Part shown: one piece after another, positions 1-64,000 of the stretch
Position numbering within the stretch: the stretch's first letter is position 1
How the letters are laid out: the number at the start of each line of letters is the position of its first letter
Assembly (NCBI GenBank): GCA_035335645.1
Contig: DAOQMM010000007.1
Location: 283 to 64,282 of the forward strand
DNA length: 64,000 nucleotides
Reading direction: 5' to 3'
Source: Rhodocyclaceae bacterium
GTDB lineage: Bacteria; Pseudomonadota; Gammaproteobacteria; Burkholderiales; Rhodocyclaceae
Translations under genes and position numbers: made by a program
The notes under the pieces: generated by a model
What the model saw: the letters and a program-made list of their open reading frames with translations, nothing else
Database searches by the model: none
Told to the model about the DNA's origin: nothing

Positions 1-1
1 C

Positions 2-967
2 GATATCGTGGTCGTTGCCCGCGACGGCCATTCGGGCGAAGTCACCGCCGGCTTCCATTTTGAATCCAACGTACCGCCCCCGCCGCTGGCGCCCGAGCCT
101 CAAGCCCCGACGGTCCTCTTTGTTCCGCCCCCGCCACCGCGCGTCATCCCGGATGCACCGCCCACCGCGCCGCCCTCGCCCTTCCTGCCTCCCGGCTCGC
201 CCGTGGCGCTGGTCAATCCCAGCTTTGACTCGCCTCCGCCGGTGTCGGCACCCCTTCCTGCGGTCCCCGTGCCACCCGAGCGCCCCGGAAGCGACCGGGC
301 GCCCGTGCTGGCAGCCCCGCCGGACGCGCTCCCGCCCGGATCCTCGCCACTGGTCAGCGTCGGGCCCCTGCCGGACGGTCTGCCGGCTGCGTCAACGCGC
401 GGCGGACTGGTGGTCACCCGCCCCGACCAGGGTGCCTTTGACGTGGTGCCGGCCCGTGCCAACACCATCACGCTTTCGGCAGGCACCTTCGTCGAGACGG
501 TACCGGGCGTGTCGGTCTCCGTCAGTGCCATGCTGGACAACGGTCAGGCCCTGCCCCCATGGATCAGCTTCAACCCCGGTACCGGCACCCTGCTGGTCAA
601 TCCGCCGCCCGGCCTGAAGCGGGATGTCACCATCCGCATCGTGGCCCGCGACCAGAACGGCCAGGAAGCGGTCACCTTCGTCCGGGTGCGGGTAGGCAGC
701 CAACGCACAACGAGCAGCCTGACCCCGGCGGCCGACGCGCTGCGGGAGGTCCGCCCGCAGGTCATGCCCCTCGATGACCTGACCCGTCCCGACGGAAGCG
801 CCGCGCTGCCCGCACGGCCGGTTGCCGACGTGGCGCGTCCGGCCGGGCACACGGGCCGCGACTCCCTCGCGAGCCAGCTGCAACGGGCCGGTCGCGGCCC
901 CGGCGTGTCCGGACGCCTCCAGGCCATCGCCCAGGCCGCCGAGGCCGCCCGCCGTGACGGGGCCTGA
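2..967 (+). CDS. 3'-terminal part (partial) of a large secreted/surface protein with Pro-rich linker and putative Ig/cadherin-like (He_PIG/CADG) domain
   Basis: Frame is open from the window edge (DIVVVARDG...). Contains LPPWISFNPGTGTLLVNPP...IVARDQNG, typical of He_PIG/CADG repeats, and a long Pro-rich stretch; sits directly upstream of HlyD-like genes. Confidence 0.7.
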   Translation, partial: DIVVVARDGHSGEVTAGFHFESNVPPPPLAPEPQAPTVLFVPPPPPRVIPDAPPTAPPSPFLPPGSPVALVNPSFDSPPPVSAPLPAVPVPPERPGSDRAPVLAAPPDALPPGSSPLVSVGPLPDGLPAASTRGGLVVTRPDQGAFDVVPARANTITLSAGTFVETVPGVSVSVSAMLDNGQALPPWISFNPGTGTLLVNPPPGLKRDVTIRIVARDQNGQEAVTFVRVRVGSQRTTSSLTPAADALREVRPQVMPLDDLTRPDGSAALPARPVADVARPAGHTGRDSLASQLQRAGRGPGVSGRLQAIAQAAEAARRDGA

Positions 968-987
968 GGCACAGCCCCCGGAGCCGC

Positions 988-2349
988 ATGAATCCACTCC
1001 TCGTCCTGCTCGAACTCGGTCAGCGTGCCCGCGCCGCGGGAACGCTCCCCGAGCTCGGCTTCCTGCTCGTCAACGACACCCGCCAGCTCATGCCCTACCG
1101 CCAGGCCCTCCTGTGGTTCGAGGGCGAGGGGGTGCGGGCCGTCTCCGGGCTGCTCGCGCCCGAGGCAAACACCCCATTCATCCAGTGGACGCACCGCCTG
1201 ATGGGTCATCTGTCGTCGGCTCCGGTCACGCCCGGTCCGGTCCACACCGTGCATGCGGCGCAGCTTCCCGACGACCTGGCGGCGGAATGGTCTGAATGGC
1301 TGTCTCCCCACGTGTATTGGCTCAGGCTCCCCGCGGATCCCGGCCGCAGCGACGCCCGTGCCGGCGGCGTCCTGTTCGTGTGCGAGGCCCCCTGGGACGA
1401 CACCCTCCATGCCCTGGTCGGCGAATGGATCGCCACCTGGCACCACGCCTGGAACGCCCGCCTGCGTCCGACGCCCTGGTCGGCGCTCGTCTGGCGGCAG
1501 GCGCTGAAGAAGGCCTGGCACACGGACGGCGGCCACCCCTGGTGGAAACGCACCCCTGTCCGCATCGCGCTGCTCATCGCGCTGCTGCTGGTCTGGCCGG
1601 TCCGCCTCACGATCCTCGCACCGGGCGAACTGGTTCCGGTGGACCCGGCGGTGATCCGGGCGCCCCTCGACGGGGTCGTGGCCCAGGTCCACGTGCGCCC
1701 CAATCAGGCGGTGAAGGCCGGCGACCTCCTGTTCAGTTTCGATGAAGCGCCCATCGCCACCCGCCTGGAGGTGGCGCGCCAGGCCCTGACGACCGCGGAG
1801 GCGGAGTACCGCCAGCTGGCCCAGCTTGCCCTCAGCGACCCCCGTTCCAAGGCGCAGCTCGCCACCCTGCTCGGCAAGGTCGCTGAAAAACAGGCCGAAG
1901 CCGACTTTCTGGCCGGACAGTCGGCCCGCGCGAAGGTCACGGCCCCCCAGGACGGCGTCGCGCTCCTCGACGATCCGGCCGAACTGATCGGCAAGCCGGT
2001 GCAGACCGGCGAACGCATCATGCGTGTCGCCAATCCCCGGTCCCGGGAAATCGAAGCCTGGATTCCCATTGGCGATGCCATTCCCCTCGACGACGCGGCG
2101 CCGGTGGATCTCTTCCTGAGCGCCTCACCGCTCTCGTCAGTCAGCGGACACCTCCGCTACCTGGCCCACGACGCCCTGCCACGGCCGGACGGCTCTTACG
2201 CCTATCGCCTGCGCGCCACCCTCGACGACGCGACGGACCACCGCATTGGCATGAAAGGCACCGCCAAGGTTCAGGGACATCGGGTCCCGGTGCTGTACTG
2301 GGTGATGCGCCGGCCCATCGCCAGCATCCGTCAGTTCCTGGCCTGGTAG
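988..2349 (+). CDS. Efflux/secretion periplasmic adaptor (HlyD/MFP family) with N-terminal GAF-like region
   Basis: TM segment followed by biotinyl-lipoyl-like IRAPLDGVVAQVHVRPNQAVKAGDLLF, a coiled coil and VTAPQDG second half-motif. Confidence 0.8.
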   Translation: MNPLLVLLELGQRARAAGTLPELGFLLVNDTRQLMPYRQALLWFEGEGVRAVSGLLAPEANTPFIQWTHRLMGHLSSAPVTPGPVHTVHAAQLPDDLAAEWSEWLSPHVYWLRLPADPGRSDARAGGVLFVCEAPWDDTLHALVGEWIATWHHAWNARLRPTPWSALVWRQALKKAWHTDGGHPWWKRTPVRIALLIALLLVWPVRLTILAPGELVPVDPAVIRAPLDGVVAQVHVRPNQAVKAGDLLFSFDEAPIATRLEVARQALTTAEAEYRQLAQLALSDPRSKAQLATLLGKVAEKQAEADFLAGQSARAKVTAPQDGVALLDDPAELIGKPVQTGERIMRVANPRSREIEAWIPIGDAIPLDDAAPVDLFLSASPLSSVSGHLRYLAHDALPRPDGSYAYRLRATLDDATDHRIGMKGTAKVQGHRVPVLYWVMRRPIASIRQFLAW

Positions 2350-2357
2350 GCGCGCCC

Positions 2358-4460
2358 ATGACCGCCCTTGGTCTGCCCCCGCTGCGTCAGGAGCTGGCGC
2401 TACTGCCCGGCCCCACGCTGCCGGATGGTCAGCCCAGCTGGACCCTCCACGACCCCGCCCGCAACCTGTTCTTCCAGCTCGACTGGCCCACGGTGGCCAT
2501 GCTTCAGCGCTGGGAGATGGGGCCCGACGCCCTCCTCGACGACATTGCCCGGGCGACGACCCTGCACCTGGACGCCTCGCACCTGCAGACGGTGCTGGCC
2601 TTCCTCAAGCAGAACCAGTTGCTGGCGACCCTGCCGGGCCAGGCCGCGGCCATGGCGGAGCAGCTTGCCCGGCGCAAGGGCGGCATCGGACAGTGGCTGC
2701 TCCACAACTACCTGTTTTTCCGCATTCCACTGATTCGACCGGACGCCTGGCTGACCCGCCTGGCGCCCCGCATCGCCGGCCTCTACACGCGCCGCTTCGT
2801 GTGGCTCACCCTGCTGGCCGGCCTCTTCGGGCTGCTGGGCGTGATGCGCGAATGGGACACCTACCGCAATACCCTGGTGGAGATGGTCTCGTGGTCAGGC
2901 GCGCTGGCCTACGGGATCACGCTGATCGGCGTCAAGGTCCTCCACGAGCTGGGGCACGGCTTCACCGCCAAACGGTTCGGCTGCCGCATCCCCACCATGG
3001 GCGTCGCCTTTCTCGTGATGTGGCCCGTTGCCTACACCGACACGAACGAGGTGTGGCGCCTCACCTCGCGCCGTCAGCGCCTGCAGGTGGCCGCAGCGGG
3101 CATCGTCACGGAGCTCGCCATCGCCCTGTGGGCGACCCTGCTGTGGGTGCTCCTGCCGGACGGTCCGGTGCGGATGGGCGCATTCCTGCTGTCGTCCTCG
3201 ACGTGGATCTCCACGGTGCTCATCAACGCCAGTCCCTTCATGCGCTTCGACGGCTATTTCCTGCTGGCTGACGCGCTGCAGATCCCCAATCTGCACACCC
3301 GCGCCTTTGCGCTCGCCCGCTGGGATCTGCGCGAGCGCCTGTTCCACCTGGGCGCGCCGCGTCCGGAGCCGTTTCCTGCCGCGCGCCACGCCAGCCTGAT
3401 CCTGTTCGCCTGGGCGACATGGATCTACCGCCTCGTGCTGTTTCTCGGCATTGCCTTCCTCGTGTACCACTTCTTCATCAAGGCGGTGGGGATCCTGCTG
3501 TTCCTGGTGGAAATCACCTGGTTTGTCGCCCGACCCCTGGCCAGTGAACTGGCCGTCTGGCGGGAGCTCTGGCCCATCCTGCGCACGCGCCCAGCGACCT
3601 GGCGCAGCCTGCTTCTGGCAGCGTCCGGACTGGCCCTGATCCTGCTTCCCTGGCCGGCCCGCGTCGTCCAGAGCGCCGTGCTCTACCCGATCAGCGAACA
3701 GGTGGTCTATGCGCCCCGCAATGCCCAGCTCGTTGCCCGCCACGCTGCACCGGGCCAGGTCGTCGGGCGTGACGCACCCCTCTTCGAGCTGGCCTCCCCC
3801 GAACTGGACCACCGCGAGCGCCAGAACGCCGCCCGGCGCGAGCAGCTCGCCTGGCAATCGGGGGCCTCGGCCTTTGACGCCGAGCAGCGCAAGGACTGGC
3901 AGATCCTGAACGAACAGCTGGGCATCAGCCAGGCCGAGTCACGGACCGTCCAGGCCGACGCGGGCCAGTACCACCCACGCGCGACGATGGACGGCATCGT
4001 GCGCGACACCGATCCCGACCTGCACCCGGGCGACTGGCTCACCCCGCGGGAGGTCCTGGCCCGTGTGACCGGTCGGGGCATCCTGCGCGCCGTGGTCTAT
4101 GTGGAAGATGAAGCGCTGGGTCGCCTGAGCGTGGGAGACCGGGCCGTGTTCATCGCAGACGGTCACGACGGCCCCGACCTGCGCATGCATGTCGTCGAGA
4201 TCGACTCGGACGCCACCCACGTCCTGGGGGAAGCCGAACTGGCCAGCCTCTTCGGCGGCACCGTGAGCGTCCGGGAAAAACACGGCGTCCTCTACCCCGA
4301 ACGGGCGGTCTACCGGGTGGTGCTGCAGAGCGATGCGGAACTTCCCCCGCCCCAGCACCGGTGGCGTGGAACCCTGGCCATCGCCTGCGCATGGGAGGCG
4401 CCCGGCCTGCGCTACGTACGTCAGGCGGCGGCGGTCCTGTGGCGGGAGCTGGGCTTCTGA
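2358..4460 (+). CDS. M50 (site-2 protease family) membrane metallopeptidase fused to HlyD-like adaptor domain
   Basis: HELGH zinc motif, NASPFMRFDG (NxxPxxxxDG) motif, several TM helices, C-terminal lipoyl-like/coiled-coil MFP region. Confidence 0.85.
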   Translation: MTALGLPPLRQELALLPGPTLPDGQPSWTLHDPARNLFFQLDWPTVAMLQRWEMGPDALLDDIARATTLHLDASHLQTVLAFLKQNQLLATLPGQAAAMAEQLARRKGGIGQWLLHNYLFFRIPLIRPDAWLTRLAPRIAGLYTRRFVWLTLLAGLFGLLGVMREWDTYRNTLVEMVSWSGALAYGITLIGVKVLHELGHGFTAKRFGCRIPTMGVAFLVMWPVAYTDTNEVWRLTSRRQRLQVAAAGIVTELAIALWATLLWVLLPDGPVRMGAFLLSSSTWISTVLINASPFMRFDGYFLLADALQIPNLHTRAFALARWDLRERLFHLGAPRPEPFPAARHASLILFAWATWIYRLVLFLGIAFLVYHFFIKAVGILLFLVEITWFVARPLASELAVWRELWPILRTRPATWRSLLLAASGLALILLPWPARVVQSAVLYPISEQVVYAPRNAQLVARHAAPGQVVGRDAPLFELASPELDHRERQNAARREQLAWQSGASAFDAEQRKDWQILNEQLGISQAESRTVQADAGQYHPRATMDGIVRDTDPDLHPGDWLTPREVLARVTGRGILRAVVYVEDEALGRLSVGDRAVFIADGHDGPDLRMHVVEIDSDATHVLGEAELASLFGGTVSVREKHGVLYPERAVYRVVLQSDAELPPPQHRWRGTLAIACAWEAPGLRYVRQAAAVLWRELGF

Positions 4461-4653
4461 GCGATGCCTTCCGGGGGCCGGGCGCCCACAGGCCGTGGTC
4501 CCGGAGCAGAAGGATTCAACCCCGCGTCAGCCGAGATGCGCGGTCGGCCTGATCAGGCTTGGCACGTCGGAACCCGGGCGTTGAGTACCGCGACACCCCC
4601 ACGCAAGCCAGGGTCGCGCCGGCCGATCGCGGGGCGCCGCGGGCCGCCGCGCG

Positions 4654-4956
4654 TCATCCCTGCTCGACGCGGGACTTCAACTCCTTGCCCGGCTTGAAGC
4701 GCACCACCGACTTGGCCTCCACCTGCACCGGCTCGCCCGTACGGGGGTTGCGGCTGATCCTGGCCTCGCGCGCGTGGAGCGCGAACACACCGAAATCCCG
4801 GATCTCGACCCGATCACCGTCCGACAGATGGCGCGCCATGCCATTGAGGATCACGGTGACCGCCTCCTTCACCGTTTCTTCGTCCAGGTCTGGAAACTTG
4901 GCGTGCAAGCGCGCCACCAGCTGCGACTTCACCATCCACCGTTTATCGTCCTGCAT
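4654..4956 (-). CDS. ihfB: Integration host factor beta subunit / HU-IHF family DNA-binding protein
   Basis: MVKSQLV...GDRVEIRDFGVF...SRNPRTGEPVQV...VRFKPGKELKSRV is the IHF signature; AGAGG RBS-like motif before ATG at 4956. Confidence 0.85.
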   Translation of the reverse strand: MQDDKRWMVKSQLVARLHAKFPDLDEETVKEAVTVILNGMARHLSDGDRVEIRDFGVFALHAREARISRNPRTGEPVQVEAKSVVRFKPGKELKSRVEQG

Positions 4957-4997
4957 GACCTCTCTCTCGTGACGGCTTCGGCCCGTCACCTGCACAC

Positions 4998-5552
4998 TCA
5001 CCGACGGGACCCGATGCGAACGACGATGACCGCCCCGGCGGCCGCCTTGTTCCGCAATCCACCATCGCCATCAAATTCGGATCCTGTACGGACCCCCACC
5101 TGTGTATCGGCCATGCCCACGCCACCTTGAACCAGCGTCCGCTGCACCGCCCTGACCCGCTCCGCAAGCAGCACCGGGTTGTAGCGCGTGGCCGGGCGAT
5201 CGCCGAAACCGATGATCGTCACGTGGGCACCCGGGTGATCGCCGACCGCCGCCGCCACCGCGTCCATGAAGCGGGCGAAGGGCTCCGCCAGGGTCGCCTG
5301 GGACGTTTCGAAGGCCGCTTCCGTTTCGAGCTCGAAGCTCACCGACTGCTCCGCGGGCGACACCTGCTCCCGGACGCCCAGCGCCTCGCCCTGCCGGCTC
5401 AGCTCCATCAGCAAGGGCCACCAGGACGAATCCGATGTCCGGATCAAGGCTTCCGTCACGCCCGCCGCCCGGGCACCCCAGCCGACCAGCGCCAGCACCA
5501 GCGCGCACAGCCCCGCGATTCCGCGCCGTCGCATGCCTGCCAACGCCCTCAT
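4998..5552 (-). CDS. Exported protein with divergent OmpA-like C-terminal domain
   Basis: Signal-peptide-like N-terminus; HVTIIGFGD...LLAERVRAVQRTLVQGGV resembles the OmpA/MotB motif; ATGA overlap with upstream antiporter stop. Confidence 0.55.
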   Translation of the reverse strand: MRALAGMRRRGIAGLCALVLALVGWGARAAGVTEALIRTSDSSWWPLLMELSRQGEALGVREQVSPAEQSVSFELETEAAFETSQATLAEPFARFMDAVAAAVGDHPGAHVTIIGFGDRPATRYNPVLLAERVRAVQRTLVQGGVGMADTQVGVRTGSEFDGDGGLRNKAAAGAVIVVRIGSRR

Positions 5553-6778
5553 CCGTTCCGCCTCGGGAGGCGCGCCAGCATCCACGTCACCGGATCCGCG
5601 CCTTTCAGGCGGCGGGCCTCGCCCAGACCGCGACTGCACATCTGAGTACAGATCGGCCCGACAAGTTGCATCAGGGCGATCGCGCCCAGCAGCACATTGG
5701 CCAGGCGCTCGCCGACATCCCCGCTCAAGGGGCCTGCATTGCCCAGCAGCACCAGCGCAATGCTCGACTTGGGCAGGAGCCCGATGCCCAGCCAGTGGGC
5801 CTCCCGCGCGTCCACCCCGAGAGGCCCTGCGGCCGCCCGCAGGGCCAGCATGCGACCGGCGATCCGCGCCAGGGCGAATGCCGCCACCTCACGCCAGTGG
5901 GCAACGATCAGGCCGATCTCCAGCGCCGCACCCGCCAGCACGAAGGTGATCACCAGAAACACCCGCGCGTCCGACGAGATGCGCAGCCCCACCACGTCGC
6001 CCCGCACGTCCATCCAGCGCGTCGCCACACCCAGACTCAGCAGGGTCAGCAAGGGCGACATCTGCACCCCGAGGGGCAGCCCGGCACCGATGCAGATCAA
6101 CCCAAGCAGCAGCAGATGCTGGTGCTCCGGCTGCGGTCCGAGCCAGCGCGCCCCCTGACAGGCCATCGCCGCCAGCGCCGTCCCCAGGGCCAGCGAACCG
6201 GCCACATAGGCCACCGGCGGCGCATGCCCCGCGAGCGACGCGGTCAGCCCTTCCAGCGGCAGGATCGGCAAGGCCACGGCCAATGCCACGAAGGCCGCGC
6301 AGTTGTTGAAGGCCACCAGCGCGAACAGGCGCTCCGTCGCCGGCCCGTCCGCGCCCACGTCGCTGGTGGTGGCGATGGTGATCGCCGGCGACGTGGATAC
6401 CGCCACCGCTGCCGCAAACAGCGCCCCGCCAATGCCGAAGCCCAGAGCCAGCATCACCGCCCCCACCGCCAGGAAGGTTCCGTTGATGTCGGCCAGACTC
6501 AGGCCCAGCAGACGCCTGTCCAGCCCCCGCCCGGGCATGGGCAGGCGATGCCCCAGCTCGAAGAGGATCACGCCGATGGCCAGGTACACAAAAAACTGGG
6601 CGGACTGCAACACGTCCGGCGCCACCCAGCCCAGGCCCGACGGGCCCGCCGCAATCCCCGTCAATACATAACCGGTGGTCCGCGGAAGATTGAAGAGGCG
6701 ACGCACCGCCTCGCCTCCCACGAGTCCACCCAGCAGCAGAATGCCCAGCAACAGGAAGGGCGCAGAATGTAGATCCAC
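5549..6778 (-). CDS. Cation:proton antiporter (Na+/K+:H+ exchanger, CPA family)
   Basis: About 12 hydrophobic segments; TGYVLTGIAAGPSGLG, LFELG and STSPAI motifs; start placed at GTG 6778 (uncertain). Confidence 0.8.
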   Translation of the reverse strand: MDLHSAPFLLLGILLLGGLVGGEAVRRLFNLPRTTGYVLTGIAAGPSGLGWVAPDVLQSAQFFVYLAIGVILFELGHRLPMPGRGLDRRLLGLSLADINGTFLAVGAVMLALGFGIGGALFAAAVAVSTSPAITIATTSDVGADGPATERLFALVAFNNCAAFVALAVALPILPLEGLTASLAGHAPPVAYVAGSLALGTALAAMACQGARWLGPQPEHQHLLLLGLICIGAGLPLGVQMSPLLTLLSLGVATRWMDVRGDVVGLRISSDARVFLVITFVLAGAALEIGLIVAHWREVAAFALARIAGRMLALRAAAGPLGVDAREAHWLGIGLLPKSSIALVLLGNAGPLSGDVGERLANVLLGAIALMQLVGPICTQMCSRGLGEARRLKGADPVTWMLARLPRRNG

Positions 6779-6917
6779 CGCGTACGAGGTCAAAAAAGTC
6801 TGAACACGGCCACGCACACCCCGTCCCGGGACATGCGGGCCACTGGCACTCCACCCCGCTGCGGCGCAGGCGTTGGGCGACATCCGTTCAATGTGCCCGG
6901 ATGGGCTCAATCAGGGC

Positions 6918-6945
6918 TTCACAAATACATTGCAACAAATATAAT
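6918..6945 (+). promoter_or_regulatory. Candidate sigma70 promoter TTCACA-N16-TATAAT for the MarR gene
   Basis: Perfect TATAAT at 6940-6945 and TTCACA at 6918-6923 in an AT-rich patch, 8 nt before ATG 6954. Confidence 0.55.
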
Positions 6946-6953
6946 TGACACCA

Positions 6954-7478
6954 ATGAAAACTGCAATTCCGTCCCCCGCACGGCCGGCGACAGAACCGGC
7001 CCCGGACGCACTGTCCCGGCCCCTCACCCTGGCTGTCCTGAAACAGTTCCGGCTGATCTACGGTTCCGTGCGCCAGCATTTCCGGGAGGTCGAGCAACTC
7101 TGCGGCATCTCCGGCGCGAAGGTGTGGCTGCTCCACGAGATCTCCGGTACGCCGGGCATCGGTGTATCCGAACTCGCCCGCCGCCTCTCCATTCACCAGT
7201 CCACCTGCAGCCAGCTCGTGGACAAGCTCGAAGCCCGCGGCCTGGTGACCAAGCAACGCCTGCCCAGCGATCAGCGCCGCGTCGGGCTCCACGTCACCGA
7301 CACCGCGGCCGACCTGCTCCGACGGATCCCGGGCCCCGCGGAAGGCCTGCTGCCAGACGCCCTACAGGGACTCAGCGAAGACAGCCTGCACGTCCTGCAC
7401 GATCACCTGGCACAGCTCATCGACCAGCTCGCCCGGCTCGACGAACCTTCCGCCGACAAGCCACTGGCCGACCTGTGA
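6954..7478 (+). CDS. MarR family transcriptional regulator
   Basis: Winged-helix pattern GIGVSELARRLSIHQSTCSQLVDKLEARGLV...DQRR. Confidence 0.9.
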   Translation: MKTAIPSPARPATEPAPDALSRPLTLAVLKQFRLIYGSVRQHFREVEQLCGISGAKVWLLHEISGTPGIGVSELARRLSIHQSTCSQLVDKLEARGLVTKQRLPSDQRRVGLHVTDTAADLLRRIPGPAEGLLPDALQGLSEDSLHVLHDHLAQLIDQLARLDEPSADKPLADL

Positions 7479-7540
7479 TCCGCAATCGCAGGTCCCGTCC
7501 CGACATCCCTTTTTTGTCCGTCCCTCGAGAAAGCACCTCC

Positions 7541-8062
7541 ATGAAGCGCACCCTCCTCCCCGTTCTCCTTGCCTCCCTTTGGCTGGGCGCCTGCTCCACC
7601 ACGCCGAAGCCCACCGTCACCGCGGCCGACGCGGCCAGTGACGGCGTGCGCAGCGCACCGGCCACCGCTGGCGCCGTCTCCGCCACCGACGTCGAAGCCC
7701 GCAAGCTCGCCGAACAGCGTGAAGCCCTCGCCAAAAAGAGCGTCTACTTCGCCTTCGACGACTTCACCGTGGCCGAGAAGTATCGCGACGTGATCCGCCA
7801 GCAGGCCGACTTCACCCTCGCCCATGGCGCTGACACCATCGCCGTGGAAGGCAATGCCGACGAACGCGGCAGCCGTGAATACAACCTCGCCCTCGGCCAG
7901 AAGCGCGCCGAAGCCGTGCGCAAGTCCCTCGTCCTGCTGGGCGTGCCCGACGCCCGCCTCGAAGCCGTCAGCTTCGGCGCCGAAAAGCCCCGCGAAAGCT
8001 GTCACGAAGAACACTGCTGGGCCGAAAACCGCCGGGTGGATTTCAACCATCGGGACAAGTGA
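7541..8062 (+). CDS. Peptidoglycan-associated lipoprotein (Pal/OmpA family) paralogue
   Basis: Lipobox LGAC; SVYFAFDD, VEGNADERGSREYNLALGQKRAEAV, SFGAEKP and ENRRV motifs; no tol genes adjacent. Confidence 0.9.
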   Translation: MKRTLLPVLLASLWLGACSTTPKPTVTAADAASDGVRSAPATAGAVSATDVEARKLAEQREALAKKSVYFAFDDFTVAEKYRDVIRQQADFTLAHGADTIAVEGNADERGSREYNLALGQKRAEAVRKSLVLLGVPDARLEAVSFGAEKPRESCHEEHCWAENRRVDFNHRDK

Positions 8063-8352
8063 GCCAGCCGTATCGCGCCCGCTTGACAGGCTTCCCGCGC
8101 GCGGCACATCGGCCGCGGGAAGCGTATCGACAGCGGAAAGGCCGGGACGCCAACCCCCCCTGGGGCGCCAGTCTGCCCGACGAGACGGACCTGGCCCGGC
8201 TCCGCATGGCCGCCCCGCCCTGGGATTTTCCGTCAGTCGGGCGACCCGTCATCCTCCAGCGCGATTCCGGGCACCGGTGCGACGCTGCCAGGGCAGGCCT
8301 CCCCCCGGGAAGGCCGCGGCCACACCGCCGCCCCGCCTGAATGCCCCCGGGC

Positions 8353-8793
8353 TCAGGCGCCAGCCCTGCCGAACACCTGAAGCCCCAGCAGTACCCACAT
8401 CAGCACCAGCACCCCATTGCTGACCGCAAAGACCGCGAAGCGGTGCATCACGTGGTTGTAGGTCACGTGAACCAAACTGTGCGCCATCCGCAGGGCCACA
8501 TAGAGCCAGGCCAGCCCGACCATCGCCGGCGTCCCGCGGCCGATCATCATGGCCATCAGGCAGGCCACGTAGAACAGCACCGGCAACTCCAGCAGATTCA
8601 TGTAGTTGCGATTGGCCAGACGCGCAGGAAGGGGCTCGCTGGCGTCCTCGCCGAGCGCAAAGGCGCGCACATGCACGTCGCCACGGAAGCCCGCACTCAG
8701 ACGCCGGAAAGCGATCAACAGCAGCACGCAGCCCGTCCACCCCGCCAGTGCAAAGACCGGCCCGAGCAGCCCCCCACCCAGATTCGTCCCCAT
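8353..8793 (-). CDS. MAPEG family membrane protein
   Basis: Four TM segments; NRNYMNLLELPVLFY and RMAHSLVH motifs. Confidence 0.8.
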   Translation of the reverse strand: MGTNLGGGLLGPVFALAGWTGCVLLLIAFRRLSAGFRGDVHVRAFALGEDASEPLPARLANRNYMNLLELPVLFYVACLMAMMIGRGTPAMVGLAWLYVALRMAHSLVHVTYNHVMHRFAVFAVSNGVLVLMWVLLGLQVFGRAGA

Positions 8794-9135
8794 CGCTCCC
8801 CCGTCTCATACATCGACCCGAGCGCATCCCGGCGCCGGGCTGAACGACCGCCACGGCACACGGCGGTGCACACGATGCCCCGCGTGTCCGACGACGGCCC
8901 GCGTCGATGCAGGCGCGGTCAGACCCGCGTGTCACCAGGACGCGCTGCACGCTGCCGCCCGATCACGCTATTCACGCATACGGTTGCCTCTATACAACGC
9001 TCCATCCTACCGTCCACCCGGTGACCTGCCCATCTTGGGCGGGCGCATCCGTCCTGGAACGGGGCCTGGCGGTCCGCCCCCCACCGCCGATCGCACCCCG
9101 CCACGCCGGCGCTTCACAACAACGAAAGGATCCCC

Positions 9136-9948
9136 ATGACCCCCACGACGACGGAGCTCGAACAGCTCCTCATGCAACGCTCGCTGACCGACGAGCAGCT
9201 TCAGGCGGCGGCAGAAGCAGCCGCCGATTTCCGGATCCTGCCGGCCGCAACGGTGATCAAGATCGGCGGCCAGAGCGTCATCGACCGCGGCCGCGCGGCC
9301 GTCTATCCGCTGGTGGACGAGATCGTCGTCGCCCGCAAGACCCACAAGCTGCTCATCGGCACTGGCGCCGGCACACGTGCCCGCCACCTGTATTCCATCG
9401 CAGCCGGCCTCAACCTGCCCGCCGGCCTGCTCTCGCAGCTGGGCGCATCGGTGGCCGACCAGAACGCCGCGATGCTGGGCCAGCTCATGGCCCAGCACGG
9501 CATCTCCGCCGTCAGTGGCGCCGGACTCGCCGAGGTGCCCCTGTACATCTCCGAGGTCAACGCCGTGATCTTCAGCGGCATGCCGCCTTACACCCTGTGG
9601 ATGCGTCCCGCCGCCGAGGGCGTCATCCCGCCCTACCGCACTGACGCCGGCTGTTTCCTGATGGCTGAACAGTTCGGCTGCAAGGCGATGATCTACGTGA
9701 AGGACGAGAACGGCCTCTACACCGCCAACCCCAAGACCACGAAGAACCCCACCTTCATCCCCAGGATCTCCGTCGACGAGATGAAGGCCAAGGGCCTTCA
9801 CGATTCGATCCTGGAATTCCCGGTGCTGGACCTGCTCAAGGCCGCCCGTCACGTCCGCGAGGTGCAGGTCATCAACGGCCTCGTCCCCGGCAATCTCACG
9901 CGCGCGCTGGCTGGCGAACACGTGGGCACGATCATCACTGCACGCTGA
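9136..9948 (+). CDS. mosB: Molybdenum storage protein subunit beta (amino-acid-kinase fold)
   Basis: [13 protein letters not shown]...[24 protein letters not shown]...GEHVGTIIT closely matches Azotobacter vinelandii MosB as recalled; 270 aa; GAAAGGA RBS. Confidence 0.9.
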
Positions 9949-9958
9949 GGAATCCGCC

Positions 9959-10792
9959 ATGGCCGAAACCCCCAACACCATCAAGCACGTGGCCTCTCCC
10001 CTCGCGCGCCAGACCCTCCTCGACAGCAGCCTGACCCGCCCCGTGGCCGGCGTGCGCCCCATCCGCCTGCTGCCCTGGCTGCAGGTCGTCAAGATCGGCG
10101 GCCGCGCCATCATGGACCGGGGCGCCGACGCCATCCTGCCCCTCGTCGCCGAGCTCCGCGCGCTGCTGCCCGAACATCGCATGCTGATCCTGACCGGCGC
10201 CGGCATCCGCGCCCGGCATCTGTACGGCGTCGGCCTGGACCTGGGCCTGCCGGTGGGCTCCCTGGCGCCCCTCGCCGCCAGCGAGGCGGGCCAGAACGGC
10301 CACATCCTGGCCGCCATGCTGGCCCCGGACGGGGTCTCCTACGTGGAGCATCCCACCATCGCCAACCAGCTCTCCATCCACCTGGCCGCCGCCCGCGCCG
10401 TGGTGGGCAGCGCCTTCCCCCCGTATCACCACCATGAATTCCCCACCTCGCGCATCCCCCCGCACCGGGCGGATACCGGCGCCTTCCTGATCGCCGACGC
10501 CCTCGGCGCCGCCGGCCTGACCATCGTCGAGGACGTGGACGGTGTCCATGACGCCGACCCCAACGGCCCCGACGGCGCCACAGCCCGGCTGATCCGCGAA
10601 ACAACGTCCGCCGAACTGGCCGACCGGGCCGGCCCGCTGCCCTTCGACCGGGCCCTGGTGGACGTGATGGCCACCGCCCGCCACATCGAAAAGGTGCAGG
10701 TGGTGAACGGTCTCAAGCCGGGCAGCCTCACCGCGGCCCTGCGGGGCGAACACGTGGGCACGCTCATCCATACTGGCGCCCGCCGGGCCTGA
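9959..10792 (+). CDS. mosA: Molybdenum storage protein subunit alpha
   Basis: [13 protein letters not shown]...[15 protein letters not shown]...[11 protein letters not shown] matches A. vinelandii MosA as recalled; paralogous to the upstream gene; GAGGA RBS. Confidence 0.9.
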
Positions 10793-10802
10793 CGCCCACA
10801 CC

Positions 10803-10821
10803 CCGGGTCGTCTAGACCCGG
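10803..10821 (+). terminator. Stem-loop after mosA (probable terminator)
   Basis: CCGGGTC-GTCTA-GACCCGG perfect 7-bp stem 10 nt after the stop. Confidence 0.5.
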
Positions 10822-11178
10822 AAAATTCCTCACTGACGCCATGGGCCGAACCACCCGGCCCGCTCGCAATGTTCTCGTGAGTGCGTCGCCCCACGGCCCC
10901 GTCTCCCACACACCCGTCCAGATCGAACTGCTGCGCCCAGAGGAGCACCCACGCAACACGCCGGAGCGCACCCCCGCCGTCGCGCCATCGCTCTCATTGA
11001 ATGCCGAGCGCACGCCCAGGCGCCCGCGGCCGCCCGACGGACGCCGCGATGGGCCTTTAACCCGGATCGCGCCCACACAACGGGCATCCCCTCGCCGGAC
11101 CGATGCCCGCAATCAATTAACATTTGCTAATATACCAATTCCTATCCGACGCACCATCGGATGCTCCGCATCCTCCTC

Positions 11179-11598
11179 ATGAAAAAACGCTACTGGGCCC
11201 TCCTTGCCCTGCTCGTCGTCATCGCCCTCGATGCCTGGCTGCGCATGCCCGACGCGCGCTCCCGCCAGCTCACTGCTGCACTCGAAGCGCAGGCCAGCCC
11301 GGAGATGAAGGCCTACCCCTATCACTTCCACGTGATGAAGTTCCAGGGCGACACGGCCTGGCTGAGTACGCCGCGCAACGTGGACGTCCCGGCCGCCAGG
11401 GCCATCGCGGCGATGTTTCCCGAGGTCGACACCCACAACCCGGACAACCCGGCCTTCATCGCCGCCCAGCAGCGCCTGGGCGAGGTGCAGGGTCAGGCGC
11501 GGGCGATCGTCCTGTCCCAGTCCGGCGTTGCCCAGGTCCGCTGGGAACTGGACCGGGACTGGCTGACCGCCCACGCCATCGACGTACCGACGCACTGA
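11179..11598 (+). CDS. Hypothetical membrane-anchored/exported protein
   Basis: N-terminal basic residues plus a TM (MKKRYWALLALLVVIAL); GC3-rich codon usage; AT-rich promoter-like region at about 11110-11140. Confidence 0.7.
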   Translation: MKKRYWALLALLVVIALDAWLRMPDARSRQLTAALEAQASPEMKAYPYHFHVMKFQGDTAWLSTPRNVDVPAARAIAAMFPEVDTHNPDNPAFIAAQQRLGEVQGQARAIVLSQSGVAQVRWELDRDWLTAHAIDVPTH

Positions 11599-11748
11599 GC
11601 CCCATCCCCGGGGCGGCCCCGCCACCATTCAGAACCGGTCAATCCGGTCGATAAAGGAGTCCTCCTCCGCCGGCCTGAAGGGCTGTCGCCCCACCTGCGA
11701 CCTCCCGCCGCCGTCCGGACGCTCCCGTATCGACCGAAGGATGGTTCC

Positions 11749-13068
11749 GTGGCATTTCTTTCCCGACTGATGGGCCTTTTTGGGGGGCGCAAGGCCGACC
11801 CGGCGCCTGCGCCCGCGGCCCCGCCACCCGCCCGCAACCCGCGTGCCGCACCGACACCGCCGGTGCCCGCCGAGCCGCGCATCTTCGTCGGCTGGACCGA
11901 GATGATCGACGCCAAGGCGCGCATCGGCGCCTACCTGCTCGCGCCCAACGGGCTGCAGGCCGGTGCGACGGTCTCCGGCCCGCAGTTGCTGGAGGCCCTG
12001 GAGCGGGAGCGCGTCGCGCGCTTTGCCGAGCGCCGGCCGGTGCTCATCCCGATCACGCCGACCCAGTGGGCGGCTGCGGACTTCCGGCGCATTGCCGCCC
12101 CCCTCACCGTCTTCCTGCTGCGCGAGTTGCCCACCCACGCGGCGGCGCGGCAGGCCCTGCTGGCGGAGCTGCGCAGCCATAACCTGCGCGTGGCCCTGGT
12201 GGCGGCGGACTGGACGTCCGACGATCCTGCCTGCGCACCGGACATGCTCCTGGTGGATTTACGCTCGGCCCCCCTGGCGCGCATCGAGGCCCAGGTGCAG
12301 CAGATCCGCCGCACCCACCCCCGCATGGTGCTGGCGGCGGAGAACCTGGACTCCTGGTCCGAGCACCGCCTGTGCCAGTCCCTGGGTTTCGCCTACAGCC
12401 TGGGTGCCTTCACCACCACTGCCGACGAGCCGGATGAGACGCGGCAGATCTCCGGCAGCCGCCTGGTGGTGCTGGAGCTCCTCAACCTGCTGCGCACCGA
12501 AGCCCCGCCGGCTCAGATCGTCGCCACCGCCAAGCGCGATCCGGCCATCGTGCTGCGCCTCCTGGCCCTGGCCAATTCGCCCGCCTACGGGCTGGCCAAG
12601 CAGGTCAGCAACCTGGAAGAGATGATGATGGTGCTGGGTCGCGACGCCCTCTACCGCTGGCTGGCCGTCGCCCTGTTCCGCCTCGGCCACGACGACGGAC
12701 GGGACCAGACCCTGCTCGTGGTGGCCCTGGGCCGGGCCGGCTTCCTGGAATCCCTGGTGCTGGAATCGGAGCGCGCCACCCGCGACGAGCTCTTCCTGGT
12801 GGGCCTGCTGTCGGTCATCGACAGCCTGCTCGGTCAGCCCATGGACAAGGTGCTGGACCGCATGACCCTGCCCCCCGCCGTGACGGCCGCCCTGCTGCGC
12901 CGGGACGGGCCCTACGCGCCCTATCTGTTCCTCGTCACCGCCCTGGAACGTTGCCGCCTCGATCAGGCCGCGATGGTGGCCGAGGCCCTCAAGATCGACA
13001 CCGCCCACCTCATCGACTGCTACAGTCAGGCCATGGAATGGGCCACCGACGAGCTGATGCGCGACTGA
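11749..13068 (+). CDS. EAL-HDOD domain protein with degenerate EAL domain
   Basis: C-terminal HDOD pattern (KRDPAIVLRLLALANSPAYG...LFLVGLLSVIDSLLGQPM); N-terminal EAL-like region lacks the EAL motif. Confidence 0.8.
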   Translation: MAFLSRLMGLFGGRKADPAPAPAAPPPARNPRAAPTPPVPAEPRIFVGWTEMIDAKARIGAYLLAPNGLQAGATVSGPQLLEALERERVARFAERRPVLIPITPTQWAAADFRRIAAPLTVFLLRELPTHAAARQALLAELRSHNLRVALVAADWTSDDPACAPDMLLVDLRSAPLARIEAQVQQIRRTHPRMVLAAENLDSWSEHRLCQSLGFAYSLGAFTTTADEPDETRQISGSRLVVLELLNLLRTEAPPAQIVATAKRDPAIVLRLLALANSPAYGLAKQVSNLEEMMMVLGRDALYRWLAVALFRLGHDDGRDQTLLVVALGRAGFLESLVLESERATRDELFLVGLLSVIDSLLGQPMDKVLDRMTLPPAVTAALLRRDGPYAPYLFLVTALERCRLDQAAMVAEALKIDTAHLIDCYSQAMEWATDELMRD

Positions 13069-13080
13069 TGATCCCCCGCC

Positions 13081-14337
13081 TCAGGGGCGGGACGCAGCAT
13101 GTTCCGCCACCTGATCCGCCAGGCGCCGGGCACGGCCGGCCAGATGCAGTACGAACAGCACCAGCACCACGCCCTCTCCCACCAGCGTCGGCCCGGCCCC
13201 GAGCGCCGCGGCGATCACCCCCGCCAGCAAGCCGCCCAGGGCGTCGAAACCGAAGCGTGCCGACGTGAAGAAGGACACCACCCGGCCCCGCAGCCGGTCT
13301 GGCGCGATGCTCTGCAGCAGCATGTTGATGCCCACGTTGCACACCGAGATCCCGAATCCCAGGCCCACCATCGCCGCCAGCGCCACCCCGAAGCGCGTTG
13401 TCAGCCCGAAGACCAGCAGCGCCGCCGCGCTGATCGCGGTCCCTGCGCACACCGCCTTCACCAGCCCCGGCACCGAGCGCCGCGTGGCCAGAAAGACCGT
13501 CGATCCGAAGGCCCCACACCCCGCCGCCCCCCACAGCCAGCCCAGGGTGCGGGCGTCGCCGCCGAACACGTCGCGGGCAAACACCGGCAGCAGCACCGCG
13601 TAGGACGAAGCCGTCAGGTTGAGGGCGACGAGGATCACGATCAGGCTGCGCACCAGCCAGGTCTCCCAGGCATAGCGCACCCCTTCCCGGAAAATGTGAC
13701 CCATGGAGCCGGCCGCCCGCGGCGTGGCGCTGTCCTTCACCCGCCACACCGCCACGAAGAGGGCCACGAAGGAGCAGGCGTTGAGCGCGAAGCACGCCGC
13801 CTCCGAGGTCCACCCCAGCAGCAGACCGGCGATGGGCGGCCCGACGAAGCGGCCGGAGTTGAACAGCATCGCGTTGAGGGCCAGCGCATTGGGCAGATCC
13901 TCCCGCCGCGCCACAAAGGCCCCGATCAGGGACTGGCGCAGGGGCGTGTCGAAGCTGTTGAGCACCCCCACCCCGGCCGCCAGGATCACCAGCATCGTTG
14001 GCCCCACCGCCTCCGCCCAGGTCAGCCCGGCCAGGATCAGCGCCTGGGCCACCAGCAGCACCTGCACGCCCAGCAGCAGGCGGCGCTTGTCGTGGCGGTC
14101 GATCCACGCCCCCGCCAGCGGGCCGACCAGCAACTGGGGAATCAGCGCAGCAAAGGCCGTGACCCCCAGCAGCGCCGACGAGCCAGTGAGCCGATACACC
14201 AGCCAGGCCATCGCCACCTGCTGGATCCACGACCCCAGGATGGACACCGCCTGGCCGAAGAAATACAGGCGGAAATTGCGATGGGCCAGCGCCCGCAGGG
14301 GACCGGGCAGACGGGATGAGGGTTCGACGGATGACAT
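13081..14337 (-). CDS. MFS transporter (H+ antiporter/macrolide-efflux-like)
   Basis: About 12 TM; HRNFRLYFFGQAVSILGSWIQQVA and GAWIDRHDKRRLL motifs. Confidence 0.9.
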   Translation of the reverse strand: MSSVEPSSRLPGPLRALAHRNFRLYFFGQAVSILGSWIQQVAMAWLVYRLTGSSALLGVTAFAALIPQLLVGPLAGAWIDRHDKRRLLLGVQVLLVAQALILAGLTWAEAVGPTMLVILAAGVGVLNSFDTPLRQSLIGAFVARREDLPNALALNAMLFNSGRFVGPPIAGLLLGWTSEAACFALNACSFVALFVAVWRVKDSATPRAAGSMGHIFREGVRYAWETWLVRSLIVILVALNLTASSYAVLLPVFARDVFGGDARTLGWLWGAAGCGAFGSTVFLATRRSVPGLVKAVCAGTAISAAALLVFGLTTRFGVALAAMVGLGFGISVCNVGINMLLQSIAPDRLRGRVVSFFTSARFGFDALGGLLAGVIAAALGAGPTLVGEGVVLVLFVLHLAGRARRLADQVAEHAASRP

Positions 14338-14629
14338 GGAGGACAACGCGAGGCACCGCACGTCGCCGGAACGGACGACGCACGAAAGTGCGCGATTGTG
14401 CCTGAGTCGCAGTCGGCCGGCACGACCACGGAGGACCTTGACGTCACGGTCCGCGAGGATCCGCCACATCCTCGCGGCCGTGTCGCCTGCGGGCAGCGAC
14501 GGCTTCACGCGGGGGCCGTCGCCCCACCGCCCGAATCGCCCCTGCGGTCCTTTGCTCCGGCCGGACGAGATCCGCACATCGCCAATGGAGAGGACTGCAT
14601 CCCGGCACGACCGGGACGCAGTCTGCCCT

Positions 14630-15037
14630 TTACTGCCGACCTTCCAGCAGACGCTTGAAGTTGTCGAGGATGGCCTGCCAGCCGCTCCGCTGCTGCTCGG
14701 CAGGAAACTCGTTCTCCGCGTCGAAGGAGATCTTCACGCGGACCCCGGTGGCGTCCTCGGAGAACTCGACCCGCGCCCGGCGATCCCCAAAGGCGTATTC
14801 GAGCAGACGCTCGGGCACGACCTGGGTATAGGTGCCGGCAAAATCGAATCCGAAGCTGCCGTCCTTCGCCTCCATGCGCGACGAGAAGGTGCCGCCCACC
14901 CGAAGATCCACGCTGGCGCGCGTGGTGTGCCAATCGTCGGAGGCGGCGTTCCACAGGACGATGTCCTCGGGCGTCGTATAGGCCCGCCACACCGCTGCGA
15001 GGGGCGCCCGGATCGTCGTCTCGACCGTGATTTTCAT
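14630..15037 (-). CDS. SRPBCC / AHSA1 family ligand-binding protein
   Basis: MKITVETTIRAPLAAVWRAYTTPEDI...DLRVGGTFSSRMEAKDGSFGFDF...GWQAILDNF. Confidence 0.9.
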   Translation of the reverse strand: MKITVETTIRAPLAAVWRAYTTPEDIVLWNAASDDWHTTRASVDLRVGGTFSSRMEAKDGSFGFDFAGTYTQVVPERLLEYAFGDRRARVEFSEDATGVRVKISFDAENEFPAEQQRSGWQAILDNFKRLLEGRQ

Positions 15038-15255
15038 AGTCTCTCCTGGTGGGTCATGGGTGCCATGGGATCGAATGCGCGGAGGCGCCCCCACCGGCAT
15101 CCTGGGGAGATGTGAGCTTACGCGCGCCGGGCGGAAAAGCGGAAGTCCCGCGCCGCATGGACAGGAACGCCTCGACGATACGCCCCGTTCCGTGCCGGCG
15201 GCGGAGACCTCATCCGTACGGCCGGCCCGCGGGCCCCGGAGCATCCGGTGGGCCG

Positions 15256-15975
15256 TCAGGACGGCGATGTCCGCACGCCCGGGATCCTCCCGCACAGATT
15301 TCCCCCACGGGCATCCACGATCTCCAGCCGGTACCCGGCGGGCCGCACCGGCACCACCGGGGCCTGCGCACCGAAACACCACACGCCGGGCGGCTGCGGC
15401 CCCGCACGGCTTGCTTCGCCCAGGGCATTGATCACCTCGAAACACCCCTGCGGGTGCTCGCGCCCTGTCACACGGTCCGGCCCCTCTGCCGGCCGGCACC
15501 GGATCGACACCTGCAAGCGCCCGTCGGCCGTCCACACGCCCTCCAGTTCATCCGGGGAGACTGCCACGGGCGCCAGCGTGCCGCCCTGGCCAGGGACACC
15601 CACGCCGAAGGTAAGCAGCCGCAGGGCCGAACGGATCGCGTCGGGCGTCGCCCGGCGGGGCAGCGCCCCGGTCCACACGACCAGCGTCAGGTCCGCCGCA
15701 GCGGCGTCACCGTCTGGCGGCGCGCACATCCTTTCGATACCGGCCACCGGCCAGGCCTGTGCCATCTGCTCGGAAAACGGCCAGGCGTGGCGCGCCGCGC
15801 CGAATTCCAGGGCATGGCCGACCTCCGCCAGCTGCGGCGCGACCGTCGCCCAGTCGGCAAGGGCCGCGTCCAGACTGCGGGCGATACCCTCCACGGGCTG
15901 GCACAGGCTCAGATCGTGGCTCACCACGGCCAGCGCCGGTTCCCCACGCGGGCGGGGCAGTCGGGTCAGTTTCAT
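15256..15975 (-). CDS. Divergent fumarylacetoacetate hydrolase family-like protein
   Basis: N-terminus (LAVVSHDL...SLDAALADWATVAPQL...GAARHAWPF) and APVAVSPDEL motif match the FAH family; catalytic core appears shortened; GGAGG-like context at start. Confidence 0.55.
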   Translation of the reverse strand: MKLTRLPRPRGEPALAVVSHDLSLCQPVEGIARSLDAALADWATVAPQLAEVGHALEFGAARHAWPFSEQMAQAWPVAGIERMCAPPDGDAAAADLTLVVWTGALPRRATPDAIRSALRLLTFGVGVPGQGGTLAPVAVSPDELEGVWTADGRLQVSIRCRPAEGPDRVTGREHPQGCFEVINALGEASRAGPQPPGVWCFGAQAPVVPVRPAGYRLEIVDARGGNLCGRIPGVRTSPS

Positions 15976-16134
15976 GGAGGCGCGTCGCTGGCGGGCCGTA
16001 CCGGCCCATGGACGGCCCGATTGACGGGCGCCGTCCTGCCGCGGAGGATGATGCACCGGACGCGCAGCGGCCGGCGGCGGGCGATGCGTGCCGGCCGTTG
16101 CGGATCCACCCTCGAGCGAGGCTCACGCGCCCTC

Positions 16135-16635
16135 ATGTCCGACAAGACCCTGCTCATCGTCTATCACTCCATGACCGATGCCACCCGGCAGCTGGCCGTG
16201 GCGGTCGCCCATGGTGCCGCGTGCGAGCCGGCCAGCGTCGCCGTGCGCCTGCTGCGGGCGCCCGACGCCAGCCCGGACGACGTGCTGGCGGCCGACGGCT
16301 ACGTGTTCGCCACCCCGGAAAACCTGGCCAGCATGGCCGGGATGATGAAGGACTTCTTCGACCGCTGCTATTACCCGGCGCTCGACCGCGTCAACGGCCG
16401 GCCTTACGCCAGCCTGGTGTGCGCCGGCAGCGACGGCAGCGGCGCCGTGCGCCAGATTGCGCGCATCGCCACCGGCTGGCGGCTGAAGGAGATCGCGCCG
16501 CCCCTGGTGGTGTGCACCCATGCCCAGACGCTGGAAGCCATCCTTGCGCCCAAGGTCGTGGGGGTGGACGCCCTTGCCCGCGGCGAGGAGCTGGGCGCGG
16601 CCTTCGCCACCGGGCTGGCGATCGGCGCCTTCTAG
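16135..16635 (+). CDS. Flavodoxin family protein / NAD(P)H-dependent oxidoreductase
   Basis: LLIVYHSMTDAT, ADGYVFATPENLASMAGMMKDFFDR and AGSDGSGA motifs. Confidence 0.85.
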   Translation: MSDKTLLIVYHSMTDATRQLAVAVAHGAACEPASVAVRLLRAPDASPDDVLAADGYVFATPENLASMAGMMKDFFDRCYYPALDRVNGRPYASLVCAGSDGSGAVRQIARIATGWRLKEIAPPLVVCTHAQTLEAILAPKVVGVDALARGEELGAAFATGLAIGAF

Positions 16636-17870
16636 GCGGCGCACGCCGCCCGCAGCCCGCGGCCGATGTCGACCGCTTCGTCCAGGCGCGGCAGCAGCAC
16701 GGCCACGATGGACGCGTCCACCCGCCCCTGGCCGGCCAGATCGTTCATGAAGGCGGCCACCTCGGGCGGCGGCAGCCCGGCGCGGTAGGGTCGATCCTGA
16801 ATCATGGCCTGGAAGATGTCGGCCACGCGCAGGATGCGCGCCTCGACGGGCAGCTGCTCACCCTGCAGGTGGAAGGGATAACCGCGGCCGTTGGGCTCCT
16901 CGTGGTGCCAGGCTGCCCAGCGGGCGATGTCCTCGAACCCGGCGATGTCCCGCAGGATCTGGAAAGTCTCGAAACTGTGGGTGCGCATCACGGCCCGCTC
17001 GGCCTCGTCCAGCCGGCCGGGCTTGTCGAGGATCTCGTCGGGCACCCGCAGCTTGCCCAGGTCGTGGAGCAGGCCGGCGATCTCGATCCGTTCGCAGGCC
17101 GCGGCGTCCATGTCCAGCGCCGCGGCCAGCAAACGCGCCACGCCGGCCACGCCAATCGAGTGGGCGGCCGTGAAGGGACTCTTGGCGTCGACGATGCAGG
17201 CAAAGATCCCGGCCAGCTGATGCAGCTCCTGCACCGACGCCGGGACGGCCGGCCCGTCGAAGCGGCGGGTGCGAAGGAAGGCCTGGATGGCCCGCGGCTC
17301 CTGCATCAGCCAGAAGGATTCCCGCGCGGAGGCCCGCAGAAAGGCGTCCACCAGGCGCGGATCGAAGTAGTGCCCGGCGTGGCCGGCGATCTCGTCGCGA
17401 ATCCTGCCCGTGTGCAGCAGCAGTTCGCCCCGCGCCTGCCAGGACGCCGCGAGGGCATCGACCCGATCCACCAGGTAGATCAGGTTCGCCTGCCGCGCCA
17501 CGTCGTCGGGTAGCCCGATGGTCGTCAGCACCTCCCAGCGGGTGTGGTGATAGCGCACCGGCAGGGCGAGAGGCTGCAGGGGCGGGAATCGCCCGAGCAG
17601 GGCGAAGCCGGTCTCACAGTGATCCTGGGCACCGTCCCAGTCGAAGTGGCCGACCAGCTTGCCGTGGGTGCGCGTGGATGAGACACCGATGTCGTGGAGC
17701 ATGCCCAGATCGAAGCAGAAGCGGACCTCCGCGTCGGTCAGGCCCAGTTCGCGGGCACATTCGGCCGCCATCAGGCCCACGCGCTTGCCGTGGGCCACGT
17801 CGTCCACGCCCACCAGGTCGAGGGCTTCGGAGAGGGCCTGGATGACGTGGCGGAGATCGGTCTGGGTCAC
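16632..17870 (-). CDS. Tandem HD-GYP domain cyclic-dinucleotide phosphodiesterase
   Basis: Two HD motifs (MLHDIG, LLHDLGK); C-terminal HHEEPNGRGYP and RPYR; N-terminal copy lacks GYP. Confidence 0.9.
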   Translation of the reverse strand: MTQTDLRHVIQALSEALDLVGVDDVAHGKRVGLMAAECARELGLTDAEVRFCFDLGMLHDIGVSSTRTHGKLVGHFDWDGAQDHCETGFALLGRFPPLQPLALPVRYHHTRWEVLTTIGLPDDVARQANLIYLVDRVDALAASWQARGELLLHTGRIRDEIAGHAGHYFDPRLVDAFLRASARESFWLMQEPRAIQAFLRTRRFDGPAVPASVQELHQLAGIFACIVDAKSPFTAAHSIGVAGVARLLAAALDMDAAACERIEIAGLLHDLGKLRVPDEILDKPGRLDEAERAVMRTHSFETFQILRDIAGFEDIARWAAWHHEEPNGRGYPFHLQGEQLPVEARILRVADIFQAMIQDRPYRAGLPPPEVAAFMNDLAGQGRVDASIVAVLLPRLDEAVDIGRGLRAACAA

Positions 17871-18007
17871 GGGCGCGCCTCGCTAAAGGGAGTTCGAGGG
17901 AGGGAAGTCCGCGGACGCAGCGCCGGGCCGGCCTCCAGCATGCCTTATCGGACGGTTGGCCCGGGATCTTGATCGCTGCGGCATGGCCTGCGCGGACAAC
18001 GCTGCGC

Positions 18008-18442
18008 TCAGCCCCCCTGCCCGTTGCTGTCGCGCCAGAAGCGTTCCATCGCGATGTAGGTGTAGGACGCCGACCAGCCGATCAAGAGCAGCCCGTTGAG
18101 CGCCTCGACGCCCGCCAGCAGCCTCACCGCGCCGCCGGGCACCACATCCCCATAGCCAAGGGACGTGTAGGTTTCCGCCGAAAAGTACAGGGAGACGTCG
18201 AGGGAGAATCGGCTGGATTCGTCCAGCGTGCCGTAGCCGCCCCACTGCACCAGGGCATACACGACCAGCGCATAGAGCGCGATCTCGACGATGTGGGCAA
18301 AGAAGGTCGAGAAGATCACCACCAGCAGGCGCGCCCGCGGGCGGATCGTGAGGGTCGGCAGCAGCAGGCTCAGCCCGCGCAGGACCTCATAATGGATGAC
18401 CGTGGTGACGATCAGCAGTGCCAGGCAGGCCAGTACGACCAT
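18008..18442 (-). CDS. Small potassium channel family protein (Ion_trans_2 pore)
   Basis: YFSAETYTSLGYGD pore/filter motif flanked by TM helices. Confidence 0.85.
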   Translation of the reverse strand: MVVLACLALLIVTTVIHYEVLRGLSLLLPTLTIRPRARLLVVIFSTFFAHIVEIALYALVVYALVQWGGYGTLDESSRFSLDVSLYFSAETYTSLGYGDVVPGGAVRLLAGVEALNGLLLIGWSASYTYIAMERFWRDSNGQGG

Positions 18443-18539
18443 GTGCGCTTCCCCTTGTCCCTTCTTTCGCTGAGGCCCGGATTATCCCATCGGGAACGGT
18501 CAGGGCGCTGCACCAAGGGGAAAGCAAACGTAAGGGCGA

Positions 18540-19460
18540 TCAGCTCCGGGCGACGCCACCAGCGACCGCCACCCGCGTGCCCTGCGGCGCATGATGCGCG
18601 GCCCGGTAGAAGTTCAGGATGCGGCGCACGTATTCCTGGGTCTCGGCGTAAGGCGGCACGCCGCCGTGACGGGTCACGGCGCCCTCGCCGGCGTTGTAGG
18701 CCGCGGCGGTCAGGGCCACGTCGCCCTTGAACTGGGCCAGCAGCGTACGCAGGTAGGCCAGCCCGCCGCGGATGTTCTGTTCCGGGTCGAGGGCGTCGCG
18801 CACGCCAAAGCGTTCGGCGGTGTCCGGGATGAGCTGCATCAGGCCGACGGCGTTCTTCGGCGAACGGGCCGCGGCGTCGAAGTTGGACTCGGTGCGGACG
18901 ATGGCCAGGGCCAGGCGGGCATCCACGCTGAAGCGCGGAGCGAGCTTCTGGATCAGCTGGGCGTGGCGGCGCTTGTCGGCCGGCAGCGCGCGCACGTAGC
19001 GATCCACAATGTCCTGGGGCACGACCTCGTCAACGACCGCCACGGCCGCCTCCGGCGCCCCGCCGCGGGTCAGACAATCGGGCAGGCGATCACCGGCGGG
19101 GAGCCCGCCCAGCAGGCTGCGGGCGCGCTCGTGCCCGCGTTCGGCGGCCACGGCGAGGAGGTTGACGGCCAGCTGGTTGTCCCGGGCAAGCCCCTGACCG
19201 ATCAGGTACAGGCGGCCAAGGCGATACTGGCCTTCCGTGCTGCCCTCACGGGCGGCGGCGCAGTAGTGGCTGGCGGCCTGCGCGGGCAGGTGTTGACGTT
19301 CGGCCTGGTAGCCACGCTCCAGCAGGCGTGCCACGGCGGGCGCCTCCTCGCTCCATTCCGGCGCGTCCGCCGGGACGGCCTCGAGCGTGCCGCCGCGAGC
19401 CCCACCGGTGACGGCGAGCAGGAGCAGGACGGACAACAGGCGAAGGACGGGACGTAACAT
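18540..19460 (-). CDS. Lytic transglycosylase (SLT domain) with Sel1-like repeat
   Basis: Signal peptide; AIVRTESNF...AVGLMQL...AAYNAGEG...ETQEYV SLT motifs; GQYRLGRLYLIGQG Sel1 pattern. Confidence 0.9.
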   Translation of the reverse strand: MLRPVLRLLSVLLLLAVTGGARGGTLEAVPADAPEWSEEAPAVARLLERGYQAERQHLPAQAASHYCAAAREGSTEGQYRLGRLYLIGQGLARDNQLAVNLLAVAAERGHERARSLLGGLPAGDRLPDCLTRGGAPEAAVAVVDEVVPQDIVDRYVRALPADKRRHAQLIQKLAPRFSVDARLALAIVRTESNFDAAARSPKNAVGLMQLIPDTAERFGVRDALDPEQNIRGGLAYLRTLLAQFKGDVALTAAAYNAGEGAVTRHGGVPPYAETQEYVRRILNFYRAAHHAPQGTRVAVAGGVARS

Positions 19461-19617
19461 CGGGGCGCATGGAGACTCGGGGCGTCCGCATCATGCCGCC
19501 CATGCCGGCGTCAGCGCGTGAAGCATTCGACATTCCCCCGTACATCCCGTCCGAGCGGTCGGTGGAACGGTCAATCCGTCACGCGGCGGGCGGCGCGGCC
19601 CCGGGCCAGCGGCGCCC

Positions 19618-20601
19618 TCAGACGTGCTCGATGCTCAGCACCACCTGGGTCTGGTTGAGCAGCAGGTAGGCGATCTCGCCAAAGGTCATGGGCCCGGCGA
19701 GGGAACCGCAACGGCGTCCTTCGAGGCCGTGGTACAGGTAGTTGAGGATGCAGTTGCAGGACCACAGGGGCGGTACCTCGGCCTCGGCACCGGTCGGGTC
19801 GCCGAAGCTCACCGGGGCGGCCAGGCGATAGTCCACGTCGTCGAAGACCGGCGCGTAGAAATCCACGCGCCCCGCGGTCTCGTCCACGCCCTTGATGGAC
19901 ACGTTCACCGAGGCCCCGCCGTAGTCGGCCACCAGGGGCAGGCGGGTGTCGGCGGCGCGGGCCTTGAGATAGGCCGCGAATTGGGTCTCGACGCCATTGA
20001 CCTGGCAGCGCTCCGCCGAAAAGCCGGTTTCGGGAAAGCGCAGGGTGTCGCCGTCACCTTGCTGCAGGGCATTGAAGATGTCGATGCGCGCGTACGCGCT
20101 GTCGGGCAGCGGCACGTGCAGGACCACCGCCCGCTCCGTATCGAACGCCAGACGTGGCCCCGCCACCACGGTGGGACTGAGGCGACCGGCGTCGTCCAGG
20201 TGGGTGCCGGCGACCCAGCCGGCCACCGGCTTGATGAACATGTCGGGGAAGGTGGGCGCCTTGCGCGCATAGAGGGAATGCACGGCCGAGAAGGCCGGGA
20301 TGATGATCAGGCTGAAGCCGTTCGCCGGGGCGTCCTCGCAGAGATGCTCCAGGCTGGTGAGATCGTAGCTGCGGATCTCGGGGACGCCCGCCATCACCGG
20401 GATCTCGGTGACGAAGAGCAGCGCCCGGCTGGCCAGCCCGCCCTCGTCGGCCATGAAATAGGGGATGGTCCCGCCGATCCAGTGGCCGGCCGGCAGGCGG
20501 CGCAGCAGGGTCTCGTCGCCGGCAATCATCAGCCATGCGCCGCGGCGGATGAGCGTGGCCGCGTCGTCCACACTCATCAGGCGATTGGTCGGTGCGTTCA
20601 T
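19618..20601 (-). CDS. Conserved hypothetical protein (resembles DUF6976 family)
   Basis: LPAGHWIGGTIPYF, FSCNC-like WSCNCILNYLY and GPMTFGEIAYLLLNQT motifs recalled from this family; normal codon bias. Confidence 0.65.
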   Translation of the reverse strand: MNAPTNRLMSVDDAATLIRRGAWLMIAGDETLLRRLPAGHWIGGTIPYFMADEGGLASRALLFVTEIPVMAGVPEIRSYDLTSLEHLCEDAPANGFSLIIIPAFSAVHSLYARKAPTFPDMFIKPVAGWVAGTHLDDAGRLSPTVVAGPRLAFDTERAVVLHVPLPDSAYARIDIFNALQQGDGDTLRFPETGFSAERCQVNGVETQFAAYLKARAADTRLPLVADYGGASVNVSIKGVDETAGRVDFYAPVFDDVDYRLAAPVSFGDPTGAEAEVPPLWSCNCILNYLYHGLEGRRCGSLAGPMTFGEIAYLLLNQTQVVLSIEHV

Positions 20602-21356
20602 GCGGCCTCCCGGACCAGTTGTCCCAGCTCATAGGTGAGCATGCGCTCGTTCTTCACGAAGTAGCGATGCACGTCCCGCAGCTTCATGCGGCGCACGTCG
20701 GCGTCGGCGATCACGGCCACCTGGGCACGGGTCCGGGACAGCAGCAGCTGCAGGCTCAGCACCCGCACATCCAGCTGCCGTCGCCCTTCCAGCAGGTCCA
20801 GCCAGACCGGGTCGTCCGCCGACGGCACGCGGCTGCCGGCGACACCCCCGGCCACCGGCGCCTCCGTCCGCGGCACGTTCCGCAAGGGCTCGACGCCGGC
20901 CATCGCCGGAGCGGGCGCCTCCTGGCCGCCCGACCCGAGCTGACCGTTCTCCAGCGCATAACGGTAGCGCCACAGCTCCGCCATGGGCAGATCGAGAAAG
21001 GCGCACACCGCCGCCATGCTCACGCCTTCATGGAGCAGCGCGAGCACCTGCCGGTCCAGCGCCCGGGTGAAGGGCATCCCGGCCTCGCCGGCCCAGGCCT
21101 GGCGGGGCATTTCGCCGCCCAGGGGCGGGCGCACGTGCACACGGATCTTCCAGCCACCGAAGCCGGTATGCCGCCAGACCACCTCCGGACCGGATTCGAC
21201 GGGCTTGCCCCGACCGAAGCCGAACCAGCTGCGCGGCGCCTCGACGCCGATCCACACATCCATGCAGCGATTGAATTCATCCGCCCGGGCCTCCCGGACG
21301 GTCCACGGTTCCTGGACCTGCAGCAACTGCCGCCACAGTGCGGACGCATCGGCCAT
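20598..21356 (-). CDS. Hypothetical protein with N-terminal region resembling the ISL3 transposase N-terminus/HTH, no DDE domain
   Basis: QEPWTV, WRH, WAGEAGMPFT and LLHEGVSMAAVCAFL align by eye with ISL3 PW.V/WRH/WA..GS.FT/HTH blocks; stop overlaps next start (ATGA). Confidence 0.6.
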   Translation of the reverse strand: MADASALWRQLLQVQEPWTVREARADEFNRCMDVWIGVEAPRSWFGFGRGKPVESGPEVVWRHTGFGGWKIRVHVRPPLGGEMPRQAWAGEAGMPFTRALDRQVLALLHEGVSMAAVCAFLDLPMAELWRYRYALENGQLGSGGQEAPAPAMAGVEPLRNVPRTEAPVAGGVAGSRVPSADDPVWLDLLEGRRQLDVRVLSLQLLLSRTRAQVAVIADADVRRMKLRDVHRYFVKNERMLTYELGQLVREAA

Positions 21357-21673
21357 AGCCACCTCGCTCGAAGGAAGACGCCCGGAGGCGCCAGAACGGA
21401 GAACCGGCCGCAAGGGACGTGCCAGAATCCGTCCGTTTGCCGGCAGAGCGCCCCCGCAGGCCGTCACCGCCCGCGCTCCGCGCGACACCTCGCCCATGCC
21501 AGGCAGATTGCACCGTCGGGCTGCGCGATGCCGCGTCGCACCATGTCCCGCCGGTGAACACCCTGCGTCCCCAACCTGCTGCAAATCCGATCAACATGCC
21601 CGCGGCGGCCCCGCCCTGCGCGACGGGACGGCCGAAGCGTGGCAGGATGCCGCGAGTCCCGAAGCCCTCCGCC

Positions 21674-22360
21674 ATGACCCGCACCGAACGTCTCTTCACC
21701 CTGATGCAGATCCTGCGCCGCCACCGTCAGCCCGTGAGCGGTACCGACCTCGCCCGCGAGACGGGGGTCAGCCTGCGCACCCTGTACCGGGACATCGCCA
21801 CACTGCAGGCCCAGGGCGCCCACATCGATGGCGAGGCCGGCGTGGGCTACGTCCTGCGTCCGGGTTTCCTGCTGCCCCCCCTGATGTTCAGCGCGGAGGA
21901 GATCGACGCCATTGTGCTCGGCGCACGCTGGGTGACCGAACGTGCGGACCCGGCCCTTGCCGCCGCGGCGCGGGACGCCCTGAGCAAGGTTGCGGCCGTC
22001 CTGCCGGCCCCGCTGCGCCACCAGCTCGACGACGTGCCCCTGCTGATCGGCCCGGTCACCGACAGTGGTCGTGATGCGCACACGGTGGCGCAGCTGCGCA
22101 CGGCCCTGCGCAACGAGCGCAAGCTGTCGATCGACTACCGCGACGAGCACGGCGCCGCGAGCCAGCGCGTCATCTGGCCCTGCGCCCTGGGCTTCTTCGA
22201 ACGTGTCCACGTCCTGGTCGCCTGGTGTGAGCGGCGCGCCGATTTCCGCCATTTCCGCGTTGACCGCATCGAACGGCTGGACCTGCTCGACGCCGGTCTG
22301 CCGCGTCGCCGTCAGGCGCTGCTGCGGGAATGGCGCGCGCGGGAAGGCATCACCGGCTGA
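21674..22360 (+). CDS. YafY-like HTH-WYL domain transcriptional regulator
   Basis: RTERLFTLMQILR...VSLRTLYRDIATL...GEAGVGY; LVAWCERRADFRHFRVDRI. Confidence 0.92.
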   Translation: MTRTERLFTLMQILRRHRQPVSGTDLARETGVSLRTLYRDIATLQAQGAHIDGEAGVGYVLRPGFLLPPLMFSAEEIDAIVLGARWVTERADPALAAAARDALSKVAAVLPAPLRHQLDDVPLLIGPVTDSGRDAHTVAQLRTALRNERKLSIDYRDEHGAASQRVIWPCALGFFERVHVLVAWCERRADFRHFRVDRIERLDLLDAGLPRRRQALLREWRAREGITG

Positions 22361-22477
22361 CGCCGCGCCGCGCCGTGCGCGCTGCTGCCGGTTTCTGACA
22401 GCCCGCCGCCGCAGAATGGGTCCACCCGCCGGCCTGCCGCCGGACGGCCCTTCGACCCCGAACCGAGGAACCCTGCC

Positions 22478-22849
22478 ATGCCGCACCCGAACTACATCCT
22501 GCTCTACGTGACCGACCCGAGCGCCAGCGCCGCCTTCTACACGGCGCTGCTGGCGTGCCCGCCGGTGGAGGCCTCGCCCACCTTCGCCCTGTTCGCCCTC
22601 GATTCCGGCCTGATGCTGGGCCTGTGGGCGCGCGGCAGCGTCGAGCCCGCGGCCTCCCTGGGCGGCGGAGGCGGCGAGCTCGCCCTCACCGTCGCCAGCG
22701 AGGCCGCGGTGGACGCCTGCTTTGCCGACTGGCGGGCGCGCGGGCTCACGATCCTCCAGCCCCCGACGCACATGGATTTCGGCTACACCTGCGTCGTGGC
22801 CGATCCGGACCACCATCGTCTGCGGGTGTTCGCACCAGCCCGTCCGTAA
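22478..22849 (+). CDS. VOC/glyoxalase family protein
   Basis: ILLYVTDPSASAAFY...PTHMDFGYTCVVADPDHHRLRVF. Confidence 0.9.
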   Translation: MPHPNYILLYVTDPSASAAFYTALLACPPVEASPTFALFALDSGLMLGLWARGSVEPAASLGGGGGELALTVASEAAVDACFADWRARGLTILQPPTHMDFGYTCVVADPDHHRLRVFAPARP

Positions 22850-22958
22850 CGGGAACCTGCGGACCGGAGAACCGGTCATCCCTGGCAAAGCCCGGGCGTG
22901 CCGCCTCCATGACGTGGCCGGCCCGCAGCGGGCTGCCATCAATCCCCGGAGCCGCCCC

Positions 22959-24029
22959 ATGATCCCCGTCGCACGCCCCCGTCATCCCGCGTCTCGCCTT
23001 TTTCTAAGCGCCCGGCTCCTGGCCGCCCTGGCCGCCCTGTCCGTCGTGGCCCCGCCGTCCGCAGCCGGCCCCCTGCGTGAACGGCTGCGGGAGCGCCTGC
23101 AGGCAGACGACGCGTCTGGCGGACCGCTGAGCGATCTGGGCGGTGGCGAAGCCCTGAGCTGCAGCGACTGGTCCCGCCGGGTGGCGCGGGTGCAGGCTCT
23201 GGCCGGCGCCGGCCTGCGCGGACCGGCCGCGGATCTGTCCGACGTGGCCTACGGTGCCGGCCCCCGCGAGCAGCTCGACGTCTTTGTCCCGCATGACCGC
23301 TCACATGCGGGCGGCGCGCCCCTCATCGTCATGGTCCATGGCGGAGGCTGGTGCGTCGGTGACAAGGCCATGACCGGCGTGACGACCCACAAGGTCGACC
23401 GCTGGACACCACACGGCTTCGTCTTCGTATCGCTGAATTACCCCATGGTGGGCGACGGTGCCGATGCCCGCGCCCAGGCCGCAGCCGTCGCCCGTGCAGT
23501 GGCCTTCGTGCAGCGTCATGCGGCCGACTGGGGCGCCGATCCCGCGCGGGTGATTCTGATGGGCCACTCGGCCGGGGCCCATCTGGTGTCGCTGGTCAAC
23601 GCGGATGCCGAGCTGCGGCGTCAGGCGGGCGTCGGGCCCCTCCTCGGCACCGTCTCGCTGGATGCGGGGGCCATCGACGTGGTGCGGCAGATGCCGGTCG
23701 TTTATCCCTTCCTGAAGACCCGCTACCGGGAGGCCTTCGGCACGTCCGAAGCCGGGTGGCTGGCCGCCTCGCCCTATCACCGCCTCGGGCGCGACGCCGC
23801 CCCATGGCTGGGGGTCTGCTCCACGCAGCGTCAGGACGACCCCTGCGGACAGGCCCGCGCCTATGCCGACAAGAGCGTCCGTCTGGGCCTCCGTGCCGAA
23901 GTGCTCCCCGAAGCCATGAACCATGGCGCCCTCAATGCGGACCTGGGCCTGCCCGGGCCGTACACCCAGGCGGTGGAACGTTTCCTGGCCGGCCTCGACC
24001 CGGCGGTGGCGGCCCGCCTCGGGCGCTGA
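22959..24029 (+). CDS. Exported alpha/beta hydrolase (carboxylesterase-like)
   Basis: HGGGW oxyanion motif, GHSAG nucleophile motif, signal-peptide-like N-terminus. Confidence 0.85.
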   Translation: MIPVARPRHPASRLFLSARLLAALAALSVVAPPSAAGPLRERLRERLQADDASGGPLSDLGGGEALSCSDWSRRVARVQALAGAGLRGPAADLSDVAYGAGPREQLDVFVPHDRSHAGGAPLIVMVHGGGWCVGDKAMTGVTTHKVDRWTPHGFVFVSLNYPMVGDGADARAQAAAVARAVAFVQRHAADWGADPARVILMGHSAGAHLVSLVNADAELRRQAGVGPLLGTVSLDAGAIDVVRQMPVVYPFLKTRYREAFGTSEAGWLAASPYHRLGRDAAPWLGVCSTQRQDDPCGQARAYADKSVRLGLRAEVLPEAMNHGALNADLGLPGPYTQAVERFLAGLDPAVAARLGR

Positions 24030-24205
24030 GTCCTCACTCGCAGGCAGCCCGGCGCGGGCAGACACCTGCGGGTCGGGCCGCGGATCAGCGGTTGGCCGCG
24101 TGCCTGCGGTTAGCCTCCCTCCGCCGGCGCGCCGGCAGCGGTAGCCGTCGAAAGACGCATCGCCCCGCCGGGCAAGGTCGGCCGCCCGGAACGGCCGTGT
24201 ACATG

Positions 24206-24232
24206 AAAAAAGGCCGGGACACGTCCCGGCCT
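24206..24232 (-). terminator. Rho-independent terminator of the OmpA-family gene
   Basis: AGGCCGGGAC/GTCCCGGCCT stem followed by a T6 run on the minus strand. Confidence 0.75.
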
Positions 24233-24261
24233 CCTTGTTCGCGTGAGCGACGCGGCAGCAC

Positions 24262-24738
24262 TTACTGCACGCGGACCTCCACGCGACGGGCTTCGGCCTC
24301 GTCGGCACCGCCGAGGGTGATGGCGGGCTTGCGCAGCTTCAGCTTGTCGGCGGCCACGCCGGCGGTCGCCAGGGCGTCCTTGACGGCCAGGGCACGGGCC
24401 TTGGAGACTTCGGCGTTCACCGCGGCACCGCCGGTTTCGTCGTGGTAGCCGGAGATCAGCACCAGCTTGGCGGGCTCTTCGTGCAGCTTGGCGACGACCT
24501 TGGCCAGCTCTTCGGCGGCGTTGGCCGGCAGCTCGGCCTTGCCGGAGTCGAAGTAGAGCTTGACCAGCGGCTCGCCCACTTCGGCGATTTCGGGCTCTTC
24601 GGCCACCACGGCGGGCTTGGCAGTCTGGGCCTGACCGGTCACATAGGTGGTCAGACCGATCACCAGACCGATGACCAGGGCGATCACACCGAAAAGAATG
24701 CCCAGAACGAGATTCTGGTTGTCGTCGTCTTGCGTCAT
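24262..24738 (-). CDS. OmpA family protein with N-terminal TM anchor
   Basis: LYFDSGKAEL...ISGYHDETG...SKARALAVKDAL...ARRVEV. Confidence 0.85.
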   Translation of the reverse strand: MTQDDDNQNLVLGILFGVIALVIGLVIGLTTYVTGQAQTAKPAVVAEEPEIAEVGEPLVKLYFDSGKAELPANAAEELAKVVAKLHEEPAKLVLISGYHDETGGAAVNAEVSKARALAVKDALATAGVAADKLKLRKPAITLGGADEAEARRVEVRVQ

Positions 24739-24936
24739 TGCACGATCCTTCGGGAAGTCAGTGGGAATGAATTCAGCCCGCGAGTATAGCGGTTTACCCT
24801 GACGATCTCGCGATTTCCCCCTGCAATTCACAAAAAAGGCGACGTCACCCGCTGCGGCCCGCCGGCCACCGGATGCATGGACGCCCGCACGCGGCGGGCG
24901 TCCGCCACCCCCCGGCCATCGCCGGGCGGTGGGACA

Positions 24937-27516
<2,580 letters not shown>

Positions 27517-27544
27517 GGAATGCCTCCTGAACGGGTCTGAGGCC

Positions 27545-27573
27545 TAGATGGGGGAGGCGCCGGCAGTTTCAAT
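27545..27573 (-). promoter_or_regulatory. Sigma32 (RpoH) heat-shock promoter of clpB
   Basis: Minus strand reads ATTGAAAC-TGCCGGCGCCT-CCCCCATCTA, matching the TTGAAA...CCCCAT consensus. Confidence 0.8.
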
Positions 27574-27799
27574 GGGGGGCGCCCACGGGCAAGACCGTTC
27601 ACGCGCCGCCGTGGCAAACCGCGCCGCCGGAACGCCTGCCGTCCGACCACTGCTCCAGATTCCCGTGGCAGGGGGTGTTACATCGTCCGGCCCCCGCCTG
27701 CGCCCCCACCCGATGCCTCAATTCGGGGCATTGCCGGGCCGCGCTGCGGGTACCGCGCCCGCCGCCCCGGAGAGCCTTGCAAACCGTTCTTTAAAAAGG

Positions 27800-27817
27800 T
27801 GTTGCTGCGGTGCAACA
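27800..27817. promoter_or_regulatory. Palindrome upstream of phasin, candidate PhaR operator
   Basis: TGTTGC-TGCGGT-GCAACA inverted repeat containing TGC-N3-GCA. Confidence 0.5.
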
Positions 27818-27957
27818 TAAATCGAAAAAATCGACGTTTTTTTGATCTGCGCCCATTGTCGGTGCATGAGCCTGTGCTATCGTTTTTGTGCAAGCCCGGG
27901 GGAGGGAAATCGATCTGGGTTTCGGACTCACATCAACCAAACGAAGTGGAGATCAAC

Positions 27958-28461
27958 ATGGCTACCAAGCAAGAACAGCAGTTCAACGAAATCCAGAAGA
28001 AGAACCTCGAATCCGCCATGCGTCTGGCGCAGCTGTCCATCGAAAACTCCCAGCGCATCATGGAACTGCAGGTCGGCACCGCCAAGACCCTGTTTGAAGA
28101 AGGCGTTGCCAATGCCAAGGCCCTGTCCACCGCCAAGGATCCGGCCGAAGTCATGACCCTGCGCACCGCCTACGCCCAGAGCACCACCGAAAAGATGCTG
28201 TCCTGTGCCCGCGAGATCGCCGAGATCACCGCCAAGACCCAGGCTGAAGTCGGCAAGATGGTCACCGAGCAGCTCACCGGTGGCGGCCAGGACATCTTCG
28301 AATCCCTGCAAAAGATGTTCAAGGGCATGCCCATCGGCGACACCAACGCCCTCGGCTCCATCCAGAGCGCCATGGACACCGCCCGTGCTGCTTACGAGCA
28401 GATGACCAAGGCCTCCACCGAAGCCTTCCAGGCCTTCACCAAGATGTCCCCCAAGAAGTAA
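27958..28461 (+). CDS. phaP: Phasin (PHA granule-associated protein)
   Basis: Amphipathic helical protein, KNLESAMRLAQLSIENSQRIMELQV...; GGAG RBS. Confidence 0.8.
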   Translation: MATKQEQQFNEIQKKNLESAMRLAQLSIENSQRIMELQVGTAKTLFEEGVANAKALSTAKDPAEVMTLRTAYAQSTTEKMLSCAREIAEITAKTQAEVGKMVTEQLTGGGQDIFESLQKMFKGMPIGDTNALGSIQSAMDTARAAYEQMTKASTEAFQAFTKMSPKK

Positions 28462-28615
28462 TCCACGCTTCCTTGCGGCATCAAGCGACGGCGCCTGCGG
28501 GCGCCGTTTGCTTTGGTCGGACGGGCGCGACGCGGCGGGCAGGCGGAGCCGCCTGAAACGCGTCTGTCACGTGGGGCGGGCATGCTGCACGGCACGATCT
28601 CCCCGGCCCGCGGCC

Positions 28616-30562
28616 ATGACGGAAAAAGCCCGCATCATCGACGCCCTCGGCGAACCGACCCTGCTCCTTCCCGCCCTGCTGGGTGAAGCGCTCGGCGCCA
28701 GCGACCGCATCAAGTACTACCTCAGCCTGCTCCAGGCGGCCCGCACCAGCGCCCTCCACCCGCAGCAGCCCGCGGCGCCGCTGATGGCCGAACGCTGCGC
28801 CGCAGGCATCGACGACGAGCGTCTCGACACCCTGCCGGCCCGCGCGGAACGCGACCACGACGGACAGATCCACATCCCCGACGCCGGCATCCTGTGCGAC
28901 CACATCGTCCGCGATCTGGACGCCCTGCTCGCGCCGATCCGCAGTGCCGGGGCGGAGGCCGCCGTGGCCCTGTCGGCCCGCGCCGCGGCCTTGCGCAGCC
29001 AGCCCTGGTGCGAATCCTGCGACACCTTCGACGCCGGGCAGTTCTCGCGCCTCACCTCTGCCGACCGGGACGCCGGCGACAGCGTGCACCTGCTGGTCCT
29101 GGACGCCCACAAGGAGCTCAACCGGCTCCAGACCCGCATCGCCAGCGAAGACATCGACGGCGCCGCCGCCTACGACATTCGCCCCGCCGACCGCGCCCTG
29201 ATCGCCGCCTTCATGCGCGGCGTCAATGCCAGCCGCCCCCTCAAGCTCGACCACCCCGGCCTGGGCACCACCGCCACCCGCAGCGGCGGCCGCCTGGTCC
29301 TGCAGAACGACATCGGCACCACCGACGCCCACGTGCTCGTGGTGCACGTGGAGAACCGCCGCGTCACCCTCACCTACACCGACGTCCATCTCCAGCGCCT
29401 GCTGTTCTTCCAGAGCCTCTTCGCCCACTGGGCGGTGAGCTGGGAGGACACCCGTTCCCGTCGCGACCGGGGCATGGAGGACGGTCTCTACCACGTCTCG
29501 GTGGGCACCTTCAGCGCCAACAACGACGCCGGCCTGGGTGACTACCTGAGCTTCCTGGGTTCGCGTCTGGTCTTCCTGATCGACTGGAACCGTGCCCGCA
29601 AACGCCTGCGTCTGCTCCTGCCCAAGAAGGAAACCCTCGATCTGCTGCACTGGGCGGCCGACGAGAACGTCGGCCACATGGCCTGGCTGCGCAGCGGCGG
29701 GGAACAGCTGGTCTTCGACGCCGTGGCCTTCGCCGCACGCACCCCACCCACCTTCGGCGCGCGCCTGGACGACATGCTCGACCCCGGCAAGGCGGTCGGC
29801 TTCATGCAGAGCGTGCTGCGCGCCTGCACGCGCGGATTCCTCGAACGGCGCCCGGACGAGGTCGTACGCGACGAGATCCGCGCCGAGCTCGCCACCTGCT
29901 TCCGCAGCGCCCGCCAGCAGATCATCGACATCGTGGCCGAGCACGCCGCCTTCTCCATCGAGATCGCCACCGGCATCCGCGACTGCCTGCCCGACCTCAC
30001 CGGCCCCGACGCCGCCGCCCGCATCGCCGCCAACGCGGCCCGCGCCCGCCAGTGGGAACAGCGCGCCGACGAACGCCTCAACCAGGCCCGGGAACTGCGC
30101 CAGCAGCAGGGCGAGTGGGACGATTTCTACCATGACCTGGTCGCCCGCGCCGACGACATCACGGACGAACTGGAGGAAGCCGCCTTCCACCTCACCCTGT
30201 TCCCGCCGGAGGCACCGTCCGCCGAACTCCTCGAGTGCTTCGCCACCCTGGCCGGGCTGGCGGTGAGCGGCGCCCAGGAGTTCCTCAAGGCCGTCGAGAC
30301 GGCCCGCGGCCTGCGCCGCGGCGGTCCGCGCGAGGACATCCAGGACTTCCTCGCGGCGATCCACCAGATTCTGGTGGCCGAACGGCAGAGCGACGACACC
30401 CACCGGCGCTTCAAGCAATGCCTCGTCGCCACCCCCGGCGAATTCCGCAGCCACTATCCGTGGGCAGAGTTCGCCCGCAACCTGGAAACCGCCTGCGACG
30501 CCCTGCTCCATGCCGCCCTGCAACTGCGCGACCACATCATGCTCACGGTCACCCGCGACTGA
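28616..30562 (+). CDS. Large protein with C-terminal DUF47/PhoU-like helical domain (putative phosphate transport regulator)
   Basis: C-terminal WEQRAD...ADDITDELEEAAF...ERQSDD...LETACD pattern resembles DUF47; N-terminal ~400 aa unassigned (HPGLGTTAT...QNDIGTTDAH). Confidence 0.7.
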   Translation: MTEKARIIDALGEPTLLLPALLGEALGASDRIKYYLSLLQAARTSALHPQQPAAPLMAERCAAGIDDERLDTLPARAERDHDGQIHIPDAGILCDHIVRDLDALLAPIRSAGAEAAVALSARAAALRSQPWCESCDTFDAGQFSRLTSADRDAGDSVHLLVLDAHKELNRLQTRIASEDIDGAAAYDIRPADRALIAAFMRGVNASRPLKLDHPGLGTTATRSGGRLVLQNDIGTTDAHVLVVHVENRRVTLTYTDVHLQRLLFFQSLFAHWAVSWEDTRSRRDRGMEDGLYHVSVGTFSANNDAGLGDYLSFLGSRLVFLIDWNRARKRLRLLLPKKETLDLLHWAADENVGHMAWLRSGGEQLVFDAVAFAARTPPTFGARLDDMLDPGKAVGFMQSVLRACTRGFLERRPDEVVRDEIRAELATCFRSARQQIIDIVAEHAAFSIEIATGIRDCLPDLTGPDAAARIAANAARARQWEQRADERLNQARELRQQQGEWDDFYHDLVARADDITDELEEAAFHLTLFPPEAPSAELLECFATLAGLAVSGAQEFLKAVETARGLRRGGPREDIQDFLAAIHQILVAERQSDDTHRRFKQCLVATPGEFRSHYPWAEFARNLETACDALLHAALQLRDHIMLTVTRD

Positions 30563-30566
30563 ACGC

Positions 30567-32186
30567 ATGGACCTCAACGCCCACCTCTACGCCATCGGCC
30601 TGCCAGGGCCCCGCCAGGAAGGCTCCGCCGACGCCATGGGCTTCAAGGCCTGGAACCTGGCGCGGCTGGCCGCCATCGGCCTGCCCGTGCCGCCCGCCTT
30701 CGTCCTCGGCACGCCCCTGTGCGCCCGCCACCGGGCAGACCCTGCGGCCTTCCGGCCCCACCTGCGCACCCTCCTCGAAACCCAGATCGAGCGCCTGGAG
30801 GCTGTCTGCGGGCTGGAGTTCGGATCCGAGCGCAAACCCCTGCTGGTGTCCGTGCGCTCCGGCGCCGCCGTGTCCATGCCCGGCATGATGGACACGGTGC
30901 TCGACGTGGGCCTCACCGACGCCACCCTGCGCGGCCTCCTGCGCGTCACCGGCAACCCCCGCCTGGCCTGGGATTCGTACCGGCGCCTGATCCAGCAGTT
31001 CGCCGAGGTGGTGCACGGCGCCCCCGCCGAGCCCTTCCAGACCCTGCTGCACGATGCCATCGCCCAGGCCGGGGTGAGCCGCGCCCAGGATCTGGACTTC
31101 CGCGATCTGTCGCGCCTGTGCCGGCACTACCAGGACGCTTACGCGCAGACCGTCGGCCAACCCTTCCCGCAGGATCCGGCGCAGCAGCTCCTCGACGCCA
31201 CAGCGGCCGTGTTCGACTCGTGGATGAGCCCGCGCGCCGTGGCCTATCGCCGGCTGCAGGGCCTCGACGACGGCCTCGGCACCGCCATCACCGTCCAGCG
31301 CATGGTCTTCGGCAACGCAGGCGGCACCTCGGGCGCGGGCGTCGGCTTCACCCGCGACCCGGCCAGCGGCGAGAACCGCCTGTACCTGGACTTCCGCTTC
31401 AACGCCCAGGGCGAGGACGTGGTCTCCGGGCGCCACGCCGCCGCCGAGAACGGCCGCATGGCCCTCGTCCTGCCCTCCGTGCTCAGCCGCCTGCAGTCCG
31501 TTCGGGAAATCCTGGAGCGGGAGTTCGGCGACGTGCAGGAGTTTGAATTCACCGTGCAGGACGGCGTGCTCTACCTGCTCCAGACACGCGCCGCCAAGCG
31601 GACCGACTGGGCCGCCCTGCGCATCGCCGTGGACCAGGTCACCGCCGGCGCATGGTCGCCCGCCACCGCCCTGCGGCGCCTCGACGGCGTGGATCTGGCC
31701 GGCATCGTCCAGACCCGCATCGAGGCCGCGGGTACCGACCGGGAACTGGCGACCGGCACGCCCGCCAGCATCGGCGTGGCGAGCGGGGTCATCGCCCTCG
31801 ACGCGGCAGCAGCGGAACGCTTCGCCCAGACCGGGACCGAATGCATCCTGGTGCGCGACGAGACCCGCAGCGACGACCTCGCCGGCATCGCCGCCGCCCA
31901 GGGCGTGATCACGGCGAAGGGCAGCCGCACCGCCCACGCCGCGGTGGTCGCCCGTCAGCTCGGCAAGGCCTGCCTGGTGGGCTGCAATGGCCTGCGCGTG
32001 GACCTGGAGCGCCGCCGCGTGGTCTTCGGCACCCAGTCCCTGCACGAGGGCGAGCGCATCACCGTGGACTGCGGGAGCGGGCGCGTGCTGGCCGGTGCCG
32101 TGCGTGCCTTCGTCGAACGCCCGGACGTCTGGCTCGACCAGGTCGCCCGCTGGCGCGCCATCGCCGGCCCCGCCCTCGTGGGCTGA
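30567..32186 (+). CDS. Truncated pyruvate phosphate dikinase-like protein (ATP-grasp plus phospho-His swivel domains, no C-terminal PEP/pyruvate barrel)
   Basis: PLLVSVRSGAAVSMPGMMDTVL, QGEDVVSG, EFEFTV...LLQTR and GSRTAHAAVVARQLGK motifs; in-frame stop after about 539 aa. Confidence 0.9.
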   Translation: MDLNAHLYAIGLPGPRQEGSADAMGFKAWNLARLAAIGLPVPPAFVLGTPLCARHRADPAAFRPHLRTLLETQIERLEAVCGLEFGSERKPLLVSVRSGAAVSMPGMMDTVLDVGLTDATLRGLLRVTGNPRLAWDSYRRLIQQFAEVVHGAPAEPFQTLLHDAIAQAGVSRAQDLDFRDLSRLCRHYQDAYAQTVGQPFPQDPAQQLLDATAAVFDSWMSPRAVAYRRLQGLDDGLGTAITVQRMVFGNAGGTSGAGVGFTRDPASGENRLYLDFRFNAQGEDVVSGRHAAAENGRMALVLPSVLSRLQSVREILEREFGDVQEFEFTVQDGVLYLLQTRAAKRTDWAALRIAVDQVTAGAWSPATALRRLDGVDLAGIVQTRIEAAGTDRELATGTPASIGVASGVIALDAAAAERFAQTGTECILVRDETRSDDLAGIAAAQGVITAKGSRTAHAAVVARQLGKACLVGCNGLRVDLERRRVVFGTQSLHEGERITVDCGSGRVLAGAVRAFVERPDVWLDQVARWRAIAGPALVG

Positions 32187-32282
32187 AGGCCCGGGTCCAC
32201 GATCGGCGGTGCCGATGCGCCGGGGCGAGCCAGGCTGGCGGCCGCCGTCCCTCGAACAGCCGGCCACGCCAGCGGGTCCGCC

Positions 32283-34781
32283 TCAGCTGATCGTCACCGC
32301 CGCGCTGCCTGCATTCACCGTCGCGGTCACCGTCCGGGCAATCACCGTGCTCGACGGCGCGGCCGTGCCCACCAGCCGGTTCACCTGCTTGAAGACACAG
32401 CTCAGGCGACCCGGCGTCACCGTGACCACGGCATAGCCCTGGGCGTCGGTCGCCGCCCACTTGATCCACGGGTTGGCGCAGATGCCCGCCAGTTGCTGGG
32501 CCAGCCCCAGCAGGTCGGTGTTGAAGCTGCTGTCCGCCTTGAGCGCGGTGAGGACCGCGGTCGTGGTGGCGTCCAGGGACGCTTCCGGCACACCCTTGGC
32601 GGCCAGGGCGCCGCGCAGGGGCACACGGGCCTGTTCGGCCAGTTCGTCCAGCGTCGGCACGTGACCGGCCATGGTGAAGTCAAATACGTTGAAGCGCAGG
32701 CTCACGGTGCCGACGCCGCTCACCGGAATGCTCAGGGGATAGTAGATCAGGGTGGCCAGATCCGCATTCACGGCGCCGACGGAATCGGCGTAGAAGGTGA
32801 ACAGGGAGTCGGAGCTGATCCCGGCGGTCACCAGATCGACCATCACTGGCGTGCCACCGCTGGCGTCGAAGTCGTCGTACACCACGCCGGCGTCGAAACA
32901 ATGCAGGTCGCCGGTGAGCGCCACCACATTCTGGATTCCGTTGCCCTTGAGATGGGCCATCAGCGCCTTGCGCTCCGCGTTGTAGCCGTCCCACTGATCG
33001 CAGTCGAACAGGAAGCGGGTGAAGAAGCCCTGCAGTGCGGCAGCCTTGCCGGAACTCTGCACGAAGCTCGATGCGACGCCCTTGGCCTGGACGTCCGGCT
33101 TGATGTAGCCGAAGGCGATGGTGCGGGCGGCGGCGGCGACTTGCGCGCTGGTGCCGTTGGCCGCAGCCGCGGCAGTGAAGGCGGCCACCGCGATGGCCGC
33201 CTGGTGAGCGGTGAGGCCGGCCCCCGTCGCTGCGGTGCCAGGATTGCCCGCCGTCGCCGCTGCGGTGGCGATGGCCAGCGCTGCGGCGGCCGCCGTCGCC
33301 TGGCTTGCCCCTGCAGTCATCGCCGCCACCAGCGCGCCGGCCACGGCCGCGTTGCCGCCCACCGCCGGCAGCGCACCCTGGATGGAATTCGCCAGCGTAC
33401 TCACCGCCTGCAGGGCAAACAGGGTGGCGATGGCATTGGTGCCGTCCAGTTGCATGCGCAGCAGGGACACCTCATTGCACCACAGCTTCCAGGTGGCGGG
33501 CGAGGCGGTCATGGTGGACTTCCACCAGTCCCGCTGGGTCTTGCCCAGGATGGAAACCGGCGCCAGCGGGTCGGCCGAACCGGCGGCCGCCATCTTGGCT
33601 GCCTCGAAGCTGTCGCGGGTGCTCTGGGGCACTACGTAGCGGGAGCCGATGGAGCCCAGCGCGGCGCCGGTGGCGGGGTTGGGCGTGGCCTCCGGCACCA
33701 CGTGGTCGGCACGGTACAGGCGCTCGTCGGTCACCACCAGATGGGCCAGCGTACCCCACTGGAGGTCGCGATACAGGCGGATCGTATCGAAGCTGAGCGT
33801 GCTCTCGTCCAAGCGCACGTCAGCCGGCATGAACTCGAACCAGGCCCGGTTGGCGCTGCGCCGGCGGGCGGTCTGATGGGGGTTGTCGCCGCTCAGGGTG
33901 GCGCTGTTGAAGCTGCCGTTGTCGTAGGTCTCGGCGTCGCCCCAGCAATCATCGGAGAACTCGTGGTCGTCCCAGGTGGCGACGAAGGCAAAGCGCTCAT
34001 GCACGGCCTGCAGGCGCGGATCGGTGCGGTACTTCTTGTACAGATAGCGGTAATCGGCCAGGGTCAGGGCGTAGCGCGGGCCGCTGGTGCCCGATTCGTA
34101 AGCGCCGTCGGGCAGCACCAGGAGGTCGTGGCGGGATTCCACCGCGCCGCTCTGGAAGCTCGCACCCACCGTCTCGTAGATGTAGTCGCCCAGATGGACG
34201 ATCAGGTCCACGTCCTCATTCCTGACGATGTAGTCGAACGCCCCCCAGTGATTGACGCTCCAGTCCTGGCAGGTCATGAAGGCCAGGCGCAGCTGATCGA
34301 CGCTGGCGCCCTTGGCCGGCGCGGTGCGGAAGCGGCCGACCCGGGACAGCACCATGCCGGCCTCGAACTGGTAGTAGTAGGTGGTGGCGGGCTTGAGGCC
34401 GGTGAGCTTGTTGCGCACGGTACCGTCGTAGGCCGCATAGACCGGGATCCAGTTGTCCACCGCGAGGGCGCCGGCCAGCACCGTGGTGGTGCCGAGGCGT
34501 GCCGAATTGTCGGCTTCGGTCACCTTCACGCGGATCGAAAAATCGCCCGTATCGGACGCCGTGGTCACGTCATCGGCCGAGGACGCCACCACGCGGGTCC
34601 ACAGCACCGCGCCCTCGGGCGACGGATCGCCGGAGGCCACGCTCTGGGGGAATTTCCAGCCGCTGCCCAGGGCTGCCGGCACGGCCAGGCCGCCGGAGTC
34701 GCCACCGCAGCCTGCCAGGCCGCCCAGGGCGACGGAGACCGTCAGAAATCCGCTGTTGCGAAGGAAGTTGCGTCGATCCAT
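32283..34781 (-). CDS. phoD: Alkaline phosphatase D family (PhoD), Tat-exported lipoprotein
   Basis: RRNFL Tat motif plus LAGC; FPQSVASGDP, HLGDYIYE, WDDHE, DQWDGY and TGDLH motifs. Confidence 0.92.
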   Translation of the reverse strand: MDRRNFLRNSGFLTVSVALGGLAGCGGDSGGLAVPAALGSGWKFPQSVASGDPSPEGAVLWTRVVASSADDVTTASDTGDFSIRVKVTEADNSARLGTTTVLAGALAVDNWIPVYAAYDGTVRNKLTGLKPATTYYYQFEAGMVLSRVGRFRTAPAKGASVDQLRLAFMTCQDWSVNHWGAFDYIVRNEDVDLIVHLGDYIYETVGASFQSGAVESRHDLLVLPDGAYESGTSGPRYALTLADYRYLYKKYRTDPRLQAVHERFAFVATWDDHEFSDDCWGDAETYDNGSFNSATLSGDNPHQTARRRSANRAWFEFMPADVRLDESTLSFDTIRLYRDLQWGTLAHLVVTDERLYRADHVVPEATPNPATGAALGSIGSRYVVPQSTRDSFEAAKMAAAGSADPLAPVSILGKTQRDWWKSTMTASPATWKLWCNEVSLLRMQLDGTNAIATLFALQAVSTLANSIQGALPAVGGNAAVAGALVAAMTAGASQATAAAAALAIATAAATAGNPGTAATGAGLTAHQAAIAVAAFTAAAAANGTSAQVAAAARTIAFGYIKPDVQAKGVASSFVQSSGKAAALQGFFTRFLFDCDQWDGYNAERKALMAHLKGNGIQNVVALTGDLHCFDAGVVYDDFDASGGTPVMVDLVTAGISSDSLFTFYADSVGAVNADLATLIYYPLSIPVSGVGTVSLRFNVFDFTMAGHVPTLDELAEQARVPLRGALAAKGVPEASLDATTTAVLTALKADSSFNTDLLGLAQQLAGICANPWIKWAATDAQGYAVVTVTPGRLSCVFKQVNRLVGTAAPSSTVIARTVTATVNAGSAAVTIS

Positions 34782-34865
34782 GGCCTGGGGCTCCTGTCAG
34801 AAAGTTCAGCCCGACAGCCTAAGCCCCGAGAATTTCAGGCGTGTTGCCCCCTCCATGAAGGGAAA

Positions 34866-34892
34866 TTCATGCGCCCATCACGCGCTGTTCAC
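34866..34892 (+). promoter_or_regulatory. Pho-box-like direct repeats upstream of glpQ
   Basis: TTCAT/ATCAC/TTCAC at 34866, 34877, 34888 (11-bp period). Confidence 0.5.
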
Positions 34893-34935
34893 GAAGAGTC
34901 GCCAGCCTCGGAGCTTTTCCTGACCGGAGACTTTC

Positions 34936-36162
34936 ATGCGCGCCCCCTCCCCTGCATCCGCTGCCCTCGCGACCTTCCGCCGCCACCCCCTGCACTTCGC
35001 CTGCCTCGCCACCCTGGGCCTGTCTGCCTGTGGCGGCAGCGATTCCCTCACGCCCCTGCCCACCCTGGACGGCAACGCGCCGCTGGTGGTCGCCCACCGG
35101 GGCGCCTCCGGCTACCTGCCCGAGGAGACCCTGGAGGCCTACACCAAGGCCATCGACCTGGGCGCCGACGTGATCGAGCCGGACCTGATTTCCACCAAGG
35201 ACGGCGTCCTCATCGCCCGCCACGATCCCAACCTGGCCTACAGCACCGACGTGGCCAGCCACCCGGAATTCGCCGACCGCAAGAAGACCACCCAGGTGGA
35301 CGGCGAGACCCAGACCGGCTGGTTCGCCAGTGACTTCACCCTGGCCGAGATCAAGACCCTGGGCGGCATCTCCACCGATGCCGAACGCCCGCAGCAGTAC
35401 AACGGCCTGTACAAGATCGTCACCTTCCAGGAGATCATTGATCTGGCCAAGGCCAAGGCCAAGGAAACCGGCCGCAGCATCGCCGTCTACCCCGAGACCA
35501 AGAACCCCACCTACCACCGCGACCTGGGCCTGCCCCTCGAAGACACCCTCATCGGCCTGATCAACCTGGCCGGCTGGAACAGCAAGGACGCGCCGATCTA
35601 CGTGCAGTCCTTCGAGCCCTCCAGCCTCAAGTACCTGCGCGCCAAGGGCCTGAAGACCAAACTGATCCAGCTCATCGACGCCGACGACGTGGACTTCAAG
35701 ACCGGCGCCCTCACCTACGCCGCCCCCTACGACAAGCCCTACGACTGGTTCAAGGCCGGCGACACCCGCCTGTTCAGCGCCATGGTCACGCCGGCGGGCC
35801 TCGCCGAGATCAAGACCTACGCCGACGGGATTGGCCCGTGGAAGCGTTACATCGTCACCGTCAAGGGCACGCTCGACGCCAGCGGCAACGTGAAGGACAT
35901 CAACGGCGACGGCAAGATCAACGACGCCGACACCACCAGCCAGCCCGCCACCACGCTGATTGCCGACGCCCACAAGGCCGGCCTGTTCGTGCACCCCTAC
36001 ACCTTCCGCAACGAGCAGCGCCGCCTCGCCTCCGACTACAAGGGCGACCCGAAGAACGAGTACCTGGCCTTCTACCGCCTCGGCGTGGATGGCCTGTTCT
36101 CGGATTTCACCGACACAGCCATCGCCGCCCGCACGGCCTACCTGAAGGAGATGGGCCGCTGA
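34936..36162 (+). CDS. glpQ: Glycerophosphodiester phosphodiesterase (GlpQ-like lipoprotein)
   Basis: VAHRGASGYLPEETL, IEPDLISTKDG, RHD, YPETKNP and VHPYTFRNE motifs; LSAC lipobox. Confidence 0.92.
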   Translation: MRAPSPASAALATFRRHPLHFACLATLGLSACGGSDSLTPLPTLDGNAPLVVAHRGASGYLPEETLEAYTKAIDLGADVIEPDLISTKDGVLIARHDPNLAYSTDVASHPEFADRKKTTQVDGETQTGWFASDFTLAEIKTLGGISTDAERPQQYNGLYKIVTFQEIIDLAKAKAKETGRSIAVYPETKNPTYHRDLGLPLEDTLIGLINLAGWNSKDAPIYVQSFEPSSLKYLRAKGLKTKLIQLIDADDVDFKTGALTYAAPYDKPYDWFKAGDTRLFSAMVTPAGLAEIKTYADGIGPWKRYIVTVKGTLDASGNVKDINGDGKINDADTTSQPATTLIADAHKAGLFVHPYTFRNEQRRLASDYKGDPKNEYLAFYRLGVDGLFSDFTDTAIAARTAYLKEMGR

Positions 36163-36211
36163 GGCAGCGCGACCGAGCCGCCGCGGCCCCGCGGGGCGGC
36201 GGCGGTGAACG

Positions 36212-36243
36212 CACAAACGCCCGGACACGTCCGGGCGTTTGTG
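36212..36243. terminator. Bidirectional terminator hairpin between convergent glpQ and pstB
   Basis: CACAAACGCCCGGAC-AC-GTCCGGGCGTTTGTG perfect 15-bp inverted repeat. Confidence 0.75.
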
Positions 36244-36264
36244 TTCGACGGAGGGCGCCGACGA

Positions 36265-37062
<798 letters not shown>

Positions 37063-37075
37063 GGCAGAGGCTCGC

Positions 37076-37918
37076 TTAGTGGAGTTTTTCGGCGCGGAAC
37101 ATCACGCGGGCAATAATGTTGAGGCCCAGGACCCCGAGGGTGATCAGCAGCACGCCGGCCCAGGCCAGACGTTGCCAGTCCTCGAAGGGGCTCATGGCGA
37201 ACTTGAAGATCGTCACCGGCAGGTTGGCGATCGGCTCGTTCAGATCCACGCTCCAGAACTGGTTGGACAGGGCGGTGAAGAGCAGCGGCGCGGTCTCGCC
37301 GGCGATGCGCGCAATGGCCAGCAGCACGCCGGTTACCACGCCGCTGCGGGCGGCGCGCAGGGTCACGCGGGAGATCACGATGTGCTTGGGCGCGCCCAGG
37401 GCGAAGGCCGCTTCCCGCAGGGAACCGGGCACCAGCATCAGCATGTTCTCGGTGGTGCGGATCACGATGGGCAGCACCAGCAGGGCCAGGGCGACGGCGC
37501 CGGACCAGGCCGAGAACTTGCCGGTGGTGGCGACGATCACCGCATACACGAAGAGACCGATGACGATGGACGGCGCCGACAGGAGCAGGTCGTTCACGAA
37601 GCGGGTGACGCGGCCCAGCCAGGTGTAGCGGCCGTATTCCGCCAGGTAGATGCCGGCCATGATGCCGATCGGGGCGCCGACGGCGGTCCCCAGGGCCACC
37701 AGGATCAGGCTGCCGACAATGGCGTTGAGCAGACCGCCGGTCTCGGCGCCGGGCGGCGGCGTCATCTCGGTGAACAGGGACAGGGACAGGCCACCGAGGC
37801 CCAGCTGGAGCACGGTGACGAGGATCCAGGCGAGCCAGAACAGGCCGAAGACCATGGCCCCCATGGAGAGGCCGAGGGCGATCTGGTTGGTGAGTTTGCG
37901 ACGGGCGAGCAGGTCCAT
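37076..37918 (-). CDS. pstA: Phosphate ABC transporter permease
   Basis: [28 protein letters not shown] and GETAPLLFT motifs. Confidence 0.96.
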
Positions 37919-37921
37919 GGA

Positions 37922-38914
37922 TCAGCGTCCTTCGTTGGCGGACAGGCGGAGCAGCAGGAGCTTGGACAGCACCAGCACGATCAGGGTGATGACGAACAGG
38001 ATCAGGCCCAGCTCCATCAGCGCCGAGGTATGCAGGCCCCGCTCCGCTTCCGCGAATTCATTGGCCAGCGCCGAGGTGATGCTGTTGCCCGGCGCGAACA
38101 GCGAGGCGGTCGACAGGAAGTTGGTGTTGCCGATCACGAAGGTCACCGCCATGGTTTCCCCGAGGGCACGGCCGAGGCCCAGCATCACGCCGCCCACCAC
38201 ACCGTTCTTGGTGTAGGGCAGGACCACGCGGAACATCACCTCCCAGGTGGTACAGCCGAGACCGTAGGCGGACTCCTTGAGCATCGCCGGCGTCACCTCG
38301 AACACGTCGCGCATCACCGATGCGATGTAGGGAATGATCATGATCGCCAGGATGATGCCCGCACACAGCAGGCCGATGCCCAGCGACGGACCGGAGAACA
38401 GCGCGCCGAGCAGCGGAATCTTGCCCAGGGTGGCGCCCAGGGCGGGCTCGATGTATTCGCCGAAGATGGGCGCGAAGACCAGCAGGCCCCACATGCCGAA
38501 GACGATGGACGGCACGGCGGCGAGCAGCTCGATGGCGGTGCCCAGCGGGCGGCGCAGCCACAGGGGCGACAGTTCGGTGAGGAACAGGGCGATGCCGAAG
38601 CTCACCGGCACGGCCACCACCAGGGCGATGATCGACGACACAAGGGTGCCGTAGATGGGAATCAGGGCGCCGAACTGCTCGGCGGGCGGGTTCCATTCCG
38701 CGGTCACCAGGAAGGCCGGGCCGAAAGCGACGATGCTCGGCCACGACGCAACGGTCAGGGCCACAATGATGCCGGCCAGCAGGGCCAGGGCCAGCACCGC
38801 GAAGGTGGTCGAGATGCCGCCGAAGACCTTCGCGCCCACCTGGCTGACCGGCCGTCGCGCAGGCTGGGCGACGTCCGTCTGCGACACTTTCATGTCAATG
38901 GCCTCAGTATTCAT
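37922..38914 (-). CDS. pstC: Phosphate ABC transporter permease
   Basis: WNPP...[25 protein letters not shown] and RALGETMAV motifs; start approximate. Confidence 0.95.
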
Positions 38915-38940
38915 GAACGTGATCCCAAGGATAAGCGAAT

Positions 38941-38969
38941 GGGGCCGGAGAGTCGCCTCGTCCGGCCCC
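38941..38969. repeat. Intercistronic stem-loop between pstS and pstC
   Basis: GGGGCCGGA...TCCGGCCCC inverted repeat; may stabilise upstream pstS mRNA (inference). Confidence 0.55.
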
Positions 38970-39000
38970 CTGACTGGCTGTGCGAACCTTCCGGTCCGTC

Positions 39001-40041
39001 TTACTTGCCGGAGAAGACCGCCTTGCCGGAGGCATCCTTGATGCCGGCCCAGGAGGCACGGATCAGCTTGACGGTGGATTCGGGCAGGGGCACGTAGTCC
39101 AGATCGGTGGCCAGCTTGGCACCGTTGTGGTAGGCCCACTCGAAGAACTTGAGCGCTTCACCGCCCTGAACCGGCTTGTCCTGGACCTTGTGCATCAGGA
39201 TGAAGGTGGCGCCGGTGATGGGCCAGCTGTCCTTGCCCGGCTTGTCGGTCAGGATCTCGTAGAAGGCGTTCTTGCTCCAGTCGGCGCCGGCGGCGGCGGC
39301 CTTGAAGTTCTCGTCGTCCGGCAGCACGAAGGCGCCGTCCTTGTTCTTCAGGGACGCAAAGGTCAGCTTGTTCTGCTTGGCGTAGGCGTACTCCACGTAG
39401 CCGATGGCGCCCGGCAGACGCTGCACGAAGGCGGACACGCCTTCATTGCCCTTGCCGCCCAGGCCCAGCGGCCACTGCACGGTGGCGCCTTCCTTGACCT
39501 GGTTCTTCCAGTCGGCGCTGACCTTGGACAGGTAGTTGGTGAAGATGAAGGTGGTGCCAGAGCCGTCGGCGCGACGCACCACGCCGATGTCGCTGGCGGG
39601 CAGGTTCAGGTTGGTGTTGAGGGCGACGATGGCCGGGTCGTTCCACTTGGTGATCTTGCCCAGGTAGATGTTGGCCAGGATCTCGCCGGTCAGCTTGAGC
39701 TGGCCGGGCTGCACGCCCGGAATGTTCACCACGGGCACCACGCCACCGATCACGGTGGGAAACTGCTGCATGCCGTCCTTCTCGAGCTGCTCGGGGGACA
39801 GGGGCATGTCGGAGGCGCCGAAATCGACGGTCTTGGCGGTGATCTGCTTGATGCCGCCGGAAGAGCCGATGGACTGGTAGTTCACCTTGTTGCCGGTTGC
39901 CTTCTGGTAGGCGTCCGCCCACTTGGCGTAGACCGGGGCGGGGAAGGAAGCACCCGCGCCGGTGATGTCGGCCGCGAAGGCGGTCGAGGCGAGGACGGCA
40001 CCCGCGGAAGCGAGCAGGGAACGGGTCACGGCGTTCAGCAT
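39001..40041 (-). CDS. pstS: Phosphate ABC transporter substrate-binding protein
   Basis: [31 protein letters not shown] and [10 protein letters not shown] motifs; AGGAG RBS. Confidence 0.97.
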
Positions 40042-40154
40042 GAAGAATCTCCTGAGTCTGGGGGGTGGGATCCGGGGCAGCGGGGCGGGACGTTCTCTGT
40101 GGCACCGCACAAAACACTTGCCCTGATCTCGCGACCGAAGCTTAGATTTTGAAT

Positions 40155-40170
40155 GTGACGGGATTGTGAC
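40155..40170 (-). promoter_or_regulatory. Pho box upstream of pstS
   Basis: Minus strand TTGTCACAATC-CCGTCACATTC: GTCAC repeats with 11-bp period. Confidence 0.8.
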
Positions 40171-40371
40171 AATTCACAATCCGGCAACGGCGTGACCGGA
40201 ACACGTCCCTCGATCCCGCCCGATCGGTTGCGGCGGCGCAACACCCTATCACTTTCTGCATAGCTTCCTGCCAGAGAATTCAACGCCCCCTCCGTCACAG
40301 CGGCGCAACAGAGCGATGGGATTATTTACATCCGGTTCCATATTTCACCCCCCGCTTTCCGGAGACTCTTC

Positions 40372-41790
40372 ATGCGACACATCAGCCTTCTGGCCGCGGC
40401 CGTTTCTGCGGCCCTACTGGCCGGCTGCGGCGGCAACAGCAGCACCCAGGAGACGCCCGCCACCAACGTCATCTTCTTCCTCGGTGACGGCATGGGCATC
40501 AACACGCTCACCGCGGCGCGCATCTACAAGGTGGGTGAAGACGGCGACCTGACCATCGACACCCTGCCCGAGACGGCCTTCGTCCGCACCTACTCCAACA
40601 ACGCCCAGGTCACCGACTCGGCCCCCTCCATGGCCGCCTACATGACCGGCGTGAAGATGAACAATGAAGTCATCTCCATGTCCGCCGACACCATGGCTTT
40701 TGACGCCAGCGGCAACAACTACCTGAGCGGCACCGACAGCACCTGTCCGGCCAGCGGCAACGGCAGCGCCGTCACCACCCTGCTGGAACTGGCCAAGAAG
40801 GCCGGCTGGAGCACCGGCGCGGTGACCACCACCCGCGTCACCCACGCCACCCCCGCGGTCACCTACTCCCACATCTGCCACCGCGACGCCGAGAACACCA
40901 TCGCCGCCCAGATGGTTCCGGGCGGCAGCGGTTACAACAGCGCCCTGGGCGACGGCCTCAACGTCCTGATGGGCGGCGGCCGCCAGTTCTACCTGCCCAC
41001 CGCCTCTGGCGGCAAGCGTACCGACGGCCGTGACCTGACCGCCGAGCTGGTCAAGCAGGGTTACACCTACGTCAAGAACAAGACCGAATTCGATGCCGCC
41101 GCCGCGGCCTCCACCGACAAGCTGGTGGGCCTGTTCACCTCCAGCCACATGAGCTACGACATCGACCGCGACCCCACCGTCGAGCCCAGCCTGGCCGAGA
41201 TGACCACCAAGGCCATCGACATCCTGTCCAAGAACAAGAAGGGCTTCTTCCTGATGGTGGAAGGCGGCCGCATCGACCACGCCCTGCACGAGACCACCGC
41301 CGCCAAGGCCCTGCAGGACACCGTGGCCTTTGACGACGCCATCCAGACCGCCCTCACCAAGATGAAGGCCGTCGATCCCACCCTGGCCAACACCCTGATC
41401 GTCGTCACCGCCGACCACGACCACACCCTGGTGCTCAACGGCTACGCCAAGCGCACCGGCGCCACCACCGCCAGCAACCCCGGCATCCTCGGTCTGCTGA
41501 AGAACTTCGTCAGCGGCGCCAACGCCACCGACAGCGGCGGCCTGCCCTTCACCATCCTGGGCTTCGGCAACGGCGAAAACCGCCCGGCCACCCGCAGCGC
41601 CCTCACCGACGCCCAGGTCTCCGTCAAGACCTACCACCAGGAAGCCGCCGTCCCCATGGCCGCCGGCAGCGAAACCCACGGCGGCACCGACGTCTTCCTC
41701 GGCGCCATCGGCCGCGGCGCCGACAAGTTCACCGGCGTCATCACCAACACCGAAGTCTTCGGCCTGATCCGCAGCGCGGTCGGTCTGTGA
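40372..41790 (+). CDS. phoA: Alkaline phosphatase PhoA family, lipoprotein copy
   Basis: LAGC lipobox; GDGMG, TDSA (catalytic Ser), THATP, EGGRIDHALH, TADH and ETHGG motifs. Confidence 0.95.
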   Translation: MRHISLLAAAVSAALLAGCGGNSSTQETPATNVIFFLGDGMGINTLTAARIYKVGEDGDLTIDTLPETAFVRTYSNNAQVTDSAPSMAAYMTGVKMNNEVISMSADTMAFDASGNNYLSGTDSTCPASGNGSAVTTLLELAKKAGWSTGAVTTTRVTHATPAVTYSHICHRDAENTIAAQMVPGGSGYNSALGDGLNVLMGGGRQFYLPTASGGKRTDGRDLTAELVKQGYTYVKNKTEFDAAAAASTDKLVGLFTSSHMSYDIDRDPTVEPSLAEMTTKAIDILSKNKKGFFLMVEGGRIDHALHETTAAKALQDTVAFDDAIQTALTKMKAVDPTLANTLIVVTADHDHTLVLNGYAKRTGATTASNPGILGLLKNFVSGANATDSGGLPFTILGFGNGENRPATRSALTDAQVSVKTYHQEAAVPMAAGSETHGGTDVFLGAIGRGADKFTGVITNTEVFGLIRSAVGL

Positions 41791-41810
41791 GCCGCGACAG
41801 GAGCCCTTCC

Positions 41811-43220
41811 ATGAAATTCCAGATCAAGACCTGCGTCGCCGCCCTCGCCCTGGTCGGCACCACCTCCGCCTTTGCCGCCGGCGAAGCCACCAACGTCATC
41901 TTCTTCCTCGGCGACGGCATGGGCCCCACCACCGTCACCGCCAGCCGCATCTACGAGTATGGCGAGGCCGGCAAGCTGAACATGGAGTCCCTGACCCGCA
42001 CCGCGCGGATCAAGACCTACTCCAACGACGCCCAGACCACCGACAGCGCCCCGTCCATGGCCGCCTACATGACCGGCGTCAAGATGAACAACGAAGTGCT
42101 GTCCATGAGCGCCGACACCAAGGCCTACGCCAGCACCGCCACCAACAGCGGCTACGTCAGCGGCGCCGACAGCACCTGCCCGGCCACCGGCAACGGCACG
42201 GCCGTCACCACCCTGCTGGAGCTGTCCAAGGCCGCCGGCAAGTCCGTCGGCGCGGTGACCACCACCCGCATCACCCACGCCACCCCGGCGGCCACCTATT
42301 CCCACATCTGCCACCGGGACGGCGAGAACGACATCGCTGCCCAGGCCGTGCCCGGCTCCGGCAAGTTCAACAGCGCCCTCGGCAGCGGCGTGGATGTGCT
42401 CCTCGGCGGCGGCTGGCGCTTCTTCAAGCCCAATACCGTCACCGGTGGCAGCCGTACCGATGGCCAGGACCTGACCGCCAAGCTGCAGACCGCGGGCTAC
42501 ACCTACGTGGAGACCGGCACCGCCTTCAAGGCCGTCGATGCCACCGCCACCAGCAAGCTGGTCGGCCTCTTCAACCGCGACCACCTCAACTACGAGCTGG
42601 ATCGGGTCAACAAGAGCATCGACGAACCCAGCCTCGCCGACATGACCGAAAAGGCCATCAAGATCCTGCAGAAGAACGGCAAGGGATTCTTCCTGATGGT
42701 GGAAGGCGGCCGCATCGACCACGCCCTGCACGGCACCAACGCCAAGCGCGCACTGGAAGACACCATCGCCTTCGACGAAGCCATCAAGCGCGCCCTGTCC
42801 CTGGTGGATCTGAAGAACACCCTGGTCGTCGTCACCGCCGACCACGATCACACCATGACCTTCAACGGCTACTCCCACAAGGGCAACCCCATCCTGGGCA
42901 AGGTCACCGACATCACCCAAACCACCGTCAAGAAGACCCCGGTCCTCGCCGCCGCGGCCGACGGCAAGCCCTACACCACCCTGGTGTTCGGCAACGGCGG
43001 CGGCCCCCGCAAGGCCACCCGGGACGACCTGACCAGCGTGGACACCACCACCGACGACTACCTCCAGGAAGTCGCGGTAAACCTGGGCTCGGCCGGCACC
43101 GAAACCCACGGCGGCGGCGACGTCATGCTGTTCTCCGGCGGCGCCGGCAGCAGCGGCTTCAAGGGCACGATGGTGAACACCAAGGTGTTCGGCCTGGTGA
43201 AGTCCGCCCTCGGCCTGTAA
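41811..43220 (+). CDS. phoA: Alkaline phosphatase PhoA family, second tandem copy with Sec signal peptide
   Basis: Same active-site motifs; AFA signal peptidase I site; AGGAG RBS. Confidence 0.95.
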   Translation: MKFQIKTCVAALALVGTTSAFAAGEATNVIFFLGDGMGPTTVTASRIYEYGEAGKLNMESLTRTARIKTYSNDAQTTDSAPSMAAYMTGVKMNNEVLSMSADTKAYASTATNSGYVSGADSTCPATGNGTAVTTLLELSKAAGKSVGAVTTTRITHATPAATYSHICHRDGENDIAAQAVPGSGKFNSALGSGVDVLLGGGWRFFKPNTVTGGSRTDGQDLTAKLQTAGYTYVETGTAFKAVDATATSKLVGLFNRDHLNYELDRVNKSIDEPSLADMTEKAIKILQKNGKGFFLMVEGGRIDHALHGTNAKRALEDTIAFDEAIKRALSLVDLKNTLVVVTADHDHTMTFNGYSHKGNPILGKVTDITQTTVKKTPVLAAAADGKPYTTLVFGNGGGPRKATRDDLTSVDTTTDDYLQEVAVNLGSAGTETHGGGDVMLFSGGAGSSGFKGTMVNTKVFGLVKSALGL

Positions 43221-43276
43221 AGCATCGATTGCCATCCGGGATCGGCCTGCTGCGTAGAAGAAGTTGGTCCCATTTC

Positions 43277-43309
43277 CCGCCCGACCCCACCGGTCGGGCG
43301 GCTTTTTTT
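43277..43309 (+). terminator. Rho-independent terminator after phoA pair
   Basis: CCGCCCGACC-CCACC-GGTCGGGCGG stem-loop followed by T7. Confidence 0.85.
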
Positions 43310-43327
43310 GAGACATTCCCCGTCACG

Positions 43328-43993
43328 ATGAAGAAGCTCCTCCTCGCCGCCCTCCTCGGCGCCCTCACCGCCGGCGCCCGTGCCGACGACCTGGCCCTGC
43401 GCATCGAACACGACAGCACCGTCGTCGGTGCCGACGGCGTCACCCGCAACGTGCGCTTCGCCGAACGCCTGATCCGCCGCGACGCGCAGAGCTGGCTGGC
43501 GCGCATCCTGCCCCCCGGCGCCCACGAGGACGCCGAACACGCCGCCGGCGCCAAGGGCCACAAGCACATGGACATCGCCGCCGCCACCCGCTGGGTGGTC
43601 CGCGCCCCCGACGGCAAGCTGCGGGTGCGCCTGGTGAACGACCACGACCGGATGATCGTGGACATCGCACCCGTCGATTACGCCAACATCGGCTTCGACG
43701 GCCGCTGGAGCACCGCGGCCCAGCTCATCGACCCGGAGCAGATCCGCCAGATGAAGCCTCTTGCCCGCAGCGCCCCGGCCGGCACCCGCTGGTACGAGAG
43801 CGGCACGCCCGACGCCCGCGTGCAGGTACTGTGGGACGAAAAGGACAAGTACCCGCGACGCATCGAATCCAGCAACGCTGCCGGCACCCGCCGCAGCGTC
43901 CTCAACGCCACCCGCGAGGCCCTGCCCGCCGTGCTGCCGTGGACGCGCCTGGACGGCTACGCCCTGAAGGAATACTCCGACCTGCTCGACTAG
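43328..43993 (+). CDS. Hypothetical exported protein with His-rich loop
   Basis: Signal peptide MKKLLLAALLGALTAGARA; HEDAEHAAGAKGHKH; strong coding bias. Confidence 0.75.
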   Translation: MKKLLLAALLGALTAGARADDLALRIEHDSTVVGADGVTRNVRFAERLIRRDAQSWLARILPPGAHEDAEHAAGAKGHKHMDIAAATRWVVRAPDGKLRVRLVNDHDRMIVDIAPVDYANIGFDGRWSTAAQLIDPEQIRQMKPLARSAPAGTRWYESGTPDARVQVLWDEKDKYPRRIESSNAAGTRRSVLNATREALPAVLPWTRLDGYALKEYSDLLD

Positions 43994-44020
43994 GACCGGC
44001 GCCGCCGCCCGAGGCGCCCC

Positions 44021-44038
44021 CTGTCACGAATCTGTCAC
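44021..44038 (+). promoter_or_regulatory. Near-consensus Pho box
   Basis: CTGTCAC-GAAT-CTGTCAC, matching the PhoB consensus CTGTCAT-A(A/T)A(A/T)-CTGTCA(C/T). Confidence 0.8.
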
Positions 44039-44098
44039 ACCCCTGGAACCCCGGCGCCGCACCATGGCGTGGAATCCATCCGTCTGCAAGGTGTCCCC

Positions 44099-44473
44099 AT
44101 GGTCTTCTTCGAACTCTTCTCCAACGCCCCCGACATCGTCCGCGTCCCTGCCGGGAAGGCCCTCTTCCACGAAGGTGAAGAAGGCTGCTGCATGTTCGTG
44201 CTGACCATCGGCAGCGCCGAGGTCTATGTGAAGAACCGCCGGGTCGAGCTCCTTGTGCCGGGCAACATGGTCGGCGAGCTGGCCCTGGTCACCCGCGGCC
44301 CCCGCACGGCCACCGTCCTCGCCCTGGAAGACAGCGAGTTCGTGTCCATCGACGAGGACCGCTTCAACTATCTGGTCCAGCACACGCCCTTCTTCGCCCT
44401 CAACGTCATGCGCCTGCTGGCCGAGCGCCTGGCTGCGGCGTCCAGTGCCCTGCCGGCGGTGGAGGACGTCTGA
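44099..44473 (+). CDS. Stand-alone cyclic nucleotide-binding domain protein
   Basis: LFHEGEEG, GNMVGELALVTRGPRTATVLA (phosphate-binding cassette); no HTH; start may be GTG 44069. Confidence 0.85.
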   Translation: MVFFELFSNAPDIVRVPAGKALFHEGEEGCCMFVLTIGSAEVYVKNRRVELLVPGNMVGELALVTRGPRTATVLALEDSEFVSIDEDRFNYLVQHTPFFALNVMRLLAERLAAASSALPAVEDV

Positions 44474-44483
44474 CCCGCGGGCC

Positions 44484-44690
44484 TCAGCGCGGACCGGCGT
44501 TCCCGTCCGGTGCAAACTCCCCGCACCAGGAAAAGCTTGTCACCGCCGGAAAGCGCCAGGTGTGGTGCTCCGCCGGGTGCTCGCCGGCAAAGGATGGTGG
44601 GTAGCGGTGGCAGGTGCCGCTGGTGGCCCCATTGCTCTGAAAGTACGCGCACTCGGCGCAGGTGGGATGGTTCAGTCGGGGATCGGACAT
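44484..44690 (-). CDS. Small four-cysteine protein (68 aa)
   Basis: MSDPRLNHPTCAECAYF...GTCHRYPP...WRFPAV...WCGEF; C-terminal part of an ORF-track frame. Confidence 0.65.
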   Translation of the reverse strand: MSDPRLNHPTCAECAYFQSNGATSGTCHRYPPSFAGEHPAEHHTWRFPAVTSFSWCGEFAPDGNAGPR

Positions 44691-44791
44691 GGTCGGGTCG
44701 GGAAAATGTTGATCGCGGCCGTCGCCGCGGCGATAACGCTGCCGCTCCATTATGAGGGCCCGATGTGACAGAAATTCGGCACTGCAGCATC

Positions 44792-44829
44792 GCCACATCA
44801 CCGTAACGCGCCCGTCACCCGGCCGCAAC
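44792..44829 (+). promoter_or_regulatory. Pho-box-like repeat array upstream of TPAT operon
   Basis: GCCAC/GTAAC/GTCAC/GCAAC at 44792, 44803, 44814, 44825 (11-bp period). Confidence 0.5.
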
Positions 44830-44897
44830 ATGGCGCCGCTATCGTCGCGGCATTTCCGCACGGCCGGCCCCGACCGGCGCCGCCCCGAACCGTCGCC

Positions 44898-45797
44898 ATG
44901 CCCCGTCCGCGTCTCCGCGCCCTGCGCACCGCTGCATTCCTCGCCCTCCTGTCCCTCGGCCTCAGCGCTTGCTCCCCGCGCCAGCTGGTGGTGCGCAGCG
45001 TCGCCGACCAGTTGGCCGGCCAGGACGCCGGCAGTGAGAACGATCCGGAGCTCGCCCGGGAAGCCAGCGCCTTTTACCTCAAGCTGTCCGAATCCGTGCT
45101 GCGTCAGGATCCGGACCACCTGCCCCTCGCCACCGCGGTGGCCGGCGGCTTCACCCAGTACGCCTACGCCTTCGTCGCCTTCGACGCCGACCGCCTCGAA
45201 GCCCGCGACAGCCGCGGCGCCCAGGCCCTGCGCGAGCGGGCCGCGCGCCTCTACCGGCGCGCCCGCGACCACGCCCTCGCCACCCTCGAACGCCATCGCC
45301 CCGGCCTCGCCGCCGAACTGGCCACAGCGGGCCCCGAGCGTCCTCTGGCCAAGGATCTCGTTCCCCTCGCCTACTGGGGCGCGGCAGCCTGGGGCGGACT
45401 CGTCAGCCTCTCCAAGGACGACCCGGACACCGTCGCCGACCTGCCCCGTGCGATCCGCCTCGCCCGCCTGGCCTGGCTCGCCGATCCCGCCTGGGGCGAC
45501 GGCACGCTGGCCAGCCTGATGGGCAGTTTCGAGGCCGCCCGCCCCGGCGGCAGCGCCCGCCAGGCCGAAGCCTATTTCGACGACGCCCTGCGCCTTGCCG
45601 CCGGTCGCAGCGCCGGTGCCTTCGTCGCCAAGGCCGAAGGCGTCGCCCAGCCCGCCGGCGACAAGGCCGCCTTCCTCGACCTGCTGCGCCAGGCCGAGGC
45701 CGTGCGCGACACCCCCGGCAGCCCCCTCACCCTCGCCAACGAAGTCATGCGCCGCCGCGCCCGCTGGCTCGCCGAGAACGCCGACGACCTGTTCTGA
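44898..45797 (+). CDS. TRAP transporter TatT component (TPR-like lipoprotein, TPAT system)
   Basis: LSAC lipobox; GGFTQYAYAFV, AYWGAAAWGGLVSLSKD and LANEVMRRRARWL motifs; precedes DctP. Confidence 0.85.
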   Translation: MPRPRLRALRTAAFLALLSLGLSACSPRQLVVRSVADQLAGQDAGSENDPELAREASAFYLKLSESVLRQDPDHLPLATAVAGGFTQYAYAFVAFDADRLEARDSRGAQALRERAARLYRRARDHALATLERHRPGLAAELATAGPERPLAKDLVPLAYWGAAAWGGLVSLSKDDPDTVADLPRAIRLARLAWLADPAWGDGTLASLMGSFEAARPGGSARQAEAYFDDALRLAAGRSAGAFVAKAEGVAQPAGDKAAFLDLLRQAEAVRDTPGSPLTLANEVMRRRARWLAENADDLF

Positions 45798-45833
45798 ACG
45801 TCGGCCCCTCGCCCCTCACCCGGAAAACGCCCC

Positions 45834-46856
45834 ATGCCGCTCACCGCCCGCCGCCACGCCCTGCGCCTGCTCGCCACCCTGCCCGCCCTGGCCCTGCCCG
45901 GCCTCGCCGTGGCCGCCGGCCCACAGATGCGCATCGGCACCCTCGCCCCCAAGAACTCCCTCTACCACCGCCAGTTGCTGGAGATCGGCGAAGCCTGGCG
46001 CGCGGCCCAGGGCGAAGGCGCCAAGTTCACCGTCTATCCCGACGGCAGCCAGGGTGGCGAGACCGACATGGCCCGGCGCATGCGCATCGGCCAGCTCCAG
46101 GGCGCCCTGCTGTCGGTGGTCGGCCTGCGGGAGATCGAGCCCTCCATCTCTGCCCTGCAGAACATGCCCCTGATGTTCCGCAGCTGGGACGAGGTGGATT
46201 ACGTCCGCGAAAAGATCCGCCCCGCCATGGAAAAGAAGTTCCTCGACAAGGGCTTCGTCGTCCTCACCTGGGGCGACGCCGGCTGGGTGCGCTTCTTCTC
46301 CAAGGAAGCCGCCGTGCGCCCGGACGACTACAAGAAGATGAAGTTCTTCGCCTGGGCCGGCGAATCCGAGCAGCAGGACATCATGAAGAGCCTCGGCTAC
46401 ACCCCGGTGCCCCTCGAAACCAGCGACATCCTGCCGTCCATCCAGACCGGCATGATCAACGCCGTCCCGTCCACGCCCTACTTCGCCCTGGCCAGCCAGG
46501 TCTATGCCACCGCGAACCACATGCTGGACATCAACTGGGCCCCCATCGTCGGCGCCCTGGTGGTGACTAAAAAGGCCTGGGACGACATGACCCCCGCCGC
46601 CCAGACCGCCCTGCGCGACGCCGCTGCCAAGGCCGGCGCCCAGATGCGCCAGCAGGCCCGCAAGGAGGTGGACGAAGCCGTGGAGGCCATGAAGAAGCGC
46701 GGCCTGGTGGTCCACACCCCCACCCCCGAGCAGATGAAGGAATGGAACGACCTGGCGGACAAGCTCTATCCCCGCATCCGCGGCAAGATGGTGCCCGCCG
46801 ACACCTTCGACGAGGTCGTGTCCCTGCTCAAGACCTACCGCGCCGGCAAACGCTGA
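45834..46856 (+). CDS. dctP: TRAP substrate-binding protein DctP/TatP
   Basis: RIGTLAPKNS, YPDGSQGGETDMARRMRIGQLQG and IQTGMINA motifs. Confidence 0.9.
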   Translation: MPLTARRHALRLLATLPALALPGLAVAAGPQMRIGTLAPKNSLYHRQLLEIGEAWRAAQGEGAKFTVYPDGSQGGETDMARRMRIGQLQGALLSVVGLREIEPSISALQNMPLMFRSWDEVDYVREKIRPAMEKKFLDKGFVVLTWGDAGWVRFFSKEAAVRPDDYKKMKFFAWAGESEQQDIMKSLGYTPVPLETSDILPSIQTGMINAVPSTPYFALASQVYATANHMLDINWAPIVGALVVTKKAWDDMTPAAQTALRDAAAKAGAQMRQQARKEVDEAVEAMKKRGLVVHTPTPEQMKEWNDLADKLYPRIRGKMVPADTFDEVVSLLKTYRAGKR

Positions 46857-46927
46857 AGGACGTCATGGCGCGCCGGCCGTGCCCACCTTCGTGCTTTCCG
46901 CCTCCCACTTCCGCGCCCTCCCCCCCA

Positions 46928-48745
46928 ATGCGCCGCTTCCTGCCCGACGAGGCCCTCGCCTCCGCCGCCCTCTTCCTGATGACCCTCATCCCGCTGGTGG
47001 AGATGGCCGTGCGGCCGCTCTTCGGCAAGGGCATCGACAACGCCCCGCTGCTGGTCCAGCACCTGGGGCTGATCCTCGCCATGTTTGGCGCCCTGCTGGC
47101 GGAGCGGGGCGGCCACCTCACCTCCCTCGGCAACAGTCTGGGCAGCGCCCGCGATCCGCGCGTCCGCGCTGCCGCCGGCCTTTTTGCCCATGCTGCCGCG
47201 GCCCTGCTGTGCGGCCTGCTCGGCGCGGCAAGCTGGGCCTTCGTCGCCAGCGAGCTGGACGCCGGCCGCGAGCTGGCCTACGGCCTGCCGGTGTGGACGG
47301 TCCAGGCTGCAATGCCCCTCGGCTTCCTGCTCCTGGGCATGCGCCTGGGCGCCCGCTGCGCGCCGGCCGGCCTCGCGCGCCCCCTGGTGGGCGCCTCGCT
47401 GGCAGGCCTTGGCTTCCTGCTGGCCCGCCACTTCGACGGCAGCACCCTGAGCTTCGCCCCCTTCGCGGTCGCCCTGCTGGCCGCCCTGCTGGCCGGCGCC
47501 CCCATCTTCGCGGTGCTGGGCGGCCTCGCCCTGGGCCTGTTCTGGTCCGAAGGCCAGCCCCTCGCCTCGGTGCCCCTCAGCCACTACCAGATCACCGTCA
47601 ACCCGTCCCTGCCGGCCCTGCCCCTGTTCACCCTGGCCGGCCTGGTGTTCGCCCGCAGCGGTGCGGCCGGACGCCTCGGCACCCTGTTCACCGCCTGCTT
47701 CGGCGGCGGCGCCACCGGCAGCGCGGTGGCCGCGGCGGTGCTGTGCTCCTGCTTCACCGCCTTCACCGGCGGCAGCGGCGTCACCATCCTCGCCCTCGGC
47801 GGCCTGCTCCTGCCCCTGCTGCGCGACGCGGGCCTGCCTGAACGGCGCGGCATCAGCCTGGTCACCAGCGCCAGCGCCCTGGGCGTGCTGCTCGCCCCGT
47901 CGGTGCCGCTCATCATGGTCGCCATCATCGCCCGGGTGCCCATCAACACCATGTTCCTGGCCGGCCTGCTGCCGGCCCTGGTGATGGTCCTGTGCCTCTT
48001 GCTGGTGGGCGGCTACCTGCGCTCCACGCCCCGCGCCGGGGCGCCCGTCGCCGCCCCGTCCGCAGGGGTCCCGTCTGGCGTGGGCCTGCGCGCGGCCATC
48101 TGGGCGGCCCGCTGGGAGATCCTTGCCCCGGTGGTGGCCATCGGCGCCCTCGCCAGCGGCATCGCCACCCCCACCGAGAGCGCTGCCCTCACCGCCGCCT
48201 ACGCCCTGTTCACCCAGGCCGTGCTGCACCGGGAGGTGGACGCCACCCTGCTGCGCCGCTGCCTGGCCGACTGCGCCCAGGTCATCGGCGGCGTGATGCT
48301 GATCCTCGGCATGGCCCTGGGCCTGACCAACTACCTGGTGGATGCGGGCATCCCGGATGCCGCCGTGGACTGGGTGCAGGCCACCCTGCCCAACAAGTTC
48401 GCCTTCCTGGTGGCCCTCAACCTGTTCCTCTTCGTGGCCGGCGCCCTGATGGAGATCTACGCCGCGATCGTCGTGCTGGTGCCCCTGCTGCTGCCGGTGG
48501 CGGTCAGTTATGACATCGACCCGGTGCACTTCGGCGTGATCTTCCTGGCCGTCATGGAGATGGGCTTCCTGTGCCCGCCGGCAGGGATGAACATCTTCTT
48601 CGCCTCCGCCATGTTCGCCCGCCCCATCCGCGAGGTAGCCGTGTCGGTGCTGCCGGCCCTGCTGGCAATCTTCCTCGGCGCCCTGATCATCGCCTGGGTG
48701 CCCTGGCTGGCCACCGGGCTGCCGGCGCTGTTCGCCCTGCACTGA
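46928..48745 (+). CDS. dctM: TRAP transporter fused small and large permease (DctQ-M)
   Basis: N-terminal 4-TM DctQ-like part, then LPALPLFTLAG, FTAFTGGSGVTI, ATPTESA and DPVHFGVIF DctM motifs; start approximate. Confidence 0.9.
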   Translation: MRRFLPDEALASAALFLMTLIPLVEMAVRPLFGKGIDNAPLLVQHLGLILAMFGALLAERGGHLTSLGNSLGSARDPRVRAAAGLFAHAAAALLCGLLGAASWAFVASELDAGRELAYGLPVWTVQAAMPLGFLLLGMRLGARCAPAGLARPLVGASLAGLGFLLARHFDGSTLSFAPFAVALLAALLAGAPIFAVLGGLALGLFWSEGQPLASVPLSHYQITVNPSLPALPLFTLAGLVFARSGAAGRLGTLFTACFGGGATGSAVAAAVLCSCFTAFTGGSGVTILALGGLLLPLLRDAGLPERRGISLVTSASALGVLLAPSVPLIMVAIIARVPINTMFLAGLLPALVMVLCLLLVGGYLRSTPRAGAPVAAPSAGVPSGVGLRAAIWAARWEILAPVVAIGALASGIATPTESAALTAAYALFTQAVLHREVDATLLRRCLADCAQVIGGVMLILGMALGLTNYLVDAGIPDAAVDWVQATLPNKFAFLVALNLFLFVAGALMEIYAAIVVLVPLLLPVAVSYDIDPVHFGVIFLAVMEMGFLCPPAGMNIFFASAMFARPIREVAVSVLPALLAIFLGALIIAWVPWLATGLPALFALH

Positions 48746-48766
48746 CCCACACGCGGCGGCACCCGC

Positions 48767-49462
48767 TCAACGCGGACAGAATCGATATCCCACGCCGGAT
48801 TCAGTGAGGAGGTGGCGCGGCCGCGACGGGTCGTCCTCGATCTTCTTGCGCAGCTGGGCCATATGGACGCGCACGTAGTGGACGTCCTCCGCGTGCCCCG
48901 GCCCCCACACCGTCAGCGCCAGATGGCGGTGCGTCAGCACCGTGTCCGGGTGGGAGGCGAGGCAGGCGAGCAGGCGGAACTCGATGGGCGTCAGGTGCAC
49001 CGGCACCCCGTCCCGCTCGATCAGCCGGCGCCCGAAGTCCGCCCGGAGGCGCCCGAAGCTCATCACGCCGGGCGTGCCGTCGCGGGGCGCCGCACGGCGC
49101 AACTGGGCCCGCACCCGAGCCAGCAGCTCGGCCGCACCGAACGGCTTGACGAGGTAGTCGTCGGCCCCCGCATCCAGCGCCGCCACCTTCTCCGACTCCT
49201 GGGTGCGCGCCGACAGGACGATGACGGGGATCGCCGACCAGGTCCGCAGTTCGCGGATGAAGGCCTTGCCGTCGCCGTCGGGCAGGCCCAGATCGAGCAC
49301 CACCAGATCCGCCTGGCGCGTGCCCGCCTCGATCAGCCCGCGCTTCACGGAGTCCGCCTCGAAGGCCTGCAGGTCGGCGCTCTCGAGTGCCATGCAGACG
49401 AAGCGCCGGATCTTCGGTTCGTCCTCGATCACCACCACGACCGGCCGGGGATCAGTGCCCAT
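48767..49462 (-). CDS. kdpE: Response regulator KdpE
   Basis: VIEDEPKIRRF, LDLGLPDGDG, GADDYLVKPF and HYVRVHMAQLRKKIEDDPSRPRHLLTESGVGYRF. Confidence 0.95.
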   Translation of the reverse strand: MGTDPRPVVVVIEDEPKIRRFVCMALESADLQAFEADSVKRGLIEAGTRQADLVVLDLGLPDGDGKAFIRELRTWSAIPVIVLSARTQESEKVAALDAGADDYLVKPFGAAELLARVRAQLRRAAPRDGTPGVMSFGRLRADFGRRLIERDGVPVHLTPIEFRLLACLASHPDTVLTHRHLALTVWGPGHAEDVHYVRVHMAQLRKKIEDDPSRPRHLLTESGVGYRFCPR

Positions 49463-52175
49463 GGGGCGCGTCCTCCGCAAGCCCGCCCATGCCCGGCACC
49501 GCCGGCGGCTGCCCGGCGGGCAGGCTGAACAGGAAGCGGGCGCCCCCGTCCGCCCGGTTCTCGGCCCGGATGGTGCCGCCGTGGGCCGCGACGATGGCGC
49601 GACAGATCGCCAGCCCCAGCCCCACGCCGGGGGTCGCGCTCTCCGACTGGCCGCGTTCGAACTTCTTGAAGATGGCCTCCTCCCGCCCCGCCGGCAGCCC
49701 CGGACCGTCGTCCTCGACCCAGATCGTCACAAAGCCGCCCGCGGGCCCCTCCGCACCGATGCGGACCGGGGTGCCCGGCGGCGTGTACTTGACCGCATTC
49801 TCCACCAGATTCGACAGCACCCGCTCGATCAACACCGTATCGAACTCCAGCAGGGGCAGATCGTCGGGCAGACGGACCTCCACCGGATGACGGAAGAGGG
49901 CCGACTCCAGCCCCTTCAGCGCGCTGCCGACCACCTCCTCGAGCGGCTGCCACTGCTTGTTGAGGGTCACCGTGCCCGCCTGCAGCCGCGCCATGTCGAG
50001 CAGATTGCTGACCAGGGCGTTCATGCGCTGCACCTCGTCGCGCATCGACTCGGCCAGCTGCACCAAGGCCGGCGCAGGTGCCGGCCGGGTGAGCAGCATC
50101 ATGTCCACCAGCCCCACCAGCGCCGACAGGGGCGTGCGCAGATCGTGGGAGATGGCCGACAGCAGGGAATTGCGCAGGCGCTCGGACTCCATCTGCAGTG
50201 TCGTGGCCTGGGCTACCTGGATGTAATGGACGCGCTCCAGGGAAATCGCGATGAGGCGCGCGAAGGTCTCCAGCAGGCGATGCTGCTCCGGCGCGCCCAT
50301 GCGCCCCGGATGGCGGGGCTCCAGCACCAGCACGCCGCGGATGCGCATGGGCGCCTTGAGGGGAACGTAGAGCAGCGGACTCGCCGGCAGCGTATCCGTG
50401 CCGCAGCCGGCCTCCGCCTCGTGGTCGAAGGCCCACTGGCAGATGCCCGCGTCCACGCCGCTGAGCCCGCCTGGTACGGCGAGCGGCGCCAGCAGACGGT
50501 TGGCGTCGTCCGCCAGCACCAGCGTGCAGCGCGCCGCAAAGGTCGTCCGTGAGAAGCGCAGCGCGATCTCTGCGATCTGCTCGGGCATCAGGGCCCCGGA
50601 GAGATCGCGAGACATCTCGTAGAGCGCCCGGATGCGGTATTCGCGGCGGCTCGCCACCCGCGCCTGCAGCTTCAGGCCGGCGGTAAGGTTGGCCGTGATG
50701 AGGCCGGACGCCAGCATCACCGCAAAGGTGAGCACGTACTGCACGTCGCTCACCGCAAACGAGAAGCGCGGCGGCACGAAGAAGTAATCGAAGGCCGCCA
50801 CGTTCAGGAAGGACGCCACCACCGCCGGCCCCAGGCCGTAGCGCACGGCCGTCAGGACCACCGCGAGCAGGAAGACCATGGCGATGTTGGCCAGGTCGAA
50901 ATGCCCCAGCAGCAGCGTGGCGACCACGGTCGCCAGGGCGCCCAGGGCGGCGGTCATCGCGAAGGCCGTCCACGGCGCCCGCAGCCGGTCCAGCCACGAC
51001 TCGCTGGTGGGCGCCTCCACCGCGGCGTCCCGGCGGGCCTCGTCGCGGGCAACCAGGATCACGTCCAGGTCCGGCGCCTGCCGGCCGATCTGCTCAGCCA
51101 TGGAGCGGTGCCATGGGCGCCAGCCGCGGGGATGATCGCGCCCCACCACGATGCGCGCGAGATTGTGGTCACGGGCGTAGGCCGCGATGCGCTCCGCCGC
51201 ATCGGCCCCCGCCAGGCTCGCCGTCTCGGCGCCGGATTCCTGGGCCAGGTGCAGGTTCTTGAGGATGCGCTGGCGGTTCCGCTCGCTCAGGTGGCGCAGG
51301 TCCGGCGTCTCCACGTAGATCGCATGCCAGGGCACCTCGAGGCGCCCCGCCAGGCGGGCGCAGGCCCGCACCACGCGGTCGCCGCCTTCGCCGGGGCCGA
51401 CGCAGGCCAGCAGGGATTCCTGCGTCGCCCACACCGTGCTCACCGCCGAATCGCGGCGGTAGCGCACCATCTCGCTATCGACCCGGTCCGCGGTGCGGCG
51501 CAGGGCCAGCTCCCGCAGAGCGATCAGGTTGCCCTTGCGGAAGAAGTTCTGGATCGCCCGCTCGGCCTGCTGGGGCAGATAGACCTTGCCCTCCTTGAGG
51601 CGCTGGAGCAGTTCGTCCGGCGGCAGATCCACCAGCACCACTTCGTCGGCGGCATCGAAAACATGGTCGGGCACCGTCTCCCAGACGCGCACGCCGGTGA
51701 TGCCGCCCACCACGTCGTTGAGCGTCTCCAGATGCTGGACGTTCACCGTGGTGTAGACATCGATCCCCGCATCGAGCAGTTCCTCCACGTCCTGCCAGCG
51801 CTTCGGGTGGCGCGAGCCCTCCACATTGGAATGGGCCAGCTCGTCCACCAGGATCAGGGCCGGCTGCCGCGCCAGCGCGCCGTCGATGTCGAACTCGGCG
51901 AGGGTCCGCCCCTTGTAGGCCACGCTCCGCGGCGGCAGCACGTCCAGGCCGTCGAGCAGTGCCGCGGTCTCGCGTCGGCCGTGGCTCTCCACCACGCCCA
52001 CCACCACGTCGACGCCCTGGGCCCGCTGCTGGTGAGCGGCGCACAGCATCGCGTAGGTCTTGCCGACGCCCGCCGACGCGCCGAAGAAGATCTTCAGGCG
52101 GCCGCGGGCGGCGCGCCCCTCCGCCTCACGCAGACGGTCTAGGATCCGCTGCGGATCCCGGCGCGGGTCATCCAT
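49452..52175 (-). CDS. kdpD: Osmosensitive K+ sensor histidine kinase KdpD
   Basis: GRLKIFFGASAGVGKTYAML, Usp domain, 4 TM, GAF, SHDLRTPL H-box, HATPase. Confidence 0.97.
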   Translation of the reverse strand: MDDPRRDPQRILDRLREAEGRAARGRLKIFFGASAGVGKTYAMLCAAHQQRAQGVDVVVGVVESHGRRETAALLDGLDVLPPRSVAYKGRTLAEFDIDGALARQPALILVDELAHSNVEGSRHPKRWQDVEELLDAGIDVYTTVNVQHLETLNDVVGGITGVRVWETVPDHVFDAADEVVLVDLPPDELLQRLKEGKVYLPQQAERAIQNFFRKGNLIALRELALRRTADRVDSEMVRYRRDSAVSTVWATQESLLACVGPGEGGDRVVRACARLAGRLEVPWHAIYVETPDLRHLSERNRQRILKNLHLAQESGAETASLAGADAAERIAAYARDHNLARIVVGRDHPRGWRPWHRSMAEQIGRQAPDLDVILVARDEARRDAAVEAPTSESWLDRLRAPWTAFAMTAALGALATVVATLLLGHFDLANIAMVFLLAVVLTAVRYGLGPAVVASFLNVAAFDYFFVPPRFSFAVSDVQYVLTFAVMLASGLITANLTAGLKLQARVASRREYRIRALYEMSRDLSGALMPEQIAEIALRFSRTTFAARCTLVLADDANRLLAPLAVPGGLSGVDAGICQWAFDHEAEAGCGTDTLPASPLLYVPLKAPMRIRGVLVLEPRHPGRMGAPEQHRLLETFARLIAISLERVHYIQVAQATTLQMESERLRNSLLSAISHDLRTPLSALVGLVDMMLLTRPAPAPALVQLAESMRDEVQRMNALVSNLLDMARLQAGTVTLNKQWQPLEEVVGSALKGLESALFRHPVEVRLPDDLPLLEFDTVLIERVLSNLVENAVKYTPPGTPVRIGAEGPAGGFVTIWVEDDGPGLPAGREEAIFKKFERGQSESATPGVGLGLAICRAIVAAHGGTIRAENRADGGARFLFSLPAGQPPAVPGMGGLAEDAPHGH

Positions 52176-52226
52176 TGGTGCGCGTCGCGATGATGCCCGG
52201 CCGCAGCCCGGCCATGCCGACCGCCC

Positions 52227-52637
52227 TCAACGGGCGCACGGAAACTCGCTGGACAGGGCCTCGGAGACCTGCTGGGCCGCGCTGCGGGACGTACGGGGCG
52301 GCGGATCCTTGGGCAGATGACGGGCCACGGCCTGGAACAGATGCTCCTCCGTCAGGTCCGCGGGCAGGCACCACTGCGTCCCCGAACCGGCGTCGGCCAC
52401 ACCCAGCACATAGCCCTTCACGAACAAGGCCGTGCCGACCGGCACCCGGCTGCGCAGCACGCTCTCGAGTTCCTGCAGGTCAGCGTCGCTGCGGAAGTAA
52501 CCGGCGGCCTGGACTGCGCCCCCCCAGCCCAGCACCCCCAAACAGACCAGCGCTCCGACCCACCGGCCCAGGTCCCCGCCTCGCGCTGCTGTGGCGGCGC
52601 GTCCGGCCATGCCGAACGCCTCTCTGATCCCATTCAT
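52227..52637 (-). CDS. Rap1a/Tai4-like (T6SS amidase immunity fold) exported protein
   Basis: GYVLGVAD...WCLP...AVARHL...P...AAQQVSEALSSEFPC motif with two Cys; signal-peptide-like AVQA; GGAGG RBS. Confidence 0.7.
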   Translation of the reverse strand: MNGIREAFGMAGRAATAARGGDLGRWVGALVCLGVLGWGGAVQAAGYFRSDADLQELESVLRSRVPVGTALFVKGYVLGVADAGSGTQWCLPADLTEEHLFQAVARHLPKDPPPRTSRSAAQQVSEALSSEFPCAR

Positions 52638-52641
52638 CGTG

Positions 52642-53229
52642 TCACCTCCCCTCGACGGGAAAACGTTCATCCAGTGCCCGGTTCAGGGCCAGCACATGGA
52701 CCCGCGGTTCACCGAACAGCCCCCACTGGCGCCCCTCGGTGTGGGCCGCGACCAGCGACTCCAGCGCCGCCGGGGCGATGCCGCGGAGCCGCGCGATGCG
52801 CCCGATCTGGTAGGCCGCGGCGGCCGGGCTGATGTGCGGATCGAGGCCGCTGCCCGACGCCTGGACCAGATCTGCCGGCACCGGGGCCGGATTGCCCGGG
52901 TCGGCCGCGCGCAGACCCTGCACGCGCGCCTGGACGGCCTCGGCCAGCGCCGGATTGAGCGGCCCCAGATTCGAACCGGACGACGCGGCCCCATTGTACG
53001 GCTGGGGCGCCGTGGCCGAGGGTCGCCCCCAGAAATGCCGTGGATCCTCGAAGGCCTGACCGATCAGGCGGGAGCCGGCCACGGCGCCGTCTGCCAGGAT
53101 CAGACTGCCGGCCGCCTGCGCGGGAAAGACCCACCCCGCCACCGCGGTGACGGCAGCCGGATACACCAGCCCCGTGAGAAGGCTCAACAGCCCGCACAGC
53201 ATCAGGGCGGGACGCACGATGGTGTTCAT
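52642..53229 (-). CDS. kdpC: K+-transporting ATPase subunit C
   Basis: GSRLIGQAF...FWGRPSAT, SSGSNLGP, ASGSGLDPHISP and VHVLALNRALD motifs. Confidence 0.96.
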   Translation of the reverse strand: MNTIVRPALMLCGLLSLLTGLVYPAAVTAVAGWVFPAQAAGSLILADGAVAGSRLIGQAFEDPRHFWGRPSATAPQPYNGAASSGSNLGPLNPALAEAVQARVQGLRAADPGNPAPVPADLVQASGSGLDPHISPAAAAYQIGRIARLRGIAPAALESLVAAHTEGRQWGLFGEPRVHVLALNRALDERFPVEGR

Positions 53230-53241
53230 GTCCGGATCTCC

Positions 53242-55308
53242 TCAGGCCAGGCCGCTGGCGGCCAGAGCCATGTCGATGAGCTTGATGCCGACAAAGGGCG
53301 CCAGCAGGCCCCCGAGCCCGTAGATCGTCAGATTGCGGCGCAGCAGCAGCCCCGCGCCCTGGGGCCGGTAGCGCACGCCGCGCAGGGCCAGCGGAATCAG
53401 CACGATGATGATCAGCGCGTTGAAGATCACCGCCGACAGGATGGCCGAAGCCGGGCTGGCGAGGGCCATGACGTCGAGCGCCTCCAGCTGCGGGTAGGTG
53501 CTCACGAAGGCCGCCGGCACGACGGCGAAGTACTTGGCCACGTCGTTGGCGATGCTGAAGGTGGTCAGCGCGCCGCGGGTCATGAGCATCTGCTTGCCCG
53601 TCTCCACCACCTCGATCAGCTTGGTCGGATTGGAATCCAGGTCCACCATGTTGCCCGCCTCCTTGGCGGCCTGGGTACCCGTGTTCATGGCCACCGCGAC
53701 ATCCGCCTGGGCCAGAGCCGGCGCATCGTTGGTGCCGTCGCCCGTCATCGCCACCAGGCGCCCTTCCGCCTGATGCTGGCGGATCAGGGCCAGCTTGGCC
53801 TCCGGCGTCGCCTCGGCGAGAAAGTCATCCACCCCGGCCTCCGCCGCGATGGCGGCCGCCGTGAGCCGGTTGTCGCCGGTGATCATCACCGTCTTGATGC
53901 CCATCCGCCGCAGTTCGCCGAAACGCTCGCGGATGCCGCCCTTGACGATGTCCTTGAGCTCCACCACGCCCAGCACGCGGGCATCCTCCGCCACCACCAG
54001 CGGCGTGCTGCCGCGCCGGGCGGTCTCTTCGACGATGGCCGTCACGGACGCCGGAAAGTGGCCGCCGAGTGCCTCCACGTGGCGCCGCAGCGCCTCGCCG
54101 GCGCCCTTGCGGATGCGTGTGCCGCCCAGGTCCACGCCGCTCATGCGGGTCTGGGCGGAGAAATGCACGAACTGCGCCCCCAGGGCCTGCAGGTCATGCT
54201 CCCGCAGATTGAAGCGCTGCTTGGCGAGCACCACGATGCTGCGCCCCTCGGGCGTCTCGTCGGCCAGGGAGGCCAGCTGGGCCGCCCGGGCCAGCGCCTG
54301 CTCCGTGACGCCTTCCGCCGGGATGAACGCCGCCGCCTGACGGTTGCCCAGGGTGATCGTGCCGGTCTTGTCGAGGAGCAGCACGTCCACATCGCCCGCC
54401 GCCTCCACCGCCCGGCCGGAGGTAGCGATCACGTTGGCCTGCATCATGCGGCTCATGCCCGCCACCCCGATGGCCGAGAGCAGCCCGGCGATGGTGGTGG
54501 GGATGAGGCACACCAGCAGCGCCACCAGCACCGTCAGGGTCACGGGGGCGCCGGCGCCCGCCACCTGCACGCTGAACACCGAAAAGGGCAGCAGGGTCAC
54601 CGTCACCACCAGAAAGACCAGGGTCAGGGCCACCAGCAGAATGGTCAGGGCGATCTCGTTGGGGGTCTTCTGGCGCCGGGCGCCTTCCACCATCGCGATC
54701 ATGCGGTCCACGAAGGTCTCCCCCGGATTCACCGTCACCCGCAGCACCAGCCAGTCCGACAGCAGGCGCGTGCCCCCCGTCAGCGCCGAGAAATCCCCGC
54801 CGGCCTCGCGGATCACCGGCGCGGACTCCCCGGTGATGGCCGACTCGTCCACCGAGGCGACCCCCTCGATCACCTCCCCATCCGCCGGCACCGTCTCGCC
54901 GGCCTCCACCAGACACACGTCGCCACGCCGCAGCGCGGTGGCCGACACCTGCTGCCACGGCGCCCCGTAGCGGGGCGCCGTCAGCCGCTTGGCCGGCGTG
55001 TCCTGCTTCAGCCCCCGTAAGGCAGCCGCCTGGGCCTTGCTGCGCCCCTCCGCCAGGGCCTCCGCGAAATTGGCGAAGAGCACCGTGAACCACAGCCACA
55101 GGGCCACCGTGAAGATGAATCCGGCCGGGGCCTCGCCGTCCCCCGCCAGGGCCTGGATGCCCAGCACCGTGGTCAGCAGGCTGCCGCCATAGACGACGAA
55201 CATCACCGGATTGCGCCACTGCACGGCCGGATTGAGCTTGCGGAAGGCATCCACCAGCGCCGGCCGGAGCAGATCCGGGTCGAACATCGAGAGCGTCTTG
55301 CGCGTCAT
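53242..55308 (-). CDS. kdpB: K+-transporting ATPase subunit B
   Basis: [11 protein letters not shown] phosphorylation motif, [20 protein letters not shown]. Confidence 0.97.
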
Positions 55309-55321
55309 GGTCGGCCTCCTT

Positions 55322-57112
55322 TCAGTGCGCCGCGTACAGGGCAAGGTGTTCGACGACCGGCCCGAGGGCCAGCGCCGGCACATAGTTGAGGGCCCCGACG
55401 AGCACCACCGTACCGATCAGCAGCACCACGAAGAGCGGCCCATGGGTCGGCATGGTCCCGGCGCCGGGGGCCAGCCGCTTCTTCGCGGCCAGATGCCCCG
55501 CCAGGGCCAGCACGGGCACGATCACACCGAAACGTCCCAGCCCCATCACCACACCCAGCACGCTGTTGTAGAACGGCGTGTTCGCCGACAGGCCGGCGAA
55601 GGCGCTGCCATTGTTGTTGGCCGCCGAAGTGAAGGCGTACAGGATCTCCGAGAAGCCATGGGCGCCCGGATTGCCCACGCCCGCGCCCCCCGCCGGCACC
55701 AGCACCGCCACCGCGGTGCCGGCGAGCACCAGCACCGGGGTGACGAGGATGGCGATGGACACCATCTTCATGTCGTGCACCTCGATCTTCTTGCCCAGGT
55801 ACTCGGGTGTGCGCCCGATCATCAGGCCGGCGATGAACACCGCCAGCACCGCAAACACCAGCATGCCGTAGAGCCCGCTGCCCACGCCGCCGAACACCAC
55901 CTCGCCCAGCATCATGTTCCACAGGGTCACCAGGCCACCCAGCGGCGTGAACGAGTCGTGCATGCCGTTCACCGCGCCGCACGAGGCCAGGGTCGTGATC
56001 ACCGCGAACAGGGCCGAGTCGTCGCTGCCGAAGCGCGTCTCCTTGCCCTCCAGGTTGCCCGCCGCGCCCTCGATCCCGAGGGACGCCAGCAGCGGATGAC
56101 CCTGGGCCTCGGCGTGCGCGCCGGCCACCGCCATGGCGACGAAGAGCAGGGTCATGGTGGCCAGGATCGCGCGTCCCTGGCGCGCGTCCCCGACCATCCG
56201 TCCGAAGCTCACGCACAGGGCCGCCGGGATCAGGAAGATCAGCAGCATCTCCACGAAATTGCTCAGGGGCGTCGGGTTTTCAAAGGGGTGGGCCGAGTTG
56301 GCGTTGTAGTAGCCGCCGCCGTTGGTCCCCAGCATCTTGATCGCCTCCTGGGACGCCACCGGCCCCAGGGACAGCACCTGGGTCTGCGTCCGGGCCGGCT
56401 CCGTGAGGACACGGCCGGACGCATCGATCAGGGGCTTGCCCGTCGCATCGAGGCGTGGCGCGTCATAGTGCGTGAGCTCCAGGGTGGTCGCCAGCCGATC
56501 GCCGCCCAGGTCCTGGACCACGCCCTGCCCCACCAGGAACACCGCCACCACGCCCGACAGGGGAAGCAGCACGTACAACACCATCCGGGTCAGGTCCACC
56601 CAGGCATTGCCGACGGTCGCGGCCGAATGCCGCGCAAAGCCCCGGATCAGGGCCAGCGCCACGGCCATTCCGGTGGCGGCCGACAGAAAGTTCTGCACGC
56701 TCAGGCCCAGCATCTGGGTCAGCGGACTCATCGTCGACTCGCCTGCATACCCCTGCCAGTTGGTATTGGTGGCAAAGCTGATCGCCGTGTTGAAGGCCGA
56801 ATCCGGACTGACCGCCGCCAGGCCCTGGGGATTCAGCGGCAGCCCGTCCTGCAGGCGCTGCAGCGCATACACCGCCAGCGCCCCGACCAGGTTGAACGCC
56901 AGGATGGCGAGCGCGTAGGTCCGCCAGCCCATCTCCTGCTCGGCGCGGACGCCGCACAGGCGGTAGATCAGCGCCTCGATCGGGCGCCCCGGACGCAGCG
57001 CCCGCCCCCCCTGCCCTTCCGCCACGGCGGCGATGTAGCGCCCCAGCGGCACGGCCGCGGCCAGGAGCACCAGCAGGTACAGCCCCAGCAGGACCCACGC
57101 GTGGCTGCTCAT
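55322..57112 (-). CDS. kdpA: K+-transporting ATPase subunit A
   Basis: [37 protein letters not shown] and NNGSAFAGL motifs. Confidence 0.97.
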
Positions 57113-57201
57113 GAGAAATCCTCCGGACGCAGCAGGGCCACCACCAGATAGACCAGCAGCCCGGCGGCCAGCACCGCCGACACCGTCAGCATCGCGCTCA
57201 T
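57109..57201 (-). CDS. kdpF: K+-transporting ATPase subunit F (30 aa; absent from ORF track)
   Basis: Hand translation [30 protein letters not shown] carries the KdpF YL..ALLRPE.F motif; stop overlaps kdpA ATG. Confidence 0.9.
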   Translation of the reverse strand: MSAMLTVSAVLAAGLLVYLVVALLRPEDFS

Positions 57202-57290
57202 GACCGCCGCTCCAGGCGATCGCAGACCACCACCAGGCCGAACATCAGGGCCCACAGCACCGCGAGCCCACCGCCGTACATGACATCCAT
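57198..57290 (-). CDS. Small hydrophobic peptide upstream of kdpF (30 aa; absent from ORF track)
   Basis: Hand translation MDVMYGGGLAVLWALMFGLVVVCDRLERRS; ATGA overlap with kdpF; GGAG-like RBS. Confidence 0.75.
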   Translation of the reverse strand: MDVMYGGGLAVLWALMFGLVVVCDRLERRS

Positions 57291-57322
57291 CTCACCGCTC
57301 CCTGCCCACTGAACACGCCCCC

Positions 57323-57388
57323 ATGGTAGGGCGCCGTGTTTCAAGAAGCTGCAAAGATGCGGGGCCGCGGTATCAAGAAATCATCAAG
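57323..57388 (-). promoter_or_regulatory. kdp promoter with candidate KdpE direct repeats
   Basis: Minus strand CTTGAT-N5-CTTGAT (57372-57388) and CTTTGC-N5-CTTGAA (57340-57356), both 11-bp period; TACCAT -10-like at 57323-57328. Confidence 0.55.
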
Positions 57389-57424
57389 ATCGCCCTCCCG
57401 GAAGGCTGCGACACGCCCCCGAAC

Positions 57425-58339
57425 CTATTCCACCACCGCCCCCAGCCGCGCCCAGCGCACCCCCTCCGGCCCGGACGACCACCACACCTGGCGCGCCCGG
57501 CCCGCCACGTCGGCCATGGGCACGGGGCCGAAGCGGCGCGAATCGGTGGTGGCGTCCCGGTTATCACCCAGCACGAAGACCTGCCCCGGCGGCACCGTCA
57601 GCACCACATCCGGCGGCGCCTCCTCCGGGGCGCGGGTGGAGCCGGTCCCTCCGCGCAGCACCTGCCAGCGGCGCCCGTCGAGGGTCTCCGTCACCGCACC
57701 GGACATCACCGGGTCGGTGCTCAGGGCCACGCCATTCACCCACACCGCCGCGCCCCGCGTCTCCACCCGATCGCCCGGCAGGCCGACGATGCGCTTGATG
57801 TACAGCCTGGTGCGGTCATTGGGGTAGGTGAACACGGCCACGTCGCCGCGGCGGATCTGCTGCTTGCAGCCGGGGCAGTTGTAGCGCTTGTCGGCGAACA
57901 GGATGTCGCCCCGCAGCACGCTGGGCTCCATGCTCGCGGAGGGGATCGAGAAGGATTCCATCTGGCGGCTGCGCACCGTGTCCACCAGCAGGGGCAGGGC
58001 CAGACCGTTGCACACCAGGAAGGCCACCGCGTAGGCCGCGCCGGTCTGCCAGGGGCGCGGCAGGTAGTCCGGCCGCGCCCGCGCGCCGCGCCAGGCATCC
58101 ACCACGGCGTAGCCCCAGGTGCCCAGCGCCGCGACCACGCTCACCCCCAGGGCCGGCATCGTCCAGGCCGGCGGCAGGTAGAGCCCCACCAGGGCCATGC
58201 CCGGCACGCAGAGAAAGGCAAACGCGAGAAAAAGCCACACGGCCTTGTCCAGCTCGCCGTTGTAGAACTGCCCGTAGCCCGGCAGGACCAGGGACATCAG
58301 CGCGGCGCGCAGGGGCTGACGGGGCGACACATCGAACAT
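57425..58339 (-). CDS. Signal peptidase I paralogue with extra N-terminal membrane domain
   Basis: SIPSASMEPS (catalytic Ser), YIKRIVGLPGD (Lys) and GDNRDATTDSR motifs; N-terminal SLVLPGYGQFYNG plus 3-4 TM. Confidence 0.9.
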   Translation of the reverse strand: MFDVSPRQPLRAALMSLVLPGYGQFYNGELDKAVWLFLAFAFLCVPGMALVGLYLPPAWTMPALGVSVVAALGTWGYAVVDAWRGARARPDYLPRPWQTGAAYAVAFLVCNGLALPLLVDTVRSRQMESFSIPSASMEPSVLRGDILFADKRYNCPGCKQQIRRGDVAVFTYPNDRTRLYIKRIVGLPGDRVETRGAAVWVNGVALSTDPVMSGAVTETLDGRRWQVLRGGTGSTRAPEEAPPDVVLTVPPGQVFVLGDNRDATTDSRRFGPVPMADVAGRARQVWWSSGPEGVRWARLGAVVE

Positions 58340-58358
58340 GATCGGTTCTCCTGATGAT

Positions 58359-58658
58359 TCAGCCGGCAGTCGTCACCGACCACACGGCAAAGGCGAGACT
58401 CAACAGCTGGGCGACGCCGAACAGCCCGGCGCCCACGGCCGTCAGCCAGGCCGCCGCCCGCGCAAACGGCCGCCCACGGCCAGCCGGCGCACCCGTCGGT
58501 GCGCGGGACGGCGGGATCGGCTGCGGGACGGCCGGCAGCGCCGCCATCACCCGCGCCGCAAAATCCGCGGGCGGCGCCGGGAAGTCCTCCCGCAGCAGCG
58601 CCTCCACGGCGGGATCGAGCACGGCATCGGCCGGCCGGTCGAAGGGATCAGTACGCAT
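58359..58658 (-). CDS. Putative anti-sigma factor / small single-TM protein
   Basis: PPADFAARVMAAL motif common in anti-sigma N-termini; C-terminal TM; overlaps ECF sigma stop. Confidence 0.6.
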   Translation of the reverse strand: MRTDPFDRPADAVLDPAVEALLREDFPAPPADFAARVMAALPAVPQPIPPSRAPTGAPAGRGRPFARAAAWLTAVGAGLFGVAQLLSLAFAVWSVTTAG

Positions 58659-59196
58659 CGGAAGGCTCCAGCAAACGGCCCAGACGCTGGCGCGCCCGGG
58701 TCAGACGGGTCTTGGCGGCAGCGACGGAACAGCCCTCGATGCGCGCGATGTCGGCCATGGCCAGCTCCTCCACATAGGCCAGGGCGAGGAGGCTGCGGTC
58801 CGCCAGGGAGAGTTGCCGCAGGGCGGCGTGCAGACGCTGGCGCTGCTGCGCCAGTGCCAGCACCTCGGGCGGCTGGGGGCGCGGACAGGCGGGCTCCGGC
58901 GCATCCTCCGCCGCGGGGCGCTCGCGGACATGGTGACTGCGCCCCAGTTCGTTGATCGCCAGGTGGCGGGCAATCGTGAACAGCCAGGTGGACAAGGCCC
59001 CCATCTCCGGCCGGTAACGGTCCAGCTGCTGCCAGGCGCGCACGAAGGCGTCCTGGGCCAGATCCTCGGCGAGGGCCGGCGCGCACCCCATGCGGCCGAG
59101 AAAGCCGAAGAGGGGCCGCTGGTAGCGCACCACCAGCGCGGCAAAGGCCTGGCGGTCGCCGGAACGGAGGCGGGCAAGCAGATCAGGCGTGTCCAT
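58648..59196 (-). CDS. ECF-type RNA polymerase sigma factor
   Basis: AEDLAQDAFVRAW, LSTWLFTIARH region 2 and HTH region 4 (KTRLTRARQRL). Confidence 0.93.
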   Translation of the reverse strand: MDTPDLLARLRSGDRQAFAALVVRYQRPLFGFLGRMGCAPALAEDLAQDAFVRAWQQLDRYRPEMGALSTWLFTIARHLAINELGRSHHVRERPAAEDAPEPACPRPQPPEVLALAQQRQRLHAALRQLSLADRSLLALAYVEELAMADIARIEGCSVAAAKTRLTRARQRLGRLLEPSDAY

Positions 59197-59220
59197 GGGT
59201 GAGTCCGGGGTGCATGCCGC

Positions 59221-59249
59221 TTATACCGGACCCACGGAAAAAGGTGACA
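59221..59249 (-). promoter_or_regulatory. Candidate promoter TGTCAC-N17-GTATAA upstream of ECF sigma
   Basis: Read on the minus strand 25-50 nt before the ATG; could be an autoregulated ECF promoter (inference). Confidence 0.35.
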
Positions 59250-59556
59250 GGCCGAATGTGCGGCCGGCACGCCGATACACCCCGGCCCCCCGGGGCGCCT
59301 GTCCGTCTCCGGACGATCCGCGCACGCATTCCGGCGCAGGCATCCGCGCCCGGCGGAATTGCGTAAACCCGATGAAGGCCCCCGCCGGCCCGGACCTTCG
59401 GCCGACGCGGGCGCGCCGTCCCCCGCCCGCCGACCGTGAATATGTCACACCGTGTGTCGTAAACCGCGCCGGAGGCCGATGCGCAACGCCCACGGGACAG
59501 CATCCTGCAAGGCTGGCCTGCTAACGTATATAAAAAGTTATAGAGGTTCCTGCAAC

Positions 59557-59745
59557 ATGCTCACTCAACCGATCCGCTCCAAGCAGGCCGTGGCCGCCGA
59601 GCGCGAATGGGCCGGCCAGGCGCGGCGGTCCTCCACGCCCGACCAGCACGCCGCCCCGCCGACGCCCAGCGCCGGCCGGGGAAAGCTGTGGCTCCTGCTC
59701 CTCGCCGTCGCCCTTATCGCGCCCAAGCTCCTGCACTACTTCTAA
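59557..59745 (+). CDS. Small hypothetical membrane protein (62 aa)
   Basis: AGAGG RBS-like motif, C-terminal hydrophobic segment, AT-rich upstream region. Confidence 0.45.
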   Translation: MLTQPIRSKQAVAAEREWAGQARRSSTPDQHAAPPTPSAGRGKLWLLLLAVALIAPKLLHYF

Positions 59746-59800
59746 GCGCGGCAACGGCCGCCCGTCCGCCGGGCGGCCAGACGCGGCCGCGGAACGACAC

Positions 59801-62116
<2,316 letters not shown>

Positions 62117-62312
62117 CTATCGGCCCGCAGCATCCCGACCAGACGTGTGGAAAGCCCGCTTCCGCGGCGGAAAGCCGCCTGCCATCCCGCGCCGCCGCTC
62201 ATCCTTGCGCGGGCCCGCAAGTCCTTGAGCAACCGCGCCCGCCAGGCCTGCTGCCCATGGCACGGAAGTTGTATGAACAATCTACGGTTCTGCTTACACT
62301 GCCCTGGTCCCG

Positions 62313-64000
62313 ATGCCGCCCACCGTCGCTCCACCCGTGCCCCCGACCCGACCGCCCGCGGCCACCTCTCCTGGCAAGGACGCACGCCCCCGCACACCCA
62401 CCCCGGCCGTCGGCAGCGCCCTGCCCGCCCGCCGCCTCGCCCTGTGTGCCTGCCTGGGGCTGGGCGCCGCCATCGCCCACGCCGACGGCGTGCAGACCCT
62501 CGACGTGGTGGAAGTCACCGCCAGCGCCACCGACCTGGTCGGCGTGGCGGGCGCCGCCAGCGAAGGCACGGTCACGGCAAAACACCTGGCCAACCGCCCC
62601 CTGCTGCGCCCCGCCGAGGTGCTGGAGGCCGTCCCCGGCCTGGTCATCTCCCAGCACAGCGGCGACGGCAAGGCCAACCAGTACTACCTGCGCGGCTTCA
62701 ACCTGGACCACGGCACCGACTTCGCCACCACCCTGCTGGGCATGCCCATCAACCTGCCCACCCACGCCCACGGCCAGGGCTATTCCGACCTCCAGTTCCT
62801 GATCCCCGAACTCGTGGACACGGTGCGCTACCGCAAAGGCCCCTACGCCGCCGACGTGGGCGACTTCGGCTCCGCCGGTTCCGCCGCCATCGACTACGTC
62901 CGCCGCCTGCCACAGGCCTTCGTCGAACTCACCGCCGGGTCCTACGGCTACCGCCGCGGCCTCGTCGCCGGCTCGCCCGCGGTGGCCGACGGCCACCTGC
63001 TGGCCGCCTTCGAATGGACCGGCCACGACGGCCCCTGGGCCGTCCCGGAAGATCTGCGCAAGCTCAACGGCCTGCTCCGCTACAGCGACGGCACCCGCAG
63101 CAACGGCTGGTCCGCCACCGCCCTGGCCTACTCCGCCCGCTGGAACGCCACCGACCAGGTCCCCTTGCGCGCCGTGCAGTCCGGCCTCATCGGCCGCTAC
63201 GGCAGCCTCGACCCCACAGATGGCGGCACCACCCAGCGCACCAGCCTGTCCGTCGAAGCCTCGCGCCAGGACGCCGATGGCTGGCTGCGCGGCAACGCCT
63301 ACCTCATCGACTACCGCCTCCAGCTGTGGTCCAACTTCACCTCCTGCACCCTCGGCTGCGCCCCCGGCCCCGGCGACCAGTTCGAACAGGAAGACCGGCG
63401 CAGGATCGGCGGCTTCAACCTCGCCCACACCTGGTACCTCAACAGCCTCGCCCGCGGCGCCGACTTCACCCTGGGCGTGCAGAGCCGCGTCGACGACATC
63501 GGCCGCGTCGGCCTCTATACCACCACCGCCCGCCAGCGCTGGGGCAGCATCGCCCGCGACAGCGTCCGGCAAGGCAGCCTCGGCCTCTACGGCGAAGCCA
63601 CCGTCCAGTGGCTCGAAAAACTCCGCAGCGTCGCCGGCCTGCGGGCCGACCGCTACCGCTTCGACGTCACCGCCGACACCCCGGCCAATTCCGGCCAGGT
63701 GGACGCCGCCCTCGCCAGCCCCAAGCTGGCCCTCATCCTCGGTCCCTGGGCCCGTACCGAGGTCTATCTCAACTTCGGCCACGGCTTCCACAGCAACGAC
63801 GCCCGCGGCATCACCCTCACCACCCAGCCGGACTTCCGCGACCCCGCCTTCGGCACGCCCGCCCACGCCTCCACCCCCCTGGTGCGCACAAAGGGCAGCG
63901 AAATCGGCGTGCGCAGCGCCCTCCTCCCCGGCCTGCACAGCAGCCTCGCCCTGTGGCAGCTCGACATCGCCTCCGAGCTCGTCTTCACCGGCGACGCCGG
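62313..64000 (+). CDS. TonB-dependent receptor (partial, runs off window end)
   Basis: Signal peptide, TLDVVEVTA TonB box, EVLEAVPGL...QHSGDGKANQYYLRGFNLDHGTDF plug motif; absent from ORF track because it has no stop in the window. Confidence 0.9.
   Translation, partial: MPPTVAPPVPPTRPPAATSPGKDARPRTPTPAVGSALPARRLALCACLGLGAAIAHADGVQTLDVVEVTASATDLVGVAGAASEGTVTAKHLANRPLLRPAEVLEAVPGLVISQHSGDGKANQYYLRGFNLDHGTDFATTLLGMPINLPTHAHGQGYSDLQFLIPELVDTVRYRKGPYAADVGDFGSAGSAAIDYVRRLPQAFVELTAGSYGYRRGLVAGSPAVADGHLLAAFEWTGHDGPWAVPEDLRKLNGLLRYSDGTRSNGWSATALAYSARWNATDQVPLRAVQSGLIGRYGSLDPTDGGTTQRTSLSVEASRQDADGWLRGNAYLIDYRLQLWSNFTSCTLGCAPGPGDQFEQEDRRRIGGFNLAHTWYLNSLARGADFTLGVQSRVDDIGRVGLYTTTARQRWGSIARDSVRQGSLGLYGEATVQWLEKLRSVAGLRADRYRFDVTADTPANSGQVDAALASPKLALILGPWARTEVYLNFGHGFHSNDARGITLTTQPDFRDPAFGTPAHASTPLVRTKGSEIGVRSALLPGLHSSLALWQLDIASELVFTGDA

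Follow-up and report, generated by a model that had tools for sequence, protein, structure and literature searches.

To our knowledge, all TolC-dependent machines described so far rely on an energised transporter in the inner membrane, of the ABC, RND or MFS type. The type I secretion systems (T1SS) that handle giant adhesins and RTX proteins (HlyBD-TolC, LapBCE with LapA, and SiiCDF with SiiE) use an ABC component, one adaptor and a TolC-family channel, and their signal is C-terminal, uncleaved and usually placed after RTX repeats. In colicin V export by CvaAB-TolC and in the PCATs, a peptide substrate carries an N-terminal leader. This leader is recognised and cut off at the cytoplasmic face by a C39 cysteine peptidase domain, part of an inner-membrane component that has ABC domains and works together with an adaptor and TolC. 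RRE domains typically belong to RiPP pathways, and site-2 proteases (S2P) classically serve in signalling or quality control. Kamneva, Poudel & Ward (2015, PLoS One 10:e0129066, PMC4452313) have described, in silico only, a SecA_DEAD-associated 'type I secretion-related' module; it is ABC-less and combines a GAF-HlyD protein with a Peptidase_M50/HlyD membrane protein, a further HlyD/biotin-lipoyl adaptor and sometimes an OEP.

The locus reported here lies at the start of a 64,000-nucleotide stretch of Rhodocyclaceae DNA (the window, on contig C7 of the genome). It shares with the 2015 module a GAF-HlyD protein, an M50-HlyD protein and a further HlyD adaptor, but its cassette has no SecA_DEAD, genomes with its subtype usually having only the housekeeping secA, and its GAF-adaptor is shorter (453 versus 588-615 aa). 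The giant cargo, its N-terminal leader and the RRE domain discussed below are not described in that paper (PMC4452313).

Three genes occupy positions 2-4460 of the window: a giant Ig-repeat gene, of which only the 3' end is included, a GAF-TM-adaptor gene and a gene for an RRE-M50(S2P)-adaptor fusion. All are on the forward strand, separated by gaps of 20 nt and then 8 nt, and all three ORFs were confirmed at the coordinates given below. This trio makes up the distal half of a cassette of five genes that encodes a TolC-like outer-membrane channel, a short adaptor with a signal peptide, the giant cargo, the GAF-anchored adaptor (P0002) and the RRE-M50-adaptor fusion (P0003). The other half is on contig C10, where a TolC-family gene (C10:43268-44824; OEP, 117 bits, and 44.8 bits against TIGR01844, under its cut-off of 225) and the short third adaptor lie upstream of the 5' part of the cargo gene (G000:C10:45649-57636), which encodes at least 3,996 aa and is open at the end of the contig. 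That the TolC half and the M50 half are physically joined is inferred from synteny in complete genomes; a contig break lies between them, C10 and C7 share no sequence at their ends, and a repeat lacks at least about 40 aa there. The same five genes form one cassette, without an ABC or SecA-like gene, in the complete genomes of Pseudomonas benzenivorans and Variovorax and on an E. coli IncHI1B plasmid. It also occurs in three further families, at a GC of 0.39-0.64.

A preliminary description of the trio had read it as the end of an Ig/CADG-domain protein, an HlyD-like adaptor with an extra N-terminal domain, and an intact M50 site fused to a second HlyD domain, with no ABC ATPase or TolC in this part of the window, and all of these readings were confirmed when each gene was analysed. 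It had also suggested that the M50-HlyD fusion may be the inner-membrane component or may process the large substrate, with the N-terminus of the fusion hinting at substrate recognition; the analysis supports this view, with export and cleavage themselves inferred. Neither an ABC ATPase nor a TolC gene was found in window positions 1-14,600, where the cassette is followed by genes for HU, a Na/H exchanger, an OmpA-family protein, MAPEG, amino-acid kinases, HDOD and one MFS protein. Upstream, where it had been advised to look for TolC, ABC and DUF4347, the TolC-like gene, the third adaptor and a DUF4347-bearing N-terminus are present, and no ABC transporter gene was found in C10:25000-57638 or C7:1-16000.

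The last 321 aa of the cargo are encoded at positions 2-967 (forward strand) by an ORF that runs open through the first letters of both the window and C7 and is joined to the C10 part by synteny; once the 282 nt before the window are counted, the C-terminal piece is 415 aa. The ORF contains one He_PIG domain (putative Ig / dystroglycan-type cadherin-like; PF05345), the last of the cargo, at positions 446-688 (forward strand, aa 149-229), which scored 24.3 bits against a cut-off of 24, and the orthologous cargos end in the same domain. Four cargo C-termini, taken from different families, were aligned and proved to have a conserved tail, GR-x-SL-x-x-QL ... GRL-A-... AAR (positions 854-964, forward strand), in which residues G163, R164, L167, Q170 and L171 are invariant.

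The N-terminal part of the cargo, on C10, carries an ESPR (Pfam PF13018, aa 1-45, 50.7 bits against a cut-off of 25), a leader with the core ALEQRFMFDGAA, and DUF4347. The cargo lacks a Sec signal, because no 19-residue window in its first 300 aa reaches a hydropathy of 1.0 and no Sec-type hydrophobic core follows the ESPR; relatives with an ESPR likewise lack a hydrophobic signal core. The leader is conserved and non-hydrophobic, with basic residues followed by A-L-E-x-R-phi-phi-F-D-G-A-A, and in this cargo an ESPR-like segment lies ahead of it. Its core is identical in three orthologous cargos, and variants of the core are found in genomes G313 and G228 and in the E. coli plasmid cargo. The motif is present in 116 of the 150 nearest cluster representatives, and in the 110 representatives that could be windowed for a sequence logo the L, E, R, D and A positions are 99-100% conserved. 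The LEPR-XLL model (NF012209, threshold 17 bits) reports the Variovorax orthologue, which has the same 13-residue core, at 17.8 bits and a giant on contig C51 at 17.3 bits, and reports no match for the cargo of this locus.

P0003 (positions 2358-4460, forward strand, 700 aa) matches Peptidase_M50 (PF02163) at 37.8 bits, with a cut-off of 27.2, and HlyD_3 at 41.4 bits. The preliminary description had likened its first ~90 aa to a PqqD/RRE-like fold and proposed a structural check. The predicted structure agrees: aa 5-91 (positions 2370-2630, forward strand; VIA wide) form a domain, predicted to be cytoplasmic, that aligns with a lasso-peptide B1 protein solved with bound leader (6jx3_B; Z 10.2, rmsd 2.5, 81 of 85 residues), with TbiB1 (5v1u, Z 10.0) and with PqqD (5sxy, Z 8.7). 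In the model a three-stranded sheet (E14-18, E27-32, E37-41) and three helices (H43-50, H56-66, H73-85) make up a winged helix. Pfam PqqD (PF05402) matched neither P0003 nor its 30 close orthologues, yet the N-terminus aligns with the domain of paralogues that does match; both paralogues in this genome pass the cut-off (26.8 and 31.8 bits), and atlas feature matches lead to PqqD clusters. An RRE fold is therefore supported at the level of predicted structure, with no leader-binding data.

The S2P catalytic core of P0003 (Pfam PF02163 and VIA; aa 177-309, positions 2886-3284, forward strand) resembles in its predicted model RseP (7w6z, Z 10.3), SpoIVFB (8vjl, Z 9.9) and 3b4r (Z 8.2). The zinc-binding and catalytic motif HELGH (aa 196-200, positions 2943-2957, forward strand) and the NxxPxxxxDG motif that supplies the third zinc ligand (positions 3225-3254, forward strand) are intact; H196, E197, G199 and H200, and likewise N290, P293, D298 and G299, are invariant across 32 aligned homologues. 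Although the fold and both motifs are common to RseP, SpoIVFB and P0003, P0003 has no PDZ or CBS domain, an RRE and an adaptor are fused on either side of its core, and the segment on which it probably acts is no transmembrane helix. Seven predicted helices and the positive-inside pattern fit an N-in, C-out arrangement, and the HExxH and DG motifs are predicted, from this inferred topology, to lie at the cytoplasmic face of the membrane. The C-terminal adaptor domain (aa 422-688, positions 3621-4421, forward strand), predicted to be periplasmic, matches MacA (Foldseek, E 2e-10) and, by VIA, 4dk1 (Z 14.0), EmrA (Z 13.6) and HlyD 5c21 (Z 11.8).

P0002 (positions 988-2349, forward strand, 453 aa; Pfam HlyD_3, 67 bits, and Biotin_lipoyl_2) is 54-71% identical to homologues among the 120 listed of 2,244 matches, and its AlphaFold model has a pLDDT of 88. 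The extra region at its N-terminus is about 190 aa long, and the predicted structure of aa 1-162 (positions 988-1473, forward strand) is that of a cytoplasmic GAF domain: VIA-align comparison gave Z 13.7 with phytochrome GAFs and Z 12.6 with the PtsP GAF (3trc, 147 of 168 residues aligned). Pfam GAF does not match P0002 itself; its G228 orthologue has a weak GAF_2 match and its paralogues match GAF, one of them (PF01590, 25.8 bits) above the cut-off. A single transmembrane helix (aa 193-211, positions 1564-1620, forward strand; Kyte-Doolittle 19-residue peak 2.43), just preceded by an R/K-rich stretch, leads to the predicted periplasmic adaptor body with its alpha-hairpin (aa about 205-441, positions 1600-2310, forward strand), which matches MacA (3fpp, Foldseek E 4e-15) and 4dk1, MexA and EmrA (VIA, Z 15). 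The cassette thus has three adaptors (P0002, the short one on C10 and the C-terminal adaptor domain of P0003), and such a membrane fusion protein is a component that a T1SS also requires.

The architecture had been called widespread and mechanistically uncharacterised, which is borne out: the P0003 family has more than 7,000 homologues, and in the literature searched we found no experimental paper on secretion, cleavage or complex formation, the in-silico account of the related SecA-containing module being the sole description. The cassette is present on E. coli and Citrobacter plasmids and in Azospirillum, Cupriavidus metallidurans CH34, Magnetospirillum gryphiswaldense MSR-1 and Pseudomonas, and the linkage to giant leader-bearing genes is kept across varied gene orders and distant families. 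On the E. coli IncHI1B plasmid it is flanked by IS elements, between which it moves as a unit. In a class sample of 400 genomes, DUF4347 occurred in 36 of 54 genomes with an M50-adaptor versus 10 of 346 others (table 36/18/10/336, odds ratio 67). The 18 M50-adaptor genomes without it weigh against the export reading proposed below; some of them are incomplete, and some cargos, among them the giant on contig C3 of the present genome, have no DUF4347.

What the analysis shows directly is which genes are present, how their domains fold, that the catalytic motifs are intact and conserved, that the module co-occurs with the cargo, and that the cassette lacks a motor gene. From this we propose, with a modest leaning in its favor, that the cassette forms a dedicated envelope-spanning machine for its own giant protein, in which export is leader-guided, protease-coupled and TolC-dependent; that the leader is bound and cleaved, that the cargo is exported, how the proteins are oriented and what supplies the energy are all matters of inference. 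The cytoplasmic RRE domain of the fusion would bind the N-terminal leader of the cargo, and the fused S2P core, predicted to face the cytoplasm, would remove it. The chain would then exit through a duct made of three different adaptors docked on the TolC-like channel, and gating or regulation of the process may fall to the cytoplasmic GAF domain of P0002. The logic is that of CvaAB-TolC and the PCATs, but the cassette has a zinc S2P and an RRE in place of a C39 cysteine peptidase, has no ABC domains, and would handle a substrate of thousands of residues rather than a peptide. No component of the cassette is an obvious inner-membrane protein-conducting channel. Because the cassette has no ABC, RND, MFS or SecA-like energiser, what drives transport is unresolved; it could be co-translational feeding by the ribosome, the proton-motive force, extracellular folding or the housekeeping SecA. 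We regard as tentative, and on present evidence doubtful, the further claim that the cassette is a distinct secretion pathway and not a T1SS variant, with the RRE reading a LEPR-type leader, the fused S2P removing it, and the giant chain passing, possibly co-translationally, through a heteromeric three-adaptor/TolC duct without a dedicated ATPase.

The absence of a motor gene might also mean that the motor is borrowed, either a SecA-like ATPase of paralogous modules or the housekeeping SecA (possibly with SecYEG), so that the cassette itself would contribute no more than targeting, removal of the leader, and the duct through periplasm and outer membrane. We consider this unlikely. In its favor, two paralogous modules of this genome, on C3 and C51, carry a truncated SecA (706 and 664 aa) beside a PqqD-M50-adaptor, 29-33% identical to P0003, and a GAF-adaptor, and in the class sample a second SecA occurs in 16 of 29 genomes with a more distant M50-adaptor type, adjacent in 14; these SecA-containing modules are of the type described in silico by Kamneva et al. 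2015 (PMC4452313). A dedicated SecA-like paralogue is nevertheless hard to reconcile with the genomes that carry the subtype of this locus, 17 of 24 of which have a single SecA_DEAD gene, with a true second copy in G374 alone, and with the lack of a SecA-like gene near the cassettes of P. benzenivorans, Variovorax and the E. coli plasmid. The absence of a hydrophobic signal segment from the cargo speaks against the housekeeping SecA, yet that enzyme cannot be excluded.

An ordinary T1SS whose ABC is encoded elsewhere, served by these adaptors and TolC while the M50 protease merely trims the substrate, seems to us improbable. The cassette does resemble a T1SS in that a TolC-family channel and membrane-anchored adaptors, with folds like those of MacA, EmrA and HlyD, adjoin a giant repetitive Ig/cadherin-like protein of the surface type, and the genome encodes HlyB-like ABCs on C86 and C105 as well as an LssB-type T1SS ABC that passes its cut-off (C1:94710-96794, 994 bits). 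Since these lie on other contigs, an ABC in trans can be excluded only by comparison with other genomes. HemolysinCabind (RTX) repeats in the P. benzenivorans cargo and the tail common to cargo C-termini also favor a T1SS, but no RTX match was found by Pfam in the last 321 aa of the present cargo, and the conserved signal, which is probably cleaved, is N-terminal and paired with an RRE domain. No ABC was found in or beside the cassette at any of seven loci (this one and six others), and three of the five genomes checked (G228, G326 and G056, the last a complete genome of 2.2 Mb) carry the cassette without an HlyB/PrtD/LssB-type ABC above cut-off. The plasmid cassette travels as a unit between its IS elements, and three different adaptors with a built-in S2P and RRE differ from the one adaptor of a T1SS. 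Even so, help in trans from ABCs or SecA-like paralogues in this genome cannot be excluded.

It is about equally hard to credit that the cassette does not export the giant protein but acts after or beside export. LapG and LapD act on LapA in regulated adhesin release, turnover or quality control, and the cassette might serve such a role for a surface adhesin, or regulated intramembrane proteolysis signalling. The classical jobs of S2P enzymes fit this, the GAF domain suggests ligand-controlled activity, and a response-regulator GGDEF-EAL gene precedes one paralogous module. However, the RRE and the predicted active site are placed by prediction on the cytoplasmic side, ahead of any translocation step, three TolC-type adaptors and a dedicated TolC-like gene are difficult to explain without passage through a duct, and no further export signal can be recognised in the cargo.

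Least credible is a tripartite efflux pump or RiPP-type exporter of a small product with the giant gene an incidental neighbor, for although an RRE is a usual RiPP-pathway domain and the closest curated M50 families are RiPP leader peptidases, P0003 is far under their cut-offs (NF041824 daptide_HExxH, 148.8 versus 300 bits; NF058609 YydH/LiaK, 37 versus 225) and has a TolC-type adaptor fused to it, no small precursor, tailoring or modification gene is present in the cassette here or in P. benzenivorans, Variovorax or the E. coli plasmid, the giant leader-bearing neighbor is retained across gene orders and distant families, and a six-frame scan of the genome found the leader motif only in three giant ORFs adjoining M50-adaptor genes and in one unrelated enzyme.

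If leader-guided export through the cassette is correct, a widespread duct in which a leader-reading intramembrane protease replaces the transporter would be a new way across two membranes for proteins of several thousand residues. It would explain how the large LEPR-XLL/DUF4347 class of giants arrives at the surface, and RRE domains and S2P proteases would gain a function beyond RiPP maturation and signalling. Because the cassette is present in tractable strains (the E. coli and Citrobacter plasmids, CH34, MSR-1 and others), the question is directly testable. Giant adhesins in activated sludge may matter for floc and biofilm formation. The host organism keeps appearing in activated-sludge metagenomes, from 2015 to 2024.

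The region between window positions 2 and 4460 was filled by three co-directional ORFs on the + strand with gaps of 20 and 8 nt. The first (2-967) is the 3' end of a giant Ig-repeat protein, here called the cargo, with a frame open to the window start (base 283 of contig C7) and on to the first base of that contig; this part contains proline-rich linkers, and its last domain is a He_PIG Ig-like domain (Pfam). The second (988-2349) encodes P0002, a 453-aa HlyD-type adaptor with an N-terminal extension of ~190 aa, and the third (2358-4460) encodes P0003, a 700-aa protein combining Peptidase_M50 (37.8 bits, above the cut-off) with HlyD_3. The HELGH and N-x2-P-x4-D-G motifs of P0003 were invariant across 32 homologues. 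The preliminary description of an Ig-protein end, an extended adaptor and an M50-HlyD fusion was therefore correct, with ORFs, domains and motifs all present. No ABC, RND or SecA-type gene lies downstream of these genes in the window, and the only MFS gene found there (MFS_3) is divergent, unrelated and 8.6 kb away.

The genome assembly (G000) consists of 208 contigs totaling 3.66 Mb, and the 5' part of the cargo was located at the 3' end of C10 as a frame of 3,996 aa still open at the contig end. An ESPR match (50.7 bits) stands at its N-terminus, with DUF4347 (171 bits) after it. Immediately 5' of it are the gene for a TolC-like OEP (518 aa) and that for a short adaptor, which from its true start has a signal peptide and is ~264 aa long; further 5' lie unrelated genes for an ammonium transporter, a TetR regulator and an acyl-CoA dehydrogenase. 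An upstream search for TolC and DUF4347 had been proposed as a check on the original reading, and C10 supplied both. C10 and C7 share no sequence overlap and could not be joined by it; the repeat register across the break indicates that at least ~40 aa are absent, at least part of one unit, and tblastn with the cargo repeat found no additional contigs carrying it. Since complete records from Pseudomonas benzenivorans and Variovorax sp. SRS16 show the same five genes in exact order (OEP, short adaptor, DUF4347/He_PIG giant, N-extended adaptor, M50-adaptor) between different flanks, we regard the gene order of this cassette as settled.

The same five-gene set, flanked by IS elements, is present as a cassette of ~18 kb on an E. 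coli IncHI1B plasmid from the faeces of a healthy person (L028, NZ_CP060066.1:20836-38214; an Ig-like giant of 3,669 aa, then TolC, adaptor, HlyD and HlyD/M50, bordered by IS1 and IS5), and copies matching the query at one and the same score and identity were found on 18 Escherichia and 8 Citrobacter plasmids and also in Hafnia. The gene order differs in three genomes of the class that belong to other families (GC 0.39-0.64): all have a DUF4347 gene together with the M50 fusion and the adaptors, and in one of them, G228, no OEP gene adjoins the locus. ABC, RND, MFS and SecA-type genes were found in none of the compared loci (C10, Pseudomonas, Variovorax, the E. coli plasmid and the three class genomes). 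In G056, a complete genome of the class (L026, G056:C1:1342-12133), DUF4347 occurs in a 272-aa ORF directly 5' of a co-directional 3,311-aa ORF, and the cargo there may be split or frameshifted.

AlphaFold models of both complete window proteins were confident (pLDDT 85 for P0003 and 88 for P0002). Foldseek searches of the whole models against the PDB gave adaptor matches only; the domain-level matches came from a wide VIA structural search against the PDB, which divided P0003 into three parts. Residues 5-91 resembled RiPP recognition elements (RREs), namely leader-bound lasso-peptide B1 (Z 10.2 and 10.0) and PqqD (Z 8.7), in alignments spanning 81-83 of 84-94 target residues. Residues 177-309 resembled the S2P cores of RseP, SpoIVFB and MjS2P (Z 8-10), and residues 422-688 MacA, MexA, EmrA, AcrA and HlyD (Z 12-14). 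The predicted structure thus agrees with the earlier suggestion of a PqqD/RRE-like N-terminus, although Pfam PqqD matched neither P0003 nor 30 close orthologues, and likewise failed to match P0003 in a whole-genome scan. Because of that silence, support for the RRE assignment comes from the model and the paralogues: Pfam PqqD matches the homologous domain in both G000 paralogues, and P0003 aligns with the paralogue on contig C3 across that domain. The protein-language-model neighbours of the P0003 N-domain were PqqD clusters. A V-ATPase match, the sole result of comparing the N-domain profile with PDB sequences, was judged spurious. The helix count and Arg/Lys distribution of P0003 are compatible with seven helices, N-in and C-out, and we infer that the RRE, HExxH and DG motifs are on the cytoplasmic side of the membrane, with the adaptor domain periplasmic. 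In P0002, residues 1-162 adopt a GAF fold, matching numerous GAF structures at Z 12-13.7, followed by one TM helix (aa 193-211) and a MacA-like adaptor.

ESPR is a motif from type V secretion signal peptides. The match covers cargo residues 1-45 (C10:45649-45783; L003:7950-8084) and is followed by a LEPR-type leader, with no hydrophobic Sec core. Since the first 300 aa contain no hydrophobic stretch, we conclude that the cargo lacks a Sec-type signal, the ESPR match notwithstanding. The leader, R-P-L-A-L-E-Q-R-F-M-F-D-G-A-A, lies ~65 residues from the start; its 13-residue core is identical in the Pseudomonas and Variovorax cargos, and variants occur in the cargos of G228, of G313 (also of this class) and of the E. 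coli plasmid. The Variovorax copy scored above the NCBIfam LEPR-XLL cut-off, and no LEPR-XLL match was reported for the window cargo's own N-terminus. A full HMMER scan of the first 300 aa against 1.84 billion representatives returned 13,300 relatives. The motif is present in 116 of the 150 nearest, 110 of which could be windowed for a logo; in that set its L, E, R, D and A reach 99-100% conservation, it is preceded by basic residues, its median start is residue 35, and DUF4347 begins ~60 residues after it. The arrangement of ESPR plus leader, a new observation, recurred in about one sixth (26 of 150) of the nearest cargo clusters. When all six frames of G000 were scanned for the motif (ORFs of at least 250 aa), four copies were found, three at the N-termini of giant ORFs adjoining M50-adaptor genes and the fourth in an unrelated Rieske-type enzyme.

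The cargo contains two copies of DUF4347, one of them internal (C10:46072-46536 and C10:52111-52557). In the alignment of the domain (A5) one His is invariant and an H-G ... Y-G-C pair nearly so, and the two sequences without the second His also lack the Cys. Because these residues are missing together, the sequences hint at a putative His/Cys catalytic dyad, perhaps caspase/CHAT-like. The DUF4347 profile matched two kinds of PDB entry, 9qpe chain G, titled 'DUF4347 domain-containing protein', and designed TIM barrels, which were dismissed as spurious; an Atlas search with DUF4347 found nothing. At the other end of the cargo, a short tail after the last He_PIG domain (window 854-964) is common to the cargo C-termini of four distant loci, with the pattern G-R-x-S-L-x-x-Q-L, then G-R-L-A-A-L ... 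A-A-R. This conserved tail is also new, and might serve as a second element for recognition or retention.

More than 7,000 M50-adaptor homologues were found, typically with 55-60% identity, in Betaproteobacteria-type lineages and Pseudomonas, and the GAF-adaptor has a similar spread and identity pattern. Plasmid-borne M50-adaptors occur in Escherichia (18 records), Citrobacter, Azospirillum, Cupriavidus, Burkholderia and Magnetospirillum. Among 400 genomes of the class, drawn evenly from ~240 families, DUF4347 was present in 36 genomes with an M50-adaptor and not found in 18, while the corresponding numbers for genomes in which no M50-adaptor was found were 10 and 336 (odds ratio 67, phylogeny not corrected for). 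In many of the 36 genomes both genes are on one contig, at most ~15 kb apart.

G000 has three SecA_DEAD genes, the housekeeping secA and two truncated copies. Each truncated copy belongs to a paralogous module, where it is accompanied by a GAF-adaptor, a PqqD-M50-adaptor and a further adaptor, with a giant of its own alongside. The module on C3 (L018, L020 and L021; C3:40952-83504) opens with a giant of ~11,740 aa that lacks DUF4347 and whose leader reads L-E-P-R-V-L-L-D-G; after it come a 615-aa GAF-adaptor, a 715-aa PqqD-M50-adaptor, the truncated SecA of 706 aa and a short adaptor of 302 aa. Adjoining the module on the opposite strand is a two-partner-secretion pair, a ShlB/FhaC-type gene and a 1,484-aa ORF. 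The genes of the module on C51 (L019; C51:3-16000) encode, in order, a response-regulator GGDEF-EAL protein, a 588-aa GAF-adaptor, a 713-aa PqqD-M50-adaptor, a 664-aa SecA-like protein, a 468-aa adaptor with a C-terminal Cds6_C NTF2-like domain, and a giant whose 4,571-aa open frame has the leader L-E-A-R-I-L-Y-A-A, then DUF4347. This module type was predicted in silico by Kamneva et al. 2015 (PMC4452313). The window module is a distinct SecA-less subtype. That three parallel leader/machine systems, all with different leader variants, coexist in a single genome of 3.66 Mb is to our reading a new finding, as is the quantitative separation of the SecA-less subtype from the SecA-containing type.

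For that separation, the window subtype was defined by an M50-adaptor match of at least 218 bits, giving 24 sampled genomes. A motor might be supplied in trans by an ABC transporter encoded elsewhere. G000 has an LssB-type ABC and HlyB-like ABCs on other contigs, so the case against this rests on genome comparison: HlyB-, PrtD- and LssB-type ABCs above the cut-off were absent from three of five high-quality window-subtype genomes, one of them (G056) complete at 2.2 Mb. A general need for a SecA-like paralogue in trans is rejected for the window subtype, in which 17 of the 24 genomes have exactly one SecA_DEAD gene; two of the others show fragments only, one shows none, three have extra weak matches, and only in G374 is a second SecA-like gene genuine. 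Among genomes with only the distant type, 16 of 29 have a second SecA-like gene, adjoining the M50-adaptor in 14. Housekeeping SecA is not ruled out. An ABC transporter directly upstream of the cassette is rejected, none being among the C10 upstream genes. Weak SecA_DEAD-like matches were also seen within giant frames at G056:C1:1316628-1317260 (62 bits, 3,513 aa) and, in a further genome of the class, at G365:C1:22539-23108 (30 bits, 2,546 aa); these giants may have an embedded SecA-like domain, and both genomes also carry the SecA-less cassette.

The anatomy of the cassette fits a leader-guided, protease-coupled, TolC-dependent export machine, and the export module first proposed is supported within the reach of sequence analysis and structure prediction. 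In such a machine the RRE of P0003 would bind the N-terminal leader of the cargo in the cytoplasm, the fused S2P would take the leader off, and three adaptors (soluble/signal-peptide type, GAF-anchored and protease-fused) would form the link to the TolC-like channel. In function, the closest parallel is colicin V/PCAT export, where the leader peptidase is likewise part of the inner-membrane component; the cassette differs in using an S2P joined to an RRE as its peptidase and in lacking ABC domains. For a cargo longer than 4,400 residues that carries its signal at the N-terminus and has no motor, co-translational feeding of the chain is attractive, but this is pure speculation, with the inner-membrane conduit and drive unknown. 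Our literature searches found no experiment on the module, LEPR-XLL or DUF4347 in this context, and no functional study of M50+HlyD, PqqD+HlyD+M50 or S2P+TolC+giant combinations; modules of this kind have previously been described only in silico. If export without a motor is shown experimentally, this may be a separate secretion pathway.

Short contigs from three wastewater/aquatic metatranscriptomes matched all three window genes at low depth, one of them crossing the giant/adaptor junction without a mismatch. Neighbouring genes had coverage comparable to that of the cassette genes, and carry-over of DNA remains possible, so the evidence for transcription is no more than weak. Sequence near-identical to window 988-4460 (0.89-0.95 of sampled words) was present in 15 metagenomes of activated sludge, wastewater or bioreactors from seven studies (2015-2024), so this bacterium is one that recurs in sludge.

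Follow-up and report, generated by a model that had tools for sequence, protein, structure and literature searches.

A host gene built on an ISL3 transposase head and its invariant DUF6976 partner: a candidate signalling pair in Betaproteobacteria

The locus studied here raises a simple question: is a gene that resembles the front part of an ISL3 transposase, and that lies directly 5' of a conserved gene of the DUF6976 family, the remnant of an insertion sequence, or is it a host gene that works together with its neighbour? We call the two genes A and B, and we refer to the whole stretch of DNA analysed (64,000 nucleotides of the Rhodocyclaceae contig DAOQMM010000007.1) as the window. The first-pass annotation of the window had the coordinates and frames right: gene A runs from an ATG at 21356 to a TGA at 20598 (252 aa) and gene B from an ATG at 20601 to 19618 (327 aa), and the stop of the former shares the letters ATGA with the start of the latter. 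All features discussed below are placed in Table 1.

Table 1. Position of the two genes, their domains and the upstream elements in the window.
Feature	Position	Strand	Description
Gene A	20598..21356	(-)	252-aa protein: ISL3-derived head, flexible linker and C-domain; ORF and translation
N-domain, residues 1-140	20937..21356	(-)	ISL3 transposase N-terminus homologue; hhalign, AF2, Foldseek
Linker, residues 141-177	20826..20936	(-)	Pro/Ala/Gly-rich, low complexity
C-domain, residues 178-252	20601..20825	(-)	Unnamed helical domain, ~75 aa
Gene B	19618..20601	(-)	Stand-alone FIST-fold protein (predicted), Pfam DUF6976 (PF22396), 327 aa
Sigma-54-type promoter	21410..21424	(-)	TGGCACGTCCCTTGC; starts 68 nt upstream of the gene A ATG
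Conserved upstream boxes	21529..21586	(-)	ATTTGCAGCAGG (21586-21575); GTGTTCA-N8-ACATGGTGCG... (21561-21529); upstream alignment

Gene A is present in a single copy in its own genome, and its 99 homologues (42-100% identity) share the same start methionine. The codon usage, which had been described as host-like, indeed falls within the range of the surroundings: the neighbouring genes have a GC3 of 0.83-0.91, gene A has 0.87 and gene B 0.90. Nor did a repeat search around the gene pair contradict the earlier statement that flanking terminal inverted repeats are absent, as it returned only short chance inverted repeats of 14-30 nt with 73-93% complementarity, none of them placed at the two sides of the pair as terminal repeats would be. 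The position of the locus is syntenic within a genus rather than island-like, with housekeeping genes on its flanks. Neither protein has a match in NCBIfam, and a Foldseek comparison of the gene A AF2 model with the PDB gave no match below an E-value of 0.29.

The origin of gene A can be read from its N-domain. ISL3 transposases (of the IS1001/IS204/IS1096/IS1165 type) consist of Zn_ribbon_ISL3 (PF14690), HTH_Tnp_ISL3 (PF13542) and DDE_Tnp_ISL3 (PF01610). When the N-domain is compared by hhalign with four true ISL3 transposases, the match extends over 130 columns (residues 7-139), with a probability of 96.9% and an E-value of 1.4e-10. In per-genome searches the family profile of gene A finds true ISL3 transposases (E 1e-10 to 1e-7), and the proteins so matched were verified to carry all three domains. 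Foldseek matches of the gene A model in AFDB are likewise ISL3 zinc-finger/HTH fragments, at E-values of 1e-6 to 1e-3. The first-pass annotation, which put forward the transposase-derived origin, had named the lack of a significant profile match to ISL3 domains as a refutation; the match is significant.

The two families share not only these 140 residues but also the order of their parts: in the AF2 model of gene A, a four-strand beta unit, corresponding to a zinc ribbon free of ligands, precedes an HTH of three helices (about residues 93-136). In an alignment with the four bona fide transposases, W18, F45, H63 and W88 never vary and F96 hardly does, and these common residues confirm the ISL3-like blocks (PW.V, WRH and W..G..FT) first noticed by eye. 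The HTH is recognised through the profile-profile match rather than from the single sequence, which scores 17.1 bits against HTH_Tnp_ISL3, below the cut-off of 27.4; a weak match to this model is found in 10 of 35 family members. Residues 91-146 superpose, in VIA, on the HTH domains of transposases, resolvases and regulators, and a wide VIA structure search with gene A gave generic HTH matches only (Z 5-6). Within the predicted recognition helix, the family alignment shows W129 to be invariant and R132 nearly so. In gene A itself the HTH lacks a basic character, with a pI of 5.6 compared with a median of 8.2 in the family.

What gene A lacks is equally specific, and here too the earlier reading holds. 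Pfam detects no DDE domain (PF01610) in the gene A protein or in a longer 328-aa frame, whereas the same test recognises true ISL3 proteins at E-values of 1e-68 to 1e-75. No CxxC pair is found in the gene A protein, in which the strands of the ribbon are kept and the knuckles are deleted or substituted; the zinc ribbon, which ISL3 transposases presumably use, has been destroyed. Some multi-repeat relatives retain CPxC...CxC at the exact position of the transposase CxxC knuckles, and both knuckles are kept in 20 of 118 representatives. We conclude that the head of gene A is an ISL3 transposase N-terminal module by descent, which has lost the DDE domain and the zinc ligands. That this head binds DNA, and hence that gene A acts as a regulator, is an inference.

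Beyond the head, the protein continues into a linker of variable length and sequence, with pLDDT below 50 at residues 142-173 of the AF2 model, and then into a C-domain with no counterpart in the transposases. The C-terminal helical domain had been called unrelated to ISL3, and AF2 predicts four helices at residues 183-251 (pLDDT ~90) for which neither Pfam nor the PDB sequence profiles offer a match. The domain carries the signature P..DP.W..L..G...L.L..LL.R.R....R..YF.K....E.. and occurs in one to six tandem copies among the 800 representative clusters. We considered stand-alone small C-domain proteins as its ancestral and common form, and rejected this idea: there are only 31 small matches, many of them contig fragments, and the combination of N- and C-domain predominates.

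Both folded domains are under purifying selection, with dN/dS well below 1 (N-domain, 0.10-0.52; C-domain, 0.06-0.46), and the linker evolves nearly neutrally (0.2-1.9). A gene that was strain-specific or neutral would have spoken against a co-opted function, as the first-pass annotation pointed out. Gene A is neither: it occurs in many betaproteobacterial genera, at dN/dS of roughly 0.1-0.5, with invariant synteny to DUF6976.

Gene B had been described as a conserved hypothetical, DUF6976-like and sensor-like partner. Its sequence matches DUF6976 over the full length of the profile (positions 1-321 of 321; 431.5 bits, E 2e-129), and the structure predicted for it (AF2, pLDDT 92) accounts for the resemblance to a sensor. 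The model aligns over 291-321 residues, at TM-scores (by query) of 0.74-0.81, with MCPs, kinases, GGDEF and SpoIIE proteins that contain FIST and FIST_C, and the feature neighbours of DUF6976 in the Atlas are FIST families. The top PDB structure match (probability 0.97) is FBXO22, a FIST-containing F-box protein of eukaryotes (PDB 8s7d, 8ua3), whose FIST domain recognises a protein partner; yet the TM-score is only 0.40, DUF6976 has no F-box, and the two proteins belong to different kingdoms, with no ubiquitin system on the bacterial side. The model shows DUF6976 in a two-lobed FIST_N/FIST_C fold. Unlike NosP-type FIST proteins, gene B has no sequence match to Pfam FIST (PF08495) or FIST_C (PF10442), with DUF6976 as the only match at E-values up to 10, and the DUF6976 profile finds nothing among PDB sequences. 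Invariant residues of the family include His108, His162 and Cys284.

How constant is the association between the two genes? In a sample of 400 genomes, a protein with the gene A-type C-domain lies directly 5' of DUF6976, on the same strand, in all nine genomes that carry DUF6976. The same order is found in 88 of 88 non-redundant loci with readable upstream DNA, where the two genes overlap (24 loci) or are separated by 0-20 nt (49) or 21-60 nt (15), and never by more than 60 nt. Across these 88 loci there is no third conserved neighbour. Both genes decay together in one genome (G643), and in one case (P0330) two C-domains and DUF6976 are fused in frame. The pair is present in hundreds of Betaproteobacteria, from many genera, and in some Gammaproteobacteria, although its distribution is patchy; the partner forms about 800 clusters at 50% identity and DUF6976 at least 5,284 clusters at 90% identity. 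Cultured carriers include Hydrogenophaga pseudoflava, Methyloversatilis universalis, Dechloromonas denitrificans and Derxia gummosa. No paper in the searched literature mentions DUF6976, and a search there for domesticated ISL3 transposases returned unrelated papers only, with no ISL3-derived host protein family reported. The recurrent gene A/DUF6976 pair is previously undescribed, as the first-pass annotation had suspected.

The partner that never varies is the C-domain, which always forms the end next to DUF6976, and not the ISL3 head. The ISL3-derived head is the commonest by far (118 of the 143 top representatives), but in two loci (L098 and L099) GrpE takes its place ahead of two C-domains and DUF6976, and in a few others, among them L014 and L087, the C-domain ORF is headless. 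Since the head is sometimes GrpE or absent, the conserved function lies in the C-domain and DUF6976, and need not involve DNA.

The region upstream of gene A suggests how the pair may be expressed in the clade of the window. The element TGGCACGTCCCTTGC (21424-21410) fits the GG-N10-GC type of sigma-54 promoter, TGGCAC-N5-TTGC, and is conserved in this clade, with variants in two others. The strict motif occurs in 18 of 86 upstream regions; the opposite strand has none, and shuffled sequences would be expected to give 0.1. The same genome encodes rpoN, and no sigma-70-like promoter was found upstream of gene A. If the element is used, expression should depend on an enhancer-binding protein. Farther upstream lie TTTGCAGCA and ACATGGTGCG boxes; in 81 upstream regions, TTGCAGC(A) ranks near the top of the 7-mers and first of the 8-mers, and it is found at 18 loci from several clades. 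Judging from sequence, these boxes may be enhancer or operator sites, and the protein that they serve may be an enhancer-binding protein with no relation to the pair. NtrC or NifA sites were set aside, because the spacing fits neither consensus. A terminator scan gave one terminator-like match, no more than in the shuffled control. Metatranscriptome contigs cover the two genes, and likewise the DNA upstream of the promoter, in scattered pieces of low depth that are too sparse to demonstrate co-transcription and indistinguishable from DNA carry-over.

What, then, does the pair do? It is probably a signal-responsive regulator. In its full form, to which we give even chances, our proposal is that the pair is an autonomous, host-domesticated signalling operon in which a FIST sensor controls a transposase-derived DNA-binding head. 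Gene A would supply the head, the flexible linker and the new 75-residue helical domain, and gene B would be the stand-alone FIST sensor, with translational coupling keeping the amounts of the two proteins in a fixed ratio. The FIST protein would dock on the C-domain, and a small ligand bound to it would switch the head between a DNA-bound and a DNA-free or inactive state; the head would thereby regulate target genes, probably including its own promoter. In the clade of the window, the operon would be transcribed from the sigma-54 promoter. The FIST proteins NosP and CdpA have haem or NO as their small ligand. Both the physical complex of C-domain and FIST protein and the control of the head by a ligand are inferred.

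We also advance, more tentatively and at somewhat less than even chances, a general form of this proposal. That is, the C-domain may be a dedicated docking module for solo FIST proteins of the DUF6976 type, whose one to six repeats couple the sensor to interchangeable heads, mostly domesticated ISL3 and in some cases GrpE. The pair would then represent the first host-domesticated ISL3 family and the first defined non-kinase class of output partner for a solo FIST protein.

The exchange of heads can also be understood in a different way, which we consider rather unlikely. Gene A may be an adaptor or scaffold instead of a transcription factor, with C-domain repeats that recruit one or several DUF6976 molecules and a head that serves only for dimerisation or protein targeting. 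An ISL3 remnant without DNA binding would then sit where, in other loci, a GrpE head targets DnaK, and control would be exerted at the protein level, for example by regulated recruitment of a chaperone or partner. GrpE-headed and headless loci fit this reading, as does a variable repeat number of the kind that docking sites would show; FBXO22, the only solved FIST structure, is a protein-recognition module; and the window protein has lost its zinc ligands and has an acidic HTH. Against it, the ISL3-derived head predominates among the top representatives, experiences no weaker purifying selection than the rest of the protein, and conserves the HTH residues it has in common with transposases. 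Moreover, true signalling systems with DNA binding as their commonest output typically swap output domains as well.

It is improbable that the pair instead serves a Chp/Wsp-like chemosensory pathway as an accessory input or a regulator, feeding its signal to adjacent REC, CheW, MCP or CheA genes. Such genes do occur nearby in certain lineages: a REC protein lies 3' of DUF6976 in five gammaproteobacterial multi-repeat loci (L012, L013, L015, L016 and L017), in L089 the genes that come next encode CheW, an MCP and a hybrid of CheA and REC, and the next ORF of L014 has, as judged by eye, a CheR-like N-terminus. But there is no chemosensory gene near the window locus or any single-repeat betaproteobacterial locus, L096 also lacks a Che cluster, and no third gene is conserved; chemosensory use would be lineage-specific at most.

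A toxin-antitoxin or anti-phage defence pair is very improbable. The compact, translationally coupled two-gene cassette and its patchy distribution would suit such a system, but PADLOC has no match for either protein, neither has an effector fold such as that of a nuclease or a kinase, and the surroundings are those of a syntenic locus with housekeeping flanks, not of an island. The possibility that gene A is a decaying ISL3 insertion-sequence remnant, beside a conserved gene by chance, is negligible: despite the weak Pfam HTH_Tnp_ISL3 match and a homologue labelled 'Transposase' by one database source, this reading is ruled out by full-length conservation across genera at low dN/dS, together with invariant synteny and start/stop coupling with DUF6976, a single copy, and the lack of terminal repeats or any DDE remnant.

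Returning to the signalling proposal, a close parallel is found among solo FIST proteins. FIST domains are widespread, but their ligand binding and signal transmission are poorly understood, and stand-alone FIST proteins such as NosP control a separately encoded signalling partner (PMC8846402). NosP-NahK likewise consists of a solo FIST-FIST_C protein encoded beside its presumed target (PMC8846402); here, by contrast, the partner is a transposase-derived HTH protein with a docking-like domain, not a histidine kinase. If the proposal is true, signal transmission by FIST proteins could be studied conveniently in this obligate and compact pair of FIST protein and partner, whose docking domain is small.

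From the side of the transposase, gene A differs from its ISL3 relatives not only by the losses described above but also by what it has gained, namely a new C-terminal domain, coupling to a FIST gene, and the standing of a single-copy, host-fixed gene under purifying selection. Transposon-derived regulators include TldR, which arose from TnpB in bacteria, and the eukaryotic Pax, THAP and BED factors, which arose from transposase DNA-binding domains. Gene A follows the same logic, in that a conserved host gene retains the nucleic-acid-targeting part but not the catalytic activity; its source family, however, is ISL3, and it pairs its head with a FIST sensor. Gene A is a clear example from bacteria of a conserved host gene that has taken up the DNA-binding module of a transposase, with natural intermediates that still hold their zinc ligands. 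Annotation gains as well: partner and DUF6976 clusters that are now called 'hypothetical' or, wrongly, transposase could be annotated with a rationale.

The gene pair consists of gene A, which encodes the protein P0001, and gene B, its downstream partner, which encodes P0002; the stop codon of the first and the start codon of the second have the four bases ATGA in common. P0002 is a full-length DUF6976 protein (Pfam, E 2e-129). In P0001, Pfam finds neither a DDE domain nor a zinc ribbon, and its match to HTH_Tnp_ISL3 is sub-threshold (17.1 bits versus a cut-off of 27.4); NCBIfam matches neither protein. GC3 is 0.87 in gene A and 0.90 in gene B, compared with 0.83-0.91 in their neighbours, no terminal inverted repeats were found flanking the two genes, and gene A occurs once in its 3.66-Mb genome. 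All elements of the first-pass annotation are thus present at the locus. None of the window neighbours is kept beside the pair in other genera.

Features of the gene pair and its surroundings in the window
Feature	Position	Strand	Remarks
Gene A (P0001)	ATG 21356 to TGA 20598	-	252 aa
Gene B (P0002)	ATG 20601 to 19618	-	327 aa
Sigma-54-type promoter TGGCACGTCCCTTGC	21424-21410	-	upstream of gene A; fits sigma-54 consensus
Two conserved upstream boxes, ATTTGCAGCAGG and GTGTTCA-N8-ACATGGTGCG	21529-21586	-	before gene A
HTH_11-WYL (YafY-like) regulator	21674-22360	+	divergent neighbour
Sel1-SLT lytic transglycosylase	18540-19460	-	neighbour
Small two-TM ion channel	18008-18442	-	neighbour
HD-GYP-type HD_5 protein	16632-17870	-	neighbour

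The N-terminal domain of gene A, or head, had been proposed to derive from an ISL3 transposase, and profile comparisons bear this out. The gene A family profile also matches multi-copy ORFs of 340-540 aa (E 1e-10 to 1e-6), at N-domain positions only and in genomes without DUF6976; the four that were checked are bona fide ISL3 transposases (Zn_ribbon_ISL3, HTH_Tnp_ISL3 and DDE_Tnp_ISL3). Compared profile to profile with these four, the family aligns residues 7-139 of gene A with transposase residues 5-147 (probability 96.9%, E 1.4e-10), and W18, F45, H63 and W88 are invariant across family and transposases in the joint alignment. The AF2 model of gene A (pLDDT 79) has four strands followed by three helices at 98-136. 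When it is searched with Foldseek against AlphaFold DB clusters, family members rank first and proteins named as ISL3 zinc-finger/HTH fragments come next (E 1e-6 to 1e-3, residues 1-140). In a wide PDB scan, residues 91-146 match tri-helical HTH domains of Tc3 and IstA transposases, resolvases and regulators (Z 5-6), which indicates a common fold and is no proof of function.

In relatives with several C-domains, motifs such as CPYC...CDC and CPRC...CGC occupy the alignment positions of the two transposase CxxC knuckles; the window protein has lost the two, as the first-pass annotation had said. Both knuckles are kept in 20 of 118 representatives with a head (1 of 41 single-repeat and 19 of 77 multi-repeat forms). 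Given these natural intermediates, descent of the head from an ISL3 transposase is very likely. At L009:14-1240 and L011:402-1631, ISL3 transposases whose DDE domain is intact retain few of the zinc-ribbon Cys ligands (Pfam Zn_ribbon E about 1e-4), so that such losses are also seen in transposases that look functional.

P0001 has 99 full-length relatives (42-100% identity), those with a named source belonging to Zoogloea, Hydrogenophaga and further Betaproteobacteria. Each is annotated as hypothetical, 'Transposase' being one source's name for a homologue. Their alignment shows a conserved N-domain (1-140), a variable Pro/Ala/Gly-rich linker and a conserved C-domain (178-252). Across 14 pairs, dN/dS (Nei-Gojobori) is 0.10-0.52 for the N-domain, 0.06-0.46 for the C-domain, 0.19-1.88 for the linker and 0.12-0.59 for DUF6976; dS is saturated in several pairs, and the three with dS of about 0.1-0.35 agree. 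DUF6976 lies directly after the gene A homologue at the first three loci compared, with flanks that vary among genera, and it occurs in 9 of 400 sampled genomes of the class, each time with a gene A profile match directly upstream. When another 80 DUF6976 loci, all taken from named genomes, were scanned with HMMs of both gene A domains, a C-domain protein stood directly 5' on the same strand at every locus with upstream DNA. The gap from partner stop to DUF6976 start, over 88 non-redundant loci, is -4 (ATGA-type overlap) in 21, another overlap in 3, 0-20 nt in 49, 21-60 nt in 15 and above 60 nt in none. No third conserved gene was found around the pair. An IS remnant, the alternative to co-option in the first-pass annotation, is refuted by the conserved gene pair, by purifying selection on both domains and by the constant adjacency of DUF6976.

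The pair has decayed jointly in genome G643: at L103 (G643:C1:2204017-2207337), a fragment of the N-domain continues into remnants of DUF6976 that contain deletions and an internal TGA. One contig assigned to a Bacteroidota MAG (L057, JBLNBM010000018.1) has a pair that shares 56% identity with that of Betaproteobacteria; the contig is probably mis-binned and not a case of transfer.

The upstream ORF reaches 450-640 aa in several lineages of Gammaproteobacteria, where one head is followed by three to five C-domains. A profile built from 30 C-domains matches 800 clusters (E <=0.001) among 1.84 billion representatives. Of the 150 matches listed, 143 were new; with N for the head and C for each C-domain, these comprise 41 N-C, 14 N-CC, 40 N-CCC, 16 N-CCCC, 5 N-5C and 2 N-6C, together with 25, mainly fragments, whose head was not recognised. 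Two proteins (L098:6001-7278 and L099:497-1792) carry a complete GrpE domain and two C-domains, with DUF6976 directly after each; these are GrpE paralogues outside a dnaK operon. At two further loci (L014 and L087) only a C-domain ORF of 77-92 aa precedes DUF6976, and in a metagenome fragment (P0330) two C-domains continue in frame into the N-terminal half of DUF6976, a single case that could be a natural fusion, a lost stop codon or an artefact. The C-domain has no match in Pfam or PDB sequences; on its own it is matched by two small, unnamed entries of AlphaFold DB (TM 0.83 for one). It is a repeatable module, and it, not the head, is what truly links gene A to DUF6976. In multi-repeat gammaproteobacterial loci (L012, L013, L015, L016, L017 and L089) DUF6976 is followed by a REC protein whose N-terminal extension is conserved; at L089:6864-12827, CheW, a HAMP-MCP and a CheA-Hpt-REC hybrid come next, a Chp/Wsp-like cluster.

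At 90% identity the DUF6976 family falls into 5,284 or more clusters, none of which has a name. The best solved match to its AF2 model (pLDDT 92) is the FIST-domain F-box protein FBXO22 (probability 0.97, E 5e-3), at a TM of only 0.40. Against ESM Atlas representatives, the model superposes on FIST+FIST_C proteins at TM 0.74-0.81 over 291-321 residues, among them chemoreceptors, histidine kinases, SpoIIE phosphatases and diguanylate cyclases. Its language-model neighbours are FIST families too; the Pfam FIST models give no sequence match. DUF6976 is thus, by its predicted structure, a stand-alone FIST protein, in keeping with the sensor-like partner first proposed. Solo FIST-FIST_C proteins such as NosP are auxiliary sensors for a separately encoded kinase, and little is known of FIST ligand binding and signal propagation (PMC8846402).

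The sigma-54-type promoter is kept in ten aligned loci of the window's clade, and rpoN is present in the genome. The strict motif occurs in 18 of 86 upstream regions and in none on the other strand (chance expectation 0.1). Hydrogenophaga loci have the variant TGGAACGG-N3-TTGC, and Dechloromonas and Azonexus loci the weaker TAGCACGCTCCTTGCT; no sigma-70-like site was found. About 100-160 nt further upstream lie the two conserved boxes, which may be sites for an enhancer-binding protein or for gene A itself. Boxes like TTGCAGCA recur in other clades, and TTGCAGC(A), in 18 loci of several clades, is the top 8-mer and among the commonest 7-mers of 81 upstream regions; it is modestly enriched relative to shuffles, in loci that are themselves related.

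We regard as firm the transposase-derived HTH head under selection, the docking-like repeat domain never apart from DUF6976, the tight translational coupling and the sensor fold. The simplest model, to which we give roughly an even chance, is a two-protein, ligand-responsive regulator, in which the FIST protein would bind the C-domain of gene A and so control the head. The main rival, a rather improbable one in our judgement, is an adaptor role for the pair that does not involve DNA. The variable number of C-domains suggests one sensor per repeat, and the replacement of the ISL3 head by GrpE in relatives suggests that the head is an interchangeable output; this agrees with signalling logic, yet leaves room for the adaptor. 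Our literature search found no mention of DUF6976 and no description of a host-domesticated ISL3 derivative. HTH regulators, FIST sensors and domesticated transposases are each familiar; what is new is their combination, and the docking repeat, a domain so far without a name.
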